Positions 1 through 64,000 of a DNA stretch of 64,000 nucleotides are shown piece after piece (the stretch's first letter is position 1; each line of letters opens with the position of its first letter). The notes under the pieces are model-generated. The model was not told where the DNA came from. It worked only from the letters and a program-made list of their open reading frames with translations, and ran no database searches. The position numbers were made by a program, and so were the translations under genes. The DNA is from Thermodesulfobacteriota bacterium (lineage in GTDB: Bacteria; Desulfobacterota_D; UBA1144; Nemesobacterales; UBA2774): contig OZ244197.1 of the NCBI GenBank assembly GCA_965216785.1, positions 1,824,001 to 1,888,000 on the forward strand, written 5' to 3'.

Positions 1-63
1 CGCTATGGTCTCTATGCCTTTAGGACTTAGGGTTAAAGCTACGCGACCTCTATTGAATCCCAT
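1..63 (-). CDS. N-terminal fragment of a hypothetical protein running off the window (MGFNRGRVALTLSPKGIETIA...)
   Basis: ATG at 63-61 on the minus strand preceded by an AAGGAG RBS; open to the window edge. Confidence 0.55.
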   Translation of the reverse strand, partial: MGFNRGRVALTLSPKGIETIA

Positions 64-128
64 ATTTAACTCCTTAAATACTCTTCATGTATATAAGGGA
101 AAAAACAGAGGGTTTTTAAAGGGGGGTT

Positions 129-1034
129 TTATAATTCGTTCATTTCTTTCTTTAAGTTCTTTTTAGCAGCTACTTCTAATTGACTTATTCTAGTTACAGA
201 TATCTTTAATTCCTTCGCAGCTTCTGTCTTGTTAAAACCTTTGAAATACAACAATTCTATCACTTTTCGCTGTTGATCTGTAAGTTTCATTAATTGATTT
301 TTTAGGTATTCCAGATCATTTATCAGAAAGATATCTTCCTCTAGATGAAAAGTATTATCATCAAACTCTTCAGGAATACCTTTCTGGAGTTCACCAAGTT
401 GATATCTGATGCTGTCTTTGACTCGGAATGGTAACTTTTCTAAGTCTTCCAGGAGAGAAAAGAGCATTGAATCCTTACTTGTATCAAATGCATTTCTTAG
501 AGTACTCTCAAATTCTTCTTGTAATAGTTCTTCTGGTAAGTCTTGTATATCTTTATGAAAAAGAAACTTTACTTCTCGTTCATGCTTTATATAGACACCA
601 TATCTCTTGGATACTTTGGCAGTTGCATATCTGAGTTCATCCAATAATTGTCTATCGTCGTCAAGTATTCGTCTGAATCTGGGATAACCGTATTTTGGAT
701 ACTCCTTTTCGAGGAACTTTAATATATTTCTCCATCGAGTGATGTATTCAGGAGTGCACATCACCCGTATAGCAAACATGGTATCCTTAGAAGAGTCAGT
801 TATATCTTGGACGTAATATTCATTTTGTGTGCCGAAATATTGATCAATGATTTCAGCAGCTATATCTAATATTTTTCCATTCAGAGATTTATTTGAATCG
901 ATACACTTATCCTTTGAAATGACTACAGCCTTTTCATTTTCGAATACCCTAATCTCAAATTTATCCAAAGTTTGGGCAATAGGTTCCGCTCTTTTCCGAA
1001 AATTCTTAACTTCAAGCTCACTTGCAGTAGGCAT
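129..1034 (-). CDS. Sigma-70 region 4 domain protein (sigma factor-like), probably mobile-element encoded
   Basis: C-terminal LTDQQRKVIELLYFKGFNKTEAAKELKISVTRISQLE is a sigma region-4 HTH; N-terminal ~230 aa unrecognised; AT-rich. Confidence 0.7.
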   Translation of the reverse strand: MPTASELEVKNFRKRAEPIAQTLDKFEIRVFENEKAVVISKDKCIDSNKSLNGKILDIAAEIIDQYFGTQNEYYVQDITDSSKDTMFAIRVMCTPEYITRWRNILKFLEKEYPKYGYPRFRRILDDDRQLLDELRYATAKVSKRYGVYIKHEREVKFLFHKDIQDLPEELLQEEFESTLRNAFDTSKDSMLFSLLEDLEKLPFRVKDSIRYQLGELQKGIPEEFDDNTFHLEEDIFLINDLEYLKNQLMKLTDQQRKVIELLYFKGFNKTEAAKELKISVTRISQLEVAAKKNLKKEMNEL

Positions 1035-1189
1035 TGTATTAAGTGTTCCTTTTAGTGACCAAATAGGTGTCCTTTCTGGTTATAAATACTCTACATATTC
1101 TAAATATACAAGTGTATTTGTAGGTGGAAATGTTTAATGTTCTTAGATAAATACTATGATTTGAGATACTTAGTAGTATACGTTCAATC

Positions 1190-1231
1190 GGATTAGGAAT
1201 CCTGCGCTCTATCCTGCTGAGCTACGGGGAC
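1190..1231 (-). pseudogene. 5' half of tRNA-Arg(CCT), truncated in the 3' strand of the anticodon stem (probable att junction)
   Basis: Minus strand GTCCCCG TA GCTC AGCAGGATA GAGC G CAGGA TTCCTAA TCC then GATTGAAC; no variable loop, T-arm or acceptor 3' strand follows. Confidence 0.85.
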
Positions 1232-1291
1232 TGTTTAGTTCTTCTAGAGGCTTATATTAATAACAGAATTTAGCGGCTTCATCAATAGCTT

Positions 1292-1648
1292 TCAGCCAAG
1301 TAGTGTAAGTATATTCCCGGCGGGGTCTTTGAGATGCGCGAGTGTTCCTCCCCAGTCTTGCTTTGTCGGGGGCCCTGTGAATTCAACGCCTTTTTCTGTT
1401 AGGTCTTTGTATACTGCATCTATGTCATCGACCTGAAGGGACATTCCTACAAACCGTCCGACAAGAGCTTTTCCTTCCTCATCGTTTTCAGCGACTTGCT
1501 CAAGCCCGAGGCTCGGGCCTCCTATGTCAAACTCGGCCCATCCGAGCGCGGGTTCTTTGTACTTAACAGGAAGCTCCAGAGTGTTTTCATAGAAATCGCA
1601 AGCGCTCTCCCAATCCCGGACAAATACTCTTACCGCGTAAAGTTTCAT
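1292..1648 (-). CDS. VOC/glyoxalase-bleomycin resistance family protein
   Basis: 118 aa; FYENTLEL, LQVDDIDAVY, WGG..AHLKDPAGN VOC motifs. Confidence 0.88.
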   Translation of the reverse strand: MKLYAVRVFVRDWESACDFYENTLELPVKYKEPALGWAEFDIGGPSLGLEQVAENDEEGKALVGRFVGMSLQVDDIDAVYKDLTEKGVEFTGPPTKQDWGGTLAHLKDPAGNILTLLG

Positions 1649-1726
1649 TACGATACCTCCAGATTATAAACTTAATGGACTTGTGCCTGAATATATACGA
1701 AAAATAATCGCATATATAGTAATGTG

Positions 1727-2320
1727 CTATTTTTTCACGTTCTTTCTTTCCTGCACATAACCGATGCGCTTATTCAAAGATGTTCTCTTGATGAAGTGGG
1801 CGAGCGCTTTTTCGTACAGCTCCTCACTGTGGCGTTTGCGGCTCTCGATGTAGGCAATACGTATTCTCTTGTAAGAGCCCGGCATCATTTGGAAATGTTT
1901 CCATGCATCTTTGTTCGTTTTAATCGCATTTAAGATATCAGGTGGAATTGTAAACTCTTCAGGATCATCATTTTCAGGGTCGAATACGTGCTCGATAGCC
2001 CGGAGACCGGCCTTTGTCATTTTCTTATGTTTTACAAGCTCTCTTACCCGCTCCAAATTCGTTTGCGATAACTTGCTTTTAGGTCTCCTTGGGCAGAAAC
2101 GCTGTGTGAACCGCTCTTCGTCTATTTTCTTCACGGTGCTGTCAATCCACCCGTAGCACAGGGCTTCGAGCACTGCGTCGTCATAGGGGATGCGAGGTTT
2201 CCCGCTGTCCTTCCGGTAATATATCAGCCATATCTCGGGCTCTTTCTTATGGTTTTTCGAGAGCCAGGAGCGCCACACTTTTCTATCTGTGACATAGAGT
2301 GTTTTACCGGGTAGTTTCAT
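1727..2320 (-). CDS. YdeI/OmpD-associated family protein
   Basis: WRSWL..NH, EALCYGWIDS, RRPKS motifs typical of YdeI. Confidence 0.85.
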   Translation of the reverse strand: MKLPGKTLYVTDRKVWRSWLSKNHKKEPEIWLIYYRKDSGKPRIPYDDAVLEALCYGWIDSTVKKIDEERFTQRFCPRRPKSKLSQTNLERVRELVKHKKMTKAGLRAIEHVFDPENDDPEEFTIPPDILNAIKTNKDAWKHFQMMPGSYKRIRIAYIESRKRHSEELYEKALAHFIKRTSLNKRIGYVQERKNVKK

Positions 2321-2361
2321 GGTTACTAGCAGAGTTGCCTAAGGGGCTCTTATCTGGAGAC

Positions 2362-3570
2362 TCAGCCGTGGATTTCCCTGTACGCTTTATCTCCGACAGA
2401 TTCAGTGATCTTAAGCCCGTACTCGTGTGCCTTCAGTATGGTGTCCAGTATCAGCTCTTCGGTTATCTCCATTGGCTCGTTATAAATGATTGGAATTGCG
2501 CGCGCCGCGGGCGGGAACTTTTTAATAATATCCATATCGCGCGCGGGGTCGAGACCAAACTGTCTCAGGTGTATGGGAAGGCCTACGTTCGCAAAAAAGG
2601 TAGCCGCTTTTTCAGCCTCATCCATTTTATCCTCAAGTAAAAGGTGGGCGACCAGACCGAAGGCAACCATCTCGCCGTGCATGAAGTTTTCATGTATCTC
2701 CGGCATCACGGTCAAGCTCTGCCCTATAGCGTGCGCGGCGGCCACGCCGCAGCTTTCAAACCCTAGCCCGCTTAAAAGAATATTGGCCTCTACGACTCTT
2801 TCCACAGCATCGTTTATCTCGTTTTTCTTAACAGCTTCAATTGCGCTCGGGGCATATTCGTAAAGCGTATTGGCGCAGAGCTCTGCTATAGCGACCGCTG
2901 CCATAGTGGGGCGGGTTCCTATAAGCGATAGAGCCTTTGGGTTCTGTACGCAAGTTCGCGCCTCATACCATGTGGCCATAGCGTCACCCAGGCCTGAAAC
3001 TACAAAACGGAACGGAGCTTCGGCAGCAATTTTTGTGTCTACTATAACCAGCGTCGGGTTGAACGGGTAAAACTCAACATCTTGGAATGCTCCTTGCTCG
3101 CTATATATAACGGAAAGGGCGGCGCAAGGAGCGTCTGTGGAAGCTATAGTCGGGCAGATTATTACAGGAATGGCTAGACGGTGAGCAACAGCCCTTCCTG
3201 TGTCGAGGCACTTACCGCCCCCTATGGCAACGATGGCATCGATGGGCTTTTCTTCTTTATTCAACAAGTTAGTTATACGGTCATATTCCTCCAAGCTGCT
3301 TTCTCCGCCAAAGATAACCAATGTTTCATCTATGCCGGAATGTTTCAGACTTTCACTTATCCTCCTGCCAAACCTTTTACTCCCACCACCTGTGATAATT
3401 ACTGCGGTATGCTTGGCATCACTCATGCCTAGATAGAGCCCTAGGTTGTCGAGCGCACCCTCACACTGAATATACTTTCGGGGAGAATTGAGCACTCTGG
3501 GGACTATATGTCCTTTGCTTACTTCGGCTGAAAATATTTCTTCAGGTTTGAAAGGCTTTCGCGGGGACAT
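2362..3570 (-). CDS. gldA: Glycerol dehydrogenase (Fe/Zn-ADH family)
   Basis: SPRKYIQ, IGGGKCLD, PTIASTDAPC, GDAMATWYE, AAHAI and HGEMVAFG metal ligands. Confidence 0.88.
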   Translation of the reverse strand: MSPRKPFKPEEIFSAEVSKGHIVPRVLNSPRKYIQCEGALDNLGLYLGMSDAKHTAVIITGGGSKRFGRRISESLKHSGIDETLVIFGGESSLEEYDRITNLLNKEEKPIDAIVAIGGGKCLDTGRAVAHRLAIPVIICPTIASTDAPCAALSVIYSEQGAFQDVEFYPFNPTLVIVDTKIAAEAPFRFVVSGLGDAMATWYEARTCVQNPKALSLIGTRPTMAAVAIAELCANTLYEYAPSAIEAVKKNEINDAVERVVEANILLSGLGFESCGVAAAHAIGQSLTVMPEIHENFMHGEMVAFGLVAHLLLEDKMDEAEKAATFFANVGLPIHLRQFGLDPARDMDIIKKFPPAARAIPIIYNEPMEITEELILDTILKAHEYGLKITESVGDKAYREIHG

Positions 3571-3613
3571 ATGTTTCTCCTCTCTTTAGAAGGCAGTAAT
3601 GGTTTCAGTCATC

Positions 3614-4141
3614 TTACTCGACTTTTAATTTGTACTTAGACTTTGTTTCCCGCCCGTCGATGTCCGAAATTGAAAACCCTACTTTATACTTCCCTTTAGG
3701 GACGTGGATTGATTTCATATGAAGAACCGCCCCCTCCTTATCTGTTTTTACATACGGGAGTACCCGGCTCGTTAGGTTTTTTTTGAAAAAGAACTTCTCA
3801 CCCCAAACATCGAGTGATTCTAAATTGAGCGGAGAGGCGTTCTGTTTGAATATCACATATACGTTTACAGGCGTTATGGCCTCAATCATGGGGCCTTTCT
3901 TCATCTCCATTACGGCAGGCTCGTCAATAATTATGCTCGGGGCCTTATCGTCTGATTTTACTTCACCCGAAGCGGTCTCCTTATCGAATTCTTCATCTGA
4001 ATAGCGGAGCTTCTTGGCGTCATCTTCAGAGAAAAGCTCTGCCTGTTTTTCACCGAATGAGTCAGGCGGGCTTAGTAATATGAAGCCTACTAAGGATATT
4101 ACAAACAATATTATAAATTTTCCGGATACTGTTTTTAGCAT
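3614..4141 (-). CDS. Exported hypothetical protein
   Basis: Start MLKTV (ATG at 4141, GAGG upstream) followed by a hydrophobic signal; ORF track start at 4216 is likely too far upstream. Confidence 0.6.
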   Translation of the reverse strand: MLKTVSGKFIILFVISLVGFILLSPPDSFGEKQAELFSEDDAKKLRYSDEEFDKETASGEVKSDDKAPSIIIDEPAVMEMKKGPMIEAITPVNVYVIFKQNASPLNLESLDVWGEKFFFKKNLTSRVLPYVKTDKEGAVLHMKSIHVPKGKYKVGFSISDIDGRETKSKYKLKVE

Positions 4142-4313
4142 ATTGCCTCGCATGTGTTGATTTGTATATTTACCAACTTTAATTTCAACAATATCCCTCT
4201 GGTGTCTAAGTGTCAAGCCCGATATGACAGGGCTAACTCGGGAAGCTTTTAATTTCTGTCTTTACATAGGATTAAAGAGTTGATATTATCCCGTCTCGTA
4301 GGAGGACACATCT

Positions 4314-5225
4314 ATGGCTAAAGTGAAAATAACGCCGTCTAGGACAAAGATAGGGTGGATAGGCACAGGGGTAATGGGAAGCTCGATGTGTATGCACCTT
4401 GTTAAAAAAGGATACAGCTGCACTGTATATAACAGGACTAAACGTAAGGCTAAAAAACTGATTGACGCGGGGGCAGCTTGGGCGAAGTCGCCTCGGGAGG
4501 TTGCCGAGGAGTCAGACGTTGTGTTCACGATTGTTGGTTTTCCCAAGGACGTAAGGGACGTCTATTTCAGTAAGAACGGTATATTCGAAGGGTCTGACAA
4601 GGGGAAAATACTGGTAGATATGACGACTACGGAGCCCTCACTCGCAGAGGAAATTTACAAACAGGCCAAGAAAGCGGGGGCTTCTTCGGTAGACGCGCCT
4701 GTCTCGGGCGGGGACATAGGGGCTCAGAGCGCAGCGCTGTCTATCATGGTCGGCGGAGATAAGGACACTGTGGCCTCTGTAATGCCTCTATTTAAGCTGA
4801 TGGGTAAGAACATCGTGCACCAGGGCGGAGCGGGCAAAGGACAGCATGCGAAGATGTGTAACCAGATAATGGTTACAGGGCTTATGATAGGGATGTGCGA
4901 GACGCTGCTTTACGGCTATAAGGCGGGGCTTGATCTCGACACGATGCTGAGCTCTGTAAGCAAAGGCGCTGCCGCGTGCTGGATGCTGGATAACCTGGCG
5001 CCAAGGATGCTGAAGAGGGATTTCAGTCCCGGGTTTTATGTGGAGCATTATATAAAAGACCTTGGTATCGCGCTTGAGGAAGCCAAGAGAATGAACATAT
5101 CGCTTCCGGGTTTAGCGCTCGTAAACCAGCTTTACATTGCCACTCAGGCACAGGGGCACGGAAGGAAGGGAACACAGGCGCTCTTGCTGGCATTGGAGAC
5201 TCTATCAGGGGTTAAGAGGCGGTAA
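4314..5225 (+). CDS. 3-hydroxyisobutyrate dehydrogenase / tartronate semialdehyde reductase family oxidoreductase
   Basis: GWIGTGVMG, DAPVSGG, KMCNQ, KDL motifs; GGAGG RBS. Confidence 0.9.
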   Translation: MAKVKITPSRTKIGWIGTGVMGSSMCMHLVKKGYSCTVYNRTKRKAKKLIDAGAAWAKSPREVAEESDVVFTIVGFPKDVRDVYFSKNGIFEGSDKGKILVDMTTTEPSLAEEIYKQAKKAGASSVDAPVSGGDIGAQSAALSIMVGGDKDTVASVMPLFKLMGKNIVHQGGAGKGQHAKMCNQIMVTGLMIGMCETLLYGYKAGLDLDTMLSSVSKGAAACWMLDNLAPRMLKRDFSPGFYVEHYIKDLGIALEEAKRMNISLPGLALVNQLYIATQAQGHGRKGTQALLLALETLSGVKRR

Positions 5226-5241
5226 TAGCGGGTGTGTACAT

Positions 5242-6648
5242 CTAACTAATAGTTCTGATCTGTATTGCGTCAATTCCGGCGCCGGCGATTATATCTGACA
5301 GCACAACAACCCGGTCTCCGGGCTCAAACCCCTCGCGGTTTTTTAATATTGAAAGTGCGTTCTGAATTGATTTCTCGGGATCTCTGCTGAATAAAATCCG
5401 GTGAGCCATCACCCCACGGTTCAAGAAGAGCTGTCTTCTGGTTCTGTTGTCGTTTGTGAACGCGTATATATATGTTTTAAAGGGTCTGCAGTTGGTTAAG
5501 TACTGCGCCATGATACCGCGGCGGGTAATTACTAAAATACCTCTGGCGTTGATAGACTCAGCAAGATTCACAGCGGACTGCGCGACGCTTTGTTTTATGT
5601 CATCACTTATAAGATTTGAGCTGAAGTTCATGCCCGGCAGCTGCTCGGAAGCGGTTGCGATTTTATGAATATTCTCTATGCAGCGGATCGGGTATCTCCC
5701 TACGGCGGTCTCGCCCGAAAGCATTACGGCATCGACCTCGCTATATACGGCATTGGCCACGTCCGTTACCTCGGCGCGGGTCGGAACGGGGTTTTCAATC
5801 ATGGACTCCAAAAGATGAGTAGCCACTATAACCCTTTTTCCTTTCTCCTGGCATTTACGGACTATAGTGCGCTGCACGTTTGGGAGCTCTTCGAGCTCAA
5901 TTTCAACTCCCAAATCACCCCGTGCCACCATTACGGCGTCTGAAACATCTATGATCTCTTCAATATTGTTGACCCCGTCCTGATTCTCGATCTTAGAGAT
6001 AACCTTTATTTTATTTACCTTATCTCCCAACAGCTCTTTTAGCTCCAGTACGTCGCTTGCCTGGCGGACAAACGAGAGAGCGATAAAATCCACTTCCTGC
6101 TCGACCCCGAATAGGACGTGCTCTTTATCATGCTCTGAAATCGAGGGCAGGTTGAGTCTGATACCGGGCAGGTTGACGTGACGCTGGCTTTTCAGCATCC
6201 CTCCGTCTATGACCTTGCATTCCATAGTCCCCCGGTTTTTCTTTAGAATCTCAAGGTTAATCAGTCCGCTGTCTACGGAGATCTTGTCCCCCTCGTTTAA
6301 CGTATTGATGAGGTCTTCGTAATCTATACTGAAAGAGGATATCTCGGCATCCTGGTTGCCCACGGATACTGTTATAACGTCGCCTTCCTGTAGCTGCAGA
6401 TCTTTGCTCAGTCTGCCCGTTCTTATCTCGGGGCCCTCCAGGTCCAGGAGCACTGGAATGGCGTCTTTTATTTTCTGGTTGATATTCTTGATGGACCTTA
6501 TGACTTTTTCGTGGTTCTCATGTGTGCCGTGCGACATGTTAAGGCGCACGATATTCATGCCGGCTACATACATTGCCATCAGCCTATCGTATGTACTGGT
6601 GGTAGGCCCTATGGTGCAGATGATTTTAGTTTTTCTTAATGGATTCAT
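5242..6648 (-). CDS. pyk: Pyruvate kinase
   Basis: KTKIICTIGP, RLNMSHG, KIEN, VARGDLGVE, PTRAEVTDVANA, MLSGETA. Confidence 0.97.
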   Translation of the reverse strand: MNPLRKTKIICTIGPTTSTYDRLMAMYVAGMNIVRLNMSHGTHENHEKVIRSIKNINQKIKDAIPVLLDLEGPEIRTGRLSKDLQLQEGDVITVSVGNQDAEISSFSIDYEDLINTLNEGDKISVDSGLINLEILKKNRGTMECKVIDGGMLKSQRHVNLPGIRLNLPSISEHDKEHVLFGVEQEVDFIALSFVRQASDVLELKELLGDKVNKIKVISKIENQDGVNNIEEIIDVSDAVMVARGDLGVEIELEELPNVQRTIVRKCQEKGKRVIVATHLLESMIENPVPTRAEVTDVANAVYSEVDAVMLSGETAVGRYPIRCIENIHKIATASEQLPGMNFSSNLISDDIKQSVAQSAVNLAESINARGILVITRRGIMAQYLTNCRPFKTYIYAFTNDNRTRRQLFLNRGVMAHRILFSRDPEKSIQNALSILKNREGFEPGDRVVVLSDIIAGAGIDAIQIRTIS

Positions 6649-6834
6649 GACAGATTATGACATCTAATTATGACGGGAGTTTGAAAATTGTAAATATTCG
6701 TAACGTGAGATTAATTTCTCGATAAAGGCCGGGCAGCTTTAGGCGTATTCGATTTTGGTAAAATGGAATACTTGAAAAATAAAGAATCGGTCCTCGGTTT
6801 ATAGTCTCACGCAAAATATGCTATTCTCAAATAT

Positions 6835-7293
6835 ATGTCCGCAACACTCGAAAGAGGGATATTAATAGTAGTCGGAATAGTGATCGCGTTTCTCCTGATA
6901 CGCTTGTTTTTGATCATCTTTCTTCTCTTGGCAACTTCCGAGGGCGAGACGCACAGATAAGGTGTAACACTTGGAAACAGAGGCGATTGGCACGGGGCAA
7001 TCGTGCATTTTGATAGAGTCATTGAAATGAACCCGAACCATGAGAAGGCCTACGCATCGAGAGCCTACGCGAAACTCAAGACAGGTGACACAGGCGGTGC
7101 GATTGAAGACTCTCAGGCGGCGCTTAGATTAAGCCCGTATTACGGTCAGGCTTACGCATACCTGGGTTTGGCTGAGCTTAAGTCCGGGAATAAAGAAATA
7201 GGCTGTGAAAAATTAAACGAAGCCTCTGAGCTCGGATACCTGGAAGCTAAGTACTACTTGAATGAATATTGTTATGGGCTTGAAGGCCGCTAA
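6835..7293 (+). pseudogene. Membrane-anchored TPR protein interrupted by an in-frame TAA (6958-6960)
   Basis: ATG 6835 gives MSATLERGILIVVGIVIAFLLIRLFLIIFLLLATSEGETHR*GVTLGNRGDWHGAIVHFDRVIEMNP..., same frame as the 7003..7293 TPR ORF. Confidence 0.7.
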
Positions 7294-7308
7294 GTATACA
7301 GTTATGGA

Positions 7309-7737
7309 TCACTCTATAGTCTGATACCCTTCCATACCCTCGTTTGAGACAAGCTCTATCAATATCGCTTCCTGGCCCAGCTTCTCAGTCAGCTCTTTAT
7401 TTAGCTCATCGATTTTTTTCCGGAATTTTTTGTCGCTGACCTTCCAGTCGCAGCAGTTAATGATGGTTATATTAAGGCTCTTTTCCCTTTTCCCCTCGTA
7501 GTACCCTACTGTTTCCTGCACGGTAGCCCCGGAGAAGTGTTTAACCAGTATCGCCTCTACATCTTCTAAATCGTATTTCTTTCCGTTTTTGTCTGAGGAC
7601 AGGGCGACGTAGATCCTGACAACTGAGTCCTCATACCCGGTCTCGATCTTAATTGAGCTAAGCTCACGGTTTTGGAAAATTAGAAATATTATCAGTACTA
7701 CTATGATAGCTAAAAGAGTCGTTGTCAGGTATTTCAT
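7309..7737 (-). CDS. Membrane-anchored hypothetical protein, possibly DUF3574-like
   Basis: N-terminal TM; F(S)GATVQE..GYY...REKS and ..QEAIL pattern reminiscent of DUF3574. Confidence 0.55.
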   Translation of the reverse strand: MKYLTTTLLAIIVVLIIFLIFQNRELSSIKIETGYEDSVVRIYVALSSDKNGKKYDLEDVEAILVKHFSGATVQETVGYYEGKREKSLNITIINCCDWKVSDKKFRKKIDELNKELTEKLGQEAILIELVSNEGMEGYQTIE

Positions 7738-7852
7738 TGCTACATTGTCTCAATAATCTATTGGTAATAAAAGTCTACGGCATCGACCGGCCCTTTCCAA
7801 TAGTAGATCAGCCATATACTTTATCAGGGGAGTGTTCGATTATGTTGGAAAA

Positions 7853-8161
7853 TCACTTGCTTAACGCTACGAGAAGCAGCCTGATTATAATGGCGAAGAA
7901 CACGACCACAAAGCTCACGTTCAGTACGAACCATAGTACGTGGACCCAGGCTTTGCGCGACTCGCAAAGGTAATGATATAAAAAGCCCGACACAAACGCT
8001 GAAACCGCTATGGGAAGAAACGACGATAGCCAAAGCAGCATAAAATGTTCCTTTAAGAGTGCGGATGACTGCCCTAAATCTTTTACTATAAAGAATGAAG
8101 CCGCTGCGGATATTAAAGCGAGCGCGAGTGCGAATAGTAATGTGCGTTTTATTTTAGTCAT
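7853..8161 (-). CDS. Small hypothetical membrane protein (about 3 TM)
   Basis: 102 aa with three hydrophobic stretches. Confidence 0.55.
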   Translation of the reverse strand: MTKIKRTLLFALALALISAAASFFIVKDLGQSSALLKEHFMLLWLSSFLPIAVSAFVSGFLYHYLCESRKAWVHVLWFVLNVSFVVVFFAIIIRLLLVALSK

Positions 8162-8239
8162 ATTGGCGTAATTTTATACTGTGTGTAGTATTATCTTCCC
8201 GGATATTAGTGAAAAAACAAACGGAGGGGCAAGGTCAAT

Positions 8240-8482
8240 ATGAAGAATGTTATCGTTACGGGACTTTTAATACTGGGGGTTACTCTAGGGGCGGCGTCAT
8301 GCGCAAAGGTGGCGGACGATATCGCGGCGCCCGCAGAGCCCGCAGACACGGACGAGCTTGCGCCCAGAGTCGAGCCAAAGGATTTAGAAAACACATACAA
8401 CCCTTTAGTTGAGGAAGAGATCGAGTCCGACGAGGCCCCTCTTGAGACAGAGGAAATGGAAGATCCGCCTCTTATAAAGTAA
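8240..8482 (+). CDS. Small acidic lipoprotein
   Basis: Signal peptide ending AAS-C; Pro/Glu/Asp-rich mature part. Confidence 0.6.
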   Translation: MKNVIVTGLLILGVTLGAASCAKVADDIAAPAEPADTDELAPRVEPKDLENTYNPLVEEEIESDEAPLETEEMEDPPLIK

Positions 8483-8505
8483 TCTAGATCGCTTTTTGCG
8501 CGGGA

Positions 8506-9333
8506 TTATTTCCTTTTGTTTTCAGGAACTATCTCTATTTCAAATAACTTTGGCCAGAGCTTGCCGGTGACCAGCAGTGTTTTACTGTTTTTATCGTAAG
8601 CTATGCCGTTTAAAACGTCTACCTTGTTCTTTCGATCCTCTTTGGTGAGTAGTCCCGACAGGTCGATCCATCCAGTCACACGTCCGGTATGAGGGTCGAT
8701 TCTGGCAATCCTGTTTGCTCCTAATATGTTCGCGAATATTTCGCCTTCCACGTACTCAAGCTCATTTAATCCTACTACATTTTTACCTTCGTCATGGACC
8801 TCGAGCTCTCCTGCGACTTTAAAAATGTGCGGGTCAAGAAACTTGAGGGTAGCCGAGCCGTCACTCATGATAAGATGCTTATCGTCAGACGTAATTCCCC
8901 AACCTTCACCATTATATCTAAATCTGCCGATCGGTTTCAGATTGCTAAGGTTATAAATGAATCCGGTTTCAGAGCGCCAAGTAAGCTGTACGATATTCCC
9001 ATATAAAATAGCGATCCCCTCTCCGAAATACTTATCCGGCATACTGTAGGACTCTAGGATTTCCCCTGTTTTTCTATCAACCAGTCTTAACGTGGACCGT
9101 CCCTTGATGCCTGTGCTTTCGTACAGCTTCCCATTATGTAAAAGTAAGCCCTGTGTGAACGCCTCAGGGTCGTGGGGGTAGGTGTTTATGATTTTATAGC
9201 CGTAGACGGGCACAGTCTCGTCTTGCTGTGCATGAGCTCTCTGCGCTTGCTCGAGTTGCGCGAACAGAACGCAAAAAGTAAATAAGATGATTCGTGCCGC
9301 CATGTTTAGCTCGTAAACTTCACGTATTTTCAT
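8506..9333 (-). CDS. Glutaminyl-peptide cyclotransferase (type II, bacterial/plant)
   Basis: YPHDPEAFTQGL, YESTG, FGEG, EGWG, NELE, VLNGIA, TGKLWP. Confidence 0.93.
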   Translation of the reverse strand: MKIREVYELNMAARIILFTFCVLFAQLEQAQRAHAQQDETVPVYGYKIINTYPHDPEAFTQGLLLHNGKLYESTGIKGRSTLRLVDRKTGEILESYSMPDKYFGEGIAILYGNIVQLTWRSETGFIYNLSNLKPIGRFRYNGEGWGITSDDKHLIMSDGSATLKFLDPHIFKVAGELEVHDEGKNVVGLNELEYVEGEIFANILGANRIARIDPHTGRVTGWIDLSGLLTKEDRKNKVDVLNGIAYDKNSKTLLVTGKLWPKLFEIEIVPENKRK

Positions 9334-9436
9334 AATCGTATAGGCCGCCGTATTCGTAATTATGCATAAAGGATAGTATTTGTATTATCTATAATAATAT
9401 CCTATAGGTGTCAAATTTCTCTTTTATTTCCCTCTA

Positions 9437-9480
9437 TTGACAGAAAGTCCCTCTGGTTTATATTTTAGGTCAATCTAAAA
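9437..9480 (+). promoter_or_regulatory. Sigma-70 promoter overlapped by a DtxR/MntR-type operator
   Basis: TTGACA 9437-9442, TATATT 9459-9464; TTTTAG-GTCAAT-CTAAAA 9463-9480, same arms as the operator at 10426. Confidence 0.75.
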
Positions 9481-9487
9481 ATATAGT

Positions 9488-10381
9488 TTGCGTCGACGAA
9501 TTATATTTTTAGCTATAACGGAGTATTCTGGTGCGTATGAAAGAAAGGGAGTGTTAAGAGAGATGATAGAAATCACAAGAGGTTTAATATTGATCCTGTT
9601 ACAGCGTAGGTTGTTGCGAGTTTCCATTACTGCTTTAGTGACTGTTCTTGCATTATTGGTATTAGAGGTGAGCACGGCGCGGGCAGTGGGTGGTATTTCT
9701 AACTCCAAAGTTATAGTCCCGAGCGCGGAGAGCGTACCAAAGGGGAAATTTGAGATTGAGCCTTTTTTCGGGCTTGAATTTGTAGATGACAGTGACAATA
9801 CCACAAGGTTCGGAGGCGGAGTGAGGTTCACCTTAGGCGTGCTTCACAACCTTGAGATCGGTGCCAATGTTAACTATCTGGACGTTGAGGACTCTGACCT
9901 CATCCAAAGGAACTCTGACTTCGGAGACATAGAAACGGGGTTAAAATTCAGGCTGCTCGATGAGGGTGAGAGTTATCCATTCTCACTTGCTTATCAGGGC
10001 GGGGTCACGATACCGACGAATGACGATGCTCTTTGGATAGTAGAGCCTGGCGGGCTGATTCTTACTAAGAACTTCACCCAAGAGTTCTCAATGGACGCGG
10101 ATTTTGTATTTGGAATAATAGAGGACGACGCCTGGAGCTTTGTCTCTGAGATCGGGTTTGGATATTTTGTAACACATTGGTTTCAGCCTGTTGTAGAGGC
10201 GGCATACGCGTTTGAAGATCCTGACGGGGAGGATAACGTGCAGATCGTCAATATTACCGCCGGTTTCACGTCTCCAGTGACTGACTGGCTGACGGTCATA
10301 ATGGGCGTGACCCCGGACATTTATACCAAGAATACGGATGAGCAGGTAATACTTACAGCCGCGTTTACATTTCTATTCTAG
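9488..10381 (+). CDS. Outer-membrane beta-barrel protein (putative transporter, MetA-pathway-like family); true start probably downstream
   Basis: Signal ending ARA, alternating beta strands, FGDIETGLKFRL motif, C-terminal Phe. Confidence 0.65.
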   Translation: MRRRIIFLAITEYSGAYERKGVLREMIEITRGLILILLQRRLLRVSITALVTVLALLVLEVSTARAVGGISNSKVIVPSAESVPKGKFEIEPFFGLEFVDDSDNTTRFGGGVRFTLGVLHNLEIGANVNYLDVEDSDLIQRNSDFGDIETGLKFRLLDEGESYPFSLAYQGGVTIPTNDDALWIVEPGGLILTKNFTQEFSMDADFVFGIIEDDAWSFVSEIGFGYFVTHWFQPVVEAAYAFEDPDGEDNVQIVNITAGFTSPVTDWLTVIMGVTPDIYTKNTDEQVILTAAFTFLF

Positions 10382-10394
10382 TGTTTTATCGGCC

Positions 10395-10445
10395 TTGACA
10401 GAGGGGGTTCTTGCAAATAAACTATTTTTTAGACATGTCTAAAAA
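10395..10445 (+). promoter_or_regulatory. Sigma-70 promoter and DtxR/MntR-family operator
   Basis: TTGACA-17bp-TAAACT (10395-10423), then perfect 20-bp palindrome TTTTTAGACATGTCTAAAAA (10426-10445) upstream of the repressor gene. Confidence 0.85.
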
Positions 10446-10545
10446 TTGATTTAGGAGATTTTAATAAAGACTTGTGGGGCAGCATAAATATTACGAGAGC
10501 ATCTGGGTACTTTAGGTAGAGAAAATTCAAACCAGGAGAAGCTTA

Positions 10546-11223
10546 ATGTACACCGAATCCATAGAAAATTATTTGAAAACAATATACGAAATTCAAAAGG
10601 AATCCGAGAAAGTTACTACTAACTCAATCTCGGAGAAATTGGGCGTTGCACCTGCTTCCGTGACCAGTATGATGAAAAAGCTCTCGGAAAAGAAACTCAT
10701 CACCCATAAACGCTACCAGGGCGTTAAGCTCAGCGGCCCCGGGAAAAAGATCGCGCTCGAGGTGATACGCCATCACAGGCTGATTGAGCTCTATCTGGCA
10801 GAAGCGCTCGGGGTTCCGTGGGACAAGGTGCATGAAGAGGCCGAAAAGTGGGAGCACGTGCTCTCAGAAGATCTGGAAGACCGTATGGATAAGGCTCTAG
10901 GATACCCGACAAGAGACCCGCACGGCTCGCCAATACCAAGCCGTGACGGCACGGTGATAGAGCTTGAGTCTATACCTCTTGTGGAACTTCAGCCGGGACA
11001 GTCAGGTGTAATTGCCGAGGTAAGCGACCACGACCCGGATCTTCTAAGATATGTAGGCAAGATGGGTCTCTACCCGATGACTAAAATAGAGGTGCTCTCG
11101 GTAGAGCCTTTCAGCGGGCCTATAACTATTAAAGTTGAGGACACAAGTCACATACTGGGTTCGGAGGCGGCACAGTACGTCTTCGTATCAGACGTGGAAG
11201 GTGAGCACGGGGAGGCATCCTAA
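10546..11223 (+). CDS. DtxR/MntR/TroR family metal-dependent repressor with FeoA-like C-terminal domain
   Basis: ENYLKTIY, RHHRLIE, EAEKWEH, DPHGSPIP. Confidence 0.95.
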   Translation: MYTESIENYLKTIYEIQKESEKVTTNSISEKLGVAPASVTSMMKKLSEKKLITHKRYQGVKLSGPGKKIALEVIRHHRLIELYLAEALGVPWDKVHEEAEKWEHVLSEDLEDRMDKALGYPTRDPHGSPIPSRDGTVIELESIPLVELQPGQSGVIAEVSDHDPDLLRYVGKMGLYPMTKIEVLSVEPFSGPITIKVEDTSHILGSEAAQYVFVSDVEGEHGEAS

Positions 11224-11224
11224 C

Positions 11225-12169
11225 ATGAAAAGCATAAAAGCAATCTTAGCTCTTATATTGGTTGTAACTCTAATTTCCTGCTCTTCTGAGGACAGAGAAG
11301 GCGCGTTAAACAAAGAGACTATTAACATTGTAGCCACTACAGGTATGATCGCGGACGCGGCGCAAGTGGTCGGGGGGGATAAGGTCAAAGTGAAAGGCCT
11401 CATGGGCCCCGGAGTTGACCCTCACCTCTATAAAGCAAGCGCGGGCGACGTGGGGCTCCTGTCAAAAGCCGATCTGATTTTCTACAACGGGCTCCACCTC
11501 GAAGGGAAAATGGCCGAAATATTCGAGCAGATGAAAAAACGCGGCATAGACACGGTGGCTGTTACGGACGGAATCGACAGAAAGCACCTGCTTACTCCTC
11601 CGGAGTTTGAGGGCAATTACGACCCGCACCTATGGTTTGACGTAAGTTTATGGATGGGCGCCGTAAATACGATAAGGGACTCTCTTATTGAAAAGGATCC
11701 TGACAACGAGCAGATTTACCGCGCGAATACCGAGGAGTATTTAGTAAAGCTTTCCGAGCTTGATGAATATGTAAAGACTAAGACCGCCACCCTTCCCGCA
11801 GACAAAAGGGTTCTTATAACAGCGCACGACGCGTTTAATTACTTTGGCAAAGGGTATGGGTTTGAGGTCAAGGGTCTTCAGGGGATAAGCACCGATTCCG
11901 AGGCCGGTACCGCGGATGTGCAGGAGCTGGCCGGCTTTATCGTAGAGCGTCAGCTGCCCGCTATTTTTGTTGAATCTTCAGTTCCTCCCAAATACATAGA
12001 GGCCGTTCAGGCCGCTGTCAGGGCCAGGGGCTTCAACGTGGAGGTGGGAGGAGAGATCTTCTCAGACGCCATGGGTAACCCGGGAACGCCTGAAGGAAAC
12101 TACATCGGTATGGTAAGACATAATGTAAATACCATAGTGGGCGCTCTTAGTGAAGGCGGGGAATCGTAG
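11225..12169 (+). CDS. troA: Mn/Zn/Fe ABC transporter substrate-binding lipoprotein (TroA/MntA)
   Basis: ATG 11225, lipobox LISC; DPHLY, DPHLW, HDAF, SD metal ligands. Confidence 0.92.
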   Translation: MKSIKAILALILVVTLISCSSEDREGALNKETINIVATTGMIADAAQVVGGDKVKVKGLMGPGVDPHLYKASAGDVGLLSKADLIFYNGLHLEGKMAEIFEQMKKRGIDTVAVTDGIDRKHLLTPPEFEGNYDPHLWFDVSLWMGAVNTIRDSLIEKDPDNEQIYRANTEEYLVKLSELDEYVKTKTATLPADKRVLITAHDAFNYFGKGYGFEVKGLQGISTDSEAGTADVQELAGFIVERQLPAIFVESSVPPKYIEAVQAAVRARGFNVEVGGEIFSDAMGNPGTPEGNYIGMVRHNVNTIVGALSEGGES

Positions 12170-12211
12170 CGGATAATCTCCAACATATTTTTTCTGACCC
12201 GGAGTAATGAA

Positions 12212-12994
12212 ATGAAATACGCAATTGAAGTTGAAGACTTAACTGTAGCTTATAAAGAAAAGCCGGTACTGTGGGATGTCGATCTGAACGTGCCGGAGGG
12301 CGTGCTGATGTCAATAGTGGGCCCTAACGGAGCTGGAAAGACAACTCTTATAAAAGCGATGCTGGGTCTCGTAAACACCGCCGCGGGCAGGGTGAGTATA
12401 TACGGTAAACCCTATTTAAAGCAGCGGAGCCTGGTGGGCTACGTCCCGCAGAGGGGGAGTGTGGACTGGGATTTCCCGACAAGTGTCGGTGATGTAGTAA
12501 TGATGGGCAGATACGGCGCCCTGGGATGGATAAAGAGACCGGGCAGGGAAGAGGCCAGACTATCATTAAAGGCTCTTGAAAAAGTAGGCATGGCAGAATA
12601 TGCCGACCGCCAGATAAGCCAGCTGTCGGGCGGGCAGCAGCAGAGGGTGTTCCTCGCGCGCGCGCTGGTACAGGACGCCAGGATATACCTCATGGATGAG
12701 CCTTTTCAGGGGGTTGACGCAACCACTGAGCGTGCGATTGTCACACTGCTGCAAGAGCTGCGCGCGGCCGGGAAAACCGTCGTAGTCGTTCATCATGATC
12801 TCCAGACGGTGCCCGAATACTTTGACTGGACTACGCTCCTTAACGTGCGTCTTCTCGCAAGCGGGCCCGTAGATAAAGTATTTACGGAAGAGAACCTCCG
12901 TCTCACCTACGGGGGACGAGTCTCGTTCCTCAAGCATAACGGACATAGTACTGGCGAGGACAACGAAAAGAGGGCAGAAGCCGGGGGGATCTGA
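12212..12994 (+). CDS. troB: Metal ABC transporter ATPase (TroB/MntB)
   Basis: [24 protein letters not shown]. Confidence 0.93.
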
Positions 12995-12995
12995 T

Positions 12996-14135
12996 TTGGA
13001 CGTCCTTTCGTTATTGAATGACCTTCTTTTCGATTATACCCTTCGTACCGTAGCGCTGGGCTCAGCCGTTCTGGGTATAGTGAGCGGGGCGCTTGGCTCC
13101 TACGCTGTTTTGCGCAAGCAGAGTCTTCTAGGGGACGCTATGTCTCATGCCGCGCTCCCAGGTATTGCCATCGCATTTCTACTAACCGGAAGCAAAGTCT
13201 CGCTTGTTCTCATACTTGGGGCGGCTATCGCAGGCTGGGTAGCTACGCTCATTATTATGAGCATTGTTCGAACGACAAGAATAAAATATGACACCGCGCT
13301 CGGCATGATTCTATCCGTATTCTTCGGATTCGGCCTTGTGCTTCTCACCATTATCCAAAAACGACCCGACGCCACTCAGGCCGGACTGGATAAATTCCTC
13401 TTTGGCCAGGCCGCGGCCCTATTGGAGCGGGACGTAATAACAATGGCTGTCCTTGGGGCGGTTGCGATAGCCACGATGCTGGTATTCTGGAAGCAGTTTA
13501 AGCTCTTAAGCTTCGATCCAGATTTTGGCGCCACTCTGGGTTTCCCAATGCGGTTTCTCGACGTAGTGCTTACGACTCTTATTGTTATCGCCATAGTCAC
13601 AGGGCTTCAAACAGTGGGAGTCGTGCTCATGAGCGCGATGATCGTCGCACCGGCTTCCGCCGCTAGGCAGTGGACCGACCGTTTGGGCCCTATGATATTT
13701 TTATCGGCCGCTTTCGGAGCATTGGCGGGGGTATCGGGAGCTCTTCTGAGCAGCAGTATATCGAGGCTCCCTACAGGTCCCACAATTGTGCTTTGCGTAA
13801 GCGTGATAGTCGTAATATCGATTTTCCTGGCTCCTGCACGGGGTCTTGTTTGGAGCTGGCTGCGTGAGAGAAGGAACAGGGGGAAGCTTCGTCTTGAAGG
13901 TATGCTGGAGGATCTGTACTCACTTGCCCTTCAGCATAAAGATCCCGGGCACGCTCACCCTGTGTCGGTTCTCAGGCTAATGAGCGCGGACAAAGGAGGG
14001 GTGGACAATAGCCTCCAAAAACTCGAGGAGCAGGGGTTTGTGCGCCGTGTAAAATCGGAAGAATGGGCGCTTACGAGGAAAGGTGTTGAGCAGGCAAGGC
14101 AAATAATAAAACTAGGGGTCGGCGGCGGACAATGA
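12996..14135 (+). CDS. troC: Metal ABC permease (TroC/MntC) with C-terminal winged-helix-like extension
   Basis: DAMSHAALPG ABC-3 motif; soluble tail ending LEEQGFV...WALTRKG. Confidence 0.9.
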   Translation: MDVLSLLNDLLFDYTLRTVALGSAVLGIVSGALGSYAVLRKQSLLGDAMSHAALPGIAIAFLLTGSKVSLVLILGAAIAGWVATLIIMSIVRTTRIKYDTALGMILSVFFGFGLVLLTIIQKRPDATQAGLDKFLFGQAAALLERDVITMAVLGAVAIATMLVFWKQFKLLSFDPDFGATLGFPMRFLDVVLTTLIVIAIVTGLQTVGVVLMSAMIVAPASAARQWTDRLGPMIFLSAAFGALAGVSGALLSSSISRLPTGPTIVLCVSVIVVISIFLAPARGLVWSWLRERRNRGKLRLEGMLEDLYSLALQHKDPGHAHPVSVLRLMSADKGGVDNSLQKLEEQGFVRRVKSEEWALTRKGVEQARQIIKLGVGGGQ

Positions 14136-15250
14136 GCGCAGAGCAGATAGAAATTCAGATAATAGCCTCTCTTGTGGCTGTGACCTGCGCGATCCCGGGG
14201 GTATTTCTCGTTTTGCGCCGAATGGCTATGATGAGCGACGCGATCAGTCACGCGATTTTGCTCGGTATTGTGCTCGCGTTTTTCGCGGTCCACGATATAT
14301 CCTCGCCACTGCTCATAATCGGGGCCGCGCTAAGCGGCGTGCTCACCGTGAGCTTCGTTGAAATTCTCAACAAAACAAAGCTAGTTAAAGAAGACGCGGC
14401 GATAGGGCTGGTATTCCCGGTACTATTCAGCATAGGTGTAATTCTGATCGCGCGCTACGCGTGGAGCATTCACCTCGATGTACACGCCGTTCTGTTAGGA
14501 GAGCTTGCTTTCGCTCCGTTTGACAGACTCATCGTAGGCGGGCTCGACCTGGGGCCGAAGTCGCTTTATGTAATGGGTACTATTTTACTCGTGAATCTCA
14601 TATTTATTTCCCTTTTCTACAAAGAGCTCAAGATATCTACGTTCGATGCCGGGCTGGCTGCGGCTCTGGGGTTTTCTCCGGGCTTAATACATTACGGGCT
14701 CATGGGGCTTGTTTCTGTAACCGCTGTCGGGGCGTTCGATGCGGTAGGCTCAATACTGGTCGTGGCTCTTATGGTAACGCCGCCCGCGGCTGCTTATCTT
14801 CTGACAGATAAGCTCTCTTACATGATAATTCTGAGCGCGCTTCTAGGCGTTTTGAGCGCTATAAGCGGATTCTGGCTCGCTATATTGCTCGACGCAAACA
14901 TAGCGGGCTCCATGGCTACCATGGCGGGGATAGTGTTCGTAGTAGTTTTTCTCTTTGCTCCCGACAGGGGGATTATCGCGATCGCCATGAGACGCTCGAG
15001 ACAGCGCTGGGAATTTGCGGGTAAGATGCTCGCTATACATCTTTTGAATCATGAGGGGACCCCGGACGAGGAACGAGAATCACAAGTCGTACACCTGGAA
15101 GAGAATCTATGCTGGAAAGAAGGTTTTGCGAATAAGATTATTAAGTATACAGAAAATAAAGGGATTCTTTTTCGGGACCGGGACATGCTCAGGCTGACGG
15201 ATTACGGCAGGGAATACGCGAAAAAATCTGTAATTGATGAGAGCACTTAA
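14132..15250 (+). CDS. troD: Metal ABC permease (TroD/MntD) with C-terminal winged-helix-like extension
   Basis: DAISHAILLG, LLGEL; tail ending KGILF...LRLTDYG; ATGA overlap with troC. Confidence 0.9.
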   Translation: MSAEQIEIQIIASLVAVTCAIPGVFLVLRRMAMMSDAISHAILLGIVLAFFAVHDISSPLLIIGAALSGVLTVSFVEILNKTKLVKEDAAIGLVFPVLFSIGVILIARYAWSIHLDVHAVLLGELAFAPFDRLIVGGLDLGPKSLYVMGTILLVNLIFISLFYKELKISTFDAGLAAALGFSPGLIHYGLMGLVSVTAVGAFDAVGSILVVALMVTPPAAAYLLTDKLSYMIILSALLGVLSAISGFWLAILLDANIAGSMATMAGIVFVVVFLFAPDRGIIAIAMRRSRQRWEFAGKMLAIHLLNHEGTPDEERESQVVHLEENLCWKEGFANKIIKYTENKGILFRDRDMLRLTDYGREYAKKSVIDEST

Positions 15251-15257
15251 TAGAAGC

Positions 15258-16121
15258 TTACTTAGAGTCTGCTCTTTGTTTTAGAAGTTTTAGTATTATG
15301 CTGAGAAGTATTATGCCCTTGGGTCCGTCGTCATCCTCTTTTAGTGACTGAATATAGTCCATGTTATCCATTACGGACTCGTCTTCGGGAGCTATCTGCA
15401 GAGCGGCCCTAAGCACTTCCAAGGCTTCGTCATACCACCCCTTTTCGGCCAGCGATAACGCTAGCGCGTTGTAGCCCGGGATAAATTCGGGGGCAATGGT
15501 TATTACCTCTCTGAACTTGGCCGACGACTCATCGATCCAGCCAAGGTCAAAATAGCAGTTCCCAATGGATAGGTGCGCCCATGTGTCGTCGGGGCATATA
15601 TCGATCTGCTTTCTGAACTCCGAAAGAGCCTCTCTGGTCCAGCCCATATCGAAATAACAAAGGCCAATCTGATAGTATATCTCTTCCTTTATATAATCCT
15701 GCTCACAATCTCCCTGTAAGCACTCCTCGAAATACTTTAGAGCCTCTTCGTATAGCCCGATAGTTCTGTAGGCGACCGCTTTGTGCCAGATCGCGACAGT
15801 GTATCCGGAATCGATTTCTAGAGCTGCGTCAAAGCACTTTAAAGATTCCGAGTGTCTGCTCATTCTGGATAATGTGATGCCGAACTGAGTCCAGATATAG
15901 GCGTCGTGGGTGTTTAGCTCGAGCGCTTTTCTGAAATAGTGGATGGAGCTCTTAAACTCCTCCATGGCGTCGTATGTGAGAGCGAATGAAAGATAAACGT
16001 CCGGGTCTTCCGGGGCTATTTTATTCGCCTGAGTCAGCTCTCTCAGAGCTTCCTCGAACCGCCCGGCTTCCTTAAAATCATCTGCTTTATTTAGGTGTCT
16101 GTCCAGCCTTCCCATTATCAA
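15258..16121 (-). CDS. TPR repeat protein
   Basis: About 7 repeats of 34 aa with A/G/Y-F/A...P pattern. Confidence 0.85.
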   Translation of the reverse strand: MIMGRLDRHLNKADDFKEAGRFEEALRELTQANKIAPEDPDVYLSFALTYDAMEEFKSSIHYFRKALELNTHDAYIWTQFGITLSRMSRHSESLKCFDAALEIDSGYTVAIWHKAVAYRTIGLYEEALKYFEECLQGDCEQDYIKEEIYYQIGLCYFDMGWTREALSEFRKQIDICPDDTWAHLSIGNCYFDLGWIDESSAKFREVITIAPEFIPGYNALALSLAEKGWYDEALEVLRAALQIAPEDESVMDNMDYIQSLKEDDDGPKGIILLSIILKLLKQRADSK

Positions 16122-16408
16122 CCCAATAAGGTGTGTGCACTAAAATTGTTTAAAGCATATTTGGTGCTGAGCCGAATGTCAATATTCTCACGTCGATAGC
16201 CTGTCTAATTTGCCGTTTTTTGACGCTCCGGGCGGTTAATTAGGGGCAAAAAAACAATTTCCGCCGCATTCACGTTGTAAAAAAACGGATATCAATTCAA
16301 CAGTTCGAGAGTGTAAAGAGGGAAGTTTTATCTCTTTCTATATGCAACTTTTTGGCAACTTTTACATCGAATAATTACAAATCCATTAGGAGAATTCATA
16401 CAAGAACC

Positions 16409-17695
16409 ATGCATGTTGCAGTTATAGGTAACGGGATTACAGGGGTTTCGGCCGCAATCCGCATAAGAGAGTTAAGGCCCGAATGGAAAATTACTATGAT
16501 TTCGGGCGAGAGCGATTATCACTATTCCCGGCCCTCGCTGATGTACATATACATGGGGCACATGCGCTATCGGGAGGCAAAGCCCTATGAAAACAGTTTC
16601 TGGGACAGAAACGATATCGGGCTCTTAAGAGACTGGGTTTTGGAAATCGACACCGACGCCAAAAGGCTCATTATGCATTCAAACGACCCCGTTTACTACG
16701 ATAAACTCCTTATCGCTACAGGGTCCAAGTCCAATAAATTCGGCTGGCCCGGGCAGGACTTAAAGGGCGTGCAGGGGCTTTACGACCTTATGGATCTGCG
16801 GGAGCTGCATGAGAATTCACAAGGTGTTAAGAACGCTGTAATCGTCGGGGGAGGCCTGATCGGCATAGAGCTTGGAGAGATGCTTCATTCAAGGGGAATT
16901 CACGTCACTTTTTTAGTTAGAGAGAACTCTTACTGGGATAATGTGCTTCCGGCACAGGAATCGGTCTTGATAAACCGGGTGATTGAGCAGGAAGGAATGG
17001 AGCTAAGACTCGGGACCGAGCTTAAGGAAATACTAGGAGACCGCTCCGGGCGCGTTCGCGGCGTTACAACGAGCGCGGGTGAGCTTATAGAGTGCGCTCT
17101 TGTAGGGCTTACAGCGGGCGTGAGCCCGAACATAGACCTGGTGAGGGACCACGAGATCCCAACAGGTCGAGGGGTACTCGTTGACCGGGGGTTCAGGACC
17201 GGCGTCGAAGACATATACTCGGCGGGGGACTGCGCCGAGATCATCACCCCGGGAGAGGGGAGAAACCTGATACAGCAGGTGTGGTACACGGGGAAGATGC
17301 AGGGAAAAGCGGCGGGGGAATCGATAGCCGGCCTCGACACTGCATACGAGCCGGGCGTATGGTACAACTCAGCAAAGTTCGTAAACCTCGAATATCAGAT
17401 TTACGGTACGGTGAATAACGCTCAAGGCACGCTCGATATTCAGGGAGAGAAAAACCTCTACTGGGAGCACGAAAACAAAAAGCATGCTCTCCGCCTGGTG
17501 CATGACGGAAATTCAATACTGGGCATTAATACTATGGGACTACGCTACCGTCACCGCATATGTGAGTCCTGGATAAAGGAGAAGCGCTCTGTCGAATACG
17601 TCCTGGATAACCTTAGGGAAGCGAATTTCGATCCCGAATTCTTCAGAAGATATGAAAGCGAAATTGTAGGGAGTTTAAAGGAGCAGCGCGCATGA
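16409..17695 (+). CDS. NAD(P)/FAD-dependent pyridine nucleotide-disulfide oxidoreductase family protein
   Basis: Start MHVAVIGNGITG; IATGS, VGGGLIGIE, YSAGDC. Confidence 0.88.
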   Translation: MHVAVIGNGITGVSAAIRIRELRPEWKITMISGESDYHYSRPSLMYIYMGHMRYREAKPYENSFWDRNDIGLLRDWVLEIDTDAKRLIMHSNDPVYYDKLLIATGSKSNKFGWPGQDLKGVQGLYDLMDLRELHENSQGVKNAVIVGGGLIGIELGEMLHSRGIHVTFLVRENSYWDNVLPAQESVLINRVIEQEGMELRLGTELKEILGDRSGRVRGVTTSAGELIECALVGLTAGVSPNIDLVRDHEIPTGRGVLVDRGFRTGVEDIYSAGDCAEIITPGEGRNLIQQVWYTGKMQGKAAGESIAGLDTAYEPGVWYNSAKFVNLEYQIYGTVNNAQGTLDIQGEKNLYWEHENKKHALRLVHDGNSILGINTMGLRYRHRICESWIKEKRSVEYVLDNLREANFDPEFFRRYESEIVGSLKEQRA

Positions 17696-19089
17696 TAGAC
17701 GTAAGGACTCTTGATCACGGTTACGACGAGGAAAAGCTCGGATTCCCTGAGCCCCCGAAAGCCGAGGAGCGAAGGCTCGACGTATGGGAGAAACTCTCAC
17801 TCTCACTCGTGGGTCTGGGCGTCTTATTTTTTATAGTCCTACTATTCAATACGCCTCTCAGGGGCACCTGGCCCGGGTTTATTCTGGCATTCGCCCCTAT
17901 GACGGCGGGAGGCGCTCTATATTTCTGGCTTGGCTACAAAAACACCGTGCCCGGCATAAAAAACGACAGGAACTTCTATAGGAATATTACATCGCGCGGA
18001 AGTCTCGGCTGGATAGCGGGCATACTGATGACAGGCTTTTACATAGTGCTTTACTGGTGGCCCCAGTACCTTGAAGGAGGGGTAAGGCTAGTTGATCCGT
18101 CTTCCTACGCTATATCCGGGGCGCCCGCTACACACTGGTTCCTCTACGGTTTTATTTACACGCTCGCCGTCCTCGTATTCGGCATACGTATGCTCATGCG
18201 CTACCGAGGGAACCGCTACCAGCAGATAAGGACTCTTTCCGTAATGTTCTTTCAGCTAGGGTTTGCTTTCATACTCCCTAACATCCTCATGATCTTTAAT
18301 CAGCCTGAATATTACTTTTCATACTTCTGGCCGCTTAAGTATGACTACCTGTTTCCCGGCACTGTGAGCTACCTGGCAAACAGTCCCGGAGGCTTCGGTG
18401 TGTTCTTTATCTTCTGGGGATTGGTCATGTCCTTTTTCGCGGTTCCCGTACTTACCTATTTCTTCGGCAAGAGGTGGTACTGCTCATGGGTCTGCGGCTG
18501 CGGAGGGCTTGCCGAGACCCTCGGGGATCCGTGGAGACAGCTCTCGGATAAATCCCTCAAGGCATGGCGGATCGAGCGCTGGATGATCCATACCGTGCTC
18601 GTACTGATAGTCATTGTAACAGCAGCGCTCTGGATTAACTCCGCGACCCAGGGGAAAGTGCTGGGCGAGTTCTCGGGAGCGGCGGCAAAGTGGTACGGGT
18701 TTTTCATAGGCGCGATATTCTCAGGCGTCGTAGGAGTAGGGTTCTACCCTCTCATGGGAAGCCGCGTATGGTGCCGCTTCGGATGCCCGCTCGCTGCCAC
18801 TCTGGGCATATTCCAGCGCTATTTCTCTAGATTCAGGATTACCACAAACGGCGGGCAGTGCATGTCTTGCGGCAACTGCTCGACATACTGCGAGATGGGT
18901 ATTGACGTGCGCTCCTACGCGCAAAAAGGCGAGAACATCATCCGCGCCTCCTGCGTAGGCTGCGGGGTGTGCAGCGCGGTGTGCCCTTCGGGTGTGCTAA
19001 GGCTCGAAGGCGGCTCCTATAAAAACCGCTACAAGAGAGCGGACGACCCTGTGCAGGCGTTCATAGATTCCATAAAGCACCTGCCTTGA
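17692..19089 (+). CDS. Polytopic membrane protein with 4Fe-4S dicluster (NapH/MauN/CcoG-like)
   Basis: CSWVCGCG and CRFGCP motifs; CMSCGNCSTYC and CVGCGVCSAVCP; ATGA-coupled to the upstream flavoprotein. Confidence 0.87.
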   Translation: MIDVRTLDHGYDEEKLGFPEPPKAEERRLDVWEKLSLSLVGLGVLFFIVLLFNTPLRGTWPGFILAFAPMTAGGALYFWLGYKNTVPGIKNDRNFYRNITSRGSLGWIAGILMTGFYIVLYWWPQYLEGGVRLVDPSSYAISGAPATHWFLYGFIYTLAVLVFGIRMLMRYRGNRYQQIRTLSVMFFQLGFAFILPNILMIFNQPEYYFSYFWPLKYDYLFPGTVSYLANSPGGFGVFFIFWGLVMSFFAVPVLTYFFGKRWYCSWVCGCGGLAETLGDPWRQLSDKSLKAWRIERWMIHTVLVLIVIVTAALWINSATQGKVLGEFSGAAAKWYGFFIGAIFSGVVGVGFYPLMGSRVWCRFGCPLAATLGIFQRYFSRFRITTNGGQCMSCGNCSTYCEMGIDVRSYAQKGENIIRASCVGCGVCSAVCPSGVLRLEGGSYKNRYKRADDPVQAFIDSIKHLP

Positions 19090-19193
19090 CAGCTCTCATG
19101 TGAATTCCATATCAATTTACAGTTAGCCGGGGTATCTTGTGCGCCAATCCTCCTATTGAACCGCTATACAAAAACAATTAGACTCCCTTTCGT

Positions 19194-21608
19194 ATGAGTG
19201 AATACGCCCATATCGCCGTACCCATACCCGGAGAGGAGTACTATACGTATAAAGTGCCCGAGCGTCTTAAAGAAGGCGCGGCTTTGGGTAAACGCGTCCT
19301 CGTGCCCTTTAGGAACAGGCGGCTTATCGGCTTCATAGTAGGTTTCGGCGACACCCCGCCCGAGTTTAAGCTCCGGGATATACTGGACATTTTAGATGAA
19401 GAGCCTTTATTTGATAAAAAGAGGCTCGAGTTCTTAAAGTGGATCTCGGATTACTACCTTACCTCGCTTGGAATCGTGCTTAAGGCCGCTCATCCGGGCG
19501 GGCTGGGCGTGAGCGTTAAGAGAAAGATCAAACTTACCGAGCAAGGGCTCTCTGCTCTGACTGAGGACCGCTTTACCGATCATGAAAGGTTAGTGTTAAA
19601 TACCATAGAAAACTCGGGTGAGATTACTTCTCAGAAGCTCCTGGGCCTAATTCAGAACACTTCAAACGAGCTTCTTAACTCGCTCAGACGAAGGGGGCTC
19701 ATTGCGTTTGACTACGAGCTGCACTCTGACCCCAAGGTAAAGACAAGGAAAATAATCGCGGCCAAAGCGGGAGCTTCTTTAATGAGCCCGCTGCTTCAAA
19801 GAAAGCACGCTAAAACGGATATACTGGAATTCATTCTCACGCACGCCAGAGTGCCGCTTGATGATTTGAAGGAAATATTCGGCAACGTGAGTGCCCACAT
19901 CCCGTGGCTTGAGGAAAAGGAGTTTATACAGATTGAGCTTGAAGAGGTCGTGCGGGACCCGTTTGCGGATATCCGGATAGAGCGGGACACGCCGCCCGAG
20001 CTAAGCCCGGATCAGAAGTCATCTTTAAAGAAGGTTTCAGAGGCGATAGCTAAAGGCGGGTACTCTCCGTTCCTGCTCCACGGCGTCACAGGGAGCGGGA
20101 AGACCGAGATATATCTTAGAGCGATAGCGGAGGTGATAGAGCAGGGCAAGCAGGCGGTCGTGCTTGTTCCCGAGATTTCACTAACCCCCCAGCTAGTCAA
20201 GCGGTTCAGGGCAAGATTTGGTAAAAAGATCGCCGTTATACACAGCTCGCTTTCAGACGGCGAGCGCTTCGACGCCTGGCGCATAGCCAGCAGGGGGGAG
20301 GTTGATGTAGTTATCGGCGCGCGCTCAGCCATATTCGCCCCGTTCAACAACATAGGCATAATCGTTGTAGATGAGGAGCACGAGACTACGTACAAGCAGG
20401 AAGAAGCCCCTTCTTACAATGCGAGGGACCTTGCCTTGGTGCTTGGAAAGATGACAGGATCTGTAGTGCTTCTGGGCTCGGCGACCCCGTCTCTTGAGTC
20501 TTACCATAATGCGGTTAAGCATAAATTCGGCTATCTGTCGCTGCCGCTGAGAGTGCAGGACAGGCCACTTCCGGAGGTCTCTGTCGTCGACATGAAATCT
20601 GAAGACGCGTCCGTATTCTCCGGCGCCTTAAAGAGCGCAATTCAAAAAAACGTCGAAGATAAGAAGCAGACTATACTCTTTTTAAACAGAAGGGGGTTCT
20701 CTACACTTATAATCTGCCCGTCCTGCGGCGATACGCTAAAGTGCCCTAACTGCTCGGTGACCCTCACTTACCACGCGCGGGAGGACTCGGTAAAGTGTCA
20801 TCTGTGCGGGCTGTCTGAGAAAATGAAGCCGGAGTGCGGCGAGTGCGGAGCTGACCTCAGGGGGCTCGGGATAGGCACTCAGAAGGTGGAAGAGGAGCTA
20901 AGAGCCATGCTCCCCGGCGCTGTGCTTGCCAGAATGGACAGGGACTCGGTGGCGGGAAAGTCAAAACTTCTTAGGCTTTATGAGAGGCTTGAAAGGGGCG
21001 AGGTGGACGTGCTCATTGGAACGCAAATGGTGGCGAAGGGGCACGACTTGCCGGGAGTGACTCTCGTGGGCGTGATATCAGCCGACATTTCACTCGGCAT
21101 TCCCGACTTCCGCTCGGGCGAGCGTACGTTTCAGCTCGTCACTCAGGTTGCGGGAAGAGCGGGGCGCGGGAGCGACCCCGGGCGCGTCATAGTGCAGACG
21201 TTTAACCCCGAGCACCCGAGCATAACTCACGCCGTAAAACAGGACAGTGTCGGCTACCTTCGGGAAGAGATTAAATTAAGGGAGGACCTTGGATACCCGC
21301 CGTTTTCCAGACTGGTGAATGTGCGGTTTTCAGGTACTAAGGAGCTTGAGACCAAGGGCGTGGCCGATAAGGCGGGAGGTATCGCCAAGAAACTCGCTTC
21401 AAAGCTCCCTGCGGGAGCGATCGAGATACTGGGGCCTTCCCCTTGTCCTATAAGCAAGATGAGTAACCGCTACCGTTTTCAGATGCTCGTGAAATCCGGG
21501 TCCACAGGCGTAATTCACGGATTTTCAAAGAAGCTCTTAGCGCTAATGTCAGACGTCGCGGGACCCGTGAGGGTATCGGTGGATATTGACCCTTATAATT
21601 TTAGCTGA
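19194..21608 (+). CDS. priA: Primosomal protein N' (replication restart helicase)
   Basis: GVTGSGKTE, DEEHE, GSATPS, four CxxC, GTQMVAKGHD, QVAGRAGR. Confidence 0.97.
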   Translation: MSEYAHIAVPIPGEEYYTYKVPERLKEGAALGKRVLVPFRNRRLIGFIVGFGDTPPEFKLRDILDILDEEPLFDKKRLEFLKWISDYYLTSLGIVLKAAHPGGLGVSVKRKIKLTEQGLSALTEDRFTDHERLVLNTIENSGEITSQKLLGLIQNTSNELLNSLRRRGLIAFDYELHSDPKVKTRKIIAAKAGASLMSPLLQRKHAKTDILEFILTHARVPLDDLKEIFGNVSAHIPWLEEKEFIQIELEEVVRDPFADIRIERDTPPELSPDQKSSLKKVSEAIAKGGYSPFLLHGVTGSGKTEIYLRAIAEVIEQGKQAVVLVPEISLTPQLVKRFRARFGKKIAVIHSSLSDGERFDAWRIASRGEVDVVIGARSAIFAPFNNIGIIVVDEEHETTYKQEEAPSYNARDLALVLGKMTGSVVLLGSATPSLESYHNAVKHKFGYLSLPLRVQDRPLPEVSVVDMKSEDASVFSGALKSAIQKNVEDKKQTILFLNRRGFSTLIICPSCGDTLKCPNCSVTLTYHAREDSVKCHLCGLSEKMKPECGECGADLRGLGIGTQKVEEELRAMLPGAVLARMDRDSVAGKSKLLRLYERLERGEVDVLIGTQMVAKGHDLPGVTLVGVISADISLGIPDFRSGERTFQLVTQVAGRAGRGSDPGRVIVQTFNPEHPSITHAVKQDSVGYLREEIKLREDLGYPPFSRLVNVRFSGTKELETKGVADKAGGIAKKLASKLPAGAIEILGPSPCPISKMSNRYRFQMLVKSGSTGVIHGFSKKLLALMSDVAGPVRVSVDIDPYNFS

Positions 21609-21775
21609 AAAGATTGAATAAACTCATATGGGGACAGAGGCAGACGCATGTCACCGCAAATAATAATATTAGAACTGGCATCTACATACCTAAAACTGCC
21701 TCATAACTAATCACACCCCCGTCTTTTATGGTACAATCTTGTTGTCGGACTAAAATCACATAGCGAGGCGCTACG

Positions 21776-22141
21776 ATGGTCGAGAAAAGACAGCAGAGAA
21801 AAACCGGGGCAAGGGGCGGCGCAAAACGCGCGTCCCGGGGAGCGGGCGCGAGGTCCAAAAGCTCTGAAAAAGAAGTTGACCTGGCCGACCTTGAGAAAGC
21901 TGGTGAGCATTTACTAATGAGCGCCGCGGAGCTGTTTGTGGGCGCTGGGTTTGCTATCAAAGGATTAAAGGGGCTTTTGGAGGACGAGCAGGGCAGAAAA
22001 TTCCTGCGCGATCTTCCGTTTAATGTAGTATCAAAGAGTTTTGAGATGGTCAAAGAGGCAGAAGAGGAATATAGAGCCAGGAAAGGGGCAAAAGGGAAAG
22101 CTAATAAGTCCAAAAGAAGCAGGAAAATAACCGTTGAATAG
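21776..22141 (+). CDS. Hypothetical protein with basic termini and helical core
   Basis: GAGG RBS; overlaps the glnE start; ends ..KITVE. Confidence 0.6.
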   Translation: MVEKRQQRKTGARGGAKRASRGAGARSKSSEKEVDLADLEKAGEHLLMSAAELFVGAGFAIKGLKGLLEDEQGRKFLRDLPFNVVSKSFEMVKEAEEEYRARKGAKGKANKSKRSRKITVE

Positions 22142-24917
22142 AGTTTTACCCGATCCGGACAATGCCCGGACCACCGTACTCCGTTACAAAGAGCAGCATA
22201 AGAGGATATCAAAGTCTAAAAAAGATATACTCGAGCTTCTATCTTCGAACAGTTGCTTTATTTCAAGAGTTCTTCTTAAGTATCCGGAAATACTCGAATA
22301 TTTATCACAATCCGCAGAAGTAAAGAAAAAGAAGCTTCCATCTGTCTATAACCGTGAAGCGTACAATATTGCAGTTGCCTCAGCTTCGGCAAACGAGCTT
22401 CAATCTTCACTCAGAGCATACAAATATAAAGAGCTTAGCAGGATTTTATACCGCGATCTGATGAGCTTTGAGAGCTTCCCAGGGGTAATGGAAGAGCTCT
22501 CGGATCTAGCGTGCGCGGTTTTAGGGGCTGCCGTAACGTATTTTAGAAGGGAGCTCGGGATAGAGAACCACGGTGAGTTTGTTGTGCTGGGCATGGGCAA
22601 GCTGGGGGGCAGAGAGCTGAACCTGAGCTCTGACATCGACCTTATCTATCTATACCGGGATATAAAAGACCCGGAGCCCTTTTTTAAGCTTGCCGAGAGC
22701 GTTACAAAATCTCTAAGCGCTGTTACAGAGGACGGGTTTCTCTACAGAGTCGACCTTGGGCTCAGGCCCGGGGGCGGTAAGAGCACAGTTGCCGTCACTA
22801 TTGAAGGCGCGCTTGAGCATTACTTTTACTGGGGAGATACGTGGGAGAGGGCCGCGATGATCAAAGCCCGGCCGGTGGCCGGGGATATAGAGCTCGGCGG
22901 GGAATTTATACGGGAGATTGAGCCCTTTGTATATAAGAAATTCCTTGACTACGCGTCGATAGAAAATCTAAAAGACATGAAGACCAAGCTCGACCGTTTG
23001 CAAAAGAAAAGGGACGTAAAGCTCGGGAAGGGAGGGATCAGGGAGATTGAGTTTTTTGTTCAGGCGCTTCAGCTGGTGAACGGCGGGGAGATAAAGGAGA
23101 TAAGAGGAAGGAATACGCTCGAGACCCTGGACAGGCTCAAGAACACTCATATAATTGACGATGAAGTTCACGAGAAACTCGGCTCTTCATATGTATTCCT
23201 TAGGAAAGTTGAGCACTATATACAACTGGTCGAAGAAAGACAAACTCACAAGATTCCGACTAACCCCGAAGATATCGAAAGGCTTGCGCTCCGCTCGGGT
23301 TTTAAGGATCTAAAAGAGTTTGAGAAAAACTATAAAGAAAATACAGATACTGTCTCGGGGATTTATCAGATGCTCTTTCACGAACCGTCCCGGAAAACGC
23401 AGCAGGCGGGTAAGGAGTTCTGGGAAGTAGCGGATTTTCTGACCGCGGGGAATATCTCCGAGGAAGAAGCGCTGGAAAACCTCACCAAGCTCGGTTTTAC
23501 ACGCCCTGAGACTGCCATACAGCTATTTTCAACGCTTCTCGATCCCAGAAGGGGTGGACTTACGGAAGAGGGCAGGGTCGCAATGAAAAAAGTTGTTCCC
23601 GCTTTCCTGGGCGGGATATTAAAGTCCCCTGACCCAGATGCGGCATTATTAAATGTAGAACGGTTCATCTCTTCAGTGGGGCTTAGGACCTCTATCTATG
23701 CCGTATTGTCCGAAAACCCTGACATCATTGAGCTTTTGGCAAAGCTCTTTTCCACTAGCGGTTACCTGTCGGGATTCTTAATCCGCCACCCCGAGTACCT
23801 TGACGCGCTCACATTAAAGGATGTGCGCACAGAGTTCGAATCAAAAGAAGACATGCTCGAGCAGCTTTGGGAAATGCTTTCAGGGGAGAAAGACTATGAA
23901 TCTAAGCTCGATGCGCTCAGGAACTTCAAGCACGCGGAAACACTCAAGATATGCCTGAGGGACCTAAACGGAGAGGTCGATCCATTCTATGTAGGGAGCT
24001 ATCTTTCTATGACTGCCGAGGCTGTGCTCGAAGCGGGAATGTGCCTTGCCTGGGAGGAGCTTCCGAGCTCCGTTCGAAAAAGAAAGTCCCTTCCTAAGAT
24101 GCTGGTGCTCGGGCTCGGTAAGCTCGGGGGCGGCGAGATGAGCTATAACTCTGACCTTGATATTATGTTTATTTACGAGGGGGCTGACCACGAGCTTTAC
24201 TCAAAGTTCGGGCAGAAGGTAATATCGGTGCTCTCTGTACCGACAGGTGCGGGTTACGCTTATAAGATCGATATGGGGCTAAGGCCCTCGGGCCGCTCAG
24301 GCGCACTGGTGACGTCGTTTGACTCCTTTAAGACCTACCATGAGCAGAGCGCACTTGTGTGGGAGAGGCAGTCCCTGATCAGGGCCAAGGTGTCCGCAGG
24401 GGATAAGGAGCTCGGTAAAAAGGTGATGGAGCAGGTCGAACGCTTCGTATACACGGAGCCACTCGACCCCGGGTTTTATAAAGAGATCTACAAGCTCAGG
24501 GGGCGGATGGAGCAAGAGCTCGCAAAGGAGAATCAAAAGAAGGTTAATATTAAGACCGGTAGGGGCGGTATCGTAGACATTGAGTTTTTAGTGCAGATGC
24601 TCCAGCTTCGTCATGGCAGGGAGCACAAGGAGCTTCGTAAAAGGAACACGGCGGAAGCGCTCGATGCTTTAAAAGATGCAAAAATAATACTCAAGAAAGA
24701 GTATCTTTTACTTAACGGTGGGCTATTCTTTTTAAAGAAAATGGAGAATCTGCTGAGACTACTGCACGACCGCTCTATTAACGAGCTTTATGAGAGCGAT
24801 TTTCAAAAGCTAGCGGCTGAGCTCGATATGGGGGCTACGGTTGAGGAGCTGAGGCAGAAATACGAATCCAAAACCGTAAAGATCAGAGAAATTTATGAAA
24901 AGTATTTCACAAATTGA
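22134..24917 (+). CDS. glnE: Bifunctional glutamine synthetase adenylyltransferase/deadenylylase
   Basis: Two nucleotidyltransferase domains: GKLGGRELNLSSDID and GKLGGGEMSYNSDLD; KLGKGGIREIEF. Confidence 0.95.
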   Translation: MNRVLPDPDNARTTVLRYKEQHKRISKSKKDILELLSSNSCFISRVLLKYPEILEYLSQSAEVKKKKLPSVYNREAYNIAVASASANELQSSLRAYKYKELSRILYRDLMSFESFPGVMEELSDLACAVLGAAVTYFRRELGIENHGEFVVLGMGKLGGRELNLSSDIDLIYLYRDIKDPEPFFKLAESVTKSLSAVTEDGFLYRVDLGLRPGGGKSTVAVTIEGALEHYFYWGDTWERAAMIKARPVAGDIELGGEFIREIEPFVYKKFLDYASIENLKDMKTKLDRLQKKRDVKLGKGGIREIEFFVQALQLVNGGEIKEIRGRNTLETLDRLKNTHIIDDEVHEKLGSSYVFLRKVEHYIQLVEERQTHKIPTNPEDIERLALRSGFKDLKEFEKNYKENTDTVSGIYQMLFHEPSRKTQQAGKEFWEVADFLTAGNISEEEALENLTKLGFTRPETAIQLFSTLLDPRRGGLTEEGRVAMKKVVPAFLGGILKSPDPDAALLNVERFISSVGLRTSIYAVLSENPDIIELLAKLFSTSGYLSGFLIRHPEYLDALTLKDVRTEFESKEDMLEQLWEMLSGEKDYESKLDALRNFKHAETLKICLRDLNGEVDPFYVGSYLSMTAEAVLEAGMCLAWEELPSSVRKRKSLPKMLVLGLGKLGGGEMSYNSDLDIMFIYEGADHELYSKFGQKVISVLSVPTGAGYAYKIDMGLRPSGRSGALVTSFDSFKTYHEQSALVWERQSLIRAKVSAGDKELGKKVMEQVERFVYTEPLDPGFYKEIYKLRGRMEQELAKENQKKVNIKTGRGGIVDIEFLVQMLQLRHGREHKELRKRNTAEALDALKDAKIILKKEYLLLNGGLFFLKKMENLLRLLHDRSINELYESDFQKLAAELDMGATVEELRQKYESKTVKIREIYEKYFTN

Positions 24918-24950
24918 TAATATATACTGAAGCGAGGGTGAACACTTTAT

Positions 24951-26366
24951 ATGTCTCAATATAAAAGCTGTATTTTCTTTATGGCCGACGGAGCCAGGGC
25001 CGATGTATTCTCTATGCTGATGGAGCGGGGTGATTTGCCCAATATCTCTAAGTACATTGTTGAAAAAGGCTCATACCGTGAAGCCGTATCTGTCTTTCCT
25101 TCGACCACTGGGCCTGCCTATACTCCTTACATTCTAGGCGTGTATCCGGGAAGGTGCAATCTTCCTGGGATAAGGTGGTTCGATAGGGCTAAATTTGAGA
25201 ACCGCAGGAAGCTTCTTTCATTCGAGAGGTTCAGAAGCTACATCGGGCTTGAGACGTATTTTATGAACAGCGATGTTACAAAGGATAACAAGAGCGTGTT
25301 TGAGATTTTCCCAAGGAGCGTGAATATCTTAAACGAGCTCTCCCGCGGCGTTAAATTCAGAAACGACAGGACTCGTTTCTCTAAGCTCTACTATAAGGTT
25401 AAAAGCCATTTTACGGAAAAGACTAATGAGGTAGATCAGGTAGCCAGAAAGATACTCCTTGACTCTTTGAAGGAGTTTCCGGAGTACGTATACGCGGTTT
25501 TTCTGGGTATTGATACCTACTCTCACGTAGGACACCCCTTTCACAAAATGACTCTCGAGTCTTACCGTCTGATCGATGAGACTGTAGGCGCCGCCGCCAA
25601 GTTCCTCGAAAATGAGGGCAGGCTAGAAGAGACGCTGCTTGTGGTAGCGAGCGATCACGGACTCAGCCAGTCGCATTCACACTTTGACACCCTGGGGTTT
25701 ATGCGCAAATCAGGGTATAAGACTCTTGGGTATACCAACGTGCTAAAACACTTCACCGACGCGGATTCTGCATGCATGGTTTCGGGGAACGCTATGAGTA
25801 ACCTGTACGTTAAGAGCCCGGAAGGGTGGAGCAGGAGGTCTACGTTTGAGGAAATGGAAGCGCTCATCGAGAGGCTTGTAGAGAGAGCTGAGATCGATAT
25901 TCTGGCCGGGTTAGACGCTGAGGGCAGAACCAGGATAAAAAGCATGAGAGGGGAGGCGCTGGCCTGGATTGATGGAAAGGGACTGTTAAATTACAAGAAA
26001 TTAAAGGGTGATCCGTTTGGTTATAACGGTGTGCCCGGTAAAATGACATCTGAAGAGGCTCTGGACAAGACTTACAGCACAGATTACCCGGACGGAATAG
26101 AGCAGCTCGTACAAATTTTGGAGTCTCCGAGAACAGGGGATCTGGTACTTAGCGCAACTTCAGGGTATGACCTGAGGGCTACAGACGAGAACCCCGAGCA
26201 CTGCTCTTCACACGGCTCGCTTCACCGTGACCATATGATAATGCCCCTTGTTATAAACCATAAGCTAAAGAAAGACAAAGTCAGATCGGTAGATCTATAT
26301 CCTACAATTTTAGAGCTTATGGGATACCCTCTCCCGGATAAATTCGACGGGGTAAGCCTCGCATGA
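24951..26366 (+). CDS. Alkaline phosphatase superfamily / nucleotide pyrophosphatase-phosphodiesterase
   Basis: ADGAR, FPSTT nucleophile, D..SH, SDHG, SHGSL. Confidence 0.85.
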   Translation: MSQYKSCIFFMADGARADVFSMLMERGDLPNISKYIVEKGSYREAVSVFPSTTGPAYTPYILGVYPGRCNLPGIRWFDRAKFENRRKLLSFERFRSYIGLETYFMNSDVTKDNKSVFEIFPRSVNILNELSRGVKFRNDRTRFSKLYYKVKSHFTEKTNEVDQVARKILLDSLKEFPEYVYAVFLGIDTYSHVGHPFHKMTLESYRLIDETVGAAAKFLENEGRLEETLLVVASDHGLSQSHSHFDTLGFMRKSGYKTLGYTNVLKHFTDADSACMVSGNAMSNLYVKSPEGWSRRSTFEEMEALIERLVERAEIDILAGLDAEGRTRIKSMRGEALAWIDGKGLLNYKKLKGDPFGYNGVPGKMTSEEALDKTYSTDYPDGIEQLVQILESPRTGDLVLSATSGYDLRATDENPEHCSSHGSLHRDHMIMPLVINHKLKKDKVRSVDLYPTILELMGYPLPDKFDGVSLA

Positions 26367-26388
26367 TCTGTATAGTGCTTTGAGCCAC

Positions 26389-28344
26389 TTATGAGAAAAG
26401 CGCCCTTGCCGCGGACTCGGATATAAATAACGCTATGACACCCCAGAGGAAGTAGCGCCAGAGCTCCTTGAAAACCTTGACCAGCCCAAGCTCGCTCTTA
26501 GGCTCAGACTCTATGCTTAATGCGCCAAGCTTCTCAAGATTTGACTCTAGCGGGTCAATGTTTACCGCGAACTCATACGCATCCTCACCGTCGATTATAA
26601 CTTCGTATATTCCTGAGCGTTTTGTATCCCGGAACAAAGGCTCTTCCGGGTCGATCTTGAAGTCCTCTCCCAAGGGGTTTTTGACAACTATCGACGTAGC
26701 CTCGGCAGTAGTGTCGATAGCGATCTTGTCTGTAACTATGTAATTTCTGCGTTTTGTATTGGATAGGCTCTCAAAATCGAGAAACTCCTTAATTATAGGA
26801 GCGAATACCGGGGTGATGGGAAAATTACTCCAGGCCGTGTCCGCTGTAGAAGTGAATAGGAAGACGTTTCCTTCCCCGTACCCTGAGTAGATCAAAAACG
26901 GGGATTCGTCAGAGAGCTTGAGGACTGTTTCTGAGCCTTGTGCCGGAATCAGAGGAAAAGACCTGTTAACCTTGGCACGGTCTATTTTTTCAAACAGCTC
27001 CTCTGAAAATAAACCGGACGCAACTGCTACAAGAGTGGAATCTATCTGAGCTGGAGCGCCCAGCTCGCCGGGCAGTATGTTTTTCAGCAGCGCGTTGTAA
27101 CTCGCCGCCCGGACCCTGTCGCCGGGGAAAATTACCAAAGTGCCGCCTCGCTCTACGTACTCTTGTAGCTCAGCAGCTTTTCCCGGGGTTATCTCGCCCA
27201 CGTTCGCAAGAAATATAAGATCATATGTTGGCAGCTCTTCGTCTAAAAAGCTCTCGTTATCTTTTATTCTGATTCTCGATCGAAGGAGCTCTGAAGCGGT
27301 CTCGGCAGCGCTTGCCAGATAATAGGATTCGCTTAGTCTCGAGTCCTCTCTCGGATCGCCGTCCACGATCAGGACATTAAGAGCGCCGGAACGGGAAAGC
27401 ACAAAGTGGCGCGTGTCATCTATACGCAGCTCGTCCTCGGGTATCGACGCGCTGCCAGACCCCTCGGGCTCTTCACCGCCGCGGGTGCGGGGAAATATGA
27501 ATTCCTTGTTTGTAAAATCCCCGGGGCCGATATCTATGTATGCTTTTATCTCTTCTCCCGATAATTCCGTTTCCGTGAGTAGATCGCTCGTTTCTGTATT
27601 TGAGAAATTGGATACATTGACCTTTAGCTTGATTGAGTCCTTTGTGTAGCGGCTTTGTATCTCTGTAACGCCGTGGTTTTCGGGAAACTCTATATCCGAT
27701 ACATCAATCAGTGTGAGCCAGTTTCTCGTATAGTCCTCTCTCTTCCATCCGTTTTTCTGAAAGTCAGTGACGAGCACAACTTGCTTTTCCTGATGTGGAG
27801 ACTTTTCTAAGGCGGAATAGACCTGCTCGAGTCTCCTTTCGTTATCTGTATAGGTGTCGGAAAGGGTTATTTTCTCTAAGTCCTTTTGTGCTGTTTGCCT
27901 GTTCTGAATGACGGATATAGCCGCGCTTTGCCCGGGCACGAGCGGCAGGGCTGCGAAAAAGCTGCCGTCGGGGGCAGAATCGATTATGCGCTCTGCCTCT
28001 TTCTTTGCCTTTTTAAAATTATCCCCGTAACCCATACTGAATGAGTTGTCTAATACCACTGCAAGTGAGCGGGGCTCTGAGCTCTCAGCTGTTGAGAAAG
28101 TAAATATTGCGGGTTTTGCGAATATTAACGCTATGAGCACTATTATGAGCGCGCGCAGTAGCAGCAGTATCAAGTCCTTTAACCTTGAACGGGTCGCCAT
28201 CTCTCCCTGTGAGGTCAACAGGAACCTGACGGCGGGAAACCGCTTTTGGAAACCGCTCTTACGGGATATAAGGTGCGCGATTACGGGCAGCGAGACCGCA
28301 ATTAGACCTATGAGAAAAATCGGGCTTAAAAAAGAAAAATTCAA
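26389..28344 (-). CDS. BatA-domain/vWA membrane protein (MoxR partner)
   Basis: N-terminal double-TM BatA motif, MIDAS DNSFSM, LVTDFQ, GATase-like central region, C-terminal ESNL and TM. Confidence 0.85.
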   Translation of the reverse strand: MNFSFLSPIFLIGLIAVSLPVIAHLISRKSGFQKRFPAVRFLLTSQGEMATRSRLKDLILLLLRALIIVLIALIFAKPAIFTFSTAESSEPRSLAVVLDNSFSMGYGDNFKKAKKEAERIIDSAPDGSFFAALPLVPGQSAAISVIQNRQTAQKDLEKITLSDTYTDNERRLEQVYSALEKSPHQEKQVVLVTDFQKNGWKREDYTRNWLTLIDVSDIEFPENHGVTEIQSRYTKDSIKLKVNVSNFSNTETSDLLTETELSGEEIKAYIDIGPGDFTNKEFIFPRTRGGEEPEGSGSASIPEDELRIDDTRHFVLSRSGALNVLIVDGDPREDSRLSESYYLASAAETASELLRSRIRIKDNESFLDEELPTYDLIFLANVGEITPGKAAELQEYVERGGTLVIFPGDRVRAASYNALLKNILPGELGAPAQIDSTLVAVASGLFSEELFEKIDRAKVNRSFPLIPAQGSETVLKLSDESPFLIYSGYGEGNVFLFTSTADTAWSNFPITPVFAPIIKEFLDFESLSNTKRRNYIVTDKIAIDTTAEATSIVVKNPLGEDFKIDPEEPLFRDTKRSGIYEVIIDGEDAYEFAVNIDPLESNLEKLGALSIESEPKSELGLVKVFKELWRYFLWGVIALFISESAARALFS

Positions 28345-28353
28345 TAGTCTGCT

Positions 28354-29226
28354 CTATTTATCGGCTATTTCGATAAGGGGCTCTTCAACTGAAACGTCCG
28401 AGCGAGTAAAGACGTAGCGGCATTCAAATTCGTGGCACATACTCTTAAGCTCGTCTATAAACTCTCTTACCCTTTTCTTATAAGTATGTCTTATGCTCGC
28501 CGTATCGACAATAACTTTAGCGTCCGATTCCATATCGAGAAACTCCACCGAACCCTCGAACCCAAAATCAGTCTCGTCCGGGTGGAGCACATGAAATAGA
28601 GTAACGTCCTTTTTTGAAGCCCTTAGAAGCTGAAGGGATTCTCTTATCTCCTTTGGCTCCATCAGGAAATCGGATACTAATACGAAAGTCGCGCTCGATC
28701 TATAGATTTCGAGTGCCTCTAAAAGCGGTTTTCTGAGCACCGTTTTGCCCTGTGGCGTAATATTCTCGAGCTTGTCAACGATTGGCATAATGGAGGAGTT
28801 TCCCGATCTCGGAGGTATAATTTCCGAATCGAGCCCGGAGTAGCAGCTGAGTCCGACCGAATCTCCTTGTCTCAATAGTAAATACGCCAAGGTAGCCGAG
28901 AGTTTTTTTGAGAAAGAAAGCTTGTTCGAGTGCTCGTCCCCATAGTCCATTGAAGCGCTTTTATCAACAAGTATGCACCAGCTAAGGTTAACTTCGTCTT
29001 CGTACTTCTTTACATAGAGCCTGTCGTGACGGCCGTAAAGACGCCAGTCCACCTGCTTAAGCTCATCGCCTTTGTTGTATTCCTTATACTCCATGAAATC
29101 GGGGCTTATGCCCCTGTATAGGCTCTTGTGAATGCCCGATTTCTGGCCTCTTACACTCGAACGGGTGCGGAAGTAAAATCCTTTAAGTCTCGATGCAGTA
29201 TCTATGTCCAGAATGCCGTTTGACAT
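28354..29226 (-). CDS. DUF58 (vWA-like) protein
   Basis: GIHKS, EYKEY..GD..K.VDW, DKSASM, VSDF. Confidence 0.9.
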   Translation of the reverse strand: MSNGILDIDTASRLKGFYFRTRSSVRGQKSGIHKSLYRGISPDFMEYKEYNKGDELKQVDWRLYGRHDRLYVKKYEDEVNLSWCILVDKSASMDYGDEHSNKLSFSKKLSATLAYLLLRQGDSVGLSCYSGLDSEIIPPRSGNSSIMPIVDKLENITPQGKTVLRKPLLEALEIYRSSATFVLVSDFLMEPKEIRESLQLLRASKKDVTLFHVLHPDETDFGFEGSVEFLDMESDAKVIVDTASIRHTYKKRVREFIDELKSMCHEFECRYVFTRSDVSVEEPLIEIADK

Positions 29227-29272
29227 AATTTACGGGTGGGTATGTGTTCTGGAATTCGGTAAATCTACGGGC

Positions 29273-29770
29273 TCAATTAAGAAGTTTATCTATCTCTTTA
29301 GTAATTGAGTCCTCGCCTAAATTCTTAGCAATGGAAATTTCTTTTGTCAGAAGCGTACGAGCCGAATCCATAATCCTCTTTTCGCCAAAGGAGAGGTCTT
29401 TGTCTTTTTGCAGCATATTAATGTCTTTCAGCACGTTCGCGACTTCGAATATATCACCAGACTTGAGCTTGTCGGAATATTCGCGGTAACGCTTGTTCCA
29501 GCTCTGGCGTCCGTTCTGATGTCCTGAGTTCTTGTCTTTGTTCTTGAGTATATTGTAGATTCGGTTGATATCTTTTTTGGTGATTACGGCCCTTAGCCCT
29601 ACGGCCTCCGCGTTGTCAGTCGGGACCATGACAGTGACGTCGCTGTCAATTACCTGAAGGATGTAGAAATCTTTTTTAGTGCCGCAAATTTCTTTAGATT
29701 CTATTGCTTGGACTTTTACTACTCCGTGGGCTGGATACACAGCCTGTTTGCCTACTTTAAACATTGTCAT
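29273..29770 (-). CDS. carD: CarD/CdnL transcription regulator
   Basis: FKVG..VYPAHGV, conserved Trp in WNKRYR, LSFGEK. Confidence 0.93.
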   Translation of the reverse strand: MTMFKVGKQAVYPAHGVVKVQAIESKEICGTKKDFYILQVIDSDVTVMVPTDNAEAVGLRAVITKKDINRIYNILKNKDKNSGHQNGRQSWNKRYREYSDKLKSGDIFEVANVLKDINMLQKDKDLSFGEKRIMDSARTLLTKEISIAKNLGEDSITKEIDKLLN

Positions 29771-29855
29771 TACCAACCCCCTTAGCAACTTTGAACGAAA
29801 TTCGCCTAGATAAATAGTTTCGGATTTTGCTTTGCATGTTGTTTGTTTGACCCTA

Positions 29856-29990
29856 ATTTATTCCCGAGCATTGCTGTAAATCACTCGCCTCTGTCCTCAG
29901 ATTTATTCCCCGGCATTGCTGTGAAACGCTCGCCTCTGTCCTCTGATTTACTCCCCGGCATTACTGTGAAACGCTCGCCTCTGTCCCCAT
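29856..29990. repeat. Three tandem imperfect 45-bp repeats upstream of carD
   Basis: Units start at 29856, 29901, 29946; consensus ATTTATTCCCCGGCATTGCTGTGAAACGCTCGCCTCTGTCCTCWG. Confidence 0.95.
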
Positions 29991-30104
29991 AGCCGACCCC
30001 ACAGATTAAATGTTGCCCGTAATGTTTAGACGCAAAATTTTGTGACCCTGCAACAATTTATTTTGTGTGATCTCCCGATTTAGTAGGTGGCTTTGATCGT
30101 TAAC

Positions 30105-30133
30105 AGCCTATCATAAAATTATGCCAGGGTCAA
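30105..30133 (-). promoter_or_regulatory. Putative sigma-70 promoter for carD
   Basis: Minus strand TTGACC-17bp-TAGGCT. Confidence 0.55.
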
Positions 30134-30404
30134 ATGAAAATTGAGGTCCGTGACGCTGTGGTATAAATACTAGAGGACAAAAAATTTCCCGAAATCTCAG
30201 TATTTTAGGCGCGTCATATAAAATTTCTGTGAACCGGGCAAAAATTATATATATGCAGTATAGCAATAATATATAAAATATTATTTTGTCCTGCTAATAT
30301 GTTGCAGATTCATACTTTATTTATATTATTACAGCTCAGGGTCTTGAAATTGCCCCGATTGTTATATACGCTTCTATGCTTTTCAAAACCCAGGCCATAA
30401 GCAA

Positions 30405-31982
30405 TTGAACTCGGAGGTAGTACTTACGTTGCCAAAGTTAACACAAAGTGAGCTGGCTCAACAGCACGGAATTGAAGACCCAAAGAATATTTATTACAAC
30501 CTGTCCATACCTGAGCTTTATGAGGAGATGATAAGGCGCGGCGAAGGCCAGATAGGCGAGGGCGGCACTGTGGTAGCCTATACGGGCGTGCATACCGGGC
30601 GCTCACCGGCGGACCGCTTTATTGTTGAGGAGAGCGGTACGAAAGCGGATATTCACTGGGGAGCCATAAATAAGCCTATCAGTTCTGAGAGCTTCGACAG
30701 ACTTCATAAAAAAATTCTTGACTACTACAAAGGTAAAGACCTATTCGTAAGAGACCTCTACGTGTGCGCGCACCCCGACTACCGTAAAAAAGTGAGGGTG
30801 ATAAATGAGTACGCTTGGCATAATATTTTCGTAAATAACCTATTCATAAGACCTGACGAGAAAGACCTCCCACACGACTCTGTAGGGTTTACAGTTCTTA
30901 GCGCGCCGGGTGTGAAGGCCGACCCTGAAACCGACGGCACACGCTCTGAAACATTTATTATCCTGAACTTTGAAAAACGCATGGCTATAATAGGCGGCAC
31001 AGAGTATGCGGGCGAGATGAAAAAGTCCGTTTTCTCAGCGCTTAACTTCCTGCTCCCGAAATCAAACGTATTTCCGATGCACTGCTCGGCTAACGTAGGT
31101 AGTGACGATGACGTAGCTCTCTTTTTTGGTCTATCCGGTACAGGAAAGACCACCTTGTCCGCAGATCCGAACAGGCCCCTCATCGGTGATGACGAGCACG
31201 GCTGGTTTGACGGAGGGGTGTTTAATTTCGAGGGGGGCTGCTACGCAAAGGCAATCAAGCTCAACCCTGAAACAGAGCCCGAGATTTACAACGCGTCCCT
31301 TCAGTTCGGTACAGTGCTCGAGAACGTTACGATGGACCCTGACACAAGAAAGATAGATTTTGACAGTGACGAGCATACTGAAAACACGAGAGTCGCATAC
31401 CAGATAGATGCTCTAGACTGCATAGTTCCAGATGGTGTGGGCAGTACTCCGAAGACAATATTTATGCTCACTTATGACGCGTTCGGAGTGCTTCCTCCGA
31501 TATCCAAGCTTACGCCTGAGCAGGCTATGTACTTCTTTACCCTGGGCTACACGGCAAAGGTCGCGGGCACGGAGCGCGGAGTTGACGAGCCGCAGGCTAC
31601 TTTCAGCTCGTGTTTCGGATCGCCTTTTATGCCGAGACCTCCTCTATTTTATGCTGAGATGCTTAAGGACAAGCTGGAGTCCTCGGGCGCCACAGTTTGG
31701 CTCCTTAATACGGGAATTACCGGCGGCCCTTACGGTATCGGAAAGCGTATGCCGCTTCCACAGACAAGGGCGCTTGTAACGGCGGCTGTTGACGGCTCGC
31801 TCACAAGCGGATCGTTCGAGGATGTGCCGGTATTCGGACTTAGTGTTCCTAGCTCATGCCCGGGAGTTGACGATAAGCTCCTTCAGCCCAAGAAAAGCTG
31901 GTCGGATCCTGCGGAATACGATGCCAAAGCAAATGAGCTTCAAGCACGCTTCGAAGAGGAATTCGCCAAGCACAAGAGCTAA
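30405..31982 (+). CDS. pckA: ATP-dependent phosphoenolpyruvate carboxykinase (start may be TTG 30429)
   Basis: TGRSP, YAGEMKK, MHCSAN, GLSGTGKTT, IGDDEHGW, EGGCYAK. Confidence 0.97.
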   Translation: MNSEVVLTLPKLTQSELAQQHGIEDPKNIYYNLSIPELYEEMIRRGEGQIGEGGTVVAYTGVHTGRSPADRFIVEESGTKADIHWGAINKPISSESFDRLHKKILDYYKGKDLFVRDLYVCAHPDYRKKVRVINEYAWHNIFVNNLFIRPDEKDLPHDSVGFTVLSAPGVKADPETDGTRSETFIILNFEKRMAIIGGTEYAGEMKKSVFSALNFLLPKSNVFPMHCSANVGSDDDVALFFGLSGTGKTTLSADPNRPLIGDDEHGWFDGGVFNFEGGCYAKAIKLNPETEPEIYNASLQFGTVLENVTMDPDTRKIDFDSDEHTENTRVAYQIDALDCIVPDGVGSTPKTIFMLTYDAFGVLPPISKLTPEQAMYFFTLGYTAKVAGTERGVDEPQATFSSCFGSPFMPRPPLFYAEMLKDKLESSGATVWLLNTGITGGPYGIGKRMPLPQTRALVTAAVDGSLTSGSFEDVPVFGLSVPSSCPGVDDKLLQPKKSWSDPAEYDAKANELQARFEEEFAKHKS

Positions 31983-32105
31983 TAGTAAGCATTCTACTCA
32001 TATAAAAATCGTCATTTCCGTACATGCCCCTTAATTTATACGGTTCTGGTTGTGGAACTACGTCCTTTTGATCATTCGCGTCCCGCGTTTACGGAGGTGC
32101 TGTGC

Positions 32106-32130
32106 AAGGGCGGATTGCCGCTCTTTTCTT
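32106..32130 (+). terminator. Possible intrinsic terminator downstream of pckA
   Basis: AAGGGCGG-ATTG-CCGCTCTT hairpin followed by TTCTT. Confidence 0.4.
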
Positions 32131-32344
32131 ACCGCAGCCCAGCCTCGCGCGAATCCTGGTCATTATGAGCGTGGTTCAGTATCTCATTTTTTATCTTTTA
32201 ACCTTTTCCTTAACGTAGTAAGATAGTATTTCGCATGTTGCTCATATACATGAGGGATAAGTATGGAGCTACATCCCGGCTCTTCCGGAAAAACAGATAC
32301 GGGTATGCTAGTAACATTGATATAACTAAGAAAGGAGACTTAAT

Positions 32345-32899
32345 ATGGAATTTATAAAGAAGGAAGATACATCGTTTGTAGTCGTAGACGTGCAGGAAAG
32401 ACTGATGGGCGCTATGCCGGAGGGCATTACCGAGACGAACCTTAAAAATATGAAAATCCTGTTGGAAGCCGCTAATGTTCTCGGTATTCCCGTAACAGTG
32501 ACCGAGCAGTACCCAAAGGGACTTGGGCCTACTATTGAAGATATCAAGGAATCGGTGGGTGAGGGGTTTGAGCCTATAGAAAAAGTGGTGTTCAGCTGCG
32601 CCCGCGAGCCCGAGTTTGAGTCAGCGCTTAAGGATATAGACCGAGGCTCTGTGCTCCTTTGCGGGGTTGAGACCCACGTATGCGTGCTCCAGACGGCGAT
32701 TGATCTTATTAATCGCGGATATAACGTTTACGTCCCCGCGGATGCAGTGATCTCGCGCCGTGAGCTGGACTGGGAAAAGGGTATGGAGCTCATCGAAAAG
32801 GCGGGGGCCACAGTCGGCACCACAGAAGCCTTTCTTTTCCAGCTCCTTGAGCGCGCCGGAACGGATGAATTCAAGCAGATCTCCAAACTCGTCCGCTAG
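32345..32899 (+). CDS. Isochorismatase-like cysteine hydrolase (YcaC/ISOC family)
   Basis: VDVQERL, TEQYPKGLG, K..FSC, ETHVCV. Confidence 0.9.
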   Translation: MEFIKKEDTSFVVVDVQERLMGAMPEGITETNLKNMKILLEAANVLGIPVTVTEQYPKGLGPTIEDIKESVGEGFEPIEKVVFSCAREPEFESALKDIDRGSVLLCGVETHVCVLQTAIDLINRGYNVYVPADAVISRRELDWEKGMELIEKAGATVGTTEAFLFQLLERAGTDEFKQISKLVR

Positions 32900-32984
32900 C
32901 TTACAAGTATTGGTCTCGAACATTTCTAAATTTAGAAAGGGAATAAGCTCTATTTTTCCGTCACGTTCTCCGTGCCGGGTTTAG

Positions 32985-33062
32985 TGGCGTCCCCAAGGGG
33001 ATTTGAACCCCTGTTTTCGGCGTGAAAGGCCGATGTCCTGGGCCAGGCTAGACGATGGGGAC
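32985..33062 (-). tRNA. tRNA-Glu(TTC)
   Basis: GTCCCCA...TCGGC CTTTCAC GCCGA...GGTTCAAATCC...TGGGGACGCCA; full cloverleaf with encoded CCA. Confidence 0.96.
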
Positions 33063-33073
33063 ATGTAATGGAT

Positions 33074-33146
33074 TGAGCCGTGCAGGATTCGAACCTGCGG
33101 CCCACTGCTTAAAAGGCAGTTGCTCTACCAACTGAGCTAACGGCTC
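33074..33146 (-). tRNA. tRNA-Lys(TTT), CCA not encoded
   Basis: GAGCCGT TAGCTCAG...ACTGC CTTTTAA GCAGT...GGTTCGAATCC...ACGGCTCA. Confidence 0.96.
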
Positions 33147-33161
33147 AATGATAAGGGGTAC

Positions 33162-33189
33162 AATATATCATGACAATATACATTGTCAA
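33162..33189 (-). promoter_or_regulatory. Promoter of the tRNA-Lys/Glu pair with overlapping inverted repeat
   Basis: Minus strand TTGACA-16bp-TATATT; TGACAAT-ATAC-ATTGTCA at 33171-33188. Confidence 0.55.
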
Positions 33190-33273
33190 AAATTCTGTGT
33201 ACTATTTTTTCGGCCTGCTAATTACCCTGCTTTCTTAGTTTAAGGCCGTGTAATAATAATTCAAGACCAAGCT

Positions 33274-34431
33274 ATGAGTTCCCGAGTAAAATCCAACGAG
33301 ATTCGCAACGTAGCCCTGGCAACGGCGGCGAATTTTTTCTTTTTCTGTAATTTTTCCGCGTTCTTTTTACTCCCTATTCACATCCAAGAGCTCGGGGGCA
33401 CAGAGGCCGACGTCGGGTTTATTATGGGCTCTTTCGGAATTACTTCACTCGGCACAATACCATTTGTCGCCTACCTCGTAGACCGCTACGGAAGGAGAAA
33501 GTTCATGCTCCTTGGTTACAGCGTAATGTTTGCGGCCTCGCTTCTATACCTCACGGTAAGCGATCTCTCGGCGTACATATATCTGATACGCTTTATACAG
33601 GGGGTGTCGTTCGCATTCTCGTTCACGGCTGCGGGCACTTTTGTGGCAGACTACCTGCCGCCCGCGAAAAGGGCTCAGTGGCTTGGGATATTCAGCGCGT
33701 TTACAATCGCGGCCTATGCCATAGGCCCCTCGCTCGGAGAGTTCGTGATCGGCAGATTCGGTTTCGATACGTTCTTTATTTACGCTTCTGTATTCAGCTT
33801 ATTAGCATTCGTATTGGCTCTTTTTATGCGCGACGGTCATTACATTACCGCCAGAGACCCTTACGGGTTCGGCTTCTTCCGTCTTATAGCCTCAAAGAGG
33901 TTCTCGCTCATACTTGTTTCGAACCTGATACTCGCGGGAGGGCTGGGAGCGATACTGAATTTCGTTGCCGTATACCTTCGCTCAAAAGAGCTCCACGCGT
34001 TCTATTTTTTCCTGACATATACCGTGACGGTCACTGCGGTGCGGATATTCGGCGGCAGGTTCTCAGACGCCTGGGGCAGAAAGGCTGTGGCCTCACCGGG
34101 GCTGCTCGTGGTCTCTATCTCGCTTGCGGCTATGTATTTGATTGACTCTCCCGTGAGCGCTGTGCTGGTGGCGTTTGTATTCAGCTTTGGCTACGGGTTC
34201 CTGTACCCCACGCTGAGCGCGCTGGTGATAGATAAGGCCGGAGAGGATGAAAGGGGTAAGGCCATGGGCGCGTTTAACGCCTCTTACAGTATGGGGATTA
34301 ACTTTCTGGCCTTCCCGTTTGGCATAATCGCAAGGGACTGGGGATATGAAACCATGTACGTCGTCACGGGCGCCACGGTATTCATCGGTTTTTTAATCTT
34401 CACCATATTCGAGAAGGGCCGAGACTCTTGA
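33274..34431 (+). CDS. MFS transporter
   Basis: About 12 TM; motif A variants LVDRYGRRK and GRFSDAWGRK. Confidence 0.9.
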   Translation: MSSRVKSNEIRNVALATAANFFFFCNFSAFFLLPIHIQELGGTEADVGFIMGSFGITSLGTIPFVAYLVDRYGRRKFMLLGYSVMFAASLLYLTVSDLSAYIYLIRFIQGVSFAFSFTAAGTFVADYLPPAKRAQWLGIFSAFTIAAYAIGPSLGEFVIGRFGFDTFFIYASVFSLLAFVLALFMRDGHYITARDPYGFGFFRLIASKRFSLILVSNLILAGGLGAILNFVAVYLRSKELHAFYFFLTYTVTVTAVRIFGGRFSDAWGRKAVASPGLLVVSISLAAMYLIDSPVSAVLVAFVFSFGYGFLYPTLSALVIDKAGEDERGKAMGAFNASYSMGINFLAFPFGIIARDWGYETMYVVTGATVFIGFLIFTIFEKGRDS

Positions 34432-34471
34432 ATGAGACCAAGATTCTTGAATCAAACTGAGATTCTTGAAT
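34422..34471. repeat. Three direct repeats AGAYTCTTGAAT at 19-bp period
   Basis: Copies at 34422, 34441, 34460. Confidence 0.7.
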
Positions 34472-34526
34472 ATTTTTCAGTTATTAATTAGTCTAGCGGA
34501 ATAACAAATCAGAGGATAAAAAATAT

Positions 34527-35327
34527 ATGAAAGTTAAAGAAGGAGACCACGTGCTCATCGTGTCTCCAGACGAGAAAACCTACTTGGTAAAGGTGCATAG
34601 CGGCAAGGGCATGGGCACTCATCTTGGAGAGGTAAGTCTGGGTGACGCCATAGGGATTGAGTACGGAGAGAGGATATATTCTAACCTCAAGCACGCCTTC
34701 CTAGTGCTCGAGCCAACGCTTGAGGACAGGATGATGAAGATCAGAAGGCGCACTCAGATCATATACCCCAAGGACGCGGGGTTGATACTCCTTAAATGCG
34801 GCGTAAAAACCGGTATGAGGGTAGTCGAGTGCGGGACGGGCTCGGGGGCGCTCACTATGGCGCTTGCTAACGCGGTTGCGCCTACAGGGAAGGTATATAC
34901 GTATGACCGCAGAGAAGAGTTCTCGGAAAACGCGCGCCAGAACATCGAGAACGCGGGGTATGCGGAATATGTGGAGTTTAAGCACGGGGAGGCCCAGGCG
35001 GGTTTTGACGAGGAGGATGTGGATGTAGCTATTATTGATCTGCCCTCACCTTGGGACGGTATACCGGCAGCCGTGAAGGCGCTAAGGGGAGGGGGGAGGA
35101 TAGCGAGCCTGTCTCCGACATACAACCAGGTTGAGAGGTGCGTTGAGAGGCTCGAGCAGGAAGGATTCGTGCTCATAGAAACTCTCGAAGTGCTTGTTAG
35201 ATCTATCAGGGTTGCCAGAGGCAAAACGAGGCCCGTTGACCGGATGGTGGGCCACACGGGGTTTCTTACTTTCGGCACGAAAGCCCTTCCCGAAGACCCG
35301 GCCCGTGAGCCCGAGCCCGAAAACTGA
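34527..35327 (+). CDS. trmI: tRNA (adenine-58-N1)-methyltransferase
   Basis: TQIIYPKD, ECGTGSGALT, DLPSPW, GHTGFL. Confidence 0.92.
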   Translation: MKVKEGDHVLIVSPDEKTYLVKVHSGKGMGTHLGEVSLGDAIGIEYGERIYSNLKHAFLVLEPTLEDRMMKIRRRTQIIYPKDAGLILLKCGVKTGMRVVECGTGSGALTMALANAVAPTGKVYTYDRREEFSENARQNIENAGYAEYVEFKHGEAQAGFDEEDVDVAIIDLPSPWDGIPAAVKALRGGGRIASLSPTYNQVERCVERLEQEGFVLIETLEVLVRSIRVARGKTRPVDRMVGHTGFLTFGTKALPEDPAREPEPEN

Positions 35328-35376
35328 TTATGCTAAACTTTTTTACTACACAAGTACGATTTAGAGGCCTCATAAT

Positions 35377-36186
35377 ATGAAGGGCAGGAAAGACCCCCGA
35401 TTAGTCCTTATTTTCATCTTAATAGCGGCCGCTCTGTATTTTTTCTATTCTGAAGATAGAAAAAGCCCTGAAACCAGGGAGTACCGGGTAGTAGAGGTAC
35501 TCGACGGCGACACGGTCGTGATTGACGACGCGCGCGGGTCTTCTGTCAGATACCTGGGCATAGATACGCCCGAGGTGCCGCATGAGGACGCTCCCGGCGA
35601 GCCTATGGCCGAGGTGGCCAGGGAATACAATGAGGAGCTCGTCGGAGATAAGTATATTAAGCTTGAATTCGATGAGGAGAAGTACGACGTGTACGGCAGG
35701 ATGCTCGCGCACGTCTACGTAGACGGGGTGTTCGTTAACCTTGAGCTCCTAAGAAAAGGTCTGGCAACGGACATGATCATCGAGCCCAATACCAAGCACT
35801 CGGACTCCATACACGAGGCCCTAAACGAAGCCAAAAAGCACCGGCGCGGCATCTGGGGCGATCTGCGCGCCATGAAAGAGCCTTCGGGAAACGGGAAGTA
35901 TGTGATTGATATATCAAAGGCATCTCTTTACGCCGGCAAGAGAGTTGTTGTCGAAGGAGAAATTACAAATACTCGAAAAACGGGCAAATTGATAGCCCTT
36001 AAAATGGGTGAGGAGCTGGATGTAAAGATATACGAGTCCGACTGGCCTAATTTCTCATATTTCGGGATCGCGCCTGAGTCTTATTACAAAGGCAAACACC
36101 TCAGAGTGACCGGGCGTTTAAGGGTTTACCATGGTACGCCGGGGATAGTCGTCGGGCATCCTATAGCTATAAGGGAGCTTGAATGA
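35377..36186 (+). CDS. Membrane-anchored thermonuclease (SNase) with C-terminal OB-like domain
   Basis: DGDT, RYLGIDTPE, DVYGRMLA, RGIW. Confidence 0.88.
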   Translation: MKGRKDPRLVLIFILIAAALYFFYSEDRKSPETREYRVVEVLDGDTVVIDDARGSSVRYLGIDTPEVPHEDAPGEPMAEVAREYNEELVGDKYIKLEFDEEKYDVYGRMLAHVYVDGVFVNLELLRKGLATDMIIEPNTKHSDSIHEALNEAKKHRRGIWGDLRAMKEPSGNGKYVIDISKASLYAGKRVVVEGEITNTRKTGKLIALKMGEELDVKIYESDWPNFSYFGIAPESYYKGKHLRVTGRLRVYHGTPGIVVGHPIAIRELE

Positions 36187-36830
36187 GCGTGCGGGATATA
36201 CTTGCAGAGGGCGCGCGGGAGCTTGGAATTGATTTAACCGATACAGAGCTCTCGCTATTTATGCTATATCTTGATCAGCTTAAGCTCTGGAGCGCTAAAA
36301 TTAATCTCACTGCGGTTAAAACCGATAGGGATATTGTTATAAAACACTTCATAGATTCGATTGTCCCTGCTGAGTATATTGAAGAGAACGCGGCTCTCTT
36401 GGACATAGGCTCGGGCGGGGGCTTTCCAGGAGTGCCACTAAAGATAGTTCGTCCCGATCTACAAGTGACTCTGCTTGAGTCCTCGGGTAAAAAGGTTTCA
36501 TTTTTAAAGGACCTCATCAGAAAGCTCGGACTGTCCGGACTGAACGCTTTAGCCGCCAGAGCTGAGGATGCTCAGAATGCAGTCCCCAGACACAGCTTTG
36601 ACTGCGTGATCACAAGGGCCGTGGGCAGCGTTCCGTACGTGCTCGAGCTAAGCCTCCCTTATGTAAAGAAAGAGGGAATGATTGTACTGATGAGGGGGAG
36701 AACGGGGGCGGAAGACTTTGAGGGGTCTGAACTTGAGGGAAAACTGGAATTAATGGAAGATAGAAGGATGACACTTCCTTACGACAGCATGGAGCGAAGA
36801 CTTCTTATATTTAAACCGGAAGTTAGTTAG
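36183..36830 (+). CDS. rsmG: 16S rRNA m7G527 methyltransferase
   Basis: INLTA, HFIDS, DIGSGGGFPG, TRAV. Confidence 0.94.
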   Translation: MSVRDILAEGARELGIDLTDTELSLFMLYLDQLKLWSAKINLTAVKTDRDIVIKHFIDSIVPAEYIEENAALLDIGSGGGFPGVPLKIVRPDLQVTLLESSGKKVSFLKDLIRKLGLSGLNALAARAEDAQNAVPRHSFDCVITRAVGSVPYVLELSLPYVKKEGMIVLMRGRTGAEDFEGSELEGKLELMEDRRMTLPYDSMERRLLIFKPEVS

Positions 36831-36865
36831 TATAGTCCCGAGAGCGTGAATAATCTGGAGGAACG

Positions 36866-37825
36866 ATGGTTTTATTTCTTAACGAAGAAGATGTGAAGAG
36901 CATCCTTACCATGGCGGATGCCGTGAAAGTGCTGGAAGAGATGTTCAGGCAGCAGGGTCTGGGCAATATTATAAATAACCCCCGCCAAAGAGTAAGAACA
37001 AAAGACAGCATGCTCCACTACCTTGCCGGCGCGCTGCCGCACCTTGGGGTTATGGGCTATAAGGCCTATACGACTCACAAGGGCGGAATGAAGTTCAGAG
37101 TGTTTTTGCATGACATCGAGAGCGGCGAGCTTATGTCGATTATGGAAGGAAATTACATGGGTATGATACGCACCGGGGCTGTGAGCGGTGTGGCGACGAA
37201 GTACATGGCCAGGGAGGATACGCACCGCGTGGGCATATACGGGGCCGGATGGCAGGCTAGGGGTCAGCTGGCCGCAATGTGCGCTGTAAGGGATATTAAG
37301 GGAATAAAGGTTTTTAGCCGAAATAAAGAAAAGCGCCAGGAGTTCGCTAAATTTATGGAAGAGCTGCTGGAAGTAGAGGTTACTCCCGCCGTTACACCCG
37401 AGGACACCGCCGAAGACGCGGACTGCGTGATTACGGCTACGAGCGCGTTTGAGCCCGTGTTTACAAGCGACTGGTTAACGCCGGGAATGCACGTAAACGC
37501 CATAGGCGGTAATTTTCTCTTTAAAAGGGAGATAAGTGAAAATACGGTTAGGAGCGCGGGTAAAAAGGTCGTGGAATCGATTGAGCAGTGCATGATAGAG
37601 GCGGGTGAGTTTCTTCCTCTGATCGAAAAGGGCCGGATGAAGTGGAGCGATCTCATAGAGTTAGGCGACGTTGTAACGGGAAAAGTAAGCGGAAGAGATA
37701 CGGAAGAAGAGATAACCCTCTTTAAATCCGTAGGCGTTGCTGTTGAGGATATAGCGGTCGCCGCGCATATATATAATATCGCGAAAAAGGCCGGTATCGG
37801 CACATCGCTGGACATACCGTCTTGA
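36866..37825 (+). CDS. Ornithine cyclodeaminase / mu-crystallin family protein
   Basis: RTGAVS, GAGWQA, TLFKSVGVAVED. Confidence 0.9.
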   Translation: MVLFLNEEDVKSILTMADAVKVLEEMFRQQGLGNIINNPRQRVRTKDSMLHYLAGALPHLGVMGYKAYTTHKGGMKFRVFLHDIESGELMSIMEGNYMGMIRTGAVSGVATKYMAREDTHRVGIYGAGWQARGQLAAMCAVRDIKGIKVFSRNKEKRQEFAKFMEELLEVEVTPAVTPEDTAEDADCVITATSAFEPVFTSDWLTPGMHVNAIGGNFLFKREISENTVRSAGKKVVESIEQCMIEAGEFLPLIEKGRMKWSDLIELGDVVTGKVSGRDTEEEITLFKSVGVAVEDIAVAAHIYNIAKKAGIGTSLDIPS

Positions 37826-37918
37826 CCGCAAATAGTTTGAATGTTAGTGTACGTCTGCTCATTTGAATATGCCGTATGCTTCATAACCTGAATTGCTAAT
37901 AATAAAAGTGAGGACTAA

Positions 37919-38776
37919 ATGAAAACAGTCGGAATTATCGGTGGGAGCGGGCTCTACGAAATAGAGGGTTTGACAGATGTGGAGTCAGTCTCCGTCGAGA
38001 CGCCTTGGGGGAGTCCGTCGGACGAGCTTATTACAGGTACCCTGGGTGATGTGAAGATGGTTTTCCTGCCGCGTCACGGCAGGGGCCATGTGCTGATACC
38101 TTCTGAGATTAATTACCGGGCGAACATATTCGCCATGAAAAAGCTCGGAGTGCAGTGGATAATCGCGGTAAGCGCCGTCGGGAGCATGAAAGAGGAGATC
38201 TTCCCCGGCCATGTTGTGGTGCCATCTCAATATTTTGATCATACCAAGGGAAGAAAATCCACTTTCTTCGGCGAAGGGATCGCGGCGCACGTCTCGATTG
38301 CGGACCCCGTGTGCCCGGTGCTTTCCAAAGTGCTGGCGCAGGCTGCGCGCGACTCGGGGGCCACGGTGCACGAGGGGGGTACATACATATGTATGGAAGG
38401 TCCCCAGTTTTCCTCCCGCGCGGAGAGCAACATCTACCGCTCCTGGGGGGTGGACGTGATCGGTATGACCAATATGCCCGAGGCCAAGCTTGCGCGTGAA
38501 GCTGAGATTTGCTATGCTAGTCTAGCGCTTTCGACAGATTATGACTGCTGGCACGAGGGTCATGACGATGTCACGGTGGATGATTTGATCGAAACTCTTA
38601 CTCAAAATGTCGCGCTTTCGAAAACGGTCATTGAAAAGGCCGCGCCTAAGATTAATGCGTCCAGAGAATGCGTTTGCTCAAACGCCCTCCAGAACGCCAT
38701 TATCACATCAAGCGGCTCAATTACGGAAGATGTGAAACAGAGACTCGGAATACTGATAGAGAGGTATGTAAAATGA
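37919..38776 (+). CDS. mtnP: S-methyl-5'-thioadenosine phosphorylase
   Basis: GIIGGSG, RHGRGH, EGPQFS, GMT, TDYDCW. Confidence 0.93.
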   Translation: MKTVGIIGGSGLYEIEGLTDVESVSVETPWGSPSDELITGTLGDVKMVFLPRHGRGHVLIPSEINYRANIFAMKKLGVQWIIAVSAVGSMKEEIFPGHVVVPSQYFDHTKGRKSTFFGEGIAAHVSIADPVCPVLSKVLAQAARDSGATVHEGGTYICMEGPQFSSRAESNIYRSWGVDVIGMTNMPEAKLAREAEICYASLALSTDYDCWHEGHDDVTVDDLIETLTQNVALSKTVIEKAAPKINASRECVCSNALQNAIITSSGSITEDVKQRLGILIERYVK

Positions 38777-39675
38777 AGCTTTTAGTTGTCGGTTCAATGG
38801 CGCTCGATACCATAGAGACGCCTTTTGGCAAAGAAGAAGGAATTCTAGGAGGCTCGGCGTCTTTTTTCTCGCTGGCCGCTAATCTATTTACTGATGTGGG
38901 TATTGTTGCCGTGGTAGGGAACGATTTTCCGGAAGCGCACCTTAACCTGTTCCGCTCAAAGAATATAGAGCTTGAGGGCGTAAATAAAGTAGAAGGGGAG
39001 ACGTTTAAGTGGGAAGGCCGTTACGGCTATGACCTGGGTGATCCGGATACGCTGGGCACCTACCTTAACGTTTTTGAGAACTTTAACCCTGTAATCCCCG
39101 AAAGCTACCGTGACACTGACTATGTGTTCCTGGCCAACATAGACCCCGAGCTTCAGCTAAGCGTTCTGAAACAGGTTCGTGAGCCCAAGCTCGTCGCGTG
39201 CGATACGATGAACTACTGGATAGACAATAAGCCTGAAGAGCTTAAGGAAGTACTTAAGCACGTGGACATTCTGCTCATTAACGATTCAGAGACCAGAGCG
39301 CTTGCCGAAGAGCCCAGGATTACCAGGGCAGCGAGGGCCGTGCTGGATATGGGACCCAAGGTGCTGATTGTGAAGAGGGGCGAGTACGGAGCGCTGATGT
39401 TTTCCGATGAGGGAATATTCTGGGCCCCGAGCTACCCGCTTGAAGAAGTGATCGACCCGACAGGCGCGGGTGATACTTTTGCCGGTGGGTTTATGGGGTA
39501 CATCGCCGGGCACGGTATTACAGAGCCGACAGGGTTTAAAACCGCAGTGGTATACGGTAGTGTTATAGCATCATTTACTGTTGAGAATTTCAGCGTCAGG
39601 AGGCTTTCGTCACTTAGAGATGAAGAGATTGAGACCAGGTTCTCGGAGTTCCTGCGGCTTTCAAAGCTTGACTGA
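38773..39675 (+). CDS. PfkB-family carbohydrate/nucleoside kinase
   Basis: ATG 38773 overlapping the mtnP stop; GS.ALD, GGSA, DPTGAGD. Confidence 0.9.
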   Translation: MKLLVVGSMALDTIETPFGKEEGILGGSASFFSLAANLFTDVGIVAVVGNDFPEAHLNLFRSKNIELEGVNKVEGETFKWEGRYGYDLGDPDTLGTYLNVFENFNPVIPESYRDTDYVFLANIDPELQLSVLKQVREPKLVACDTMNYWIDNKPEELKEVLKHVDILLINDSETRALAEEPRITRAARAVLDMGPKVLIVKRGEYGALMFSDEGIFWAPSYPLEEVIDPTGAGDTFAGGFMGYIAGHGITEPTGFKTAVVYGSVIASFTVENFSVRRLSSLRDEEIETRFSEFLRLSKLD

Positions 39676-39676
39676 T

Positions 39677-40441
39677 ATGAAACATTTAATTGTATCGATA
39701 TTCTTAGTATCCGCGCTCATGATATCCTGCGGTGCTAAAAATTCAGAGCCCGATGTGGATAAGGAGAAGCTCTACCAAGACCAGAAGTCGCTTGCGGTGG
39801 CTTCGCTGCGCCGCGGCAATTTTCAGCAGGCAATGAAGGAGATAGATGAGGCCCAAGCGCTCCATGAAAAAGAAGACCCTGAGATTTATCTCATAAGAGG
39901 GGCGATATATTTCGGTCTCAAGGATTATCCGGTCGCCGAATCCAACTATAAGAGGGCTCTTGAAATTAATCCTGGGTATTCGCAGGCGAGATTTAACCTA
40001 TGCGGGCTCTATTTAAAGGAAAGCAAATTCGACGCCGCAATCGCCGAGTGTAACAGAGTTGTTTCGGACCCTGTTTTTAATGCCAGAGAGAACGCGTATA
40101 CGACCATAGGACTTGCGTATTTCAATAAGGGCGACATAGCAAGCGCGCGGGATAACTATGAAAAGGCGCTTCAGATTAATCCCGCTTTCGTTTATGCGCA
40201 TAACGAGCTCGGTAAGCTCTACATGGCAACAGGCAGGGAAGGGGAGGCTATCGATGAGTTCAAGCTTGCGATTTCGGGTCTGCCCACTTATGAAGAGGCA
40301 TATTACAACCTAGGACTTGCTTACCTCAAAGTTGACGATAAGGAAAACGCGTGCCAATCGTTTGCCGAAGTTGTAAGGCTGTCTCCGAACTCTGAGTTCG
40401 GAATGAACTCCAACCGTTATCTGTCCTCAGTTTGTAAGTGA
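39677..40441 (+). CDS. TPR lipoprotein (PilF/PilW/Tgl-like)
   Basis: ATG 39677, lipobox MISC, about 6 TPRs. Confidence 0.75.
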   Translation: MKHLIVSIFLVSALMISCGAKNSEPDVDKEKLYQDQKSLAVASLRRGNFQQAMKEIDEAQALHEKEDPEIYLIRGAIYFGLKDYPVAESNYKRALEINPGYSQARFNLCGLYLKESKFDAAIAECNRVVSDPVFNARENAYTTIGLAYFNKGDIASARDNYEKALQINPAFVYAHNELGKLYMATGREGEAIDEFKLAISGLPTYEEAYYNLGLAYLKVDDKENACQSFAEVVRLSPNSEFGMNSNRYLSSVCK

Positions 40442-40474
40442 TTTTCGGCCCCGCGGGAGCCAAAGACATTCCTG

Positions 40475-41932
40475 CTAATAACCCTTTTTAATTTTCCCGG
40501 CAAGTGAAGTAGTGGAGATTCCTTTTACGAGGGGAATAATTTTTACCGTACCGCCCGCTTTTTCTACGAACGTGCTTCCGACAACGTCGCCTGCTTTATA
40601 ATCGCCGCCTTTTACCAATATGTCAGGTCTTAGTTTCTTTATCAGATTAAGAGGGGTTTGTTCATTAAAAACCGTAAGATACGAAACACAGTCAAGAGCC
40701 GTGAGCAGCTGTGCGCGCTCTTCCTCTGAGACAAACGGACGTCCACGACCCTTGAGCTTTTTCACAGAGCTGTCGCTGTTTATTGCCACTACTAGCACGT
40801 CGCCCAGGCCCGCTGCCTCGGTCAGGAGCTTTAAATGCCCGGTGTGAAAGAGATCGAAGCATCCGTTTGTAAATACCACTCTATCTCCCCTGGTTCTGTG
40901 CGAGGCAAGCTTCTTGGCGAGCGCCTCAGGAGATTGTATCTTCGATTCCGATTTTCCCGGGTTTAATAAGTGCTCTGTTAATTCTCTGCTCTCCACCTGT
41001 GAAGCGCCCAGGTGCCCAACTGTAATACCGGCTGCGGCGTTGGCTATTTGTACGGATTCGCCGAGCGCTCCCGATGCGGCGTAAGCAAGAGTAAACGCGC
41101 TTACGACCGTGTCTCCCGCTCCGGTTACGTCGTATACCTCTTTGGCGTTAGAGTTAATCGTGACCGCTTTCCCGCCTTTCTTGCAGTAGGTAATACCATC
41201 ACGGCCCCGGGTAATCAGTACGCACCCTGCGCCTGTTTGTTTCAGGATGCTCTTAACCGCGGCGCTTAAAGTCCTTGCATCTGTTATTTTAGTGCCGCTT
41301 GCGGCCTCTGTCTCAGATTTATTGGGCGTAATAACGTCAGCACCCCGGTACTTCGTAAAGTCCTCTCCCTTTGGGTCTACAACGGTTAGTATTCCCTTTT
41401 TACGCGCGAGCTTTATAGTGTGTGAAATCACTTTTTGTGTAAGCGCCCCCTTGGCGTAGTCTGAGATTATAATAGCGTCCGGGGTATTGCCTGCTAAATA
41501 CTTGTCTATCTTGCCGATCATGGCGCTCTCGGTCTTGGAAGATATAGGCTCCTCGGCATCGTAGTCTACTCTAGCAATCTGTTGGTTAGAGGCCATGAGG
41601 CGGGTTTTCACGGTTGTTTTCACATAAGGGTCGCGAGTAACCCCGCTTGGGCTAATACCGGAGAGCTTGATCTCTTCTCTGAGCAGATCCCCCTGCGCGT
41701 CATTACCACAGACGCCGATCAAGCTTACTTTTGAGCCGAGTGCTTTTAAATTCAAAGATACGTTTGCGGCCCCTCCCGGAGATTGAAACTCCTCAGCTAC
41801 CTTTAGCACGGGTACGGGCGCTTCCGGAGATACCCGTTGTACGTCCCCCGTTACGTAGCGGTCCAGCATCAAATCCCCCACTACTAGTACTCGCAGTAAC
41901 TTGAATTTCTTTATTATGTCTGTAGTTTTCAT
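40475..41932 (-). CDS. hldE: Bifunctional heptose-7-phosphate kinase / heptose-1-phosphate adenylyltransferase
   Basis: VGDLMLD, SPEAPVP, DVTGAGD, FTNGCFDLFHTGH, KGGDY; start MKTTD at 41932. Confidence 0.95.
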   Translation of the reverse strand: MKTTDIIKKFKLLRVLVVGDLMLDRYVTGDVQRVSPEAPVPVLKVAEEFQSPGGAANVSLNLKALGSKVSLIGVCGNDAQGDLLREEIKLSGISPSGVTRDPYVKTTVKTRLMASNQQIARVDYDAEEPISSKTESAMIGKIDKYLAGNTPDAIIISDYAKGALTQKVISHTIKLARKKGILTVVDPKGEDFTKYRGADVITPNKSETEAASGTKITDARTLSAAVKSILKQTGAGCVLITRGRDGITYCKKGGKAVTINSNAKEVYDVTGAGDTVVSAFTLAYAASGALGESVQIANAAAGITVGHLGASQVESRELTEHLLNPGKSESKIQSPEALAKKLASHRTRGDRVVFTNGCFDLFHTGHLKLLTEAAGLGDVLVVAINSDSSVKKLKGRGRPFVSEEERAQLLTALDCVSYLTVFNEQTPLNLIKKLRPDILVKGGDYKAGDVVGSTFVEKAGGTVKIIPLVKGISTTSLAGKIKKGY

Positions 41933-42055
41933 ATTCTGAAGAGTATGTAAGTATTCGTCTATTCTCGGAAATTTATTTCTAATTATAATAGTGTTCCGTG
42001 GTTCTGTAAATCTTACTCTGTGCCCGGCGCTTAAAAGTGCGCTATAATTGTAGCT

Positions 42056-42775
42056 ATGATTGATCTCCATTGCCACTTACTACCTAATATAGACGACGGC
42101 TCCTGCAGCTGGGAAGAGAGTCTCGACATGGTGCGTATGGCCCATGATGACGGGATTAAAGGGATAGTTACCACTCCTCACTGGATCGAGGGTACTAACT
42201 GGCAACCCGAAACAGGGGTGGTCAGAGATATGGTCGCTCAGATGAACCAAAGGATCGAGGATGCGGGGATGGATTTTAAGGTTTACTCCGGGATGGAGGT
42301 CGGGATTACGGCTAATTTAACAGGGCTTATTGAAAAAGACCGTATATTGACATTGGCTGAGGGAGATTACCTTCTCTTAGAGGTTCCGTTTCATTCGCTG
42401 CCGCTCGGGATAACCGAAATAATCTCTCAGCTCCGCTCGATAGATAAATGGGCGGTGCTCGCTCACCCGGAAAGAAACAGGGAGCTTCAGCAAAAACCCA
42501 AGAAGATTAAGGAATTTGTGGACGCGGGGGCTCTGGTACAAGTAACCGCGGGCAGTCTTGCCGGGGAGTTCGGGCAGAATGCCAGAAGGTGCGCGATTGA
42601 CTTTGCCAAGATGGACGCGCTGGACTTTGTTTCAACCGACGCTCATTCCGTTAGGTATAGAAAGCCGATAATTTCCGAAGGCCTGAAAGCGCTTGAGAAA
42701 GCGGTCGGTAAAGATAAGGTGGACTCGGTAACAGACGCGAGCTATAAGGTTGTGAATCTCGCCAGGCAGTCCTGA
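42056..42775 (+). CDS. CpsB/CapC (PHP) tyrosine phosphatase
   Basis: DLHCH..P..DDG, TPH, AHPER, STDAH. Confidence 0.92.
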   Translation: MIDLHCHLLPNIDDGSCSWEESLDMVRMAHDDGIKGIVTTPHWIEGTNWQPETGVVRDMVAQMNQRIEDAGMDFKVYSGMEVGITANLTGLIEKDRILTLAEGDYLLLEVPFHSLPLGITEIISQLRSIDKWAVLAHPERNRELQQKPKKIKEFVDAGALVQVTAGSLAGEFGQNARRCAIDFAKMDALDFVSTDAHSVRYRKPIISEGLKALEKAVGKDKVDSVTDASYKVVNLARQS

Positions 42776-42785
42776 AAACAGCCGG

Positions 42786-43079
42786 CTAGCCATCTTTCTG
42801 CGAGTTCTGCATAAACTTCATTCTGAGATTATACAGGATATCCTCAAGAAGCTTCTTTTCAGTATCGTCCAGGTTGCCTTGAGTTTTGTCCTCGATTATT
42901 TCGAGTATCTCAATCGTGTGCTTGGCCGCCGGGAGGTTGACGCTTCTTTCCATGCTGTGAGGGTCCGGAATCTCTCCCATGTGGATCATCGAGGAGGCGT
43001 TAAGGGATAAGATAAATGCGGAAAAGTCCATTTGTAACTCTCCGGACTGTTTTGCGCTCTCTTTTTGTTCTTCACTCAT
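42786..43079 (-). CDS. DUF1844 family protein
   Basis: MGEIPDP, AKHTI..L..I.DKTQGNL. Confidence 0.85.
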   Translation of the reverse strand: MSEEQKESAKQSGELQMDFSAFILSLNASSMIHMGEIPDPHSMERSVNLPAAKHTIEILEIIEDKTQGNLDDTEKKLLEDILYNLRMKFMQNSQKDG

Positions 43080-43194
43080 ATTGGTACTGACCTCCTGTTA
43101 AATCTTGCGTCTGATTTGTGAATTGCCGCATAATCTGCCGGGCTTTTCAATTATAGATTTGAACCCGGCTTACTGCAAGTCCGCGGCGGGAAAA

Positions 43195-44184
43195 TCACTT
43201 CATATATTTATTTAAGTCCGATCTCGGGTTATAGGGGCTTGAGTCCGCCAGCTCTTCAAATTTCTTGCGTTCTTTTTCCTCTATCTTGTCCGGCATAACT
43301 ATTTTTATCTCGACGTACTGATCGCCTCTGCGCCTGGTCTTTAGATTCGGCACACCCTTGCCTTTAAGTCTTAGCTTGGTGCCGCTCTGCACAGCCTTGG
43401 GTATAGAGACTTTAGCGGTGCCGTCTATTGTTGGTACGTCTATATTCTCCCCGAGCGCCGCTTCGTAGATTGTCACCGGGACTTCAACGTAAATATCGTC
43501 GTTATCTCTCTTAAACAGGGAATGGGGTTTTACCTTGATTCTAAGATACAGGTCTCCTTTCGAGCGCCCCGAGCTCTCGCCCTTACCCTGTACCCTGATC
43601 TTAGATCCGTTATCCACTCCGGCGGGTATCTTAACAGACAGTTTTTCGGTTGTTACCTTCCCGTTTCGCTGACGGCTGATCGATATATCCCGCACGCCGC
43701 CTCTTATGGCAGTCTCGAAATCGATTTCGATCTGATATTCGAGATCACGGCCCTTCCTCGGAGCGTCTCTGCCTGTGCTGCTGAATATGTCTCTGAATGA
43801 TTCTCCGCGGCTCCTGCCGTGTCTTGCGCGGCCGCCGAAACCAAAGATATCTTTGAATATGTCTTCAAAACCCGGGAAGTCCTGTGAGTTATAGCTGTAT
43901 TCGTAGCTGCCTTGCTGCTCGCCGGCCCGTCTCCACGTGGTCCTGCCTCCCGGCCTGAACTCAGCGCTTCCGAACATGTCGTAGGCCTTTCTCTTTTCGT
44001 CGTCCGAGAGTACCTCGTGGGCTTCCTGGATCTCTTTAAACTTTTCCTCTGCCGACTTGTCGTCGGGGTTATGGTCGGGGTGGTACTTCCTCGCAAGGCT
44101 CCTGTAGGCCTTTTTAATCTCGTCCTTTGTCGAGGTCTTCGATACACCGAGTATCTTGTAATAATCTTTTGTCGTAGTCGCCAT
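43195..44184 (-). CDS. DnaJ-class co-chaperone lacking the Zn finger (CbpA-like)
   Basis: J-domain HPD, G/F region, DnaJ C-terminal domain; no CxxCxGxG. Confidence 0.92.
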
Positions 44185-44292
44185 TATTTTCTTTTACTTG
44201 GAATCTCTTTTACGTGATTATATTTCTTAGTACCTATAATTATAAGATAATAATCCCTAGTACGGGAACAAGAAAATTATAACCGGATTTGT

Positions 44293-45363
44293 CTATTTAG
44301 CTGAATCGATGTTGCTTAATATACTATCTGCTATTTCCATAAACGCCTTGGCCGCTGTACTCTCCGGGTGTGATTCTACGATGGGAACGCCCTGGTCCCC
44401 GCCTATTCTGATCTGCGGGTCAATGGGGATTTCCCCCAAAAACGGTACTTCGAACTTCTCCGCCATGCGTCTGCCGCCGCCCCTGCCGAAAATGTCCAGC
44501 GGCTCTGCTCCCTCTGGCTGCTCCAGGTAGCTCATGTTTTCTACAATCCCGAATATGGGGACGTTGAGCTTGCGGAACATCTGCACGCCGCGGCGTACGT
44601 CTATGAGCGCCACGTCCTGGGGGGTGGTTACGATTACGCCTCCGGACAGCGGAGCTGTCTGAACGAGTGATAGCTGAGCGTCTCCGGTGCCCGGCGGGAG
44701 GTCGATTACCAGATAGTCGGTCTCCTTCCACTCCACGTCTTCGATGAACTGTTTTATCGCTCCGTGCACCATGGGGCCCCGCCATATGACAGTTTCGTCC
44801 TCGTTTACTAAAAACCCTATGGACATAAGCTCCATTCCATGTTTTTTAAGCGGGATAATCTTGTTCTCTTCAGTCGCGTGAGGCCTTTCCTTTGTGCCAA
44901 GCATAGTGGGCAGGCTCGGCCCCCAGATGTCAGCGTCCATCAGGCCTACTTTGTCCCTTTTCTTAGCCATGGCTATGGCCAGGTTTACTGCCACGGTGGA
45001 CTTGCCTACGCCGCCTTTTCCGCTTGCTACCGCGATGTAGTGCTTTATATCGGGAAGTTTCGCCTTTTCCTGTGCCTTAGCTTGCGCGCTGCCTTGCGCC
45101 GGCGGGGTTTTCGGGGGACGCGCGCTAATTTGCACGTCTACTCCGTTTACGCCCGCGGTCTCGAGCACCGCTTTTGTGGCCGATTCCCGTATCTGCGCTT
45201 CAAGCTCGGGGTCCGGCTTTGGCAGGACCAAAGATAAAGCGACCTTTGCGTCCTCACTGATATTTATGTCTTTTACTATTCCGAAAGATACTATATCTCT
45301 TGTAAACCCGGGGTACTTTACGCCTTTTAGCGCGGCCCGGATATTCTCTTCTTTAAGCTCCAT
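44293..45363 (-). CDS. apbC: Mrp/ApbC/NBP35 Fe-S cluster carrier ATPase
   Basis: N-terminal DUF59, SGKGGVGKST, DLPPGTGD, ENMS. Confidence 0.9.
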   Translation of the reverse strand: MELKEENIRAALKGVKYPGFTRDIVSFGIVKDINISEDAKVALSLVLPKPDPELEAQIRESATKAVLETAGVNGVDVQISARPPKTPPAQGSAQAKAQEKAKLPDIKHYIAVASGKGGVGKSTVAVNLAIAMAKKRDKVGLMDADIWGPSLPTMLGTKERPHATEENKIIPLKKHGMELMSIGFLVNEDETVIWRGPMVHGAIKQFIEDVEWKETDYLVIDLPPGTGDAQLSLVQTAPLSGGVIVTTPQDVALIDVRRGVQMFRKLNVPIFGIVENMSYLEQPEGAEPLDIFGRGGGRRMAEKFEVPFLGEIPIDPQIRIGGDQGVPIVESHPESTAAKAFMEIADSILSNIDSAK

Positions 45364-45407
45364 GTTGAGTTAGAATTCTCCCTTAGGTTATTTCAAGTTT
45401 GTGCTTT

Positions 45408-45821
45408 TTAAGAAATACCAAGCTTCTCTCTTGCTTCATCGGACATCATGTCCGGGTTCCATGGCGGGTCCCAGACTACTTCCACAAGGACGTTGTCGGC
45501 CCCAGCTCCTCTGACCGCATCCTCCGCCTGCTGGGCTATCATGGCGCCCATTCCGCAGCCCGGAGTGGTGAGCGTCATCTTTATGTTGACGTTTGAGCCA
45601 GAAGAAATGATTACGTCGTAAATGAGCCCCAGGTCAACGATGCTGACCGGGATTTCGGGGTCGTAGACCTCTTTTAACGAGGCATAGACTATATCCTGGG
45701 TAAGCTCAACGCCAGAGGGCTCTTTTTTCTCCGTTTTCTCGATTTTCTTGAAAGATACGCCCTGGCCCGCTGTATTCTCAGGCTCGTCTTTTTTAATGCT
45801 GATGATTTTTTTCATTCCCAT
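45408..45821 (-). CDS. DUF59 / SufT-like Fe-S maturation protein
   Basis: YDPEIPVSIVDLGL, TLTTPGC, WDPPW. Confidence 0.9.
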   Translation of the reverse strand: MGMKKIISIKKDEPENTAGQGVSFKKIEKTEKKEPSGVELTQDIVYASLKEVYDPEIPVSIVDLGLIYDVIISSGSNVNIKMTLTTPGCGMGAMIAQQAEDAVRGAGADNVLVEVVWDPPWNPDMMSDEAREKLGIS

Positions 45822-45985
45822 TACTCTTTCTCCTGTGAATCTCCCTCTTTGATAACACGGGTTTTTTCAATATTTTCGATATGTAGTATACCGGACAATT
45901 TAAATAGTTAGGAGTCTTAAAGAGTTATTTTGAGCGGGGAATTTAATTTAAACGGGGGGAGGTGTCAAGGAGGGGGACATAGATT

Positions 45986-46268
45986 CCTTCCCCCTTGACG
46001 GGGGAAGGTAAGGATGGGGTGATTTTATCCCCCTCACCTTTAATCCTCTCCCACCCTGGTGGAAGTGCCGCCACCACTTCGGCGCGTTTCTTCACCTACA
46101 CCTTCAAAATATGAAGGGGTAGGTGTTCAATTTTTGAAGGAGGGGCTTCAAAATTTGAACCCTAAGGAATACAGAGATAAGGAAAACACAGCCAAGGAAG
46201 ACACAGAAAAGAAAGTAACTCGCAAAAAACGCGTGGAAGAAGCTTGCCCGGGGCGAGGCCCGGAATGA
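45986..46268. repeat. Cluster of REP-like inverted repeats/hairpins
   Basis: CCTTCCCCC-TTGAC-GGGGGAAGG (45986-46008), GAAGTG..CACTTC (46062-46080), 14-bp stem 46093-46125, 15-bp stem 46125-46160. Confidence 0.7.
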
Positions 46269-47015
46269 CTATAACAAATCTTCTGAGCGGTTCCACAGCC
46301 ACAGTGTGGTTGCAACGGTTGGAATAAACATGAACCACGTTCCATATAGACCGATCGCGAACCCTGCAAACGGGGCGGGCAGCAGTGCTCCCACGGCCAT
46401 TGTCAGAACCAACACCCCGAGGGGCGACACAATGATGTACCAGCGCGGGTACAATGTCCGCCCGCTCAGGATTCCAACGCCATGCCAAACTGAGCCTATG
46501 TAAAAAGCCAATTCCGCCGTTAAATCTCCCATGAAAAAATGATTGACAATTAAACGGTTGGCCGTTTCATAAAATAAAGCGTCAGTAGAGCCTACCAGGG
46601 CTTTTGCCTGCGCCAGCACGCTCAGGAACGCAAACCCGGCGTGTTGTATGCCTCCGATCATAAGAAGTGCATAAGCAAGTATTACGCAAGGCACGGCGGC
46701 GAGCCAAAACCCGGCGCGTCTCATGCCGATCCACCAGTGGTAATACGACAAGGTGTAAATGGGGTAGAGCCAGCCTGCTGTTTGCGCCATCATTATCATC
46801 CAGTGAGGGCGGTTGCCAGCGGTGCTAATCAGGTCCCATGCCGCGGGAGAAAAGTAATCAAGACCGCTGAGCGTGGGAGAAAAGTAATCAAGACCGCTGA
46901 GCGTGGGAGAATAGGCATAAATAAAGTCACACACGCCGTTCCAGAGTATGAGTATGGAAATGATAACGCCTATGAGCCGGAGACGATCTCTGAGAGCATT
47001 ACTTTGTGCCGTCAT
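46269..47015 (-). CDS. Polytopic hypothetical membrane protein with internal 10-aa duplication
   Basis: About 6 TM; SPTLSGLDYF repeated twice. Confidence 0.7.
   Translation of the reverse strand: MTAQSNALRDRLRLIGVIISILILWNGVCDFIYAYSPTLSGLDYFSPTLSGLDYFSPAAWDLISTAGNRPHWMIMMAQTAGWLYPIYTLSYYHWWIGMRRAGFWLAAVPCVILAYALLMIGGIQHAGFAFLSVLAQAKALVGSTDALFYETANRLIVNHFFMGDLTAELAFYIGSVWHGVGILSGRTLYPRWYIIVSPLGVLVLTMAVGALLPAPFAGFAIGLYGTWFMFIPTVATTLWLWNRSEDLL
46845..46911. repeat. Perfect in-frame 30-bp tandem duplication (about 2.2 copies)
   Basis: GGGAGAAAAGTAATCAAGACCGCTGAGCGT x2 plus GGGAGAA. Confidence 0.95.
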
Positions 47016-47200
47016 TTATTTACAGCTCCATGTTTTTTATATCTAGTTAGTACTTGAATTATAACACCCAAACTCTCAAGGAGGATCGAAGGTTTAAACA
47101 CACCTTGAAACATCCGCCGGCTATTGTATATTTACAGCCCAATAATCCAGGTCATAAATATTCAGATTTTCAGCATCTATAACACAGGTAAAACAGCCAC

Positions 47201-48784
47201 ATGGAATCGCTCTTAAGCGGAAATCTCTCACTCGTAATCTTCTTCCCGCTCATCGGGATACCACTCATCGTACTTTTTTCATACATTTTCGAGGACTCTG
47301 TCGAGGAAATGAAGTGGCTCGCTTTGGGTGTGACACTGATAGAGTTCATAATTTCCCTCCCGCTATTCATAAGCTTTGAGACCGGCAGCGCGGCGATGCA
47401 GTTCGTAACCAAAATCCCCTGGATCGAGAGCCTCGGCATCAGCTATCACGTGGGGATTGACGGCATAAGCCTATTTTTAGTGCTCCTAACGACGTTTATT
47501 ATGCCCATCACCGTGCTCAGCGCTTGGAACGCTGTAGAAAAGGGTATGCGCGAATTCCTCATGCTGATGCTGCTTCTCGAATCTGCCCTAATAGGTACGT
47601 TCCTTGCCTTAGATATGGTCCTCTTTTTCATCTTCTGGGAGGCGGTGCTGATACCGATGTACTTTATAATCGGCATATGGGGTACGGAGAGAAGGATTTA
47701 CGCCGCGGTGAAGTTCTTTATATACACTGCGTTTGGAAGCGCGCTCATGTTTATAGCTATTCTATATCTATTTTTCGCGCACCTTCAGCAGTTCGGCGTG
47801 CCATCGATGGACGTACTGGATTTCTATAAAGTTTCACTTCCGTTTGACGGCATACTCAGCCCTCAGGGGCTGGCGTTCCTTGCGTTTTTCCTTGCGTTTG
47901 CGATTAAAGTGCCCATGTTCCCGTTCCACACATGGCTGCCCGACGCTCACGTAGAGGCGCCTACGGCCGGCAGCGTGATACTTGCGGCGGTGCTCCTGAA
48001 GATGGGCACATACGGGTTCGTCAGGTTCCTTATGCCGTTTTTCCCTGAAGCAACGGTTGAGTATCTGCCGATACTCATTGCAATAGCCATAATTGGAATA
48101 ATCTACGGCGCGTTTGTCGCGTTCGCTCAAAAAGACCTGAAGAAACTAGTTGCGTACTCAAGCGTTAGCCACCTTGGGATGGTGATGCTCGGCATTTTCG
48201 TCCTTAACATTCAGGGCGTTCAGGGCGGGATTTATCAGATGATTAACCACGGGCTTTCTACAGGCGCATTATTCCTGATAGTCGGAATGATTTACGAGAG
48301 GCGGCACACGAAAAAGATCGCCGAGTTCGGCGGTATAGCCGCGGTGATGCCGATTTTCGCCGCGTTTTTCCTACTGGCGACTTTGTCATCAATAGGGCTT
48401 CCGCTCTTAAATGGTTTTGTAGGTGAGTTTCTGATTCTGCTTGGAGCTTTTGAATTTAACTACATATATGCCGTATTGGGAGCAACGGGAATAATACTAG
48501 GCGCGGTCTACATGCTCTGGGCATACCAGAAAGTTATGTTCGGGCCGCTTGATAAAGCCGCGAATAAACTGCTCTCGGACATTAACCTCAGAGAAATCTT
48601 GGTTCTCCTACCGCTCGCTATAATGATGTTTGTTATGGGTATCTATCCAAAGCCGTTCCTTGAGAGAATGGAGCCTTCTGTCCAGGCGCTGTTGGACAAT
48701 AAGTTCAGCAGTGAGGCTGTAGTTATCAAGCCTCAAGACGAGCGTCGATCTCAGGATCTATCTTATCTAATATCTCACGAATAA
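47201..48784 (+). CDS. nuoM: NADH-quinone oxidoreductase subunit M (stand-alone)
   Basis: GIDGIS, FWEAVLIPMY, PFHTWLPDAHVEAPTAGS, LVAYSSVSH, GFVGEF. Confidence 0.93.
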   Translation: MESLLSGNLSLVIFFPLIGIPLIVLFSYIFEDSVEEMKWLALGVTLIEFIISLPLFISFETGSAAMQFVTKIPWIESLGISYHVGIDGISLFLVLLTTFIMPITVLSAWNAVEKGMREFLMLMLLLESALIGTFLALDMVLFFIFWEAVLIPMYFIIGIWGTERRIYAAVKFFIYTAFGSALMFIAILYLFFAHLQQFGVPSMDVLDFYKVSLPFDGILSPQGLAFLAFFLAFAIKVPMFPFHTWLPDAHVEAPTAGSVILAAVLLKMGTYGFVRFLMPFFPEATVEYLPILIAIAIIGIIYGAFVAFAQKDLKKLVAYSSVSHLGMVMLGIFVLNIQGVQGGIYQMINHGLSTGALFLIVGMIYERRHTKKIAEFGGIAAVMPIFAAFFLLATLSSIGLPLLNGFVGEFLILLGAFEFNYIYAVLGATGIILGAVYMLWAYQKVMFGPLDKAANKLLSDINLREILVLLPLAIMMFVMGIYPKPFLERMEPSVQALLDNKFSSEAVVIKPQDERRSQDLSYLISHE

Positions 48785-49766
48785 CGTCGTCCTGTTTTAT
48801 CCCCTCGGCCTCGGCCCTGAAATTGAGCACCACTCTGTGCTTGAGCACAGCGGGGGCAATGGCTTTTACATCCTCTGTGGACGGAGTGTAACGGCCATCC
48901 AGCACCGCCCGCGCTTTCGCGCCCAGTATGAGATATTGAGAAGCCCTCGGGCCCACGCCGAAGTAAACACCCTGGCGGACAGATTCGGGTGTGTTAGGGT
49001 CGTCGGGTCTTGTGGCTCTCGCGACCTTCACGGCGTAAGAGGCCACGTGGTCTGACACAGGGACCCTGTGTACCAGCTCCTGGTAGGCGAGAATCTTTGT
49101 AGAGTCCAGGATTTTTTTAAGATCGGGTACATATGTCCCAGTCGTATTTTTAACTATCTCGACCTCTTCCTGATACGAAGGGTAGGAGACGTCTATCTGG
49201 AACATAAATCTGTCGAGCTCGGCCTCGGGCAGAGGGTAGGTGCCCTCCTGCTCGATAGGGTTTTGAGTGGCGAATACCAGAAACGGAGGGGCAATTGGAT
49301 AGGTCTCGCCCCCTACAGTGACTTTCTTTTCCTGCATGGCTTGAAGCAGAGCCGCCTGCGTCTTAGGTGAAGCCCTGTTTATCTCGTCGGCAAGCAGGAT
49401 ATTGCAGAAAATGGGGCCGTGTATGAACCTGAAGAATCTCGTATCCGATGAAGAGTCCTTCTCGAGCACCTCTGAACCTGTAATGTCAGAGGGCATGAGG
49501 TCAGGGGTGAACTGCACACGGTTGAATTTAAGACTCAATACGTCTGAAAGCGTGCTTACGAGTAGGGTCTTCGCGAGCCCCGGCACGCCTACGAATAGCG
49601 AGTGCCCTGAGGACATGAGCGATATCAATAGAAGCTCGATTACTTTGTCCTGACCCACTATGACTTTTCCTATTTCTGTCAGAACTTCCCCTTTAATCTC
49701 GGCAAGCTCCTTAACCAGCGCTACATCTTCATTGTTTACATTTTCACTCTGAATTTGGCTGCTCAT
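48726..49766 (-). CDS. MoxR-family AAA+ ATPase
   Basis: GVPGLAKT, QFTPDLMPSD, ADEINRA, TQNPIEQEGTYPLPEA. Confidence 0.95.
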   Translation of the reverse strand: MSSQIQSENVNNEDVALVKELAEIKGEVLTEIGKVIVGQDKVIELLLISLMSSGHSLFVGVPGLAKTLLVSTLSDVLSLKFNRVQFTPDLMPSDITGSEVLEKDSSSDTRFFRFIHGPIFCNILLADEINRASPKTQAALLQAMQEKKVTVGGETYPIAPPFLVFATQNPIEQEGTYPLPEAELDRFMFQIDVSYPSYQEEVEIVKNTTGTYVPDLKKILDSTKILAYQELVHRVPVSDHVASYAVKVARATRPDDPNTPESVRQGVYFGVGPRASQYLILGAKARAVLDGRYTPSTEDVKAIAPAVLKHRVVLNFRAEAEGIKQDDVIREILDKIDPEIDARLEA

Positions 49767-51393
49767 TAACTGTCTCCCTCATTAGTAGTATATTCAATAT
49801 TTCCCTTTCACGCTCGGCGGATTGCTTCTTGCCCTGCTCTTCATATATGTAAATCAGCGAGTCGTGAATGACGGGGTCAAACGGGTTTATCGCGATTGCT
49901 GTTTGAAACGCTTCCTCGGCTTTTGAGAGGTTACCTTTTTCCATAAAAATTTTCCCGAGGATCATGTGAAGTCCAATATAGTCAGGATAAATCTCTAATA
50001 CCGGGTCGATTACTTCCCGGGCTTTATCCGCTTTCCCGGAAGATGTGAGACTGGAGGCGAGTCTTGTGGTGATGATAGGCGAAGAAGGGTCGTACTGAAG
50101 GGCTTTTTCATATTCGTAAGCAGACGAGCTTACCCTGCCTCTCATCCGCAGCAGGTCTCCGAGCCTTGTATGGTCGCGGGCCCTTTTATCGTCAATATCC
50201 ACGAGGTCCTCTGAGTCATCATCCGACTCATCCTGGTTATTGGAAATCCTGACCCCTTTTACCTTAAGGTCTGTAATCTTCTCCTCAAGCTCTTTTGAAT
50301 GAAGGTCGTCTTTCCAGGACTGATAGAAAGTGTCAAAGTCCATCCCTGTGACATTACTTATGGCGGCTTTATAATCGTTCGTTTCTTTAATTTGAAGAAT
50401 TAGCTCTACAAGAGCGTCCCCGCCCCAATTATCTACCAGGTAGCTTATGGTTGTGCCTGCCTGGGCAAACGCGAGCTGGGCCTCAGCGGCGCTGTCAAGC
50501 AAAGCAAGAGAAGGGTGCATTTTTTCAATCGGCACTAGCTCGTCTTTTTCGAGCGCCCCCGCAAGCATCGTCTCATAGAACGGGCTCAGAACGTCGGCTT
50601 TCTTTTCCTTCCACCTCTTTTCCTGAAATTTAGCTATACCCTCGTGAAGCCACACAGGCACCGTGTTGCCGCTCTTTAAAAATACTAAATAATGAACGTA
50701 CTCGTGAGCCAGAGTATCGGCCCACGTGTAGCCCCGGGGCAGGAGCCTTGGCGAGAGGATCATGATGCGGTTGAATTTACATATGCCCACCACGCCTGTC
50801 GTCTCGACGCTGCTGGAAGAAAGTGTGGAGGCGAGTGTGAAGCTCTCCATGTCGGGGTATATCTCCACTATTACGGGCTCTTCGGGATAGGTCTTGAGGT
50901 CAAGGCCTATTTCATAGCGCGATTTTTCGAGCACGTCTTTTCCGTACTCGGCCAGTACGCGGTCTCTGGGGTCGGCGTAGCGGATAATAAAATTATCTGT
51001 CCTATATTCTTCGAACTCAGGCGCCGTCTCGCCTGCTTTGGATATAAATGTAATGAATCCCTTATCGAGGTTAAAAGCGTCTGAGGAGAGGGCTTGGTCT
51101 GCATACTCGCCAGCCTCTTTGTAATTTCCCTTATGGAATTCTACGATAGCGCTGTAATAGTCGGCGTGCGCTCTGTCGGCTTGGGACTCGGCAATATCAC
51201 GGGCTTTCTCTACCGCGCTAGATGCGCCTTTAATGTCCCAGAGCTTTATCCCTTGCTCTACGGAATTGAACAGCTTTGCTATCTCGCTCGGCTCCTTCGC
51301 GCCCGGCTCTTTTTCTTGAGCCTCCGCGTTAAGAGCCGTGAGGAGTAACAGCGCTACAAATAGTATTCCAGTAGGGTTAATAAAAGATCTCAT
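49744..51393 (-). CDS. Exported peptidase MA-like (gluzincin) metallopeptidase with TPRs
   Basis: Signal peptide; AHEYVH...PVWLHEGIA; C-terminal TPRs. Confidence 0.85.
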   Translation of the reverse strand: MRSFINPTGILFVALLLLTALNAEAQEKEPGAKEPSEIAKLFNSVEQGIKLWDIKGASSAVEKARDIAESQADRAHADYYSAIVEFHKGNYKEAGEYADQALSSDAFNLDKGFITFISKAGETAPEFEEYRTDNFIIRYADPRDRVLAEYGKDVLEKSRYEIGLDLKTYPEEPVIVEIYPDMESFTLASTLSSSSVETTGVVGICKFNRIMILSPRLLPRGYTWADTLAHEYVHYLVFLKSGNTVPVWLHEGIAKFQEKRWKEKKADVLSPFYETMLAGALEKDELVPIEKMHPSLALLDSAAEAQLAFAQAGTTISYLVDNWGGDALVELILQIKETNDYKAAISNVTGMDFDTFYQSWKDDLHSKELEEKITDLKVKGVRISNNQDESDDDSEDLVDIDDKRARDHTRLGDLLRMRGRVSSSAYEYEKALQYDPSSPIITTRLASSLTSSGKADKAREVIDPVLEIYPDYIGLHMILGKIFMEKGNLSKAEEAFQTAIAINPFDPVIHDSLIYIYEEQGKKQSAEREREILNILLMRETVNEQPNSE

Positions 51394-54300
51394 TTAATAA
51401 TCCTGTCGTAATATTTTCTGTTTAGCTCGCCGTAGCCCTCCGGTGAGCCGCCCTTCATGGCTTCCATGATTCTTTCCTTGAGGTCTTTGCCGACCTGGGA
51501 CTCATCGGTCTTGGGTATCTCGACGTAGCGGGTATCAACGCCTTGTCTGCCGCCACTCATCTGCTGCTGCCCAAGGGCCATCGGAGTGGGCATACCCTGC
51601 CCGCGTGAGCTCAGGCTGAACTGCTGCATCATCTGCTGGGCTTTTGCCTTTGCCTGCTGGAGTGATTTAATTGCCTCTTCCTCGTTTGATATGGCTTTTG
51701 ATATCTCCTGCTCCCTAATTCTCTCAGACGCCTTTCCCATGAGACCCTCGGCTTCTCCGAGGAGCTCGCTGATCTCAGGGCTTATCGGAAGCTGTTTGCT
51801 GAGCTCGGTGGCCTCTTGTGAAAGCTCGTCCGTTTCTTTTTGAATCTCGTCCTGACGTTCAGCTATCCCGCTTGAAGGGGCTTGGCCTTCTCCCTCGGGG
51901 CTGAATTGGTCGAGGTTTTTTCTTATCTCTTCGGCAATCTGGTGGGAGCGTGTGATCTCTGGGTCTGCTTTCCTTAAACTGCCTACGCCCGCGTCGCTCA
52001 GCTGCTCGAGCCCTTTTGTGTTCTCCTCAAGGTTCCTGGCGTTTCTTTGCGCCTGTTTGAAGTCCATTGCGTCCAGCCAGTTCTTTAGCTCGTCTGATTT
52101 CTGGAGCATTCTATCTATTAAATAAGAGCCCTCAGGAGTTTTGCCCTTTGGAGTGTTTTTTGAAATCTTGGACTGGGCTTGATTGAGGTTGTCCTTTAGC
52201 TCTCTAAGTTTTTCCTTCTGTTTTTCGACGAATTCCCTGAGATTGCTCTCCGAGGAGCCGGGGTCGCCGAGCATGGAGTCTTTTAGCTTCTCTGTATTCT
52301 CCTTGAGGGCTGTTTCTTCTTTTTCTATGCCTTCAATTCTGGCTATCAGCTCGGAGAGCTTGGCCATATCCTGACCCATTGTGGAGGAGCCAAAAGACTG
52401 CATGCCCCCTTCGAGGGATGCAATCATCCCCTGTAGACCGCTCATCATCGACGCTAACATTTCAAGGGCGGAATCGATGTTCCCGTCCTTTGCCATCTGC
52501 ATCATTTTCTCCATCATTTCCTGCATGCTCTGGGACTGAAAAGCGTCGGGGTTTAAGAAGCCCTCCTGCATCTCGGTGCTCATGGCGCTCATTTTTTCTG
52601 CCAGCTCCTGCATGAGCTTGCTGATTTCATCGAGCTTTTTCTGAATCTCTTCCATGAGCGCTTCGTTATCCCCACTCTCGCTTAACTGCTTTAGCATTTC
52701 CTGAAGCTGGGCGTATTCGCTCATTAGCTCTTTTCCGGAAAAAAGAGAATCCTTCAGTCTTTCAGCCTTGATCATGTTGTCCAGGAACAGAATGTCTCCC
52801 TCAAACTCTACGATTTCCTTTCTCATTAGTCTTCCAAGCCTTGGGAGGTCTACTATGGCGAAGCTGTCCAAGAGCTCCTGTCTTTCTGTTAATAGAGACC
52901 CGATCCTGATCTCCATATTCGAGAGTCCTACAAAAATGGTGTAGTCGGACATACTGTCCTCGGACATACCTCCGATAGTAGCTCTAAGCGTCGACTGCGC
53001 GCTGTCTATCTTAAGAGTCAGCGGATTCTGGGCGGCGGCTATCTTGTTTAAGTCGATATTTACTTGTGGGCTCTTAGCGCCGGCGGTCTCTTTTAAACTC
53101 TGTTTTAATTCAATTTCATCCCCGAGGATATCTATCAGCTCTTCCATCAGCTGCTCTGCCAGATTCAAGACTTGCTCGTGCTTTCTCTGTGCGTCCATCA
53201 GCTTTAAGGTGATCGCGTTAGATACGCCCGCCTTGGGGCCTGTAATCGTGTCGTTGTCATAAGCTTCCACGCGGAGCTTAATTGTGCCCCCCCGTACTCT
53301 GTCTAAAGAGCCCACGTCCCATGTTATCCGATCTCCGTATGTCTTGGGGCCGTCTTCGGGGTCTGCAATTAATTTCTCGCTCTTGCCGTCCTCACCTTCC
53401 ACGGTGAGCTTGAATTTCCCGAGTCCGAAGTCGTCAGTAGCCCGGTAGGAAATCTCTATCCTCTCCTCGCCGTCTACCTCTATCATATCTCCCGCGGGAC
53501 TCTCTATGGAAATTTCTGGAGCGCTGTCTTGTAGCGCCGTGATAGTTCTCTTCTCTGTTTTATCTTTCCCGTTTTGCTCGGTTATGTGATAGGCGCCATC
53601 TCCTGTCACTGTGAATTCAGCCTCGATCCTCCCGTGGTTCATCTCTACAGGAAGTGAAGGACCGTTCTCAATGACGAGCCTGCCGCCTTGAAACTTTCCG
53701 AGCGCGCGCGCGCGGAAACTGACCTCTGTGCCAATAAGGGCTTTTACGTCGCCTGTGCCGCCTTTGACAGTTTCCGTCGCGATCCCCGAGTAGTCAGGGT
53801 AGTTGAGCGTAAGCTCAACATCCGCAAGCTGCAGCACACCGTCCGAGCTTCCGGGAAAGAGACCGGGGCTAAATAAGAAGCTTCTGAACTGCCCGGGAAC
53901 GAATATTAATAATAAAATTGCCGCAATCAGCGCTCCGGACACCGGGGTTAGCAGTCTCTTTAGTCTTTGCTTTGGGAAAAAAGATCCCGGGTCGGCTGAC
54001 TCGAGTCTTCCGGTTACTTCTTCAATGTGGGCGTCTGAAAGATATGCCGAAGTGCCCAAGATGCTGTGCCTGTCTGCGTCTTTTTTGAGTAATATAGCGT
54101 TTAACGTATCTTCACCCAGGCCGGGTGAGGCCGCTTCAAGCTCATCTACTATATCGCTCACGCCTCTTTCTCTTAAAAGCGGAAGGGCTATGAATTTAAC
54201 CGCAGCCGCCGCAGAGGCGAGTATTGCCAGGATCTTTAGGACAGAATAATAGGTAGGGCTGTAGGATATGAATGAAAATAGAGATGCGAGGGCAAGCGAA

Positions 54301-54416
54301 GCGAATATGGCAAAGGCGGTGTAGAGAAGACCCTTTACGAGGGTGAATTCACTCCTCTTTCGCCGTATCTTGCTTACAGCTTCTTCTAGCCTCTTTGCAT
54401 CAGTTGCGCTTATCAT
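51390..54416 (-). CDS. DUF4175-like large membrane-anchored coiled-coil protein
   Basis: 3 N-terminal TM, Ig-like region with DDFGL, long Q/M/E-rich coiled coil, C-terminal YY...K; co-oriented with MoxR. Confidence 0.75.
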   Translation of the reverse strand: MISATDAKRLEEAVSKIRRKRSEFTLVKGLLYTAFAIFASLALASLFSFISYSPTYYSVLKILAILASAAAAVKFIALPLLRERGVSDIVDELEAASPGLGEDTLNAILLKKDADRHSILGTSAYLSDAHIEEVTGRLESADPGSFFPKQRLKRLLTPVSGALIAAILLLIFVPGQFRSFLFSPGLFPGSSDGVLQLADVELTLNYPDYSGIATETVKGGTGDVKALIGTEVSFRARALGKFQGGRLVIENGPSLPVEMNHGRIEAEFTVTGDGAYHITEQNGKDKTEKRTITALQDSAPEISIESPAGDMIEVDGEERIEISYRATDDFGLGKFKLTVEGEDGKSEKLIADPEDGPKTYGDRITWDVGSLDRVRGGTIKLRVEAYDNDTITGPKAGVSNAITLKLMDAQRKHEQVLNLAEQLMEELIDILGDEIELKQSLKETAGAKSPQVNIDLNKIAAAQNPLTLKIDSAQSTLRATIGGMSEDSMSDYTIFVGLSNMEIRIGSLLTERQELLDSFAIVDLPRLGRLMRKEIVEFEGDILFLDNMIKAERLKDSLFSGKELMSEYAQLQEMLKQLSESGDNEALMEEIQKKLDEISKLMQELAEKMSAMSTEMQEGFLNPDAFQSQSMQEMMEKMMQMAKDGNIDSALEMLASMMSGLQGMIASLEGGMQSFGSSTMGQDMAKLSELIARIEGIEKEETALKENTEKLKDSMLGDPGSSESNLREFVEKQKEKLRELKDNLNQAQSKISKNTPKGKTPEGSYLIDRMLQKSDELKNWLDAMDFKQAQRNARNLEENTKGLEQLSDAGVGSLRKADPEITRSHQIAEEIRKNLDQFSPEGEGQAPSSGIAERQDEIQKETDELSQEATELSKQLPISPEISELLGEAEGLMGKASERIREQEISKAISNEEEAIKSLQQAKAKAQQMMQQFSLSSRGQGMPTPMALGQQQMSGGRQGVDTRYVEIPKTDESQVGKDLKERIMEAMKGGSPEGYGELNRKYYDRIIK

Positions 54417-54536
54417 GCATCTAAAAGGGTACCTTAGACACTCCCAAGTTGGTAGCCTGAGTTAACTATGCTATCCTATTCGGCTTTGAAGCGCGGTCTT
54501 TGTAAATATCGCTTAGAAGGACAGAGTGGAATACTG

Positions 54537-54965
54537 ATGGCGTTTAAACAGCTACTGACAAAAAAGATGGAGTTCTCCGCCTCCCACCGGTACTGGAACC
54601 CCGGGTGGAGCGAGGAGAAAAATGTAGAGGTTTTCGGTAAGTCGGCCAGCCCTCACGGACACGGGCATAATTATATGCTCGAGATTACTGTTGCGGGTGA
54701 GGTGGACGAAGATACAGGCATGATAATTAACCTCTATGATCTTAAAGAGGTAATGAAAGAAGTACTGAATGATTTTGACCATAAGAACTTGAACGAAGAC
54801 AACCCATACTTTAAAGAGCTTATTCCCACTACTGAGAATATAGCAAAAGTAATGTGGGAGATTTTTAGTGATAGGTTAGCTGCTAATCCGAGCTGCAAAC
54901 TCCACAGGGTCAGGCTTTATGAGACAGATGACCTTTACGTTGATTACAGGGTGGTAGAGCAATGA
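54537..54965 (+). CDS. PTPS/QueD family protein, paralog 1 (Ser at catalytic Cys position)
   Basis: FSASHR, KSASPHGHGHNY, TGM, DHKNLN, PTTENIA, ET. Confidence 0.85.
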   Translation: MAFKQLLTKKMEFSASHRYWNPGWSEEKNVEVFGKSASPHGHGHNYMLEITVAGEVDEDTGMIINLYDLKEVMKEVLNDFDHKNLNEDNPYFKELIPTTENIAKVMWEIFSDRLAANPSCKLHRVRLYETDDLYVDYRVVEQ

Positions 54966-55393
54966 CAGAATTGGTAACTCTCACAAGGGCTTATAAATTT
55001 TCGGCGGCTCACAGACTGTATATCAAAGCTCTTTCTGATGAGGAGAATGAGAGGATATTCAATAGCTGTTCCAACGTGCACGGACACGGACACGACTACA
55101 GTGTGCAAATTAAAGTCTCCGGAGAAATAGACCCGGAAACCGGTATGGTGATAAACCTTGAGGAGCTGGACAGCCTTTCAGGGGATGTGCTCGAGGGGCT
55201 CGACCACAAGAGGCTCGACATCGAAGTGCCGTACTTCACTGAGAAACAGCCTACGAGTGAGAATATTGCCAAATATGTATGGAACGAATTGAGAGAGGGA
55301 CTCGGAGAAAGTCTTGTATACGTTCGCGTAAGCGAGACTAAAAACAGTTATTTTGAATATTTCGAGGAGGCAAGTTACCTAGATGAGTATTGA
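54962..55393 (+). CDS. 6-pyruvoyl/6-carboxy-tetrahydropterin synthase family protein, paralog 2
   Basis: [34 protein letters not shown]. Confidence 0.88.
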
Positions 55394-55937
55394 GAAAGCA
55401 GTCAAGGAGATACTTGTACAGATAGGCGAAGACCCCAAGCGTCAGGGTCTTAGAGACACGCCCAAGAGGATGGCCAGGATGTTTGATGAGCTGACGGCGG
55501 GCTATCATGTATCACCCGAGGAGATCATAAACGGCGCGCTGTTCGATATAAACTTTGATGAAATGGTAGTAGTGAAAGATATAGAGTTCTACAGTCTTTG
55601 CGAGCACCATATGCTGCCTTTTTTCGGTATGTGCAGCGTCGCCTATATACCAAACGGCAAGATAGTGGGGCTTAGCAAGATCCCCCGTATCGTTGAGGTA
55701 TTTTCAAGGAGGCTTCAGGTGCAGGAAAGAATGACGGGGCAGATTGCGGACTTTCTGGAAGAAGTGCTAAAGCCCCAGGGCGTTGCCGTAGTGGCGGAAG
55801 CTCAACACCTGTGCATGGCGATGAGAGGGATTATGAAAGCCGACGCCAGCATGCTGACAAGCTCGATGCGCGGCGTATTTAAGAAGGACAAGAGGACCAG
55901 GAATGAGTTTTTAAGCTTTATCAGTAAGAAGGCTTAA
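55383..55937 (+). CDS. folE: GTP cyclohydrolase I
   Basis: [38 protein letters not shown]. Confidence 0.97.
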
Positions 55938-55995
55938 TATTATTGCTAATTGGTATATAATAGTCAGTGATTCGATGTGAGGAAGTGTAAATAGA

Positions 55996-57318
55996 ATGCT
56001 TCGAGTAGTTGTTGTGGGGATAAGCCATAATACCGCGCCCGTGGAAATAAGGGAGCGTTTCACGTTCACCGAGGACGAAGCGGGAGCCGCTGTAGCCGAG
56101 CTTAGCGAAATGCAAGGCGTTGAAGAGTGCATGGTTCTTTCTACGTGCAACAGGACGGAGATCTACGCGGCCTCTGATAACGCGGACAGTTGTATAGAGA
56201 GTATTAAGCAGTATCTTTCAGACTCAAGTGGAACAGGCCCTAATGAATTGTCCGCCTATATCTATATATCGATCGGGCATATAGCGGTGCGCCACCTCTA
56301 CAGAGTGGCTTGCGGAATCGACTCGATGGTTGTGGGCGAGCCCCAAATACTTGGCCAGGTGAAAAACGCCTACAGAAACGCGGTTCTTAAAAAGACTGCC
56401 GGGCTAATACTAAACCGGCTATGCCACTCGGCGTTCTTTGCGGCGAAGAGAGTCAGGACCGAGACCGGAATAGGGTCGCGCGCTGTATCTGTAAGCTACG
56501 TAGCCGTGGAGCTGGCAAAGAGGATCTTCGATGACCTCTCTTCGAGGAAGGTTATGCTGATAGGCTCCGGGGAAATGGCGGAGCTCGCTGCGAGAAACCT
56601 GGTGAACGCGGGCATCGGCGACCTGATGATCGCAAGCCGCCGGTTTGATAACGCGGCTAAGCTCGCGGAGCGTCTGAGCGGGAGTCCCGTAAGATTCGAA
56701 GAGGTTTACTATCATTTAAAGGAAATGGACATCGTAATAACAGCCACCGGGTCTTCAGATTTTATAATCAAGACCACTCACGCCAAAGAGTCGCTTAAGC
56801 TCAGGAATAACGAGCCGGTATTTATGATTGATATTGCAGTGCCTCGCGACATTGACCCCAGAGTGGAAGAGCTTCCTGACATATATCTATACGACATAGA
56901 CGACTTAAAAGGCGTGCTTGATGAGAATATCAAGACCAGAAAAGAAAGCGCCGTACAGGCAGACGATATAGTTCACGAGGTGGAGAGAGCCTTTGAGGCA
57001 TGGATTTCCGGGCTTAAAGCAGTGCCCGCGATCATAGACCTCAAGAAGCGTTTTGAATTGATAAAGAACCTAGAAGTGGATAGAGCTCTATCAAAGCTCG
57101 ACAGCTATACCGACAAAGATAGAGATGTGATTGAGGCAATGGCCTCCAGGATAGTAGGCAAGATACTCCACGGACCTCTGACCAAGCTCAAAGAAGAGGC
57201 TTCAACCTCAATGGGTGCGCTGTACGTGGATTCGGTAAAAAAACTTTTTGAGCTTGATAACGACCTCCTGATAGTCGAAGAAGAGGAAGATGAGGCCTAC
57301 TCTCAGGATTGGAACTAG
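55996..57318 (+). CDS. hemA: Glutamyl-tRNA reductase
   Basis: STCNRTE, DSMVVGEPQILGQVK, GSGEM, DIAVPRD. Confidence 0.97.
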   Translation: MLRVVVVGISHNTAPVEIRERFTFTEDEAGAAVAELSEMQGVEECMVLSTCNRTEIYAASDNADSCIESIKQYLSDSSGTGPNELSAYIYISIGHIAVRHLYRVACGIDSMVVGEPQILGQVKNAYRNAVLKKTAGLILNRLCHSAFFAAKRVRTETGIGSRAVSVSYVAVELAKRIFDDLSSRKVMLIGSGEMAELAARNLVNAGIGDLMIASRRFDNAAKLAERLSGSPVRFEEVYYHLKEMDIVITATGSSDFIIKTTHAKESLKLRNNEPVFMIDIAVPRDIDPRVEELPDIYLYDIDDLKGVLDENIKTRKESAVQADDIVHEVERAFEAWISGLKAVPAIIDLKKRFELIKNLEVDRALSKLDSYTDKDRDVIEAMASRIVGKILHGPLTKLKEEASTSMGALYVDSVKKLFELDNDLLIVEEEEDEAYSQDWN

Positions 57319-58219
57319 GGGGAGCGGACTCGCCCTCTGGCAAGCCCGCCATGTGGAAAGTCTGGTAAGTCAAACCCATCCGGATATAAACTCCGAAATA
57401 ATAGTAATAAAAACCACAGGGGATAAGAACCTCGAGTCTCCGCTGTCCGAGATCGGCGGCAAAGGGGTGTTTGTAAAAGAGATTGAAGAGGCTCTTCTGG
57501 GCGAGAGGATAGATATAGCCGTCCATAGCTTAAAGGACGTACCGGCTGTGCTTCCGAAGGGGCTTACGCTGGGGGCGTTTATAGAGCGCCACGATCCGAG
57601 GGACGCGCTGATAACACGCTCAGGGCTTAAGCTCGCAGAGCTTCCCGATGGCTCTAGGGTAGGTACGGGGAGTCTGAGGAGGGCATCACAAATCCTGCAC
57701 ATTCATCCTGTCCTTACAATATCCCCGATCAGGGGCAATGTGGATACGAGGCTTAGAAAGCTAACTGAGGGAGATGAGTACGACGCGATAGTGCTTGCGC
57801 TCGCCGGAATCGAGCGTATGGGATTTAAAGATGAGGTGACCGAGGTTATTTCCGAGAAGACTATGGTGCCAGCCCCGGGTCAGGGGATTGTGGCTATCGA
57901 ATCCAGGGAGTCCGATACAGGTACAAATGAAGTTCTCAGATCGATCAATCACACTGAAACCGCATTGCAGGCTCTGGCCGAGAGGGCTTTTTTGAAGAGG
58001 CTCTCTGGGGACTGCAACGTTCCTATGGGGTGCCGCGCGGTCATTTCCGGAAATGAAATTCACATAACCGGGGTGTTGGCAAAACCTGACGGAAGCGCTC
58101 TGTTGAAGGAATCGGTGTCCGGTGAGACGGACAGCGCAGAGATACTCGGCGAGCGCTTAGCTGAGAGCATACTTCAAAGCGGCGGACAGGACATACTAAA
58201 CGAAATCCAGAGTTACTAA
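57290..58219 (+). CDS. hemC: Hydroxymethylbilane synthase
   Basis: GTRGS.LA..Q, GKGVFVKE, HSLKD, GSLRR, RGNVDTR, GDCNVP. Confidence 0.97.
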   Translation: MRPTLRIGTRGSGLALWQARHVESLVSQTHPDINSEIIVIKTTGDKNLESPLSEIGGKGVFVKEIEEALLGERIDIAVHSLKDVPAVLPKGLTLGAFIERHDPRDALITRSGLKLAELPDGSRVGTGSLRRASQILHIHPVLTISPIRGNVDTRLRKLTEGDEYDAIVLALAGIERMGFKDEVTEVISEKTMVPAPGQGIVAIESRESDTGTNEVLRSINHTETALQALAERAFLKRLSGDCNVPMGCRAVISGNEIHITGVLAKPDGSALLKESVSGETDSAEILGERLAESILQSGGQDILNEIQSY

Positions 58220-58314
58220 GATATCCACTTGTACTAAGAAATTTGTTAATAGCACCTTTCCATTTAATTGTTTATCCATACATGATAGTATAGATTTTCT
58301 ATAAGGAGTGAGCG

Positions 58315-59145
58315 GTGAATTTATTAAATCCCTCTGAAGTTAGGTTTTCATTCCTCGATGTGGAGACCACGGGGCTTGATCCGGCAGGCGGCGACAAAAT
58401 CTGCGAGATAGCCATCGTTAAAACACTAAACGGTGATATTGTCGAGCAGTTTGTAACGCTGGTTAACCCGGGTATGGCTATCCCCCCGAGAGCAGTATCA
58501 ATTCACGGAATAACGGATTTTATGGTTAGTAAGTCCCCTTTTTTCAGGCATATCGCGGGGGACGTTTTGGATTTTCTGAAAGATTCGGTGATTGTAGCTC
58601 ATAACGCTGCGTTTGACCTCGGGTTTCTGGAAGCTGAGCTCAGAAATCTCATGCTTACACTACCCGCATACAACGTGATAGATACGCTAGGTATAGCCAG
58701 GAGATATTACAATTTCCCAAGCAACAGCCTTGGGGAAATTGCTAAAAGCATCGGGATAATTACAGAAAGTGAGCATAGGGCGCTTGCGGACGTGATGACC
58801 ACAAAAGGAGTGCTGGAATATTTTCTGGCCGACCTCGACAGAAGGGGAATCAGACTGAAAAGACTAAAGGATATTTTAAAGCTCCAGGGAAAAGCCGTCG
58901 AGTTAAAATCCTCAAAAGAGCTCGTACTTCCGGGAGAGATTGAAGAGGCTCTCAGGGTAAAAGGCAAGCTTCGTATAAAATATCTCTCTGCTTATAAAGA
59001 TGAGACTTCAACTAGGGTTATTGAGCCTTTCGATATAAGTGTAAGTAAGGAGAGCACCTATATACACGCATTCTGCCACCTAAGAAAAGAAAGGTGCACC
59101 TTCAGGCTGGACAGAATATTGGATATTAAAGCTGTCAGGGAGTAA
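58315..59145 (+). CDS. DEDDh (DnaQ-like) 3'-5' exonuclease fused to a C-terminal WYL domain
   Basis: DVETTG, HNAAFD, HRALAD; tail IKY...STRVIEP...YIHAFCHLRKERCTFRLDRI; AGGAG RBS, GTG start. Confidence 0.85.
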   Translation: MNLLNPSEVRFSFLDVETTGLDPAGGDKICEIAIVKTLNGDIVEQFVTLVNPGMAIPPRAVSIHGITDFMVSKSPFFRHIAGDVLDFLKDSVIVAHNAAFDLGFLEAELRNLMLTLPAYNVIDTLGIARRYYNFPSNSLGEIAKSIGIITESEHRALADVMTTKGVLEYFLADLDRRGIRLKRLKDILKLQGKAVELKSSKELVLPGEIEEALRVKGKLRIKYLSAYKDETSTRVIEPFDISVSKESTYIHAFCHLRKERCTFRLDRILDIKAVRE

Positions 59146-59150
59146 GAAGC

Positions 59151-59585
59151 TTAGACTTCCTGCTCGCCGGTATCTGTACTTTCCCCGTTGGTTGAGTCAG
59201 TGTCGGAGCCTTTATCTTCAGTGCTGCTCTTGTCCTCAGCTGGTGCGGATTCGCTATCTGAAGACTTATCAACCGGGCTGTCGACGTTGGGGATTTCCCC
59301 GAGCTCGAGCTTTAAGTCAATGATTTCAGCTTGAAGCCTTTTGTTCGCTGCAATCATCTTCTGGTTTTCAATCTGAAGATCTGTGATTTGCTTTTTCATG
59401 TTGGCTATGTAAGCGTCGAGTTTGGAAGAGTCCTGCTTTAGCTGGTCTAGCTCTTGCTTTGTCATCTCGAGAGTTGACTTTGTGGCTTCGTGCTCTTCTT
59501 TCTTGGTCTTGTTCTCGCAACCCGCCATGAGTGAAGCCGAGGTTAGTAATAATGCCGTTAGCATTAGTGCGCTTAACTTTTTCAT
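59151..59585 (-). CDS. Coiled-coil lipoprotein with acidic Ser/Asp tail
   Basis: Lipobox MAGC, heptad region, low-complexity C-terminus; GGAGG RBS. Confidence 0.75.
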   Translation of the reverse strand: MKKLSALMLTALLLTSASLMAGCENKTKKEEHEATKSTLEMTKQELDQLKQDSSKLDAYIANMKKQITDLQIENQKMIAANKRLQAEIIDLKLELGEIPNVDSPVDKSSDSESAPAEDKSSTEDKGSDTDSTNGESTDTGEQEV

Positions 59586-59707
59586 CTTTAAATAGCCTCC
59601 TATGATAAGCCTTTTAAGGCCTAATTCTATTTCGTACTGTTAATCTATATTTTTAAACCCCTCTTGTCAACAGAAGATTTCATGCTTTTGAGCGTATAGA
59701 TAGGCAC

Positions 59708-59736
59708 TTGACAGCTACGTTAATATCCCATACCCT
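59708..59736 (+). promoter_or_regulatory. Promoter of tRNA-fMet
   Basis: TTGACA-17bp-TACCCT. Confidence 0.55.
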
Positions 59737-59754
59737 ATTCAACCTTACTTCAGA

Positions 59755-59831
<77 letters not shown>

Positions 59832-60025
59832 ATTATTTCAGTTGCTTGCGCCGATTACACTTTATTGAATTCCAACCGTAAAAAATGATGTTCATATATA
59901 ACAGCTATATAGTTCTTGACTTTGGTATACCCCTATATTAGAATCGGATATAAAATGTTTGCTCCTTCTGACGGCTGAAATTCATAGTTTTCTTGGATCT
60001 ACTTCTACATCTGCTTACAACATAA

Positions 60026-60730
60026 ATGGGAGGCGGTCCTATGCGTTACTTATTAATCTTTGCTTTGGTTTTTTTATTCATCGGCTGCTCGAAAAACACC
60101 CATACTGAGCACACTCCCAGTGAGACTTCAGGATTATCCCAAACAATAGATGTCGGACCAGATGAACCGATTGAGTTGTCTTTTCAACACAAACTTCCTA
60201 TGGAGGGAGAAGTAACTTTCAGGGCCCCTTTCGCAGTGGCTAATGTGCCCAATAACAAAGGTGTTTTGACTCCTATCATGATTGGGTTTTCGATTGACGG
60301 CGATAAAGCATCTGAATATTATGCTGAAATTCAAGCAAAGGTATCAGAAGGCACAAGGCCTATTTCGGTAGGTTTTGAGGTCACATCTAAAACAACATAT
60401 GGTGAAGCCCTTGAAAAGGTGCAAACTGAAAGTGTGGAAGTCCCCGGACAATGCATTGTAGGATTTGATTTTTTAACCGGGGGCACTATATCTTCCGGCG
60501 AGCTTGAATGTATGCTTCGTATTGTTAATATCTCATCATATCTAACGCGGGATTCAGGCGGAACACCGCTTCACGGCCCTCTTGACCCTGACTGTCATTC
60601 ACACTGGGGTATCGGAACAACAAGTTGCCACTGTGAAACTGATGATTGTTGTGATGAGGGTGAAAAATGTGTGTGTAATGTATCTAAAGAAACTCGTTGT
60701 AGCGGTACTAAATTCTGTTGGTGTGATTGA
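60026..60730 (+). CDS. Lipoprotein with Cys-rich C-terminal domain (likely start ATG 60041)
   Basis: GGAGG before MRYLL; lipobox FIGC; 10 Cys in the last ~45 aa. Confidence 0.72.
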   Translation: MGGGPMRYLLIFALVFLFIGCSKNTHTEHTPSETSGLSQTIDVGPDEPIELSFQHKLPMEGEVTFRAPFAVANVPNNKGVLTPIMIGFSIDGDKASEYYAEIQAKVSEGTRPISVGFEVTSKTTYGEALEKVQTESVEVPGQCIVGFDFLTGGTISSGELECMLRIVNISSYLTRDSGGTPLHGPLDPDCHSHWGIGTTSCHCETDDCCDEGEKCVCNVSKETRCSGTKFCWCD

Positions 60731-60740
60731 TAAATTAGCT

Positions 60741-60796
60741 CTCATAACCCCAAGGCCCAGGGTTCAAATCCTGCCCCCGCTACTAATAATTTCAGT
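60741..60796 (+). repeat. Degenerate tRNA-fMet 3' fragment (attR-like)
   Basis: CTCATAACCCcAAGGcCcagGGTTCAAATCCTGCCCCCGCTACtAATaATTTCAGT. Confidence 0.88.
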
Positions 60797-61097
60797 AACT
60801 TACCCCTCGGCTGCTTCAATCCTTAGTTAACATGTCAGTGTATTCGTCATTCACTTGCAAATTTAGAATAATTACTTCCTTATAACCCAAGGAATCTTAT
60901 TGCCCGTTATCTTGTTTTGCGCCTCTTCTCACATAGTGGCTTTCGGCTCGAATCTAAACTACCTTAAGACCAGATGCTGTAATTTAGGTGACACGGAACT
61001 CTAATTCGGAATTAGAAGTTGTATTTCAGCTTTAATTATGATAATTGTCCTGATACGTATTACAATTGATTTAAAATGATAAGGATAAGGTAATTGA

Positions 61098-62390
61098 ATG
61101 CTATCTGATAAGACAACAGGAACGAAGTATAAAATAATAGTTATATGTCTGCTTGTTATTTCGATCTACATTACGGGCTGCGCAAAGACCCGCGTTCGTA
61201 ATGCTCTGCCCGCAAATCTCGAGGATCAAGTCAAAGTAATAGGATTTGAAGATGTGAAGGGCCTCAGGGCCTGGGCGGATAAATCAAATGAGGAGTTTAA
61301 TCAAGCAGCTGTACTTTCTATGAAAAGAGAAGTACAAGCATCTGCCGAGATAGGAGATGAAGTTTATTACTTAGCTATAAGCGGAGGGGGGGCCGATGGC
61401 GCGTATGGAGTCGGTCTTTTAAACGGATGGAGTGAGGCGGGTACACGGCCGGAATTTAAATTAGTTACAGGGATTAGCACAGGCGCTCTACTAGCTACTT
61501 TTGCTTTCCTTGGGTCTGATTATGATAACCAATTAAAAGAATCCTATACTAACTCCTCAGATGAAGATATCTACACAAAAAAGAGCATACTTACAGCTTA
61601 TTGGAGAGATGCGTTATTTGGTGTGGAACCACTTAAGAAGCTGATTGCCGAGAACATCAATCAGGATGTGCTGGAAGCAGTTGCAGCCGAGTATTTAAAG
61701 GGCCGTATTCTTTTAGTGGGAACCACTCAATTAGATGCTCAAAGATTAGTAATTTGGAATATGGGAGCTATCGCCGCAAGCGGGAAGCCCGGAGCGCTGG
61801 AGCTCTTTAGGTCCGTTCTTTTGGCTTCAGCAAGCATGCCTTCAATATTCCCGCCTGTTTTTATACCTGTAGAGGCAAATGGCAGTACCTATGAAGAAAT
61901 GCATGTTGACGGCGGAACTTTTACCGAGGTAATGCTTTATAATGAAGCTCTCTCTCCTATTCTTTCGCATGTAGAGGATGTAAAAAAAATAGTAGGAGAT
62001 GATGAGGAATTCGAGGAACTTCTTAATAGAAAAAGAGTGCTTTACGTGATTAAGAATGATCAAAAAGAACCGGAGTGGAGTGATGTTGAAGACAGAATTG
62101 TTCCTATAGCCGGAAGAGCAATTGGAACTCTAATCAAGTCTCATTATGACGGAGATATCTACAGGATCTATGTTCTTACTGAGAGGGATGAGATTTCATT
62201 TAACCTAGCTTCAATTCCGGGGGGAACCAATATAAAAGCAACCAACGGAATGTTTGATACGGTTTATATGCAGAAGCTTTATAACTTAGCCTATGAGAAA
62301 GCAAAAAACGGTTATCCCTGGGAGAAGTATCCTCCTGGCTATAAGCCTCAAAAAGAAGATGAGGGAGAGCCGCCAGCAGGTGCAAAATAG
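61098..62390 (+). CDS. Patatin-like phospholipase, lipoprotein
   Basis: Lipobox ITGC; SGGGADGA, GISTG, ASASMP..FPP, DGG. Confidence 0.92.
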   Translation: MLSDKTTGTKYKIIVICLLVISIYITGCAKTRVRNALPANLEDQVKVIGFEDVKGLRAWADKSNEEFNQAAVLSMKREVQASAEIGDEVYYLAISGGGADGAYGVGLLNGWSEAGTRPEFKLVTGISTGALLATFAFLGSDYDNQLKESYTNSSDEDIYTKKSILTAYWRDALFGVEPLKKLIAENINQDVLEAVAAEYLKGRILLVGTTQLDAQRLVIWNMGAIAASGKPGALELFRSVLLASASMPSIFPPVFIPVEANGSTYEEMHVDGGTFTEVMLYNEALSPILSHVEDVKKIVGDDEEFEELLNRKRVLYVIKNDQKEPEWSDVEDRIVPIAGRAIGTLIKSHYDGDIYRIYVLTERDEISFNLASIPGGTNIKATNGMFDTVYMQKLYNLAYEKAKNGYPWEKYPPGYKPQKEDEGEPPAGAK

Positions 62391-62392
62391 TT

Positions 62393-63451
62393 ATGGGCAA
62401 GCTCTTATCCAGAGTCTTAGCTGTATGTCTAATATTATTATTCCTCACCCCTTACACGCTATCTGATCAGGGGTTTGATCTCGGATCTCCCGATCCAGAA
62501 GGCACGGTTAAGGTTCAGGCGTATTTTGAGCTCCAGGATATAAATGAAATTAATGATGAAGTTGACACATTTGAATTCACTGGCGTGTTAACACTTAAGT
62601 GGCTTGATCCTCGAGAAGCTTTTGATCCTGCTCAAGTAGGAGTGAATGAGAAGGTCTTTCAGGGAGCCTATCAATTCAATGAGATTGCTACCGGCTGGTA
62701 TCCTCAATTCGTCCTTGTAAATGAATCAGGTCTGTTTGAGATAAGCGGAGTTACTCTGCGAATAGGGCCGGATGGGTCATCTACTCTAATGCAGACAATT
62801 AATGCTACCGCGGAGGTTAATCTGGACTTAAGAAAATTCCCATTTGATACACAGCGCCTGGAAGCAGTATTTCAAACTATTGGTTTTAATAAAGAGGAAG
62901 TATTACTGCAGGTTGAATCGGATATTAGCCCAAGAGATATGATATTACCTGTACCGCAATGGGATGTTTTGGAAGTAGATTCATTTGTAATAGAGCGCAC
63001 TACACCGTATTTAGGTAAAGGAGCAGTTTCTTCAGCTTTTGTGGTTGGAATAGATGTAGAGCGAAGGCCCTTTTATGTAATAAGGCTTGTTGTTATACCT
63101 CTTATTGTTATTGTGCTGCTATCGTTCTCAGTATTTTGGATGGATAGATCCTCTCTCGGCGACAGGCTCAATGTCTCATTTATTGGAATTCTAACAGGCG
63201 TTGCTTACCTACTTGTTACAAGTGATCATTTGCCTAACATTTCTTATTTCACACTGATTCACGGGTTCCTGAACCTTAGTTACCTGACAATGTGCGCAAC
63301 AGTGGTGATTAATCTCGTAGTGGGCGCACTGGATAAGAGAGGAAATACTGAACCCGGAGATCGCGTAGACCGTATTTGTCGCTGGGCGTTCCCGCTCGTT
63401 TATTTTGTACTGCTAATTGTAATGTTTGTTGCGGCAAATCTTTTCTATTAG
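62393..63451 (+). CDS. Prokaryotic pentameric ligand-gated ion channel (ELIC/GLIC-like)
   Basis: Signal peptide; LKWLDPR, WYP, Pro-loop LRKFPFDTQ, pre-M1 Arg, M1 IIP-like Pro, M2 DRLNVSFIGILTGVAY, M2-M3 LP.ISYFT, M4 AFP. Confidence 0.9.
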   Translation: MGKLLSRVLAVCLILLFLTPYTLSDQGFDLGSPDPEGTVKVQAYFELQDINEINDEVDTFEFTGVLTLKWLDPREAFDPAQVGVNEKVFQGAYQFNEIATGWYPQFVLVNESGLFEISGVTLRIGPDGSSTLMQTINATAEVNLDLRKFPFDTQRLEAVFQTIGFNKEEVLLQVESDISPRDMILPVPQWDVLEVDSFVIERTTPYLGKGAVSSAFVVGIDVERRPFYVIRLVVIPLIVIVLLSFSVFWMDRSSLGDRLNVSFIGILTGVAYLLVTSDHLPNISYFTLIHGFLNLSYLTMCATVVINLVVGALDKRGNTEPGDRVDRICRWAFPLVYFVLLIVMFVAANLFY

Positions 63452-63682
63452 CTATATGTATCATTATCCTTGCCAAAATAATTAACGATTAATGCCAGTT
63501 AAACCAGAACCTATCACACCTACATTGAAGACACAATAACCGAATTAATTAAGCGTCGCGCTATCCTGCGGCAATATTGTCAGGCCTCACTGTCTAAGCG
63601 CCTATAATTTCAGTAAATCACCCCCGAGCTAATTACCTTCCAAAAACGGGTATTGAGATTATCACCCTATGCGGTAAATTTT

Positions 63683-64000
63683 ATGATGATGAGAAATTTT
63701 GTATCAGCGCTATTAGTATTAGCGCTTTTCCTGCCTACGTTTTTACCAATCGCGCCTCATGAGGCCGTACATGCGATGTACGACGCCAACATCATGCACC
63801 AGTCGGGTACGTCCCATAAAGAGGCCCATCACGAAAAGTTCCATTTGAAAGGACAATGCTTCTATATAGACCACGAGCATAACGATCATCACATACCGAC
63901 TGATCTGGCTTCATACTACAGCGATTTTCTGCATATTGACCTTAAAAACGCCGACCGGCACGATTTGTTGTCGAAAGTAGATACAAGTCAGGACTTTGAT
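63683..64000 (+). CDS. Partial His-rich exported protein (runs off the window)
   Basis: MMMRNFVSALLVLALFLPTFLPIAPHEAVHAMY...HQSGTSHKEAHHEKFH...DHEHNDHH...; 106 codons open to the edge. Confidence 0.65.
   Translation, partial: MMMRNFVSALLVLALFLPTFLPIAPHEAVHAMYDANIMHQSGTSHKEAHHEKFHLKGQCFYIDHEHNDHHIPTDLASYYSDFLHIDLKNADRHDLLSKVDTSQDFD

Follow-up and report, generated by a model that had tools for sequence, protein, structure and literature searches.

The window analysed here is the whole stretch of 64,000 nucleotides at C1:1,824,001-1,888,000 of a single-contig 3.12-Mb genome (window position equals genome position minus 1,824,000), and it opens inside an island whose junction with the host DNA falls at position 1190. 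At this junction, 42 nt on the minus strand are identical to nt 1-42 of tRNA-Arg(CCT) (blastn E 5.6e-18 against the 3.12-Mb genome). They comprise the acceptor 5' strand, the D arm, the 5' anticodon stem, the CCT loop, and 3 of the 5 bases of the 3' stem. The initial annotation had accurately described this perfect 5' half, which stops three bases into the 3' anticodon stem and then runs into AT-rich DNA (30-39% GC). No tRNA was called at the fragment by ARAGORN, and the fragment together with the next 33 bases yields no cloverleaf fold. On the host side lies a predicted tRNA promoter that points through the fragment into the island. Its ad hoc score of 8.3 corresponds to about the 95th percentile of random genome stretches, and similar DNA is also found upstream of the tRNA in the relatives G002 and G023. 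The features of both island ends are collected in Table 1. A tRNA fragment of another kind, also reported in the initial annotation, is real as well: 23 nt of tRNA-fMet (nt 53-75, a 3' fragment) lie about 1 kb downstream of the gene (window 59755-60783), forming a small relic, and no integrase match was found near it.

Table 1. Features of the tRNA-Arg(CCT) island and of its two junctions (window positions, or genome positions where preceded by C1)
Feature	Position	Strand	Evidence or remark
Island part in the window	1..1189		
Island interior, 18,180 bp	C1 1,807,010-1,825,189		
301-aa island gene, C-terminal sigma-70 region 4 helix-turn-helix	129..1034	-	PF04545 E 1e-9
Paired direct repeat, predicted integrase arm-type sites, window arm	1055..1072	-	18-nt pattern
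Displaced 5' fragment (nt 1-42) of tRNA-Arg(CCT), host-promoter junction	1190..1231	-	Sequence identity
48-bp direct repeat (6-nt leader plus tRNA nt 1-42)	1190..1237	-	42 + 6 identical bases
Predicted host tRNA promoter, TTGATG-17-TATTAA	1257..1285	-	Prediction only
Host flank: glyoxalase-family gene, also upstream of the tRNA at the G002 empty site	1292..1648	-	
Excisionase-like gene (HTH_17 protein)	C1 1,823,694-1,823,885	-	Outside window
Rep-like gene	C1 1,823,189-1,823,674	-	Weak match; outside window
367-aa tyrosine integrase	C1 1,807,022-1,808,125	-	PF00589 E 2.4e-37
Second pair of the arm-type repeat, inside the integrase 3' end	C1 1,807,065-1,807,082		Outside window
IHF-consensus match, the only exact one in the island, 10 nt before the rebuilt tRNA	C1 1,807,020-1,807,032	+	Sequence prediction; outside window
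Second copy of the 48-bp repeat, far end of the island	C1 1,806,968-1,807,015		Outside window
Complete rebuilt tRNA-Arg(CCT)	C1 1,806,935-1,807,009	-	Outside window

The far end of the island lies outside the window and carries a complete tRNA-Arg(CCT) gene whose first 42 nt are those of the fragment. It is the only tRNA-Arg(CCT) among the 45 genes that ARAGORN finds genome-wide, and a run allowing introns at relaxed threshold returned noise only. Both the fragment (1825231-1825190) and the complete gene (1807009-1806935) are on the minus strand, with the fragment upstream, and their identity runs 6 nt further upstream, resulting in a 48-bp direct repeat whose copies are 18,222 bp apart. The GC content of the 18,180 bp between fragment and gene is 38.6%, versus 46.0% for the genome, and the drop is confined between the two repeats. 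The 3' half and the integrase that the initial annotation proposed to look for are both present at the far end of the island, and the first of its two alternatives, a replacement 5' half at the other end of the element, corresponds to what is found there. Its statement that the tRNA gene was left unrepaired holds for the junction at 1190 but not for the gene itself, of which an intact copy stands at the far end.

The integrase is co-oriented with the complete tRNA-Arg(CCT), its stop codon lies 12 nt before the tRNA, and its gene is uninterrupted. It retains all six catalytic residues (R208, K233, H293, R296, H319, and Y328) and matches the phrog_1 integrase model, with Xer and integron models scoring far below their cut-offs. 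Its start is overlapped by a 101-aa Cys- and Tyr-rich ORF (L001:2604-2909, minus strand) for which no Pfam, NCBIfam, PHROGs or PADLOC match was obtained. At the opposite end, next to the excisionase-like and Rep-like genes, the 301-aa protein with a sigma-70 region 4 is likely a regulator judging from its sequence; sigma models score below cut-off on it. The cargo, encoded on both strands outside the window, is mainly devoted to Mg2+ and other ion transport and to metabolism. It includes MgtE, two CNNM/CBS proteins, a RimK-like ligase, an AstE/AspA protein, and a Zn protease, as well as MscS, a diadenylate cyclase, a CorA fragment, an NmrA-like protein, an HTH_3 protein, and an AAA_13 ATPase. 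The latter is a 760-aa ABC-type ATPase (L001:3044-5326, plus strand; PADLOC PDC-S06 E 1.5e-72) with a central CPFC and a C-terminal RRYHH, which we take to resemble RloC-type anticodon nucleases, a candidate label. The CorA fragment is a truncated cargo gene of 113 aa, N-terminal in origin, at the end of the MscS operon (L001:16116-16457). No virion gene and no type IV secretion or conjugation gene was detected among 19 ORFs of the island and flanks scanned with Pfam and 7 scanned with PHROGs, these scans covering ORFs of at least 60 aa and leaving aside overlapping alternative ORFs.

The organization of the island ends recalls an attachment site of the lambda type. Exactly two copies of the 18-nt paired repeat are present in the genome, one in each arm of the island: the first precedes the rebuilt tRNA by 55 nt, and the second follows the fragment by 117 nt. 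When 2 mismatches are allowed, the sole additional matches are at both island ends of a paralogous integrase with 52% identity. The block of identity between the two tRNA copies spans the anticodon loop and ends 3 nt beyond it. Three host genes belong to the IHF/HU family, and the sequence matched beside the core is the consensus recognized by IHF. Among loci of related integrases, 6 of 46 co-oriented ones and 8 of 58 head-to-head ones have an exact match to this consensus at most 70 nt from the tRNA, on its integrase side (shuffle means 0.1). With respect to the integrase, every such match is on one and the same strand, and none is on the opposite one. With one mismatch the counts rise to 14/46 and 30/58 for shuffle means of about 2.4, although a value of 13 was obtained in one shuffle of the first set. 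The island has in common with lambda-type systems the paired direct repeats on either arm, the IHF-consensus match next to the core, and the excisionase-like gene. The differences are that the sites are here predictions from sequence and that no phage structural or conjugation gene is present among the 19 ORFs. By analogy with lambda-type systems, the paired repeats and the IHF match may be assigned arm-type and DNA-bending roles, respectively, as predictions.

Sites devoid of the island are found both in a relative and in closely related strains. Of 40 relatives searched for the tRNA, 39 gave a match, and the same-genus G002, a relative without the element, holds an empty site with, in order, omdA, the glyoxalase gene, a 100% identical tRNA, and an fn3 gene. 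On the upstream side this site is similar to the DNA preceding the fragment, and on the downstream side to the DNA following the complete gene. At the strain level, contigs from 8 of the 24 listed sequencing runs were compared, and the empty site was found in three of them. In X5 and X6 (study P2) and in X8 (study P4), exactly 18,222 bp are skipped, with 48 letters that fit either side. In X2-X4, the island forms one 18,234-nt unitig, and the repeat forms one of 48 nt whose depth is about double that of the flanks; these three runs come from one sample, possibly the source of the assembly, and hence are not independent of it. X1 covers the island in several pieces, and X7 has scattered short pieces only. 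In X2-X4 the island has a depth of 1.1-1.2 times the mean of the flanks, and in X1 its depth is uneven; these values describe contig depth and not copy number. No excised circle or attP junction appears in these contigs, which could not display one because the 48-bp repeat exceeds the 31-letter assembly words.

These data bear on two rival explanations of the locus. The first, raised in the initial annotation, is that the fragment is a decayed duplicate or an assembly chimera at 1190. The possible common origin of the assembly and X2-X4 speaks in its favor, but the perfect identity, the intact integrase, and the arm repeats at both ends all argue against decay or misassembly, the exact empty site appears in two other studies and in G002, and the unitig graph agrees with the assembly in four runs. 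The exact empty-site joints and the unitig structure exclude this possibility. The second is modeled on the tRNA-dependent lysogeny of mycobacteriophages, in which a core of about 10 bp breaks the host gene, no tRNA is rebuilt, and the phage brings a separate whole tRNA (PMC10865867). As in that system, the host-side copy is broken upon integration and the element compensates, a tRNA of matching isotype being present at its end. Here, however, the core is 48 bp and not about 10, and through this repeat an element half and a host half are joined into a complete gene. Since they match the host empty site, the 3' half and the DNA beyond it do not belong to the element, and the rest of the genome is devoid of any orphan 3' half. 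The probability left for this second explanation is negligible.

Considering the features that are directly observed, namely both island ends and their 48-bp repeat, an intact tRNA and an uninterrupted integrase, and other strains in which the site is empty, the locus is very probably explained by the insertion of an 18.2-kb tyrosine-integrase island in the reversed, 5'-fragment polarity, with a rebuilt tRNA that is likely transcribed from element DNA. In this scenario, a circle bearing the first 42 bases of the tRNA would recombine with the host gene at the anticodon loop, thereby stranding the host 5' half behind the old promoter region and rebuilding a complete gene at the far end. As expected from the biology of tyrosine integrases, strand exchange would take place where the 7-nt anticodon loop meets its stem, the latter providing the inverted core sites. 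The paired repeats would serve as arm-type sites, IHF would bend the integrase-side arm, and the HTH_17 protein may act as excisionase. Excision would restore the original promoter-tRNA unit, and a complete tRNA gene is present in both states.

This last point concerns the second alternative of the initial annotation, according to which the tRNA gene is intact after excision only and recombination switches AGG decoding on. The copy behind the host promoter is indeed truncated, and an excisionase-like gene is present, but the integrated state holds a complete gene that is 100% identical to the uninterrupted one of G002. The switch is thereby refuted at the DNA level, and we give it hardly any credit. 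Its sole remnant is a possible difference in expression level between the integrated and excised states.

How the rebuilt tRNA would be transcribed under the 5'-fragment insertion that we favor is a separate matter. Since just 6 nt of host leader are duplicated, it appears to be cut from its own promoter. By contrast, a 5'-type element at tRNA-Arg(CCT) in G005 duplicates 87 nt of upstream DNA. Our first choice, put forward as a prediction and with a moderate degree of confidence, is read-through from the operon formed by the 101-aa ORF and the integrase, which is preferred because the ORF overlaps the integrase start and the integrase-tRNA gap is only 12 nt. The second choice, as predicted promoter of the rebuilt tRNA, is an extended -10 element that is weak and shares bases with the IHF match. 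It was favored at first and then downgraded: its score of 7.7, within the integrase tail, falls inside the random background (75th-90th percentile), and the motif also occurs beside 3'-type islands, which weakens it because such islands need no tRNA promoter. A scan for consensus promoters listed none before the rebuilt tRNA in the integrase tail.

Alternatively, the element might provide no working promoter, leaving the rebuilt tRNA silent or nearly so, with AGG read by tRNA-Arg(UCU) through wobble. A modified UCU anticodon is able to read AGG, a tRNA-Arg(TCT) is present in the genome, and both the 12-nt gap between integrase and tRNA and a promoter candidate within background would suit such a silent copy. 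Yet AGG represents 29.8% of arginine codons (12,045 AGG codons, 13.8 per 1000, counted over 2383 ORFs from a crude call), and the element retains a perfect 5' half. Moreover, the layout recurs at many tRNAs elsewhere, with 47 of 194 integrase rows co-oriented with the tRNA, and silencing would be costly. We therefore consider a silent copy unlikely.

Reversed polarity of this kind is documented, if uncommon. In the Islander collection, 159 of 3919 islands have a 5' tDNA fragment (Hudson, Lau and Williams, PMC4383910). This class shares with the present island a 5' fragment upstream of a complete co-oriented tRNA and a tyrosine integrase inside. The correspondence extends to a site centred on the anticodon, a length (18,222 bp) between 2 and 200 kb, an integrase that is neither Xer nor integron, and an empty target in relatives. 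No defining difference separates the two; the class looks commoner in this lineage (4/12 islands of this genome versus 4% in Islander), and closely related integrases use both polarities. A survey of thaumarchaeal elements likewise considers 5' recombination considerably less frequent, citing Zhao and Williams 2002 (PMC6563490). Among archaea, pTN3-like integrases use the 5' half and the rebuilt tRNA is expressed from the integrase promoter, an arrangement seldom met in bacteria (PMC8371274); for pTN3 itself, a supplementary legend reports that 41 bp are shared and that the integrase is split (PMC5495485). The severing of the rebuilt tRNA from its own promoter would be common to pTN3 and to the present island, whose layout would be compatible with expression from the integrase promoter. 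In pTN3/SSV-type elements, however, the att site lies within the integrase gene, which is split on integration, whereas here the whole 367-aa integrase ends 12 nt before the tRNA. The island is thus a real, precisely bounded case of a catalogued minority class and not a new kind of system.

Other islands of the same genome show that this polarity is not isolated. Twelve tRNA islands were counted, four of the 5' type (Pro-CGG, Leu-CAA, Ser-TGA, and Arg-CCT) and eight of the 3' type, when a fragment was required to lie at least 2 kb from its gene, co-oriented and on the expected side, with shorter, distant, and cross-isotype matches dropped. The proportion of 4/12 compares with 4.1% in Islander (p ~0.001), bearing in mind that the genome was picked for having one such island and that Islander applies other filters to other taxa. 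An integrase is found inside three of the four 5' intervals and is absent from that of Leu-CAA. The latter (L256, G000 C1 1,322,020-1,330,340) is an 8.2-kb interval running from a 64-nt 5' fragment to tRNA-Leu(CAA); it contains transposase-like ORFs and no integrase by family profile, and is probably a relic. Three islands are stacked at tRNA-Pro(CGG) (G000 C1 77,160-116,017), one of the 5' type upstream and two of the 3' type downstream, each with its own integrase; one integrase end overlaps a tRNA fragment on the opposite strand. Inside the 5'-type island of tRNA-Ser(TGA), a 3' fragment of tRNA-Thr(CGT) (G000 C1 1,606,810-1,606,858) lies 1.07 Mb from its gene, perhaps as a carried piece of another element.

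In relatives, the tRNA-Arg(CCT) gene is flanked by 5' fragments in G005, G026, G028, and G034 (the other end being unseen for the last three) and by 3' fragments in G004, G005, G007, G018, and G021. G005 thus has both, its tRNA-Arg(CCT) standing between a 5'-type and a 3'-type island with an integrase in each (L033:2902-3027 and 13425-13588). In L049 (G011) and L044 (G001), the leader upstream of tRNA-Arg(CCT) is nearer to the integrase tail of the present island than to the G002 host leader. No integrase was found in the fetched stretches of these two loci, whose leaders are, from their sequence, possibly scars of older 5'-type elements.

The 194 integrase rows were drawn from relatives, genome contigs, and metagenome contigs, with a few near-duplicates and the island's own integrase included and the suspected duplicate L096 excluded. 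Besides the 47 integrases just before a co-oriented tRNA, 59 are head-to-head with a tRNA, a tRNA lies upstream of 13, and no tRNA is close to the remaining 75. A 5' fragment is found upstream in 7 of the 47 co-oriented rows (this island, the genome's own tRNA-Ser, G019, G028, L105, L110, and L153); most of the remaining ones come without flank, and five with 10 kb of flank show no 5' fragment. Two rows, L108 and L192, are possibly mis-sorted as co-oriented, another tRNA lying just upstream. On the integrase side of the head-to-head rows, a 3' fragment is found in 11/59 and a 5' fragment in 0/59. A scan of viral contigs returned 10 distant integrases with 25-53% identity, the higher values over short stretches only, and none was used.

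A quick tree of 103 integrases implies 17 changes of the 5' label, 10 of them forced by starred branches. The statements on polarity made here are based on a careful tree of 31 rows and on an AU test. The careful tree implies 5 changes, all forced by starred branches, and 0 bootstrap trees give 1; its rows were chosen after viewing the first tree, it is unrooted, and it mixes target switches with polarity switches. Grouping all 14 5'-type rows, a label based on a confirmed 5' fragment in 7 and on layout alone in the rest, is rejected (p-AU 1e-76). One starred sister pair even uses the same tRNA-Pro(CGG) in opposite polarities. As polarity changes at least 5 times on the tree of 31 integrases, it is not a fixed family habit here. 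At the level of titles and opening lines of abstracts, the papers searched mention no repeated polarity flips.

A broader proposal combines labile polarity in this integrase family with a tRNA-Arg(CCU) supply tied to the integrase operon of the island and with island genes driven by the old promoter; taken together, we regard it as a speculative possibility, more doubtful than probable. The integrase, the arm repeats, and the IHF site would keep their order, and the captured half would alternate between the head-to-head 3' and the co-oriented 5' state. With every change to the 5' state, a host tRNA would come to lie at the end of an integrase transcript. In the present case, the supply of tRNA-Arg(CCU) for 30% of arginine codons would depend on an active integrase operon, and the regulator, excisionase, and replication genes of the island would come under the old tRNA promoter.

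Taken singly, the island is ordinary: it cleanly illustrates a catalogued minority layout, and close strains show its exact empty site. Two points are mildly interesting: the transcription of the captured tRNA and the readiness of the integrase family to flip polarity. For the second, the mixed polarities among close integrases constitute a natural series on re-orientation at a symmetric anticodon stem-loop. For the first, strains with and without the island offer a test case, as they allow asking whether a 5'-type island alters the level of the tRNA it captures. If tRNA supply were coupled to integrase transcription, a mobile element would thereby have some small regulatory grip on host translation.

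Follow-up and report, generated by a model that had tools for sequence, protein, structure and literature searches.

The patatin-channel locus beside tRNA-Met

Near the right end of the window, by which we mean the whole 64,000-nucleotide stretch of DNA that was analysed, a gene for a patatin-like acyl hydrolase is followed by a gene for a pLGIC (pentameric ligand-gated ion channel) subunit. The host, whose group we take to be the one called 'Dadabacteria', has a 3.1-Mb genome in which there are five genes each for pLGICs and for patatins. The features of the locus are listed below in window coordinates.

59755..59831, + strand: tRNA-Met(CAT), the integration hotspot (ARAGORN)
60026..60730, + strand: ORF of a separate small cassette, a predicted lipoprotein with a Cys-rich C-terminus
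60741..60806, + strand: degenerate 3' part of tRNA-Met plus flank (66 nt), an att-like scar at the left border of the patatin-channel cassette
61098..62390, + strand: patatin-like acyl hydrolase, predicted lipoprotein (Cys28; PF01734)
62393..63451, + strand: Pro-loop pentameric ligand-gated ion channel subunit (PF02931 + PF02932)
63604..63624, + strand: 21-nt att-like scar, 90% identical to 60786-60806, at the right border of the cassette

The patatin (430 aa) and channel (352 aa) ORFs are both complete, lie on the same + strand and are separated by a 2-bp gap, as an earlier sequence-only reading of this DNA had described. The same reading had placed them in AT-richer DNA next to a tRNA hotspot, and both observations hold. 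GC content is 0.425 for the patatin and 0.419 for the channel, with a GC3 of 0.36, compared with 0.47 and 0.505 +/- 0.07 in a set of 328 long ORFs (first 600 kb), which places the GC3 of the pair about two standard deviations below genome ORFs. The two genes occupy ~2.8 kb between a 66-nt tRNA-Met copy (60741-60806 vs 59787-59852, 83% identical over 66 nt, blastn E 4e-9) and the 21-nt scar, whose motif has no more than three occurrences genome-wide at <=3 mismatches, the third lying directly 3' of a tRNA-Ala. No integrase was found inside the 2.8-kb cassette. Scanning for promoters and terminators returned 16 sites, not clearly more than the 11.1 +/- 3.3 of shuffled sequence. The identical layout was found again in a near-identical strain from a separate study (run X5, contig 7), which rules out an assembly artefact. 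In that strain, the N-terminal stretch of the patatin is replaced (window 61084-61175) and a compensated one-base shift is present at 61230-61233.

The predicted lipoprotein at 60026..60730 sits alone between two tRNA-Met repeats and has no match in Pfam, NCBIfam or PADLOC. It lies outside the patatin-channel pair and was not seen adjoining the pair at two further loci (L011 and L111, see below). At the tRNA-Met hotspot of relatives (L185, i.e., G073:C101, as well as L186, L187 and L189), one- to few-gene cassettes are located between copies of the tRNA 3' half, of which there are seven in ~14 kb in G073, three in G070 and two in G078. An integrase-like ORF adjoins tRNA-Met in G078 and G099, and some of the cargo is common to several genomes. 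The tRNA-Met hotspot looks like a serial gene-capture site. On the other side of the pair, from window position 63653 onward (to ~1894000 in genome coordinates), a gene for a His-rich exported protein is followed by a three-gene cluster of higher GC, which we take to resemble a CzcCBA-type efflux system.

Sequence and predicted structure of the two proteins

The first protein matches the patatin family (PF01734, E 6e-22, 79 bits against a cut-off of 27.7) and contains an ITGC lipobox, a GGGADG oxyanion loop (G96-G101), the GISTG motif with Ser127 and the DGG motif with Asp271. Residues G96, G97, G101, G125, S127, G129, D271 and G272 are invariant in all 46 aligned relatives, in agreement with the earlier description of the enzyme as catalytically intact. 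The lipobox Cys28 is kept in 36 of the 46, and the hydrophobic N-terminus followed by ITGC suggests export as a lipoprotein. An AlphaFold model (pLDDT 90) gave potato patatin-17 as the best fold match; the matches to potato patatin and to CapE/CapV have a Foldseek E-value of 3e-12 and a TM-score of ~0.5, and no close relative was found among solved structures. The protein is predicted to be a lipid acyl hydrolase. The subfamily is widespread, occurring in 101 of 141 genomes of one alphaproteobacterial family.

The second protein matches both PF02931 and PF02932 above cut-off and shows the landmarks of the pLGIC family, including FPFD at 149-152 (the F/YPxD form in the Pro-loop motif table of PMC4795631), R224 and the M1 proline P236; its M2 helix contains D-1', R0', I6' and L9'. 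In the Pro-loop, P150 and D152 are invariant in 72/72 relatives. The structural model (pLDDT 73.5) consists of strands followed by four helices and matches known pLGICs with Foldseek E-values of 1e-21 to 1e-23, and a search of the ESM Atlas with the channel returned only pLGIC clusters. The NCBIfam model LGIC_1 scored 224 against a cut-off of 500, and the protein has no extra N-terminal domain.

The sequence-only reading called this channel ELIC-like, which is true of its membrane half but not of the whole protein. M2 aligns to ELIC without gaps (DRLNVSF vs ERLQTSF), and the Asp noted just before the M2 Arg is a constant feature, D-1' and R0' being present in all 72 relatives. On the other hand, the best sequence score of the whole protein is to GLIC, and the model is equidistant from DeCLIC, sTeLIC, GLIC and ELIC (21-24% identity to each). 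Position 6', which is Thr in ELIC, is Ile in 71 of the 72 relatives. The protein thus belongs to a channel clade, as yet uncharacterised, in which the pore has Asp-1' without exception and a conserved Ile6', which is unusual. F133 and F188 of ELIC, aromatic residues of loops B and C, presumably form its amine site. The first aligns to Ile (Leu in 66/72 relatives) and the second to a Ser at the edge of a gap, where the loop C alignment is uncertain; because these aromatics are replaced, amine gating of the ELIC type is not predicted. Cation selectivity is likely from the acidic -1' residue but is not safe to predict (PMC549065, PMC4795631). The host has four further pLGIC genes (genome positions 672799, 1299208, 2435178 and 2609956), whose products are 33-45% identical to one another and 24-28% identical to the cassette channel, with Gln at 0' in three and Lys in one.

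Co-occurrence and probable movement of the two genes

The sequence-only reading proposed, as one possibility, that the two genes form a module for enzyme-coupled signalling. In a dedicated system of this kind, the patatin would make or remove a lipid that gates or desensitises the channel, and the pairing would have been selected several times independently. Alternatively, two unrelated cargo genes may have met in an island by pure hitch-hiking, one descendant block being copied around afterwards with no shared process.

In a small clade, the genes do form a tight unit. Besides the host site at tRNA-Met, an orthologous pair (77-80% identity across 2.2 kb) lies 3' of tRNA-Gln (L011) and 3' of tRNA-Gly (L110/L111; the tRNA is seen in L111, and L110 ends inside it). 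In L011 and L111, a search on either side of the pair revealed no tRNA repeat, and the tRNA-Gln and tRNA-Gly sites are empty in the host genome. The gap between the genes is 2, 2 and 5 bp at the three tRNA sites, and dN/dS values of 0.10-0.14 for both genes indicate purifying selection. Fourfold-site differences amount to 0.36-0.46 for the patatin, 0.50-0.57 for the channel and 0.66-0.73 for four core genes. Since both genes are less diverged than core genes and are found at different tRNA sites, we infer lateral movement, and the pair likely moves as island cargo. It is also likely to be co-transcribed, the 2-5 bp gaps being only suggestive. The retention of this spacing at three sites fits a dedicated coupling, and the fact that it outlasted substantial synonymous divergence speaks against hitch-hiking. 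However, synonymous divergence differs between patatin (0.36 +/- 0.07) and channel (0.55 +/- 0.09), which suggests that the two have not always moved as one unit and counts against dedicated coupling. So does the channel at L191, which belongs to the same 100%-supported subclade and has no patatin in a genome that is 96% complete.

Beyond this clade, the survey was based on close relatives of the channel, which occupy 69 genome loci. A patatin of the same subfamily was detected within 6 kb in 7 of them, always on the strand of the channel, whereas ~0.1 of the 69 would be expected by chance from the patatin copies in those genomes. It is the direct neighbour at four loci (L011, L012, L038 and L068) and is located one to several genes away at L030, L063 and L046; gene order is swapped between L012 and L038. 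The adjacency is thus not unique to this genome, and both the enrichment and the swapped order favour dedicated coupling. So do the channel-adjacent patatins themselves, which represent at least five lineages on the patatin tree; such recurrence over unrelated patatin and channel lineages is difficult to reconcile with hitch-hiking. A second channel and patatin, from other clades and in divergent orientation, are encoded in the host at genome positions 2609956-2612767 (2.61 Mb), with DUF3313-like and AraC-like genes and further ones of the island type after them, and are also present in G099 of the same genus; they may likewise be read in favour of coupling.

The patatin is present anywhere in only 28 of the 69 channel genomes and absent in 41 (incomplete assemblies), which argues against a dedicated partnership. 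Among 75 metagenome patatin loci, 45 of which had >=800 bp downstream, a channel was found in two, both 87% orthologues, and 73 had none. In the class of the host (120 genomes), 11 genomes have the channel clade, 8 the patatin and 4 both, and the two genes are adjacent in all 4, three of which coincide with the L011, L012 and L038 records. Among 400 Planctomycetota (seed left out), 22 have a channel, 25 the patatin and 4 both, never on the same contig. In 140 genomes of the Methyloceanibacter family (seed left out), the numbers are 21, 100 and 16, with no case within 6 kb and no significant co-occurrence (p 0.79). Neither of these unselected surveys supports dedicated coupling, with 0 of 20 both-gene genomes co-locating the genes; most of the channels in them belong to more distant clades, and the close-clade subsets are 0/1 and 0/6, respectively. 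By contrast, Planctomycetota with the close channel clade have the patatin in 9 of 19 cases vs 25 of 400 in the even sample (kin not independent), and this raised co-occurrence is at odds with hitch-hiking.

On the channel tree, the patatin label requires 7 changes for 8 rows, a value reached or undercut in 126 of 500 shuffles. Both trees were quick searches with SH-aLRT support only, and length filters removed the frameshifted L068 channel from the channel tree and the L046 patatin from the patatin tree. Pairing is scattered on both, and a six-row clade beside L038 also has no patatin, a further point against dedicated coupling. The pair is not an obligate two-gene module, as evidenced by the counts of 7/69 and 2/75 and by the unclustered label on the channel tree; its link beyond the small clade is real but loose. 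Frameshifted channel or patatin genes occur in L068, L077 and L197, by decay or assembly error.

Fusions were searched for as well. No patatin-channel fusion was found in a weak search of 7992 candidates of 691-2000 aa; on the patatin side, 7995 candidates included one long patatin with thioredoxin-type domains and no channel fusion, and 12 long or odd channel matches scanned from the best 150 representatives had no patatin domain. One sequence of 581 aa (P0214) has a signal-like N-terminus and combines a beta-carbonic anhydrase (PF00484, E 2e-38) with a full pLGIC in one chain. It would be a proton-producing enzyme fused to a channel, but is a single sequence on one 5.4-kb contig that could be an artefact; our literature search returned no relevant paper on such a fusion.

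Both genes recur with a set of other genes, including sulfatases, FGE, HAD, DUF2092, DUF3313, DUF3604, OprB, MetA-type barrels and bestrophin-like genes. Of 18 channel loci having another gene of this pool, 5 contain the patatin, vs 2 of 51 without such a gene (p 0.011), the list of pool genes having been chosen post hoc after the loci were inspected. Although a rare gene, the patatin is the commonest recurring neighbour of the channel (7 loci), followed by sulfatase (6) and DUF2092 (4). Genome G007 has an island of the L038 type with patatin and no channel, and its patatin (56%) is the one closest to that of the cassette outside its clade. The pairing recurs above chance but is scattered on the trees, and it is found mostly where genes for other exported proteins form islands. 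Homologous predicted lipoproteins with no match in Pfam or NCBIfam are encoded near both channel and patatin in two different phyla (L038:2698-3792 and L063:6982-8049).

Genes lying directly next to channels of this clade form a very mixed set, and the tRNA hotspot gathers unrelated cargo, both of which favour hitch-hiking. We also considered that the channel might generally lie beside ester or amide hydrolases and sense acid. This idea was rejected: such hydrolases, a post hoc category for which 83 of 113 neighbours were scanned, most others labelled by likeness or earlier scans and few left unscanned, account for 17-19 of 113 neighbours next door vs 8-9 of 89 three genes out (p 0.22-0.28), a result that also agrees with hitch-hiking. 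The pair was probably excised from a sulfatase-type island, after which the two genes would have spread as one block. Judging from the hydrolases and outer-membrane channels of the pool, its role may be periplasmic ester scavenging. The survey thereby assigns the channel clade to a pool of genes for exported proteins of sulfatase islands; such a setting did not turn up in the literature searched.

Proposed function and comparison with known systems

The most reasonable hypothesis, to which we give a probability of about 0.5, is that the locus contains an intact, likely co-transcribed pair carried as island cargo between tRNA scars, and that the two genes, drawn from a common pool of genes for exported envelope proteins, are loose partners and not the enzyme and receptor of a dedicated system. 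In favour of loose partnership, the majority of relatives of either gene lack its counterpart. The patatin would be an acyl hydrolase of the Ser-Asp type, anchored to a membrane and facing the periplasm, and would free fatty acids from lipids or esters of other kinds. In the inner membrane, the channel would assemble as a homopentamer, probably conducting cations in view of Asp-1', and may be opened by a periplasmic cue independent of the patatin; our guess is pH or an ion, by comparison with GLIC, sTeLIC and DeCLIC. Any effect of the lipase would be at most modulatory, exerted on the channel's membrane domain by fatty acids or lysolipids. Both proteins are most likely co-expressed without depending on each other. 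Several points fit a tighter link than 'loose', namely the rank of the patatin as commonest neighbour, the same strand in all 7 loci, the 4/4 adjacency in the class of the host and the 9/19 Planctomycetota.

A dedicated signalling system is unlikely. Fatty acids and anionic lipids modulate both ELIC and GLIC, which is in its favour, but the effect described is that docosahexaenoic acid (DHA) inhibits ELIC and desensitises GLIC at membrane-domain sites (PMC9668969, PMC5378477). Because this published effect is inhibition or desensitisation, lipase products would be modulators and not agonists. The signalling proposal is partly supported, by a pairing that recurs far above chance; the loose link and the lack of agonism in published work speak against it. 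In its most specific form, a periplasmic patatin, recruited at least five times beside the Ile6' channel clade and moved in a two-gene tRNA cassette, would set gating via fatty acids or lysolipids; we regard this as rather doubtful. If true, such a lipase-tuned channel would for the first time provide a prokaryotic pLGIC with an enzyme partner and a modulator that are native to it. As of 2016, a biological role was known for no unicellular pLGIC (PMC4795631). A lipase and a channel kept 2-5 bp apart at three sites offer a concrete test of whether the modulation by lipids that ELIC and GLIC show in vitro has a native use. If that test were negative, the locus would represent ordinary island cargo together with an unstudied clade of channels whose pore has an odd residue.

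Pure hitch-hiking appears improbable as well, given the evidence on both sides described above. An anti-phage pair of a phospholipase effector and a membrane-depolarising channel, also proposed in the sequence-only reading, is very improbable: the tRNA hotspot, the role of patatins as CBASS effectors and the presence of CapE/CapV among the top fold matches would fit, but the CBASS lipase model scored 30.5 bits where 200 are required and DS2 24 where 400 are required, the channel has no PADLOC match, the patatin carries a lipobox, and the inspected or scanned neighbours of paired loci are sulfatase-island genes with no cyclase or sensor among them.

Each of the two proteins adds a new member to a known family, and no earlier report of their pairing was found in the literature searched (openly available papers; a prior mention is possible). 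Like potato patatin-17, CapV/CapE of CBASS and PlpD, the patatin has the Gly-rich loop, GxSxG, DGG and the fold; unlike them, it is predicted to be a stand-alone lipoprotein, shares 14-18% identity with the top matches and is far below CBASS cut-offs. The channel resembles ELIC, GLIC, sTeLIC and DeCLIC in its beta-sandwich and four helices, FPFD, pre-M1 Arg, M1 Pro, acid-Arg before M2 and Leu9', and differs from them in its low identity to each and from ELIC in Ile6' and in an aromatic box of loops B and C that has no counterpart. As in tRNA-targeted genomic islands, the pair has low GC3, lies 3' of a tRNA, is bordered by partial tRNA repeats and occupies different tRNA sites in relatives; the absence of an integrase from the cassette and the failure to find flanking tRNA repeats in L011 and L111 set it apart. 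In the main text of PMC549065 (Tasneem et al.), 'phospholipase' and 'lipase' have 0 occurrences. Compared with the prokaryotic pLGICs partnered by PBP-II or Cache proteins that are described there, the channel gene similarly adjoins a gene for an exported protein, but here the partner is an enzyme, and adjacency is ~10% rather than near-universal.
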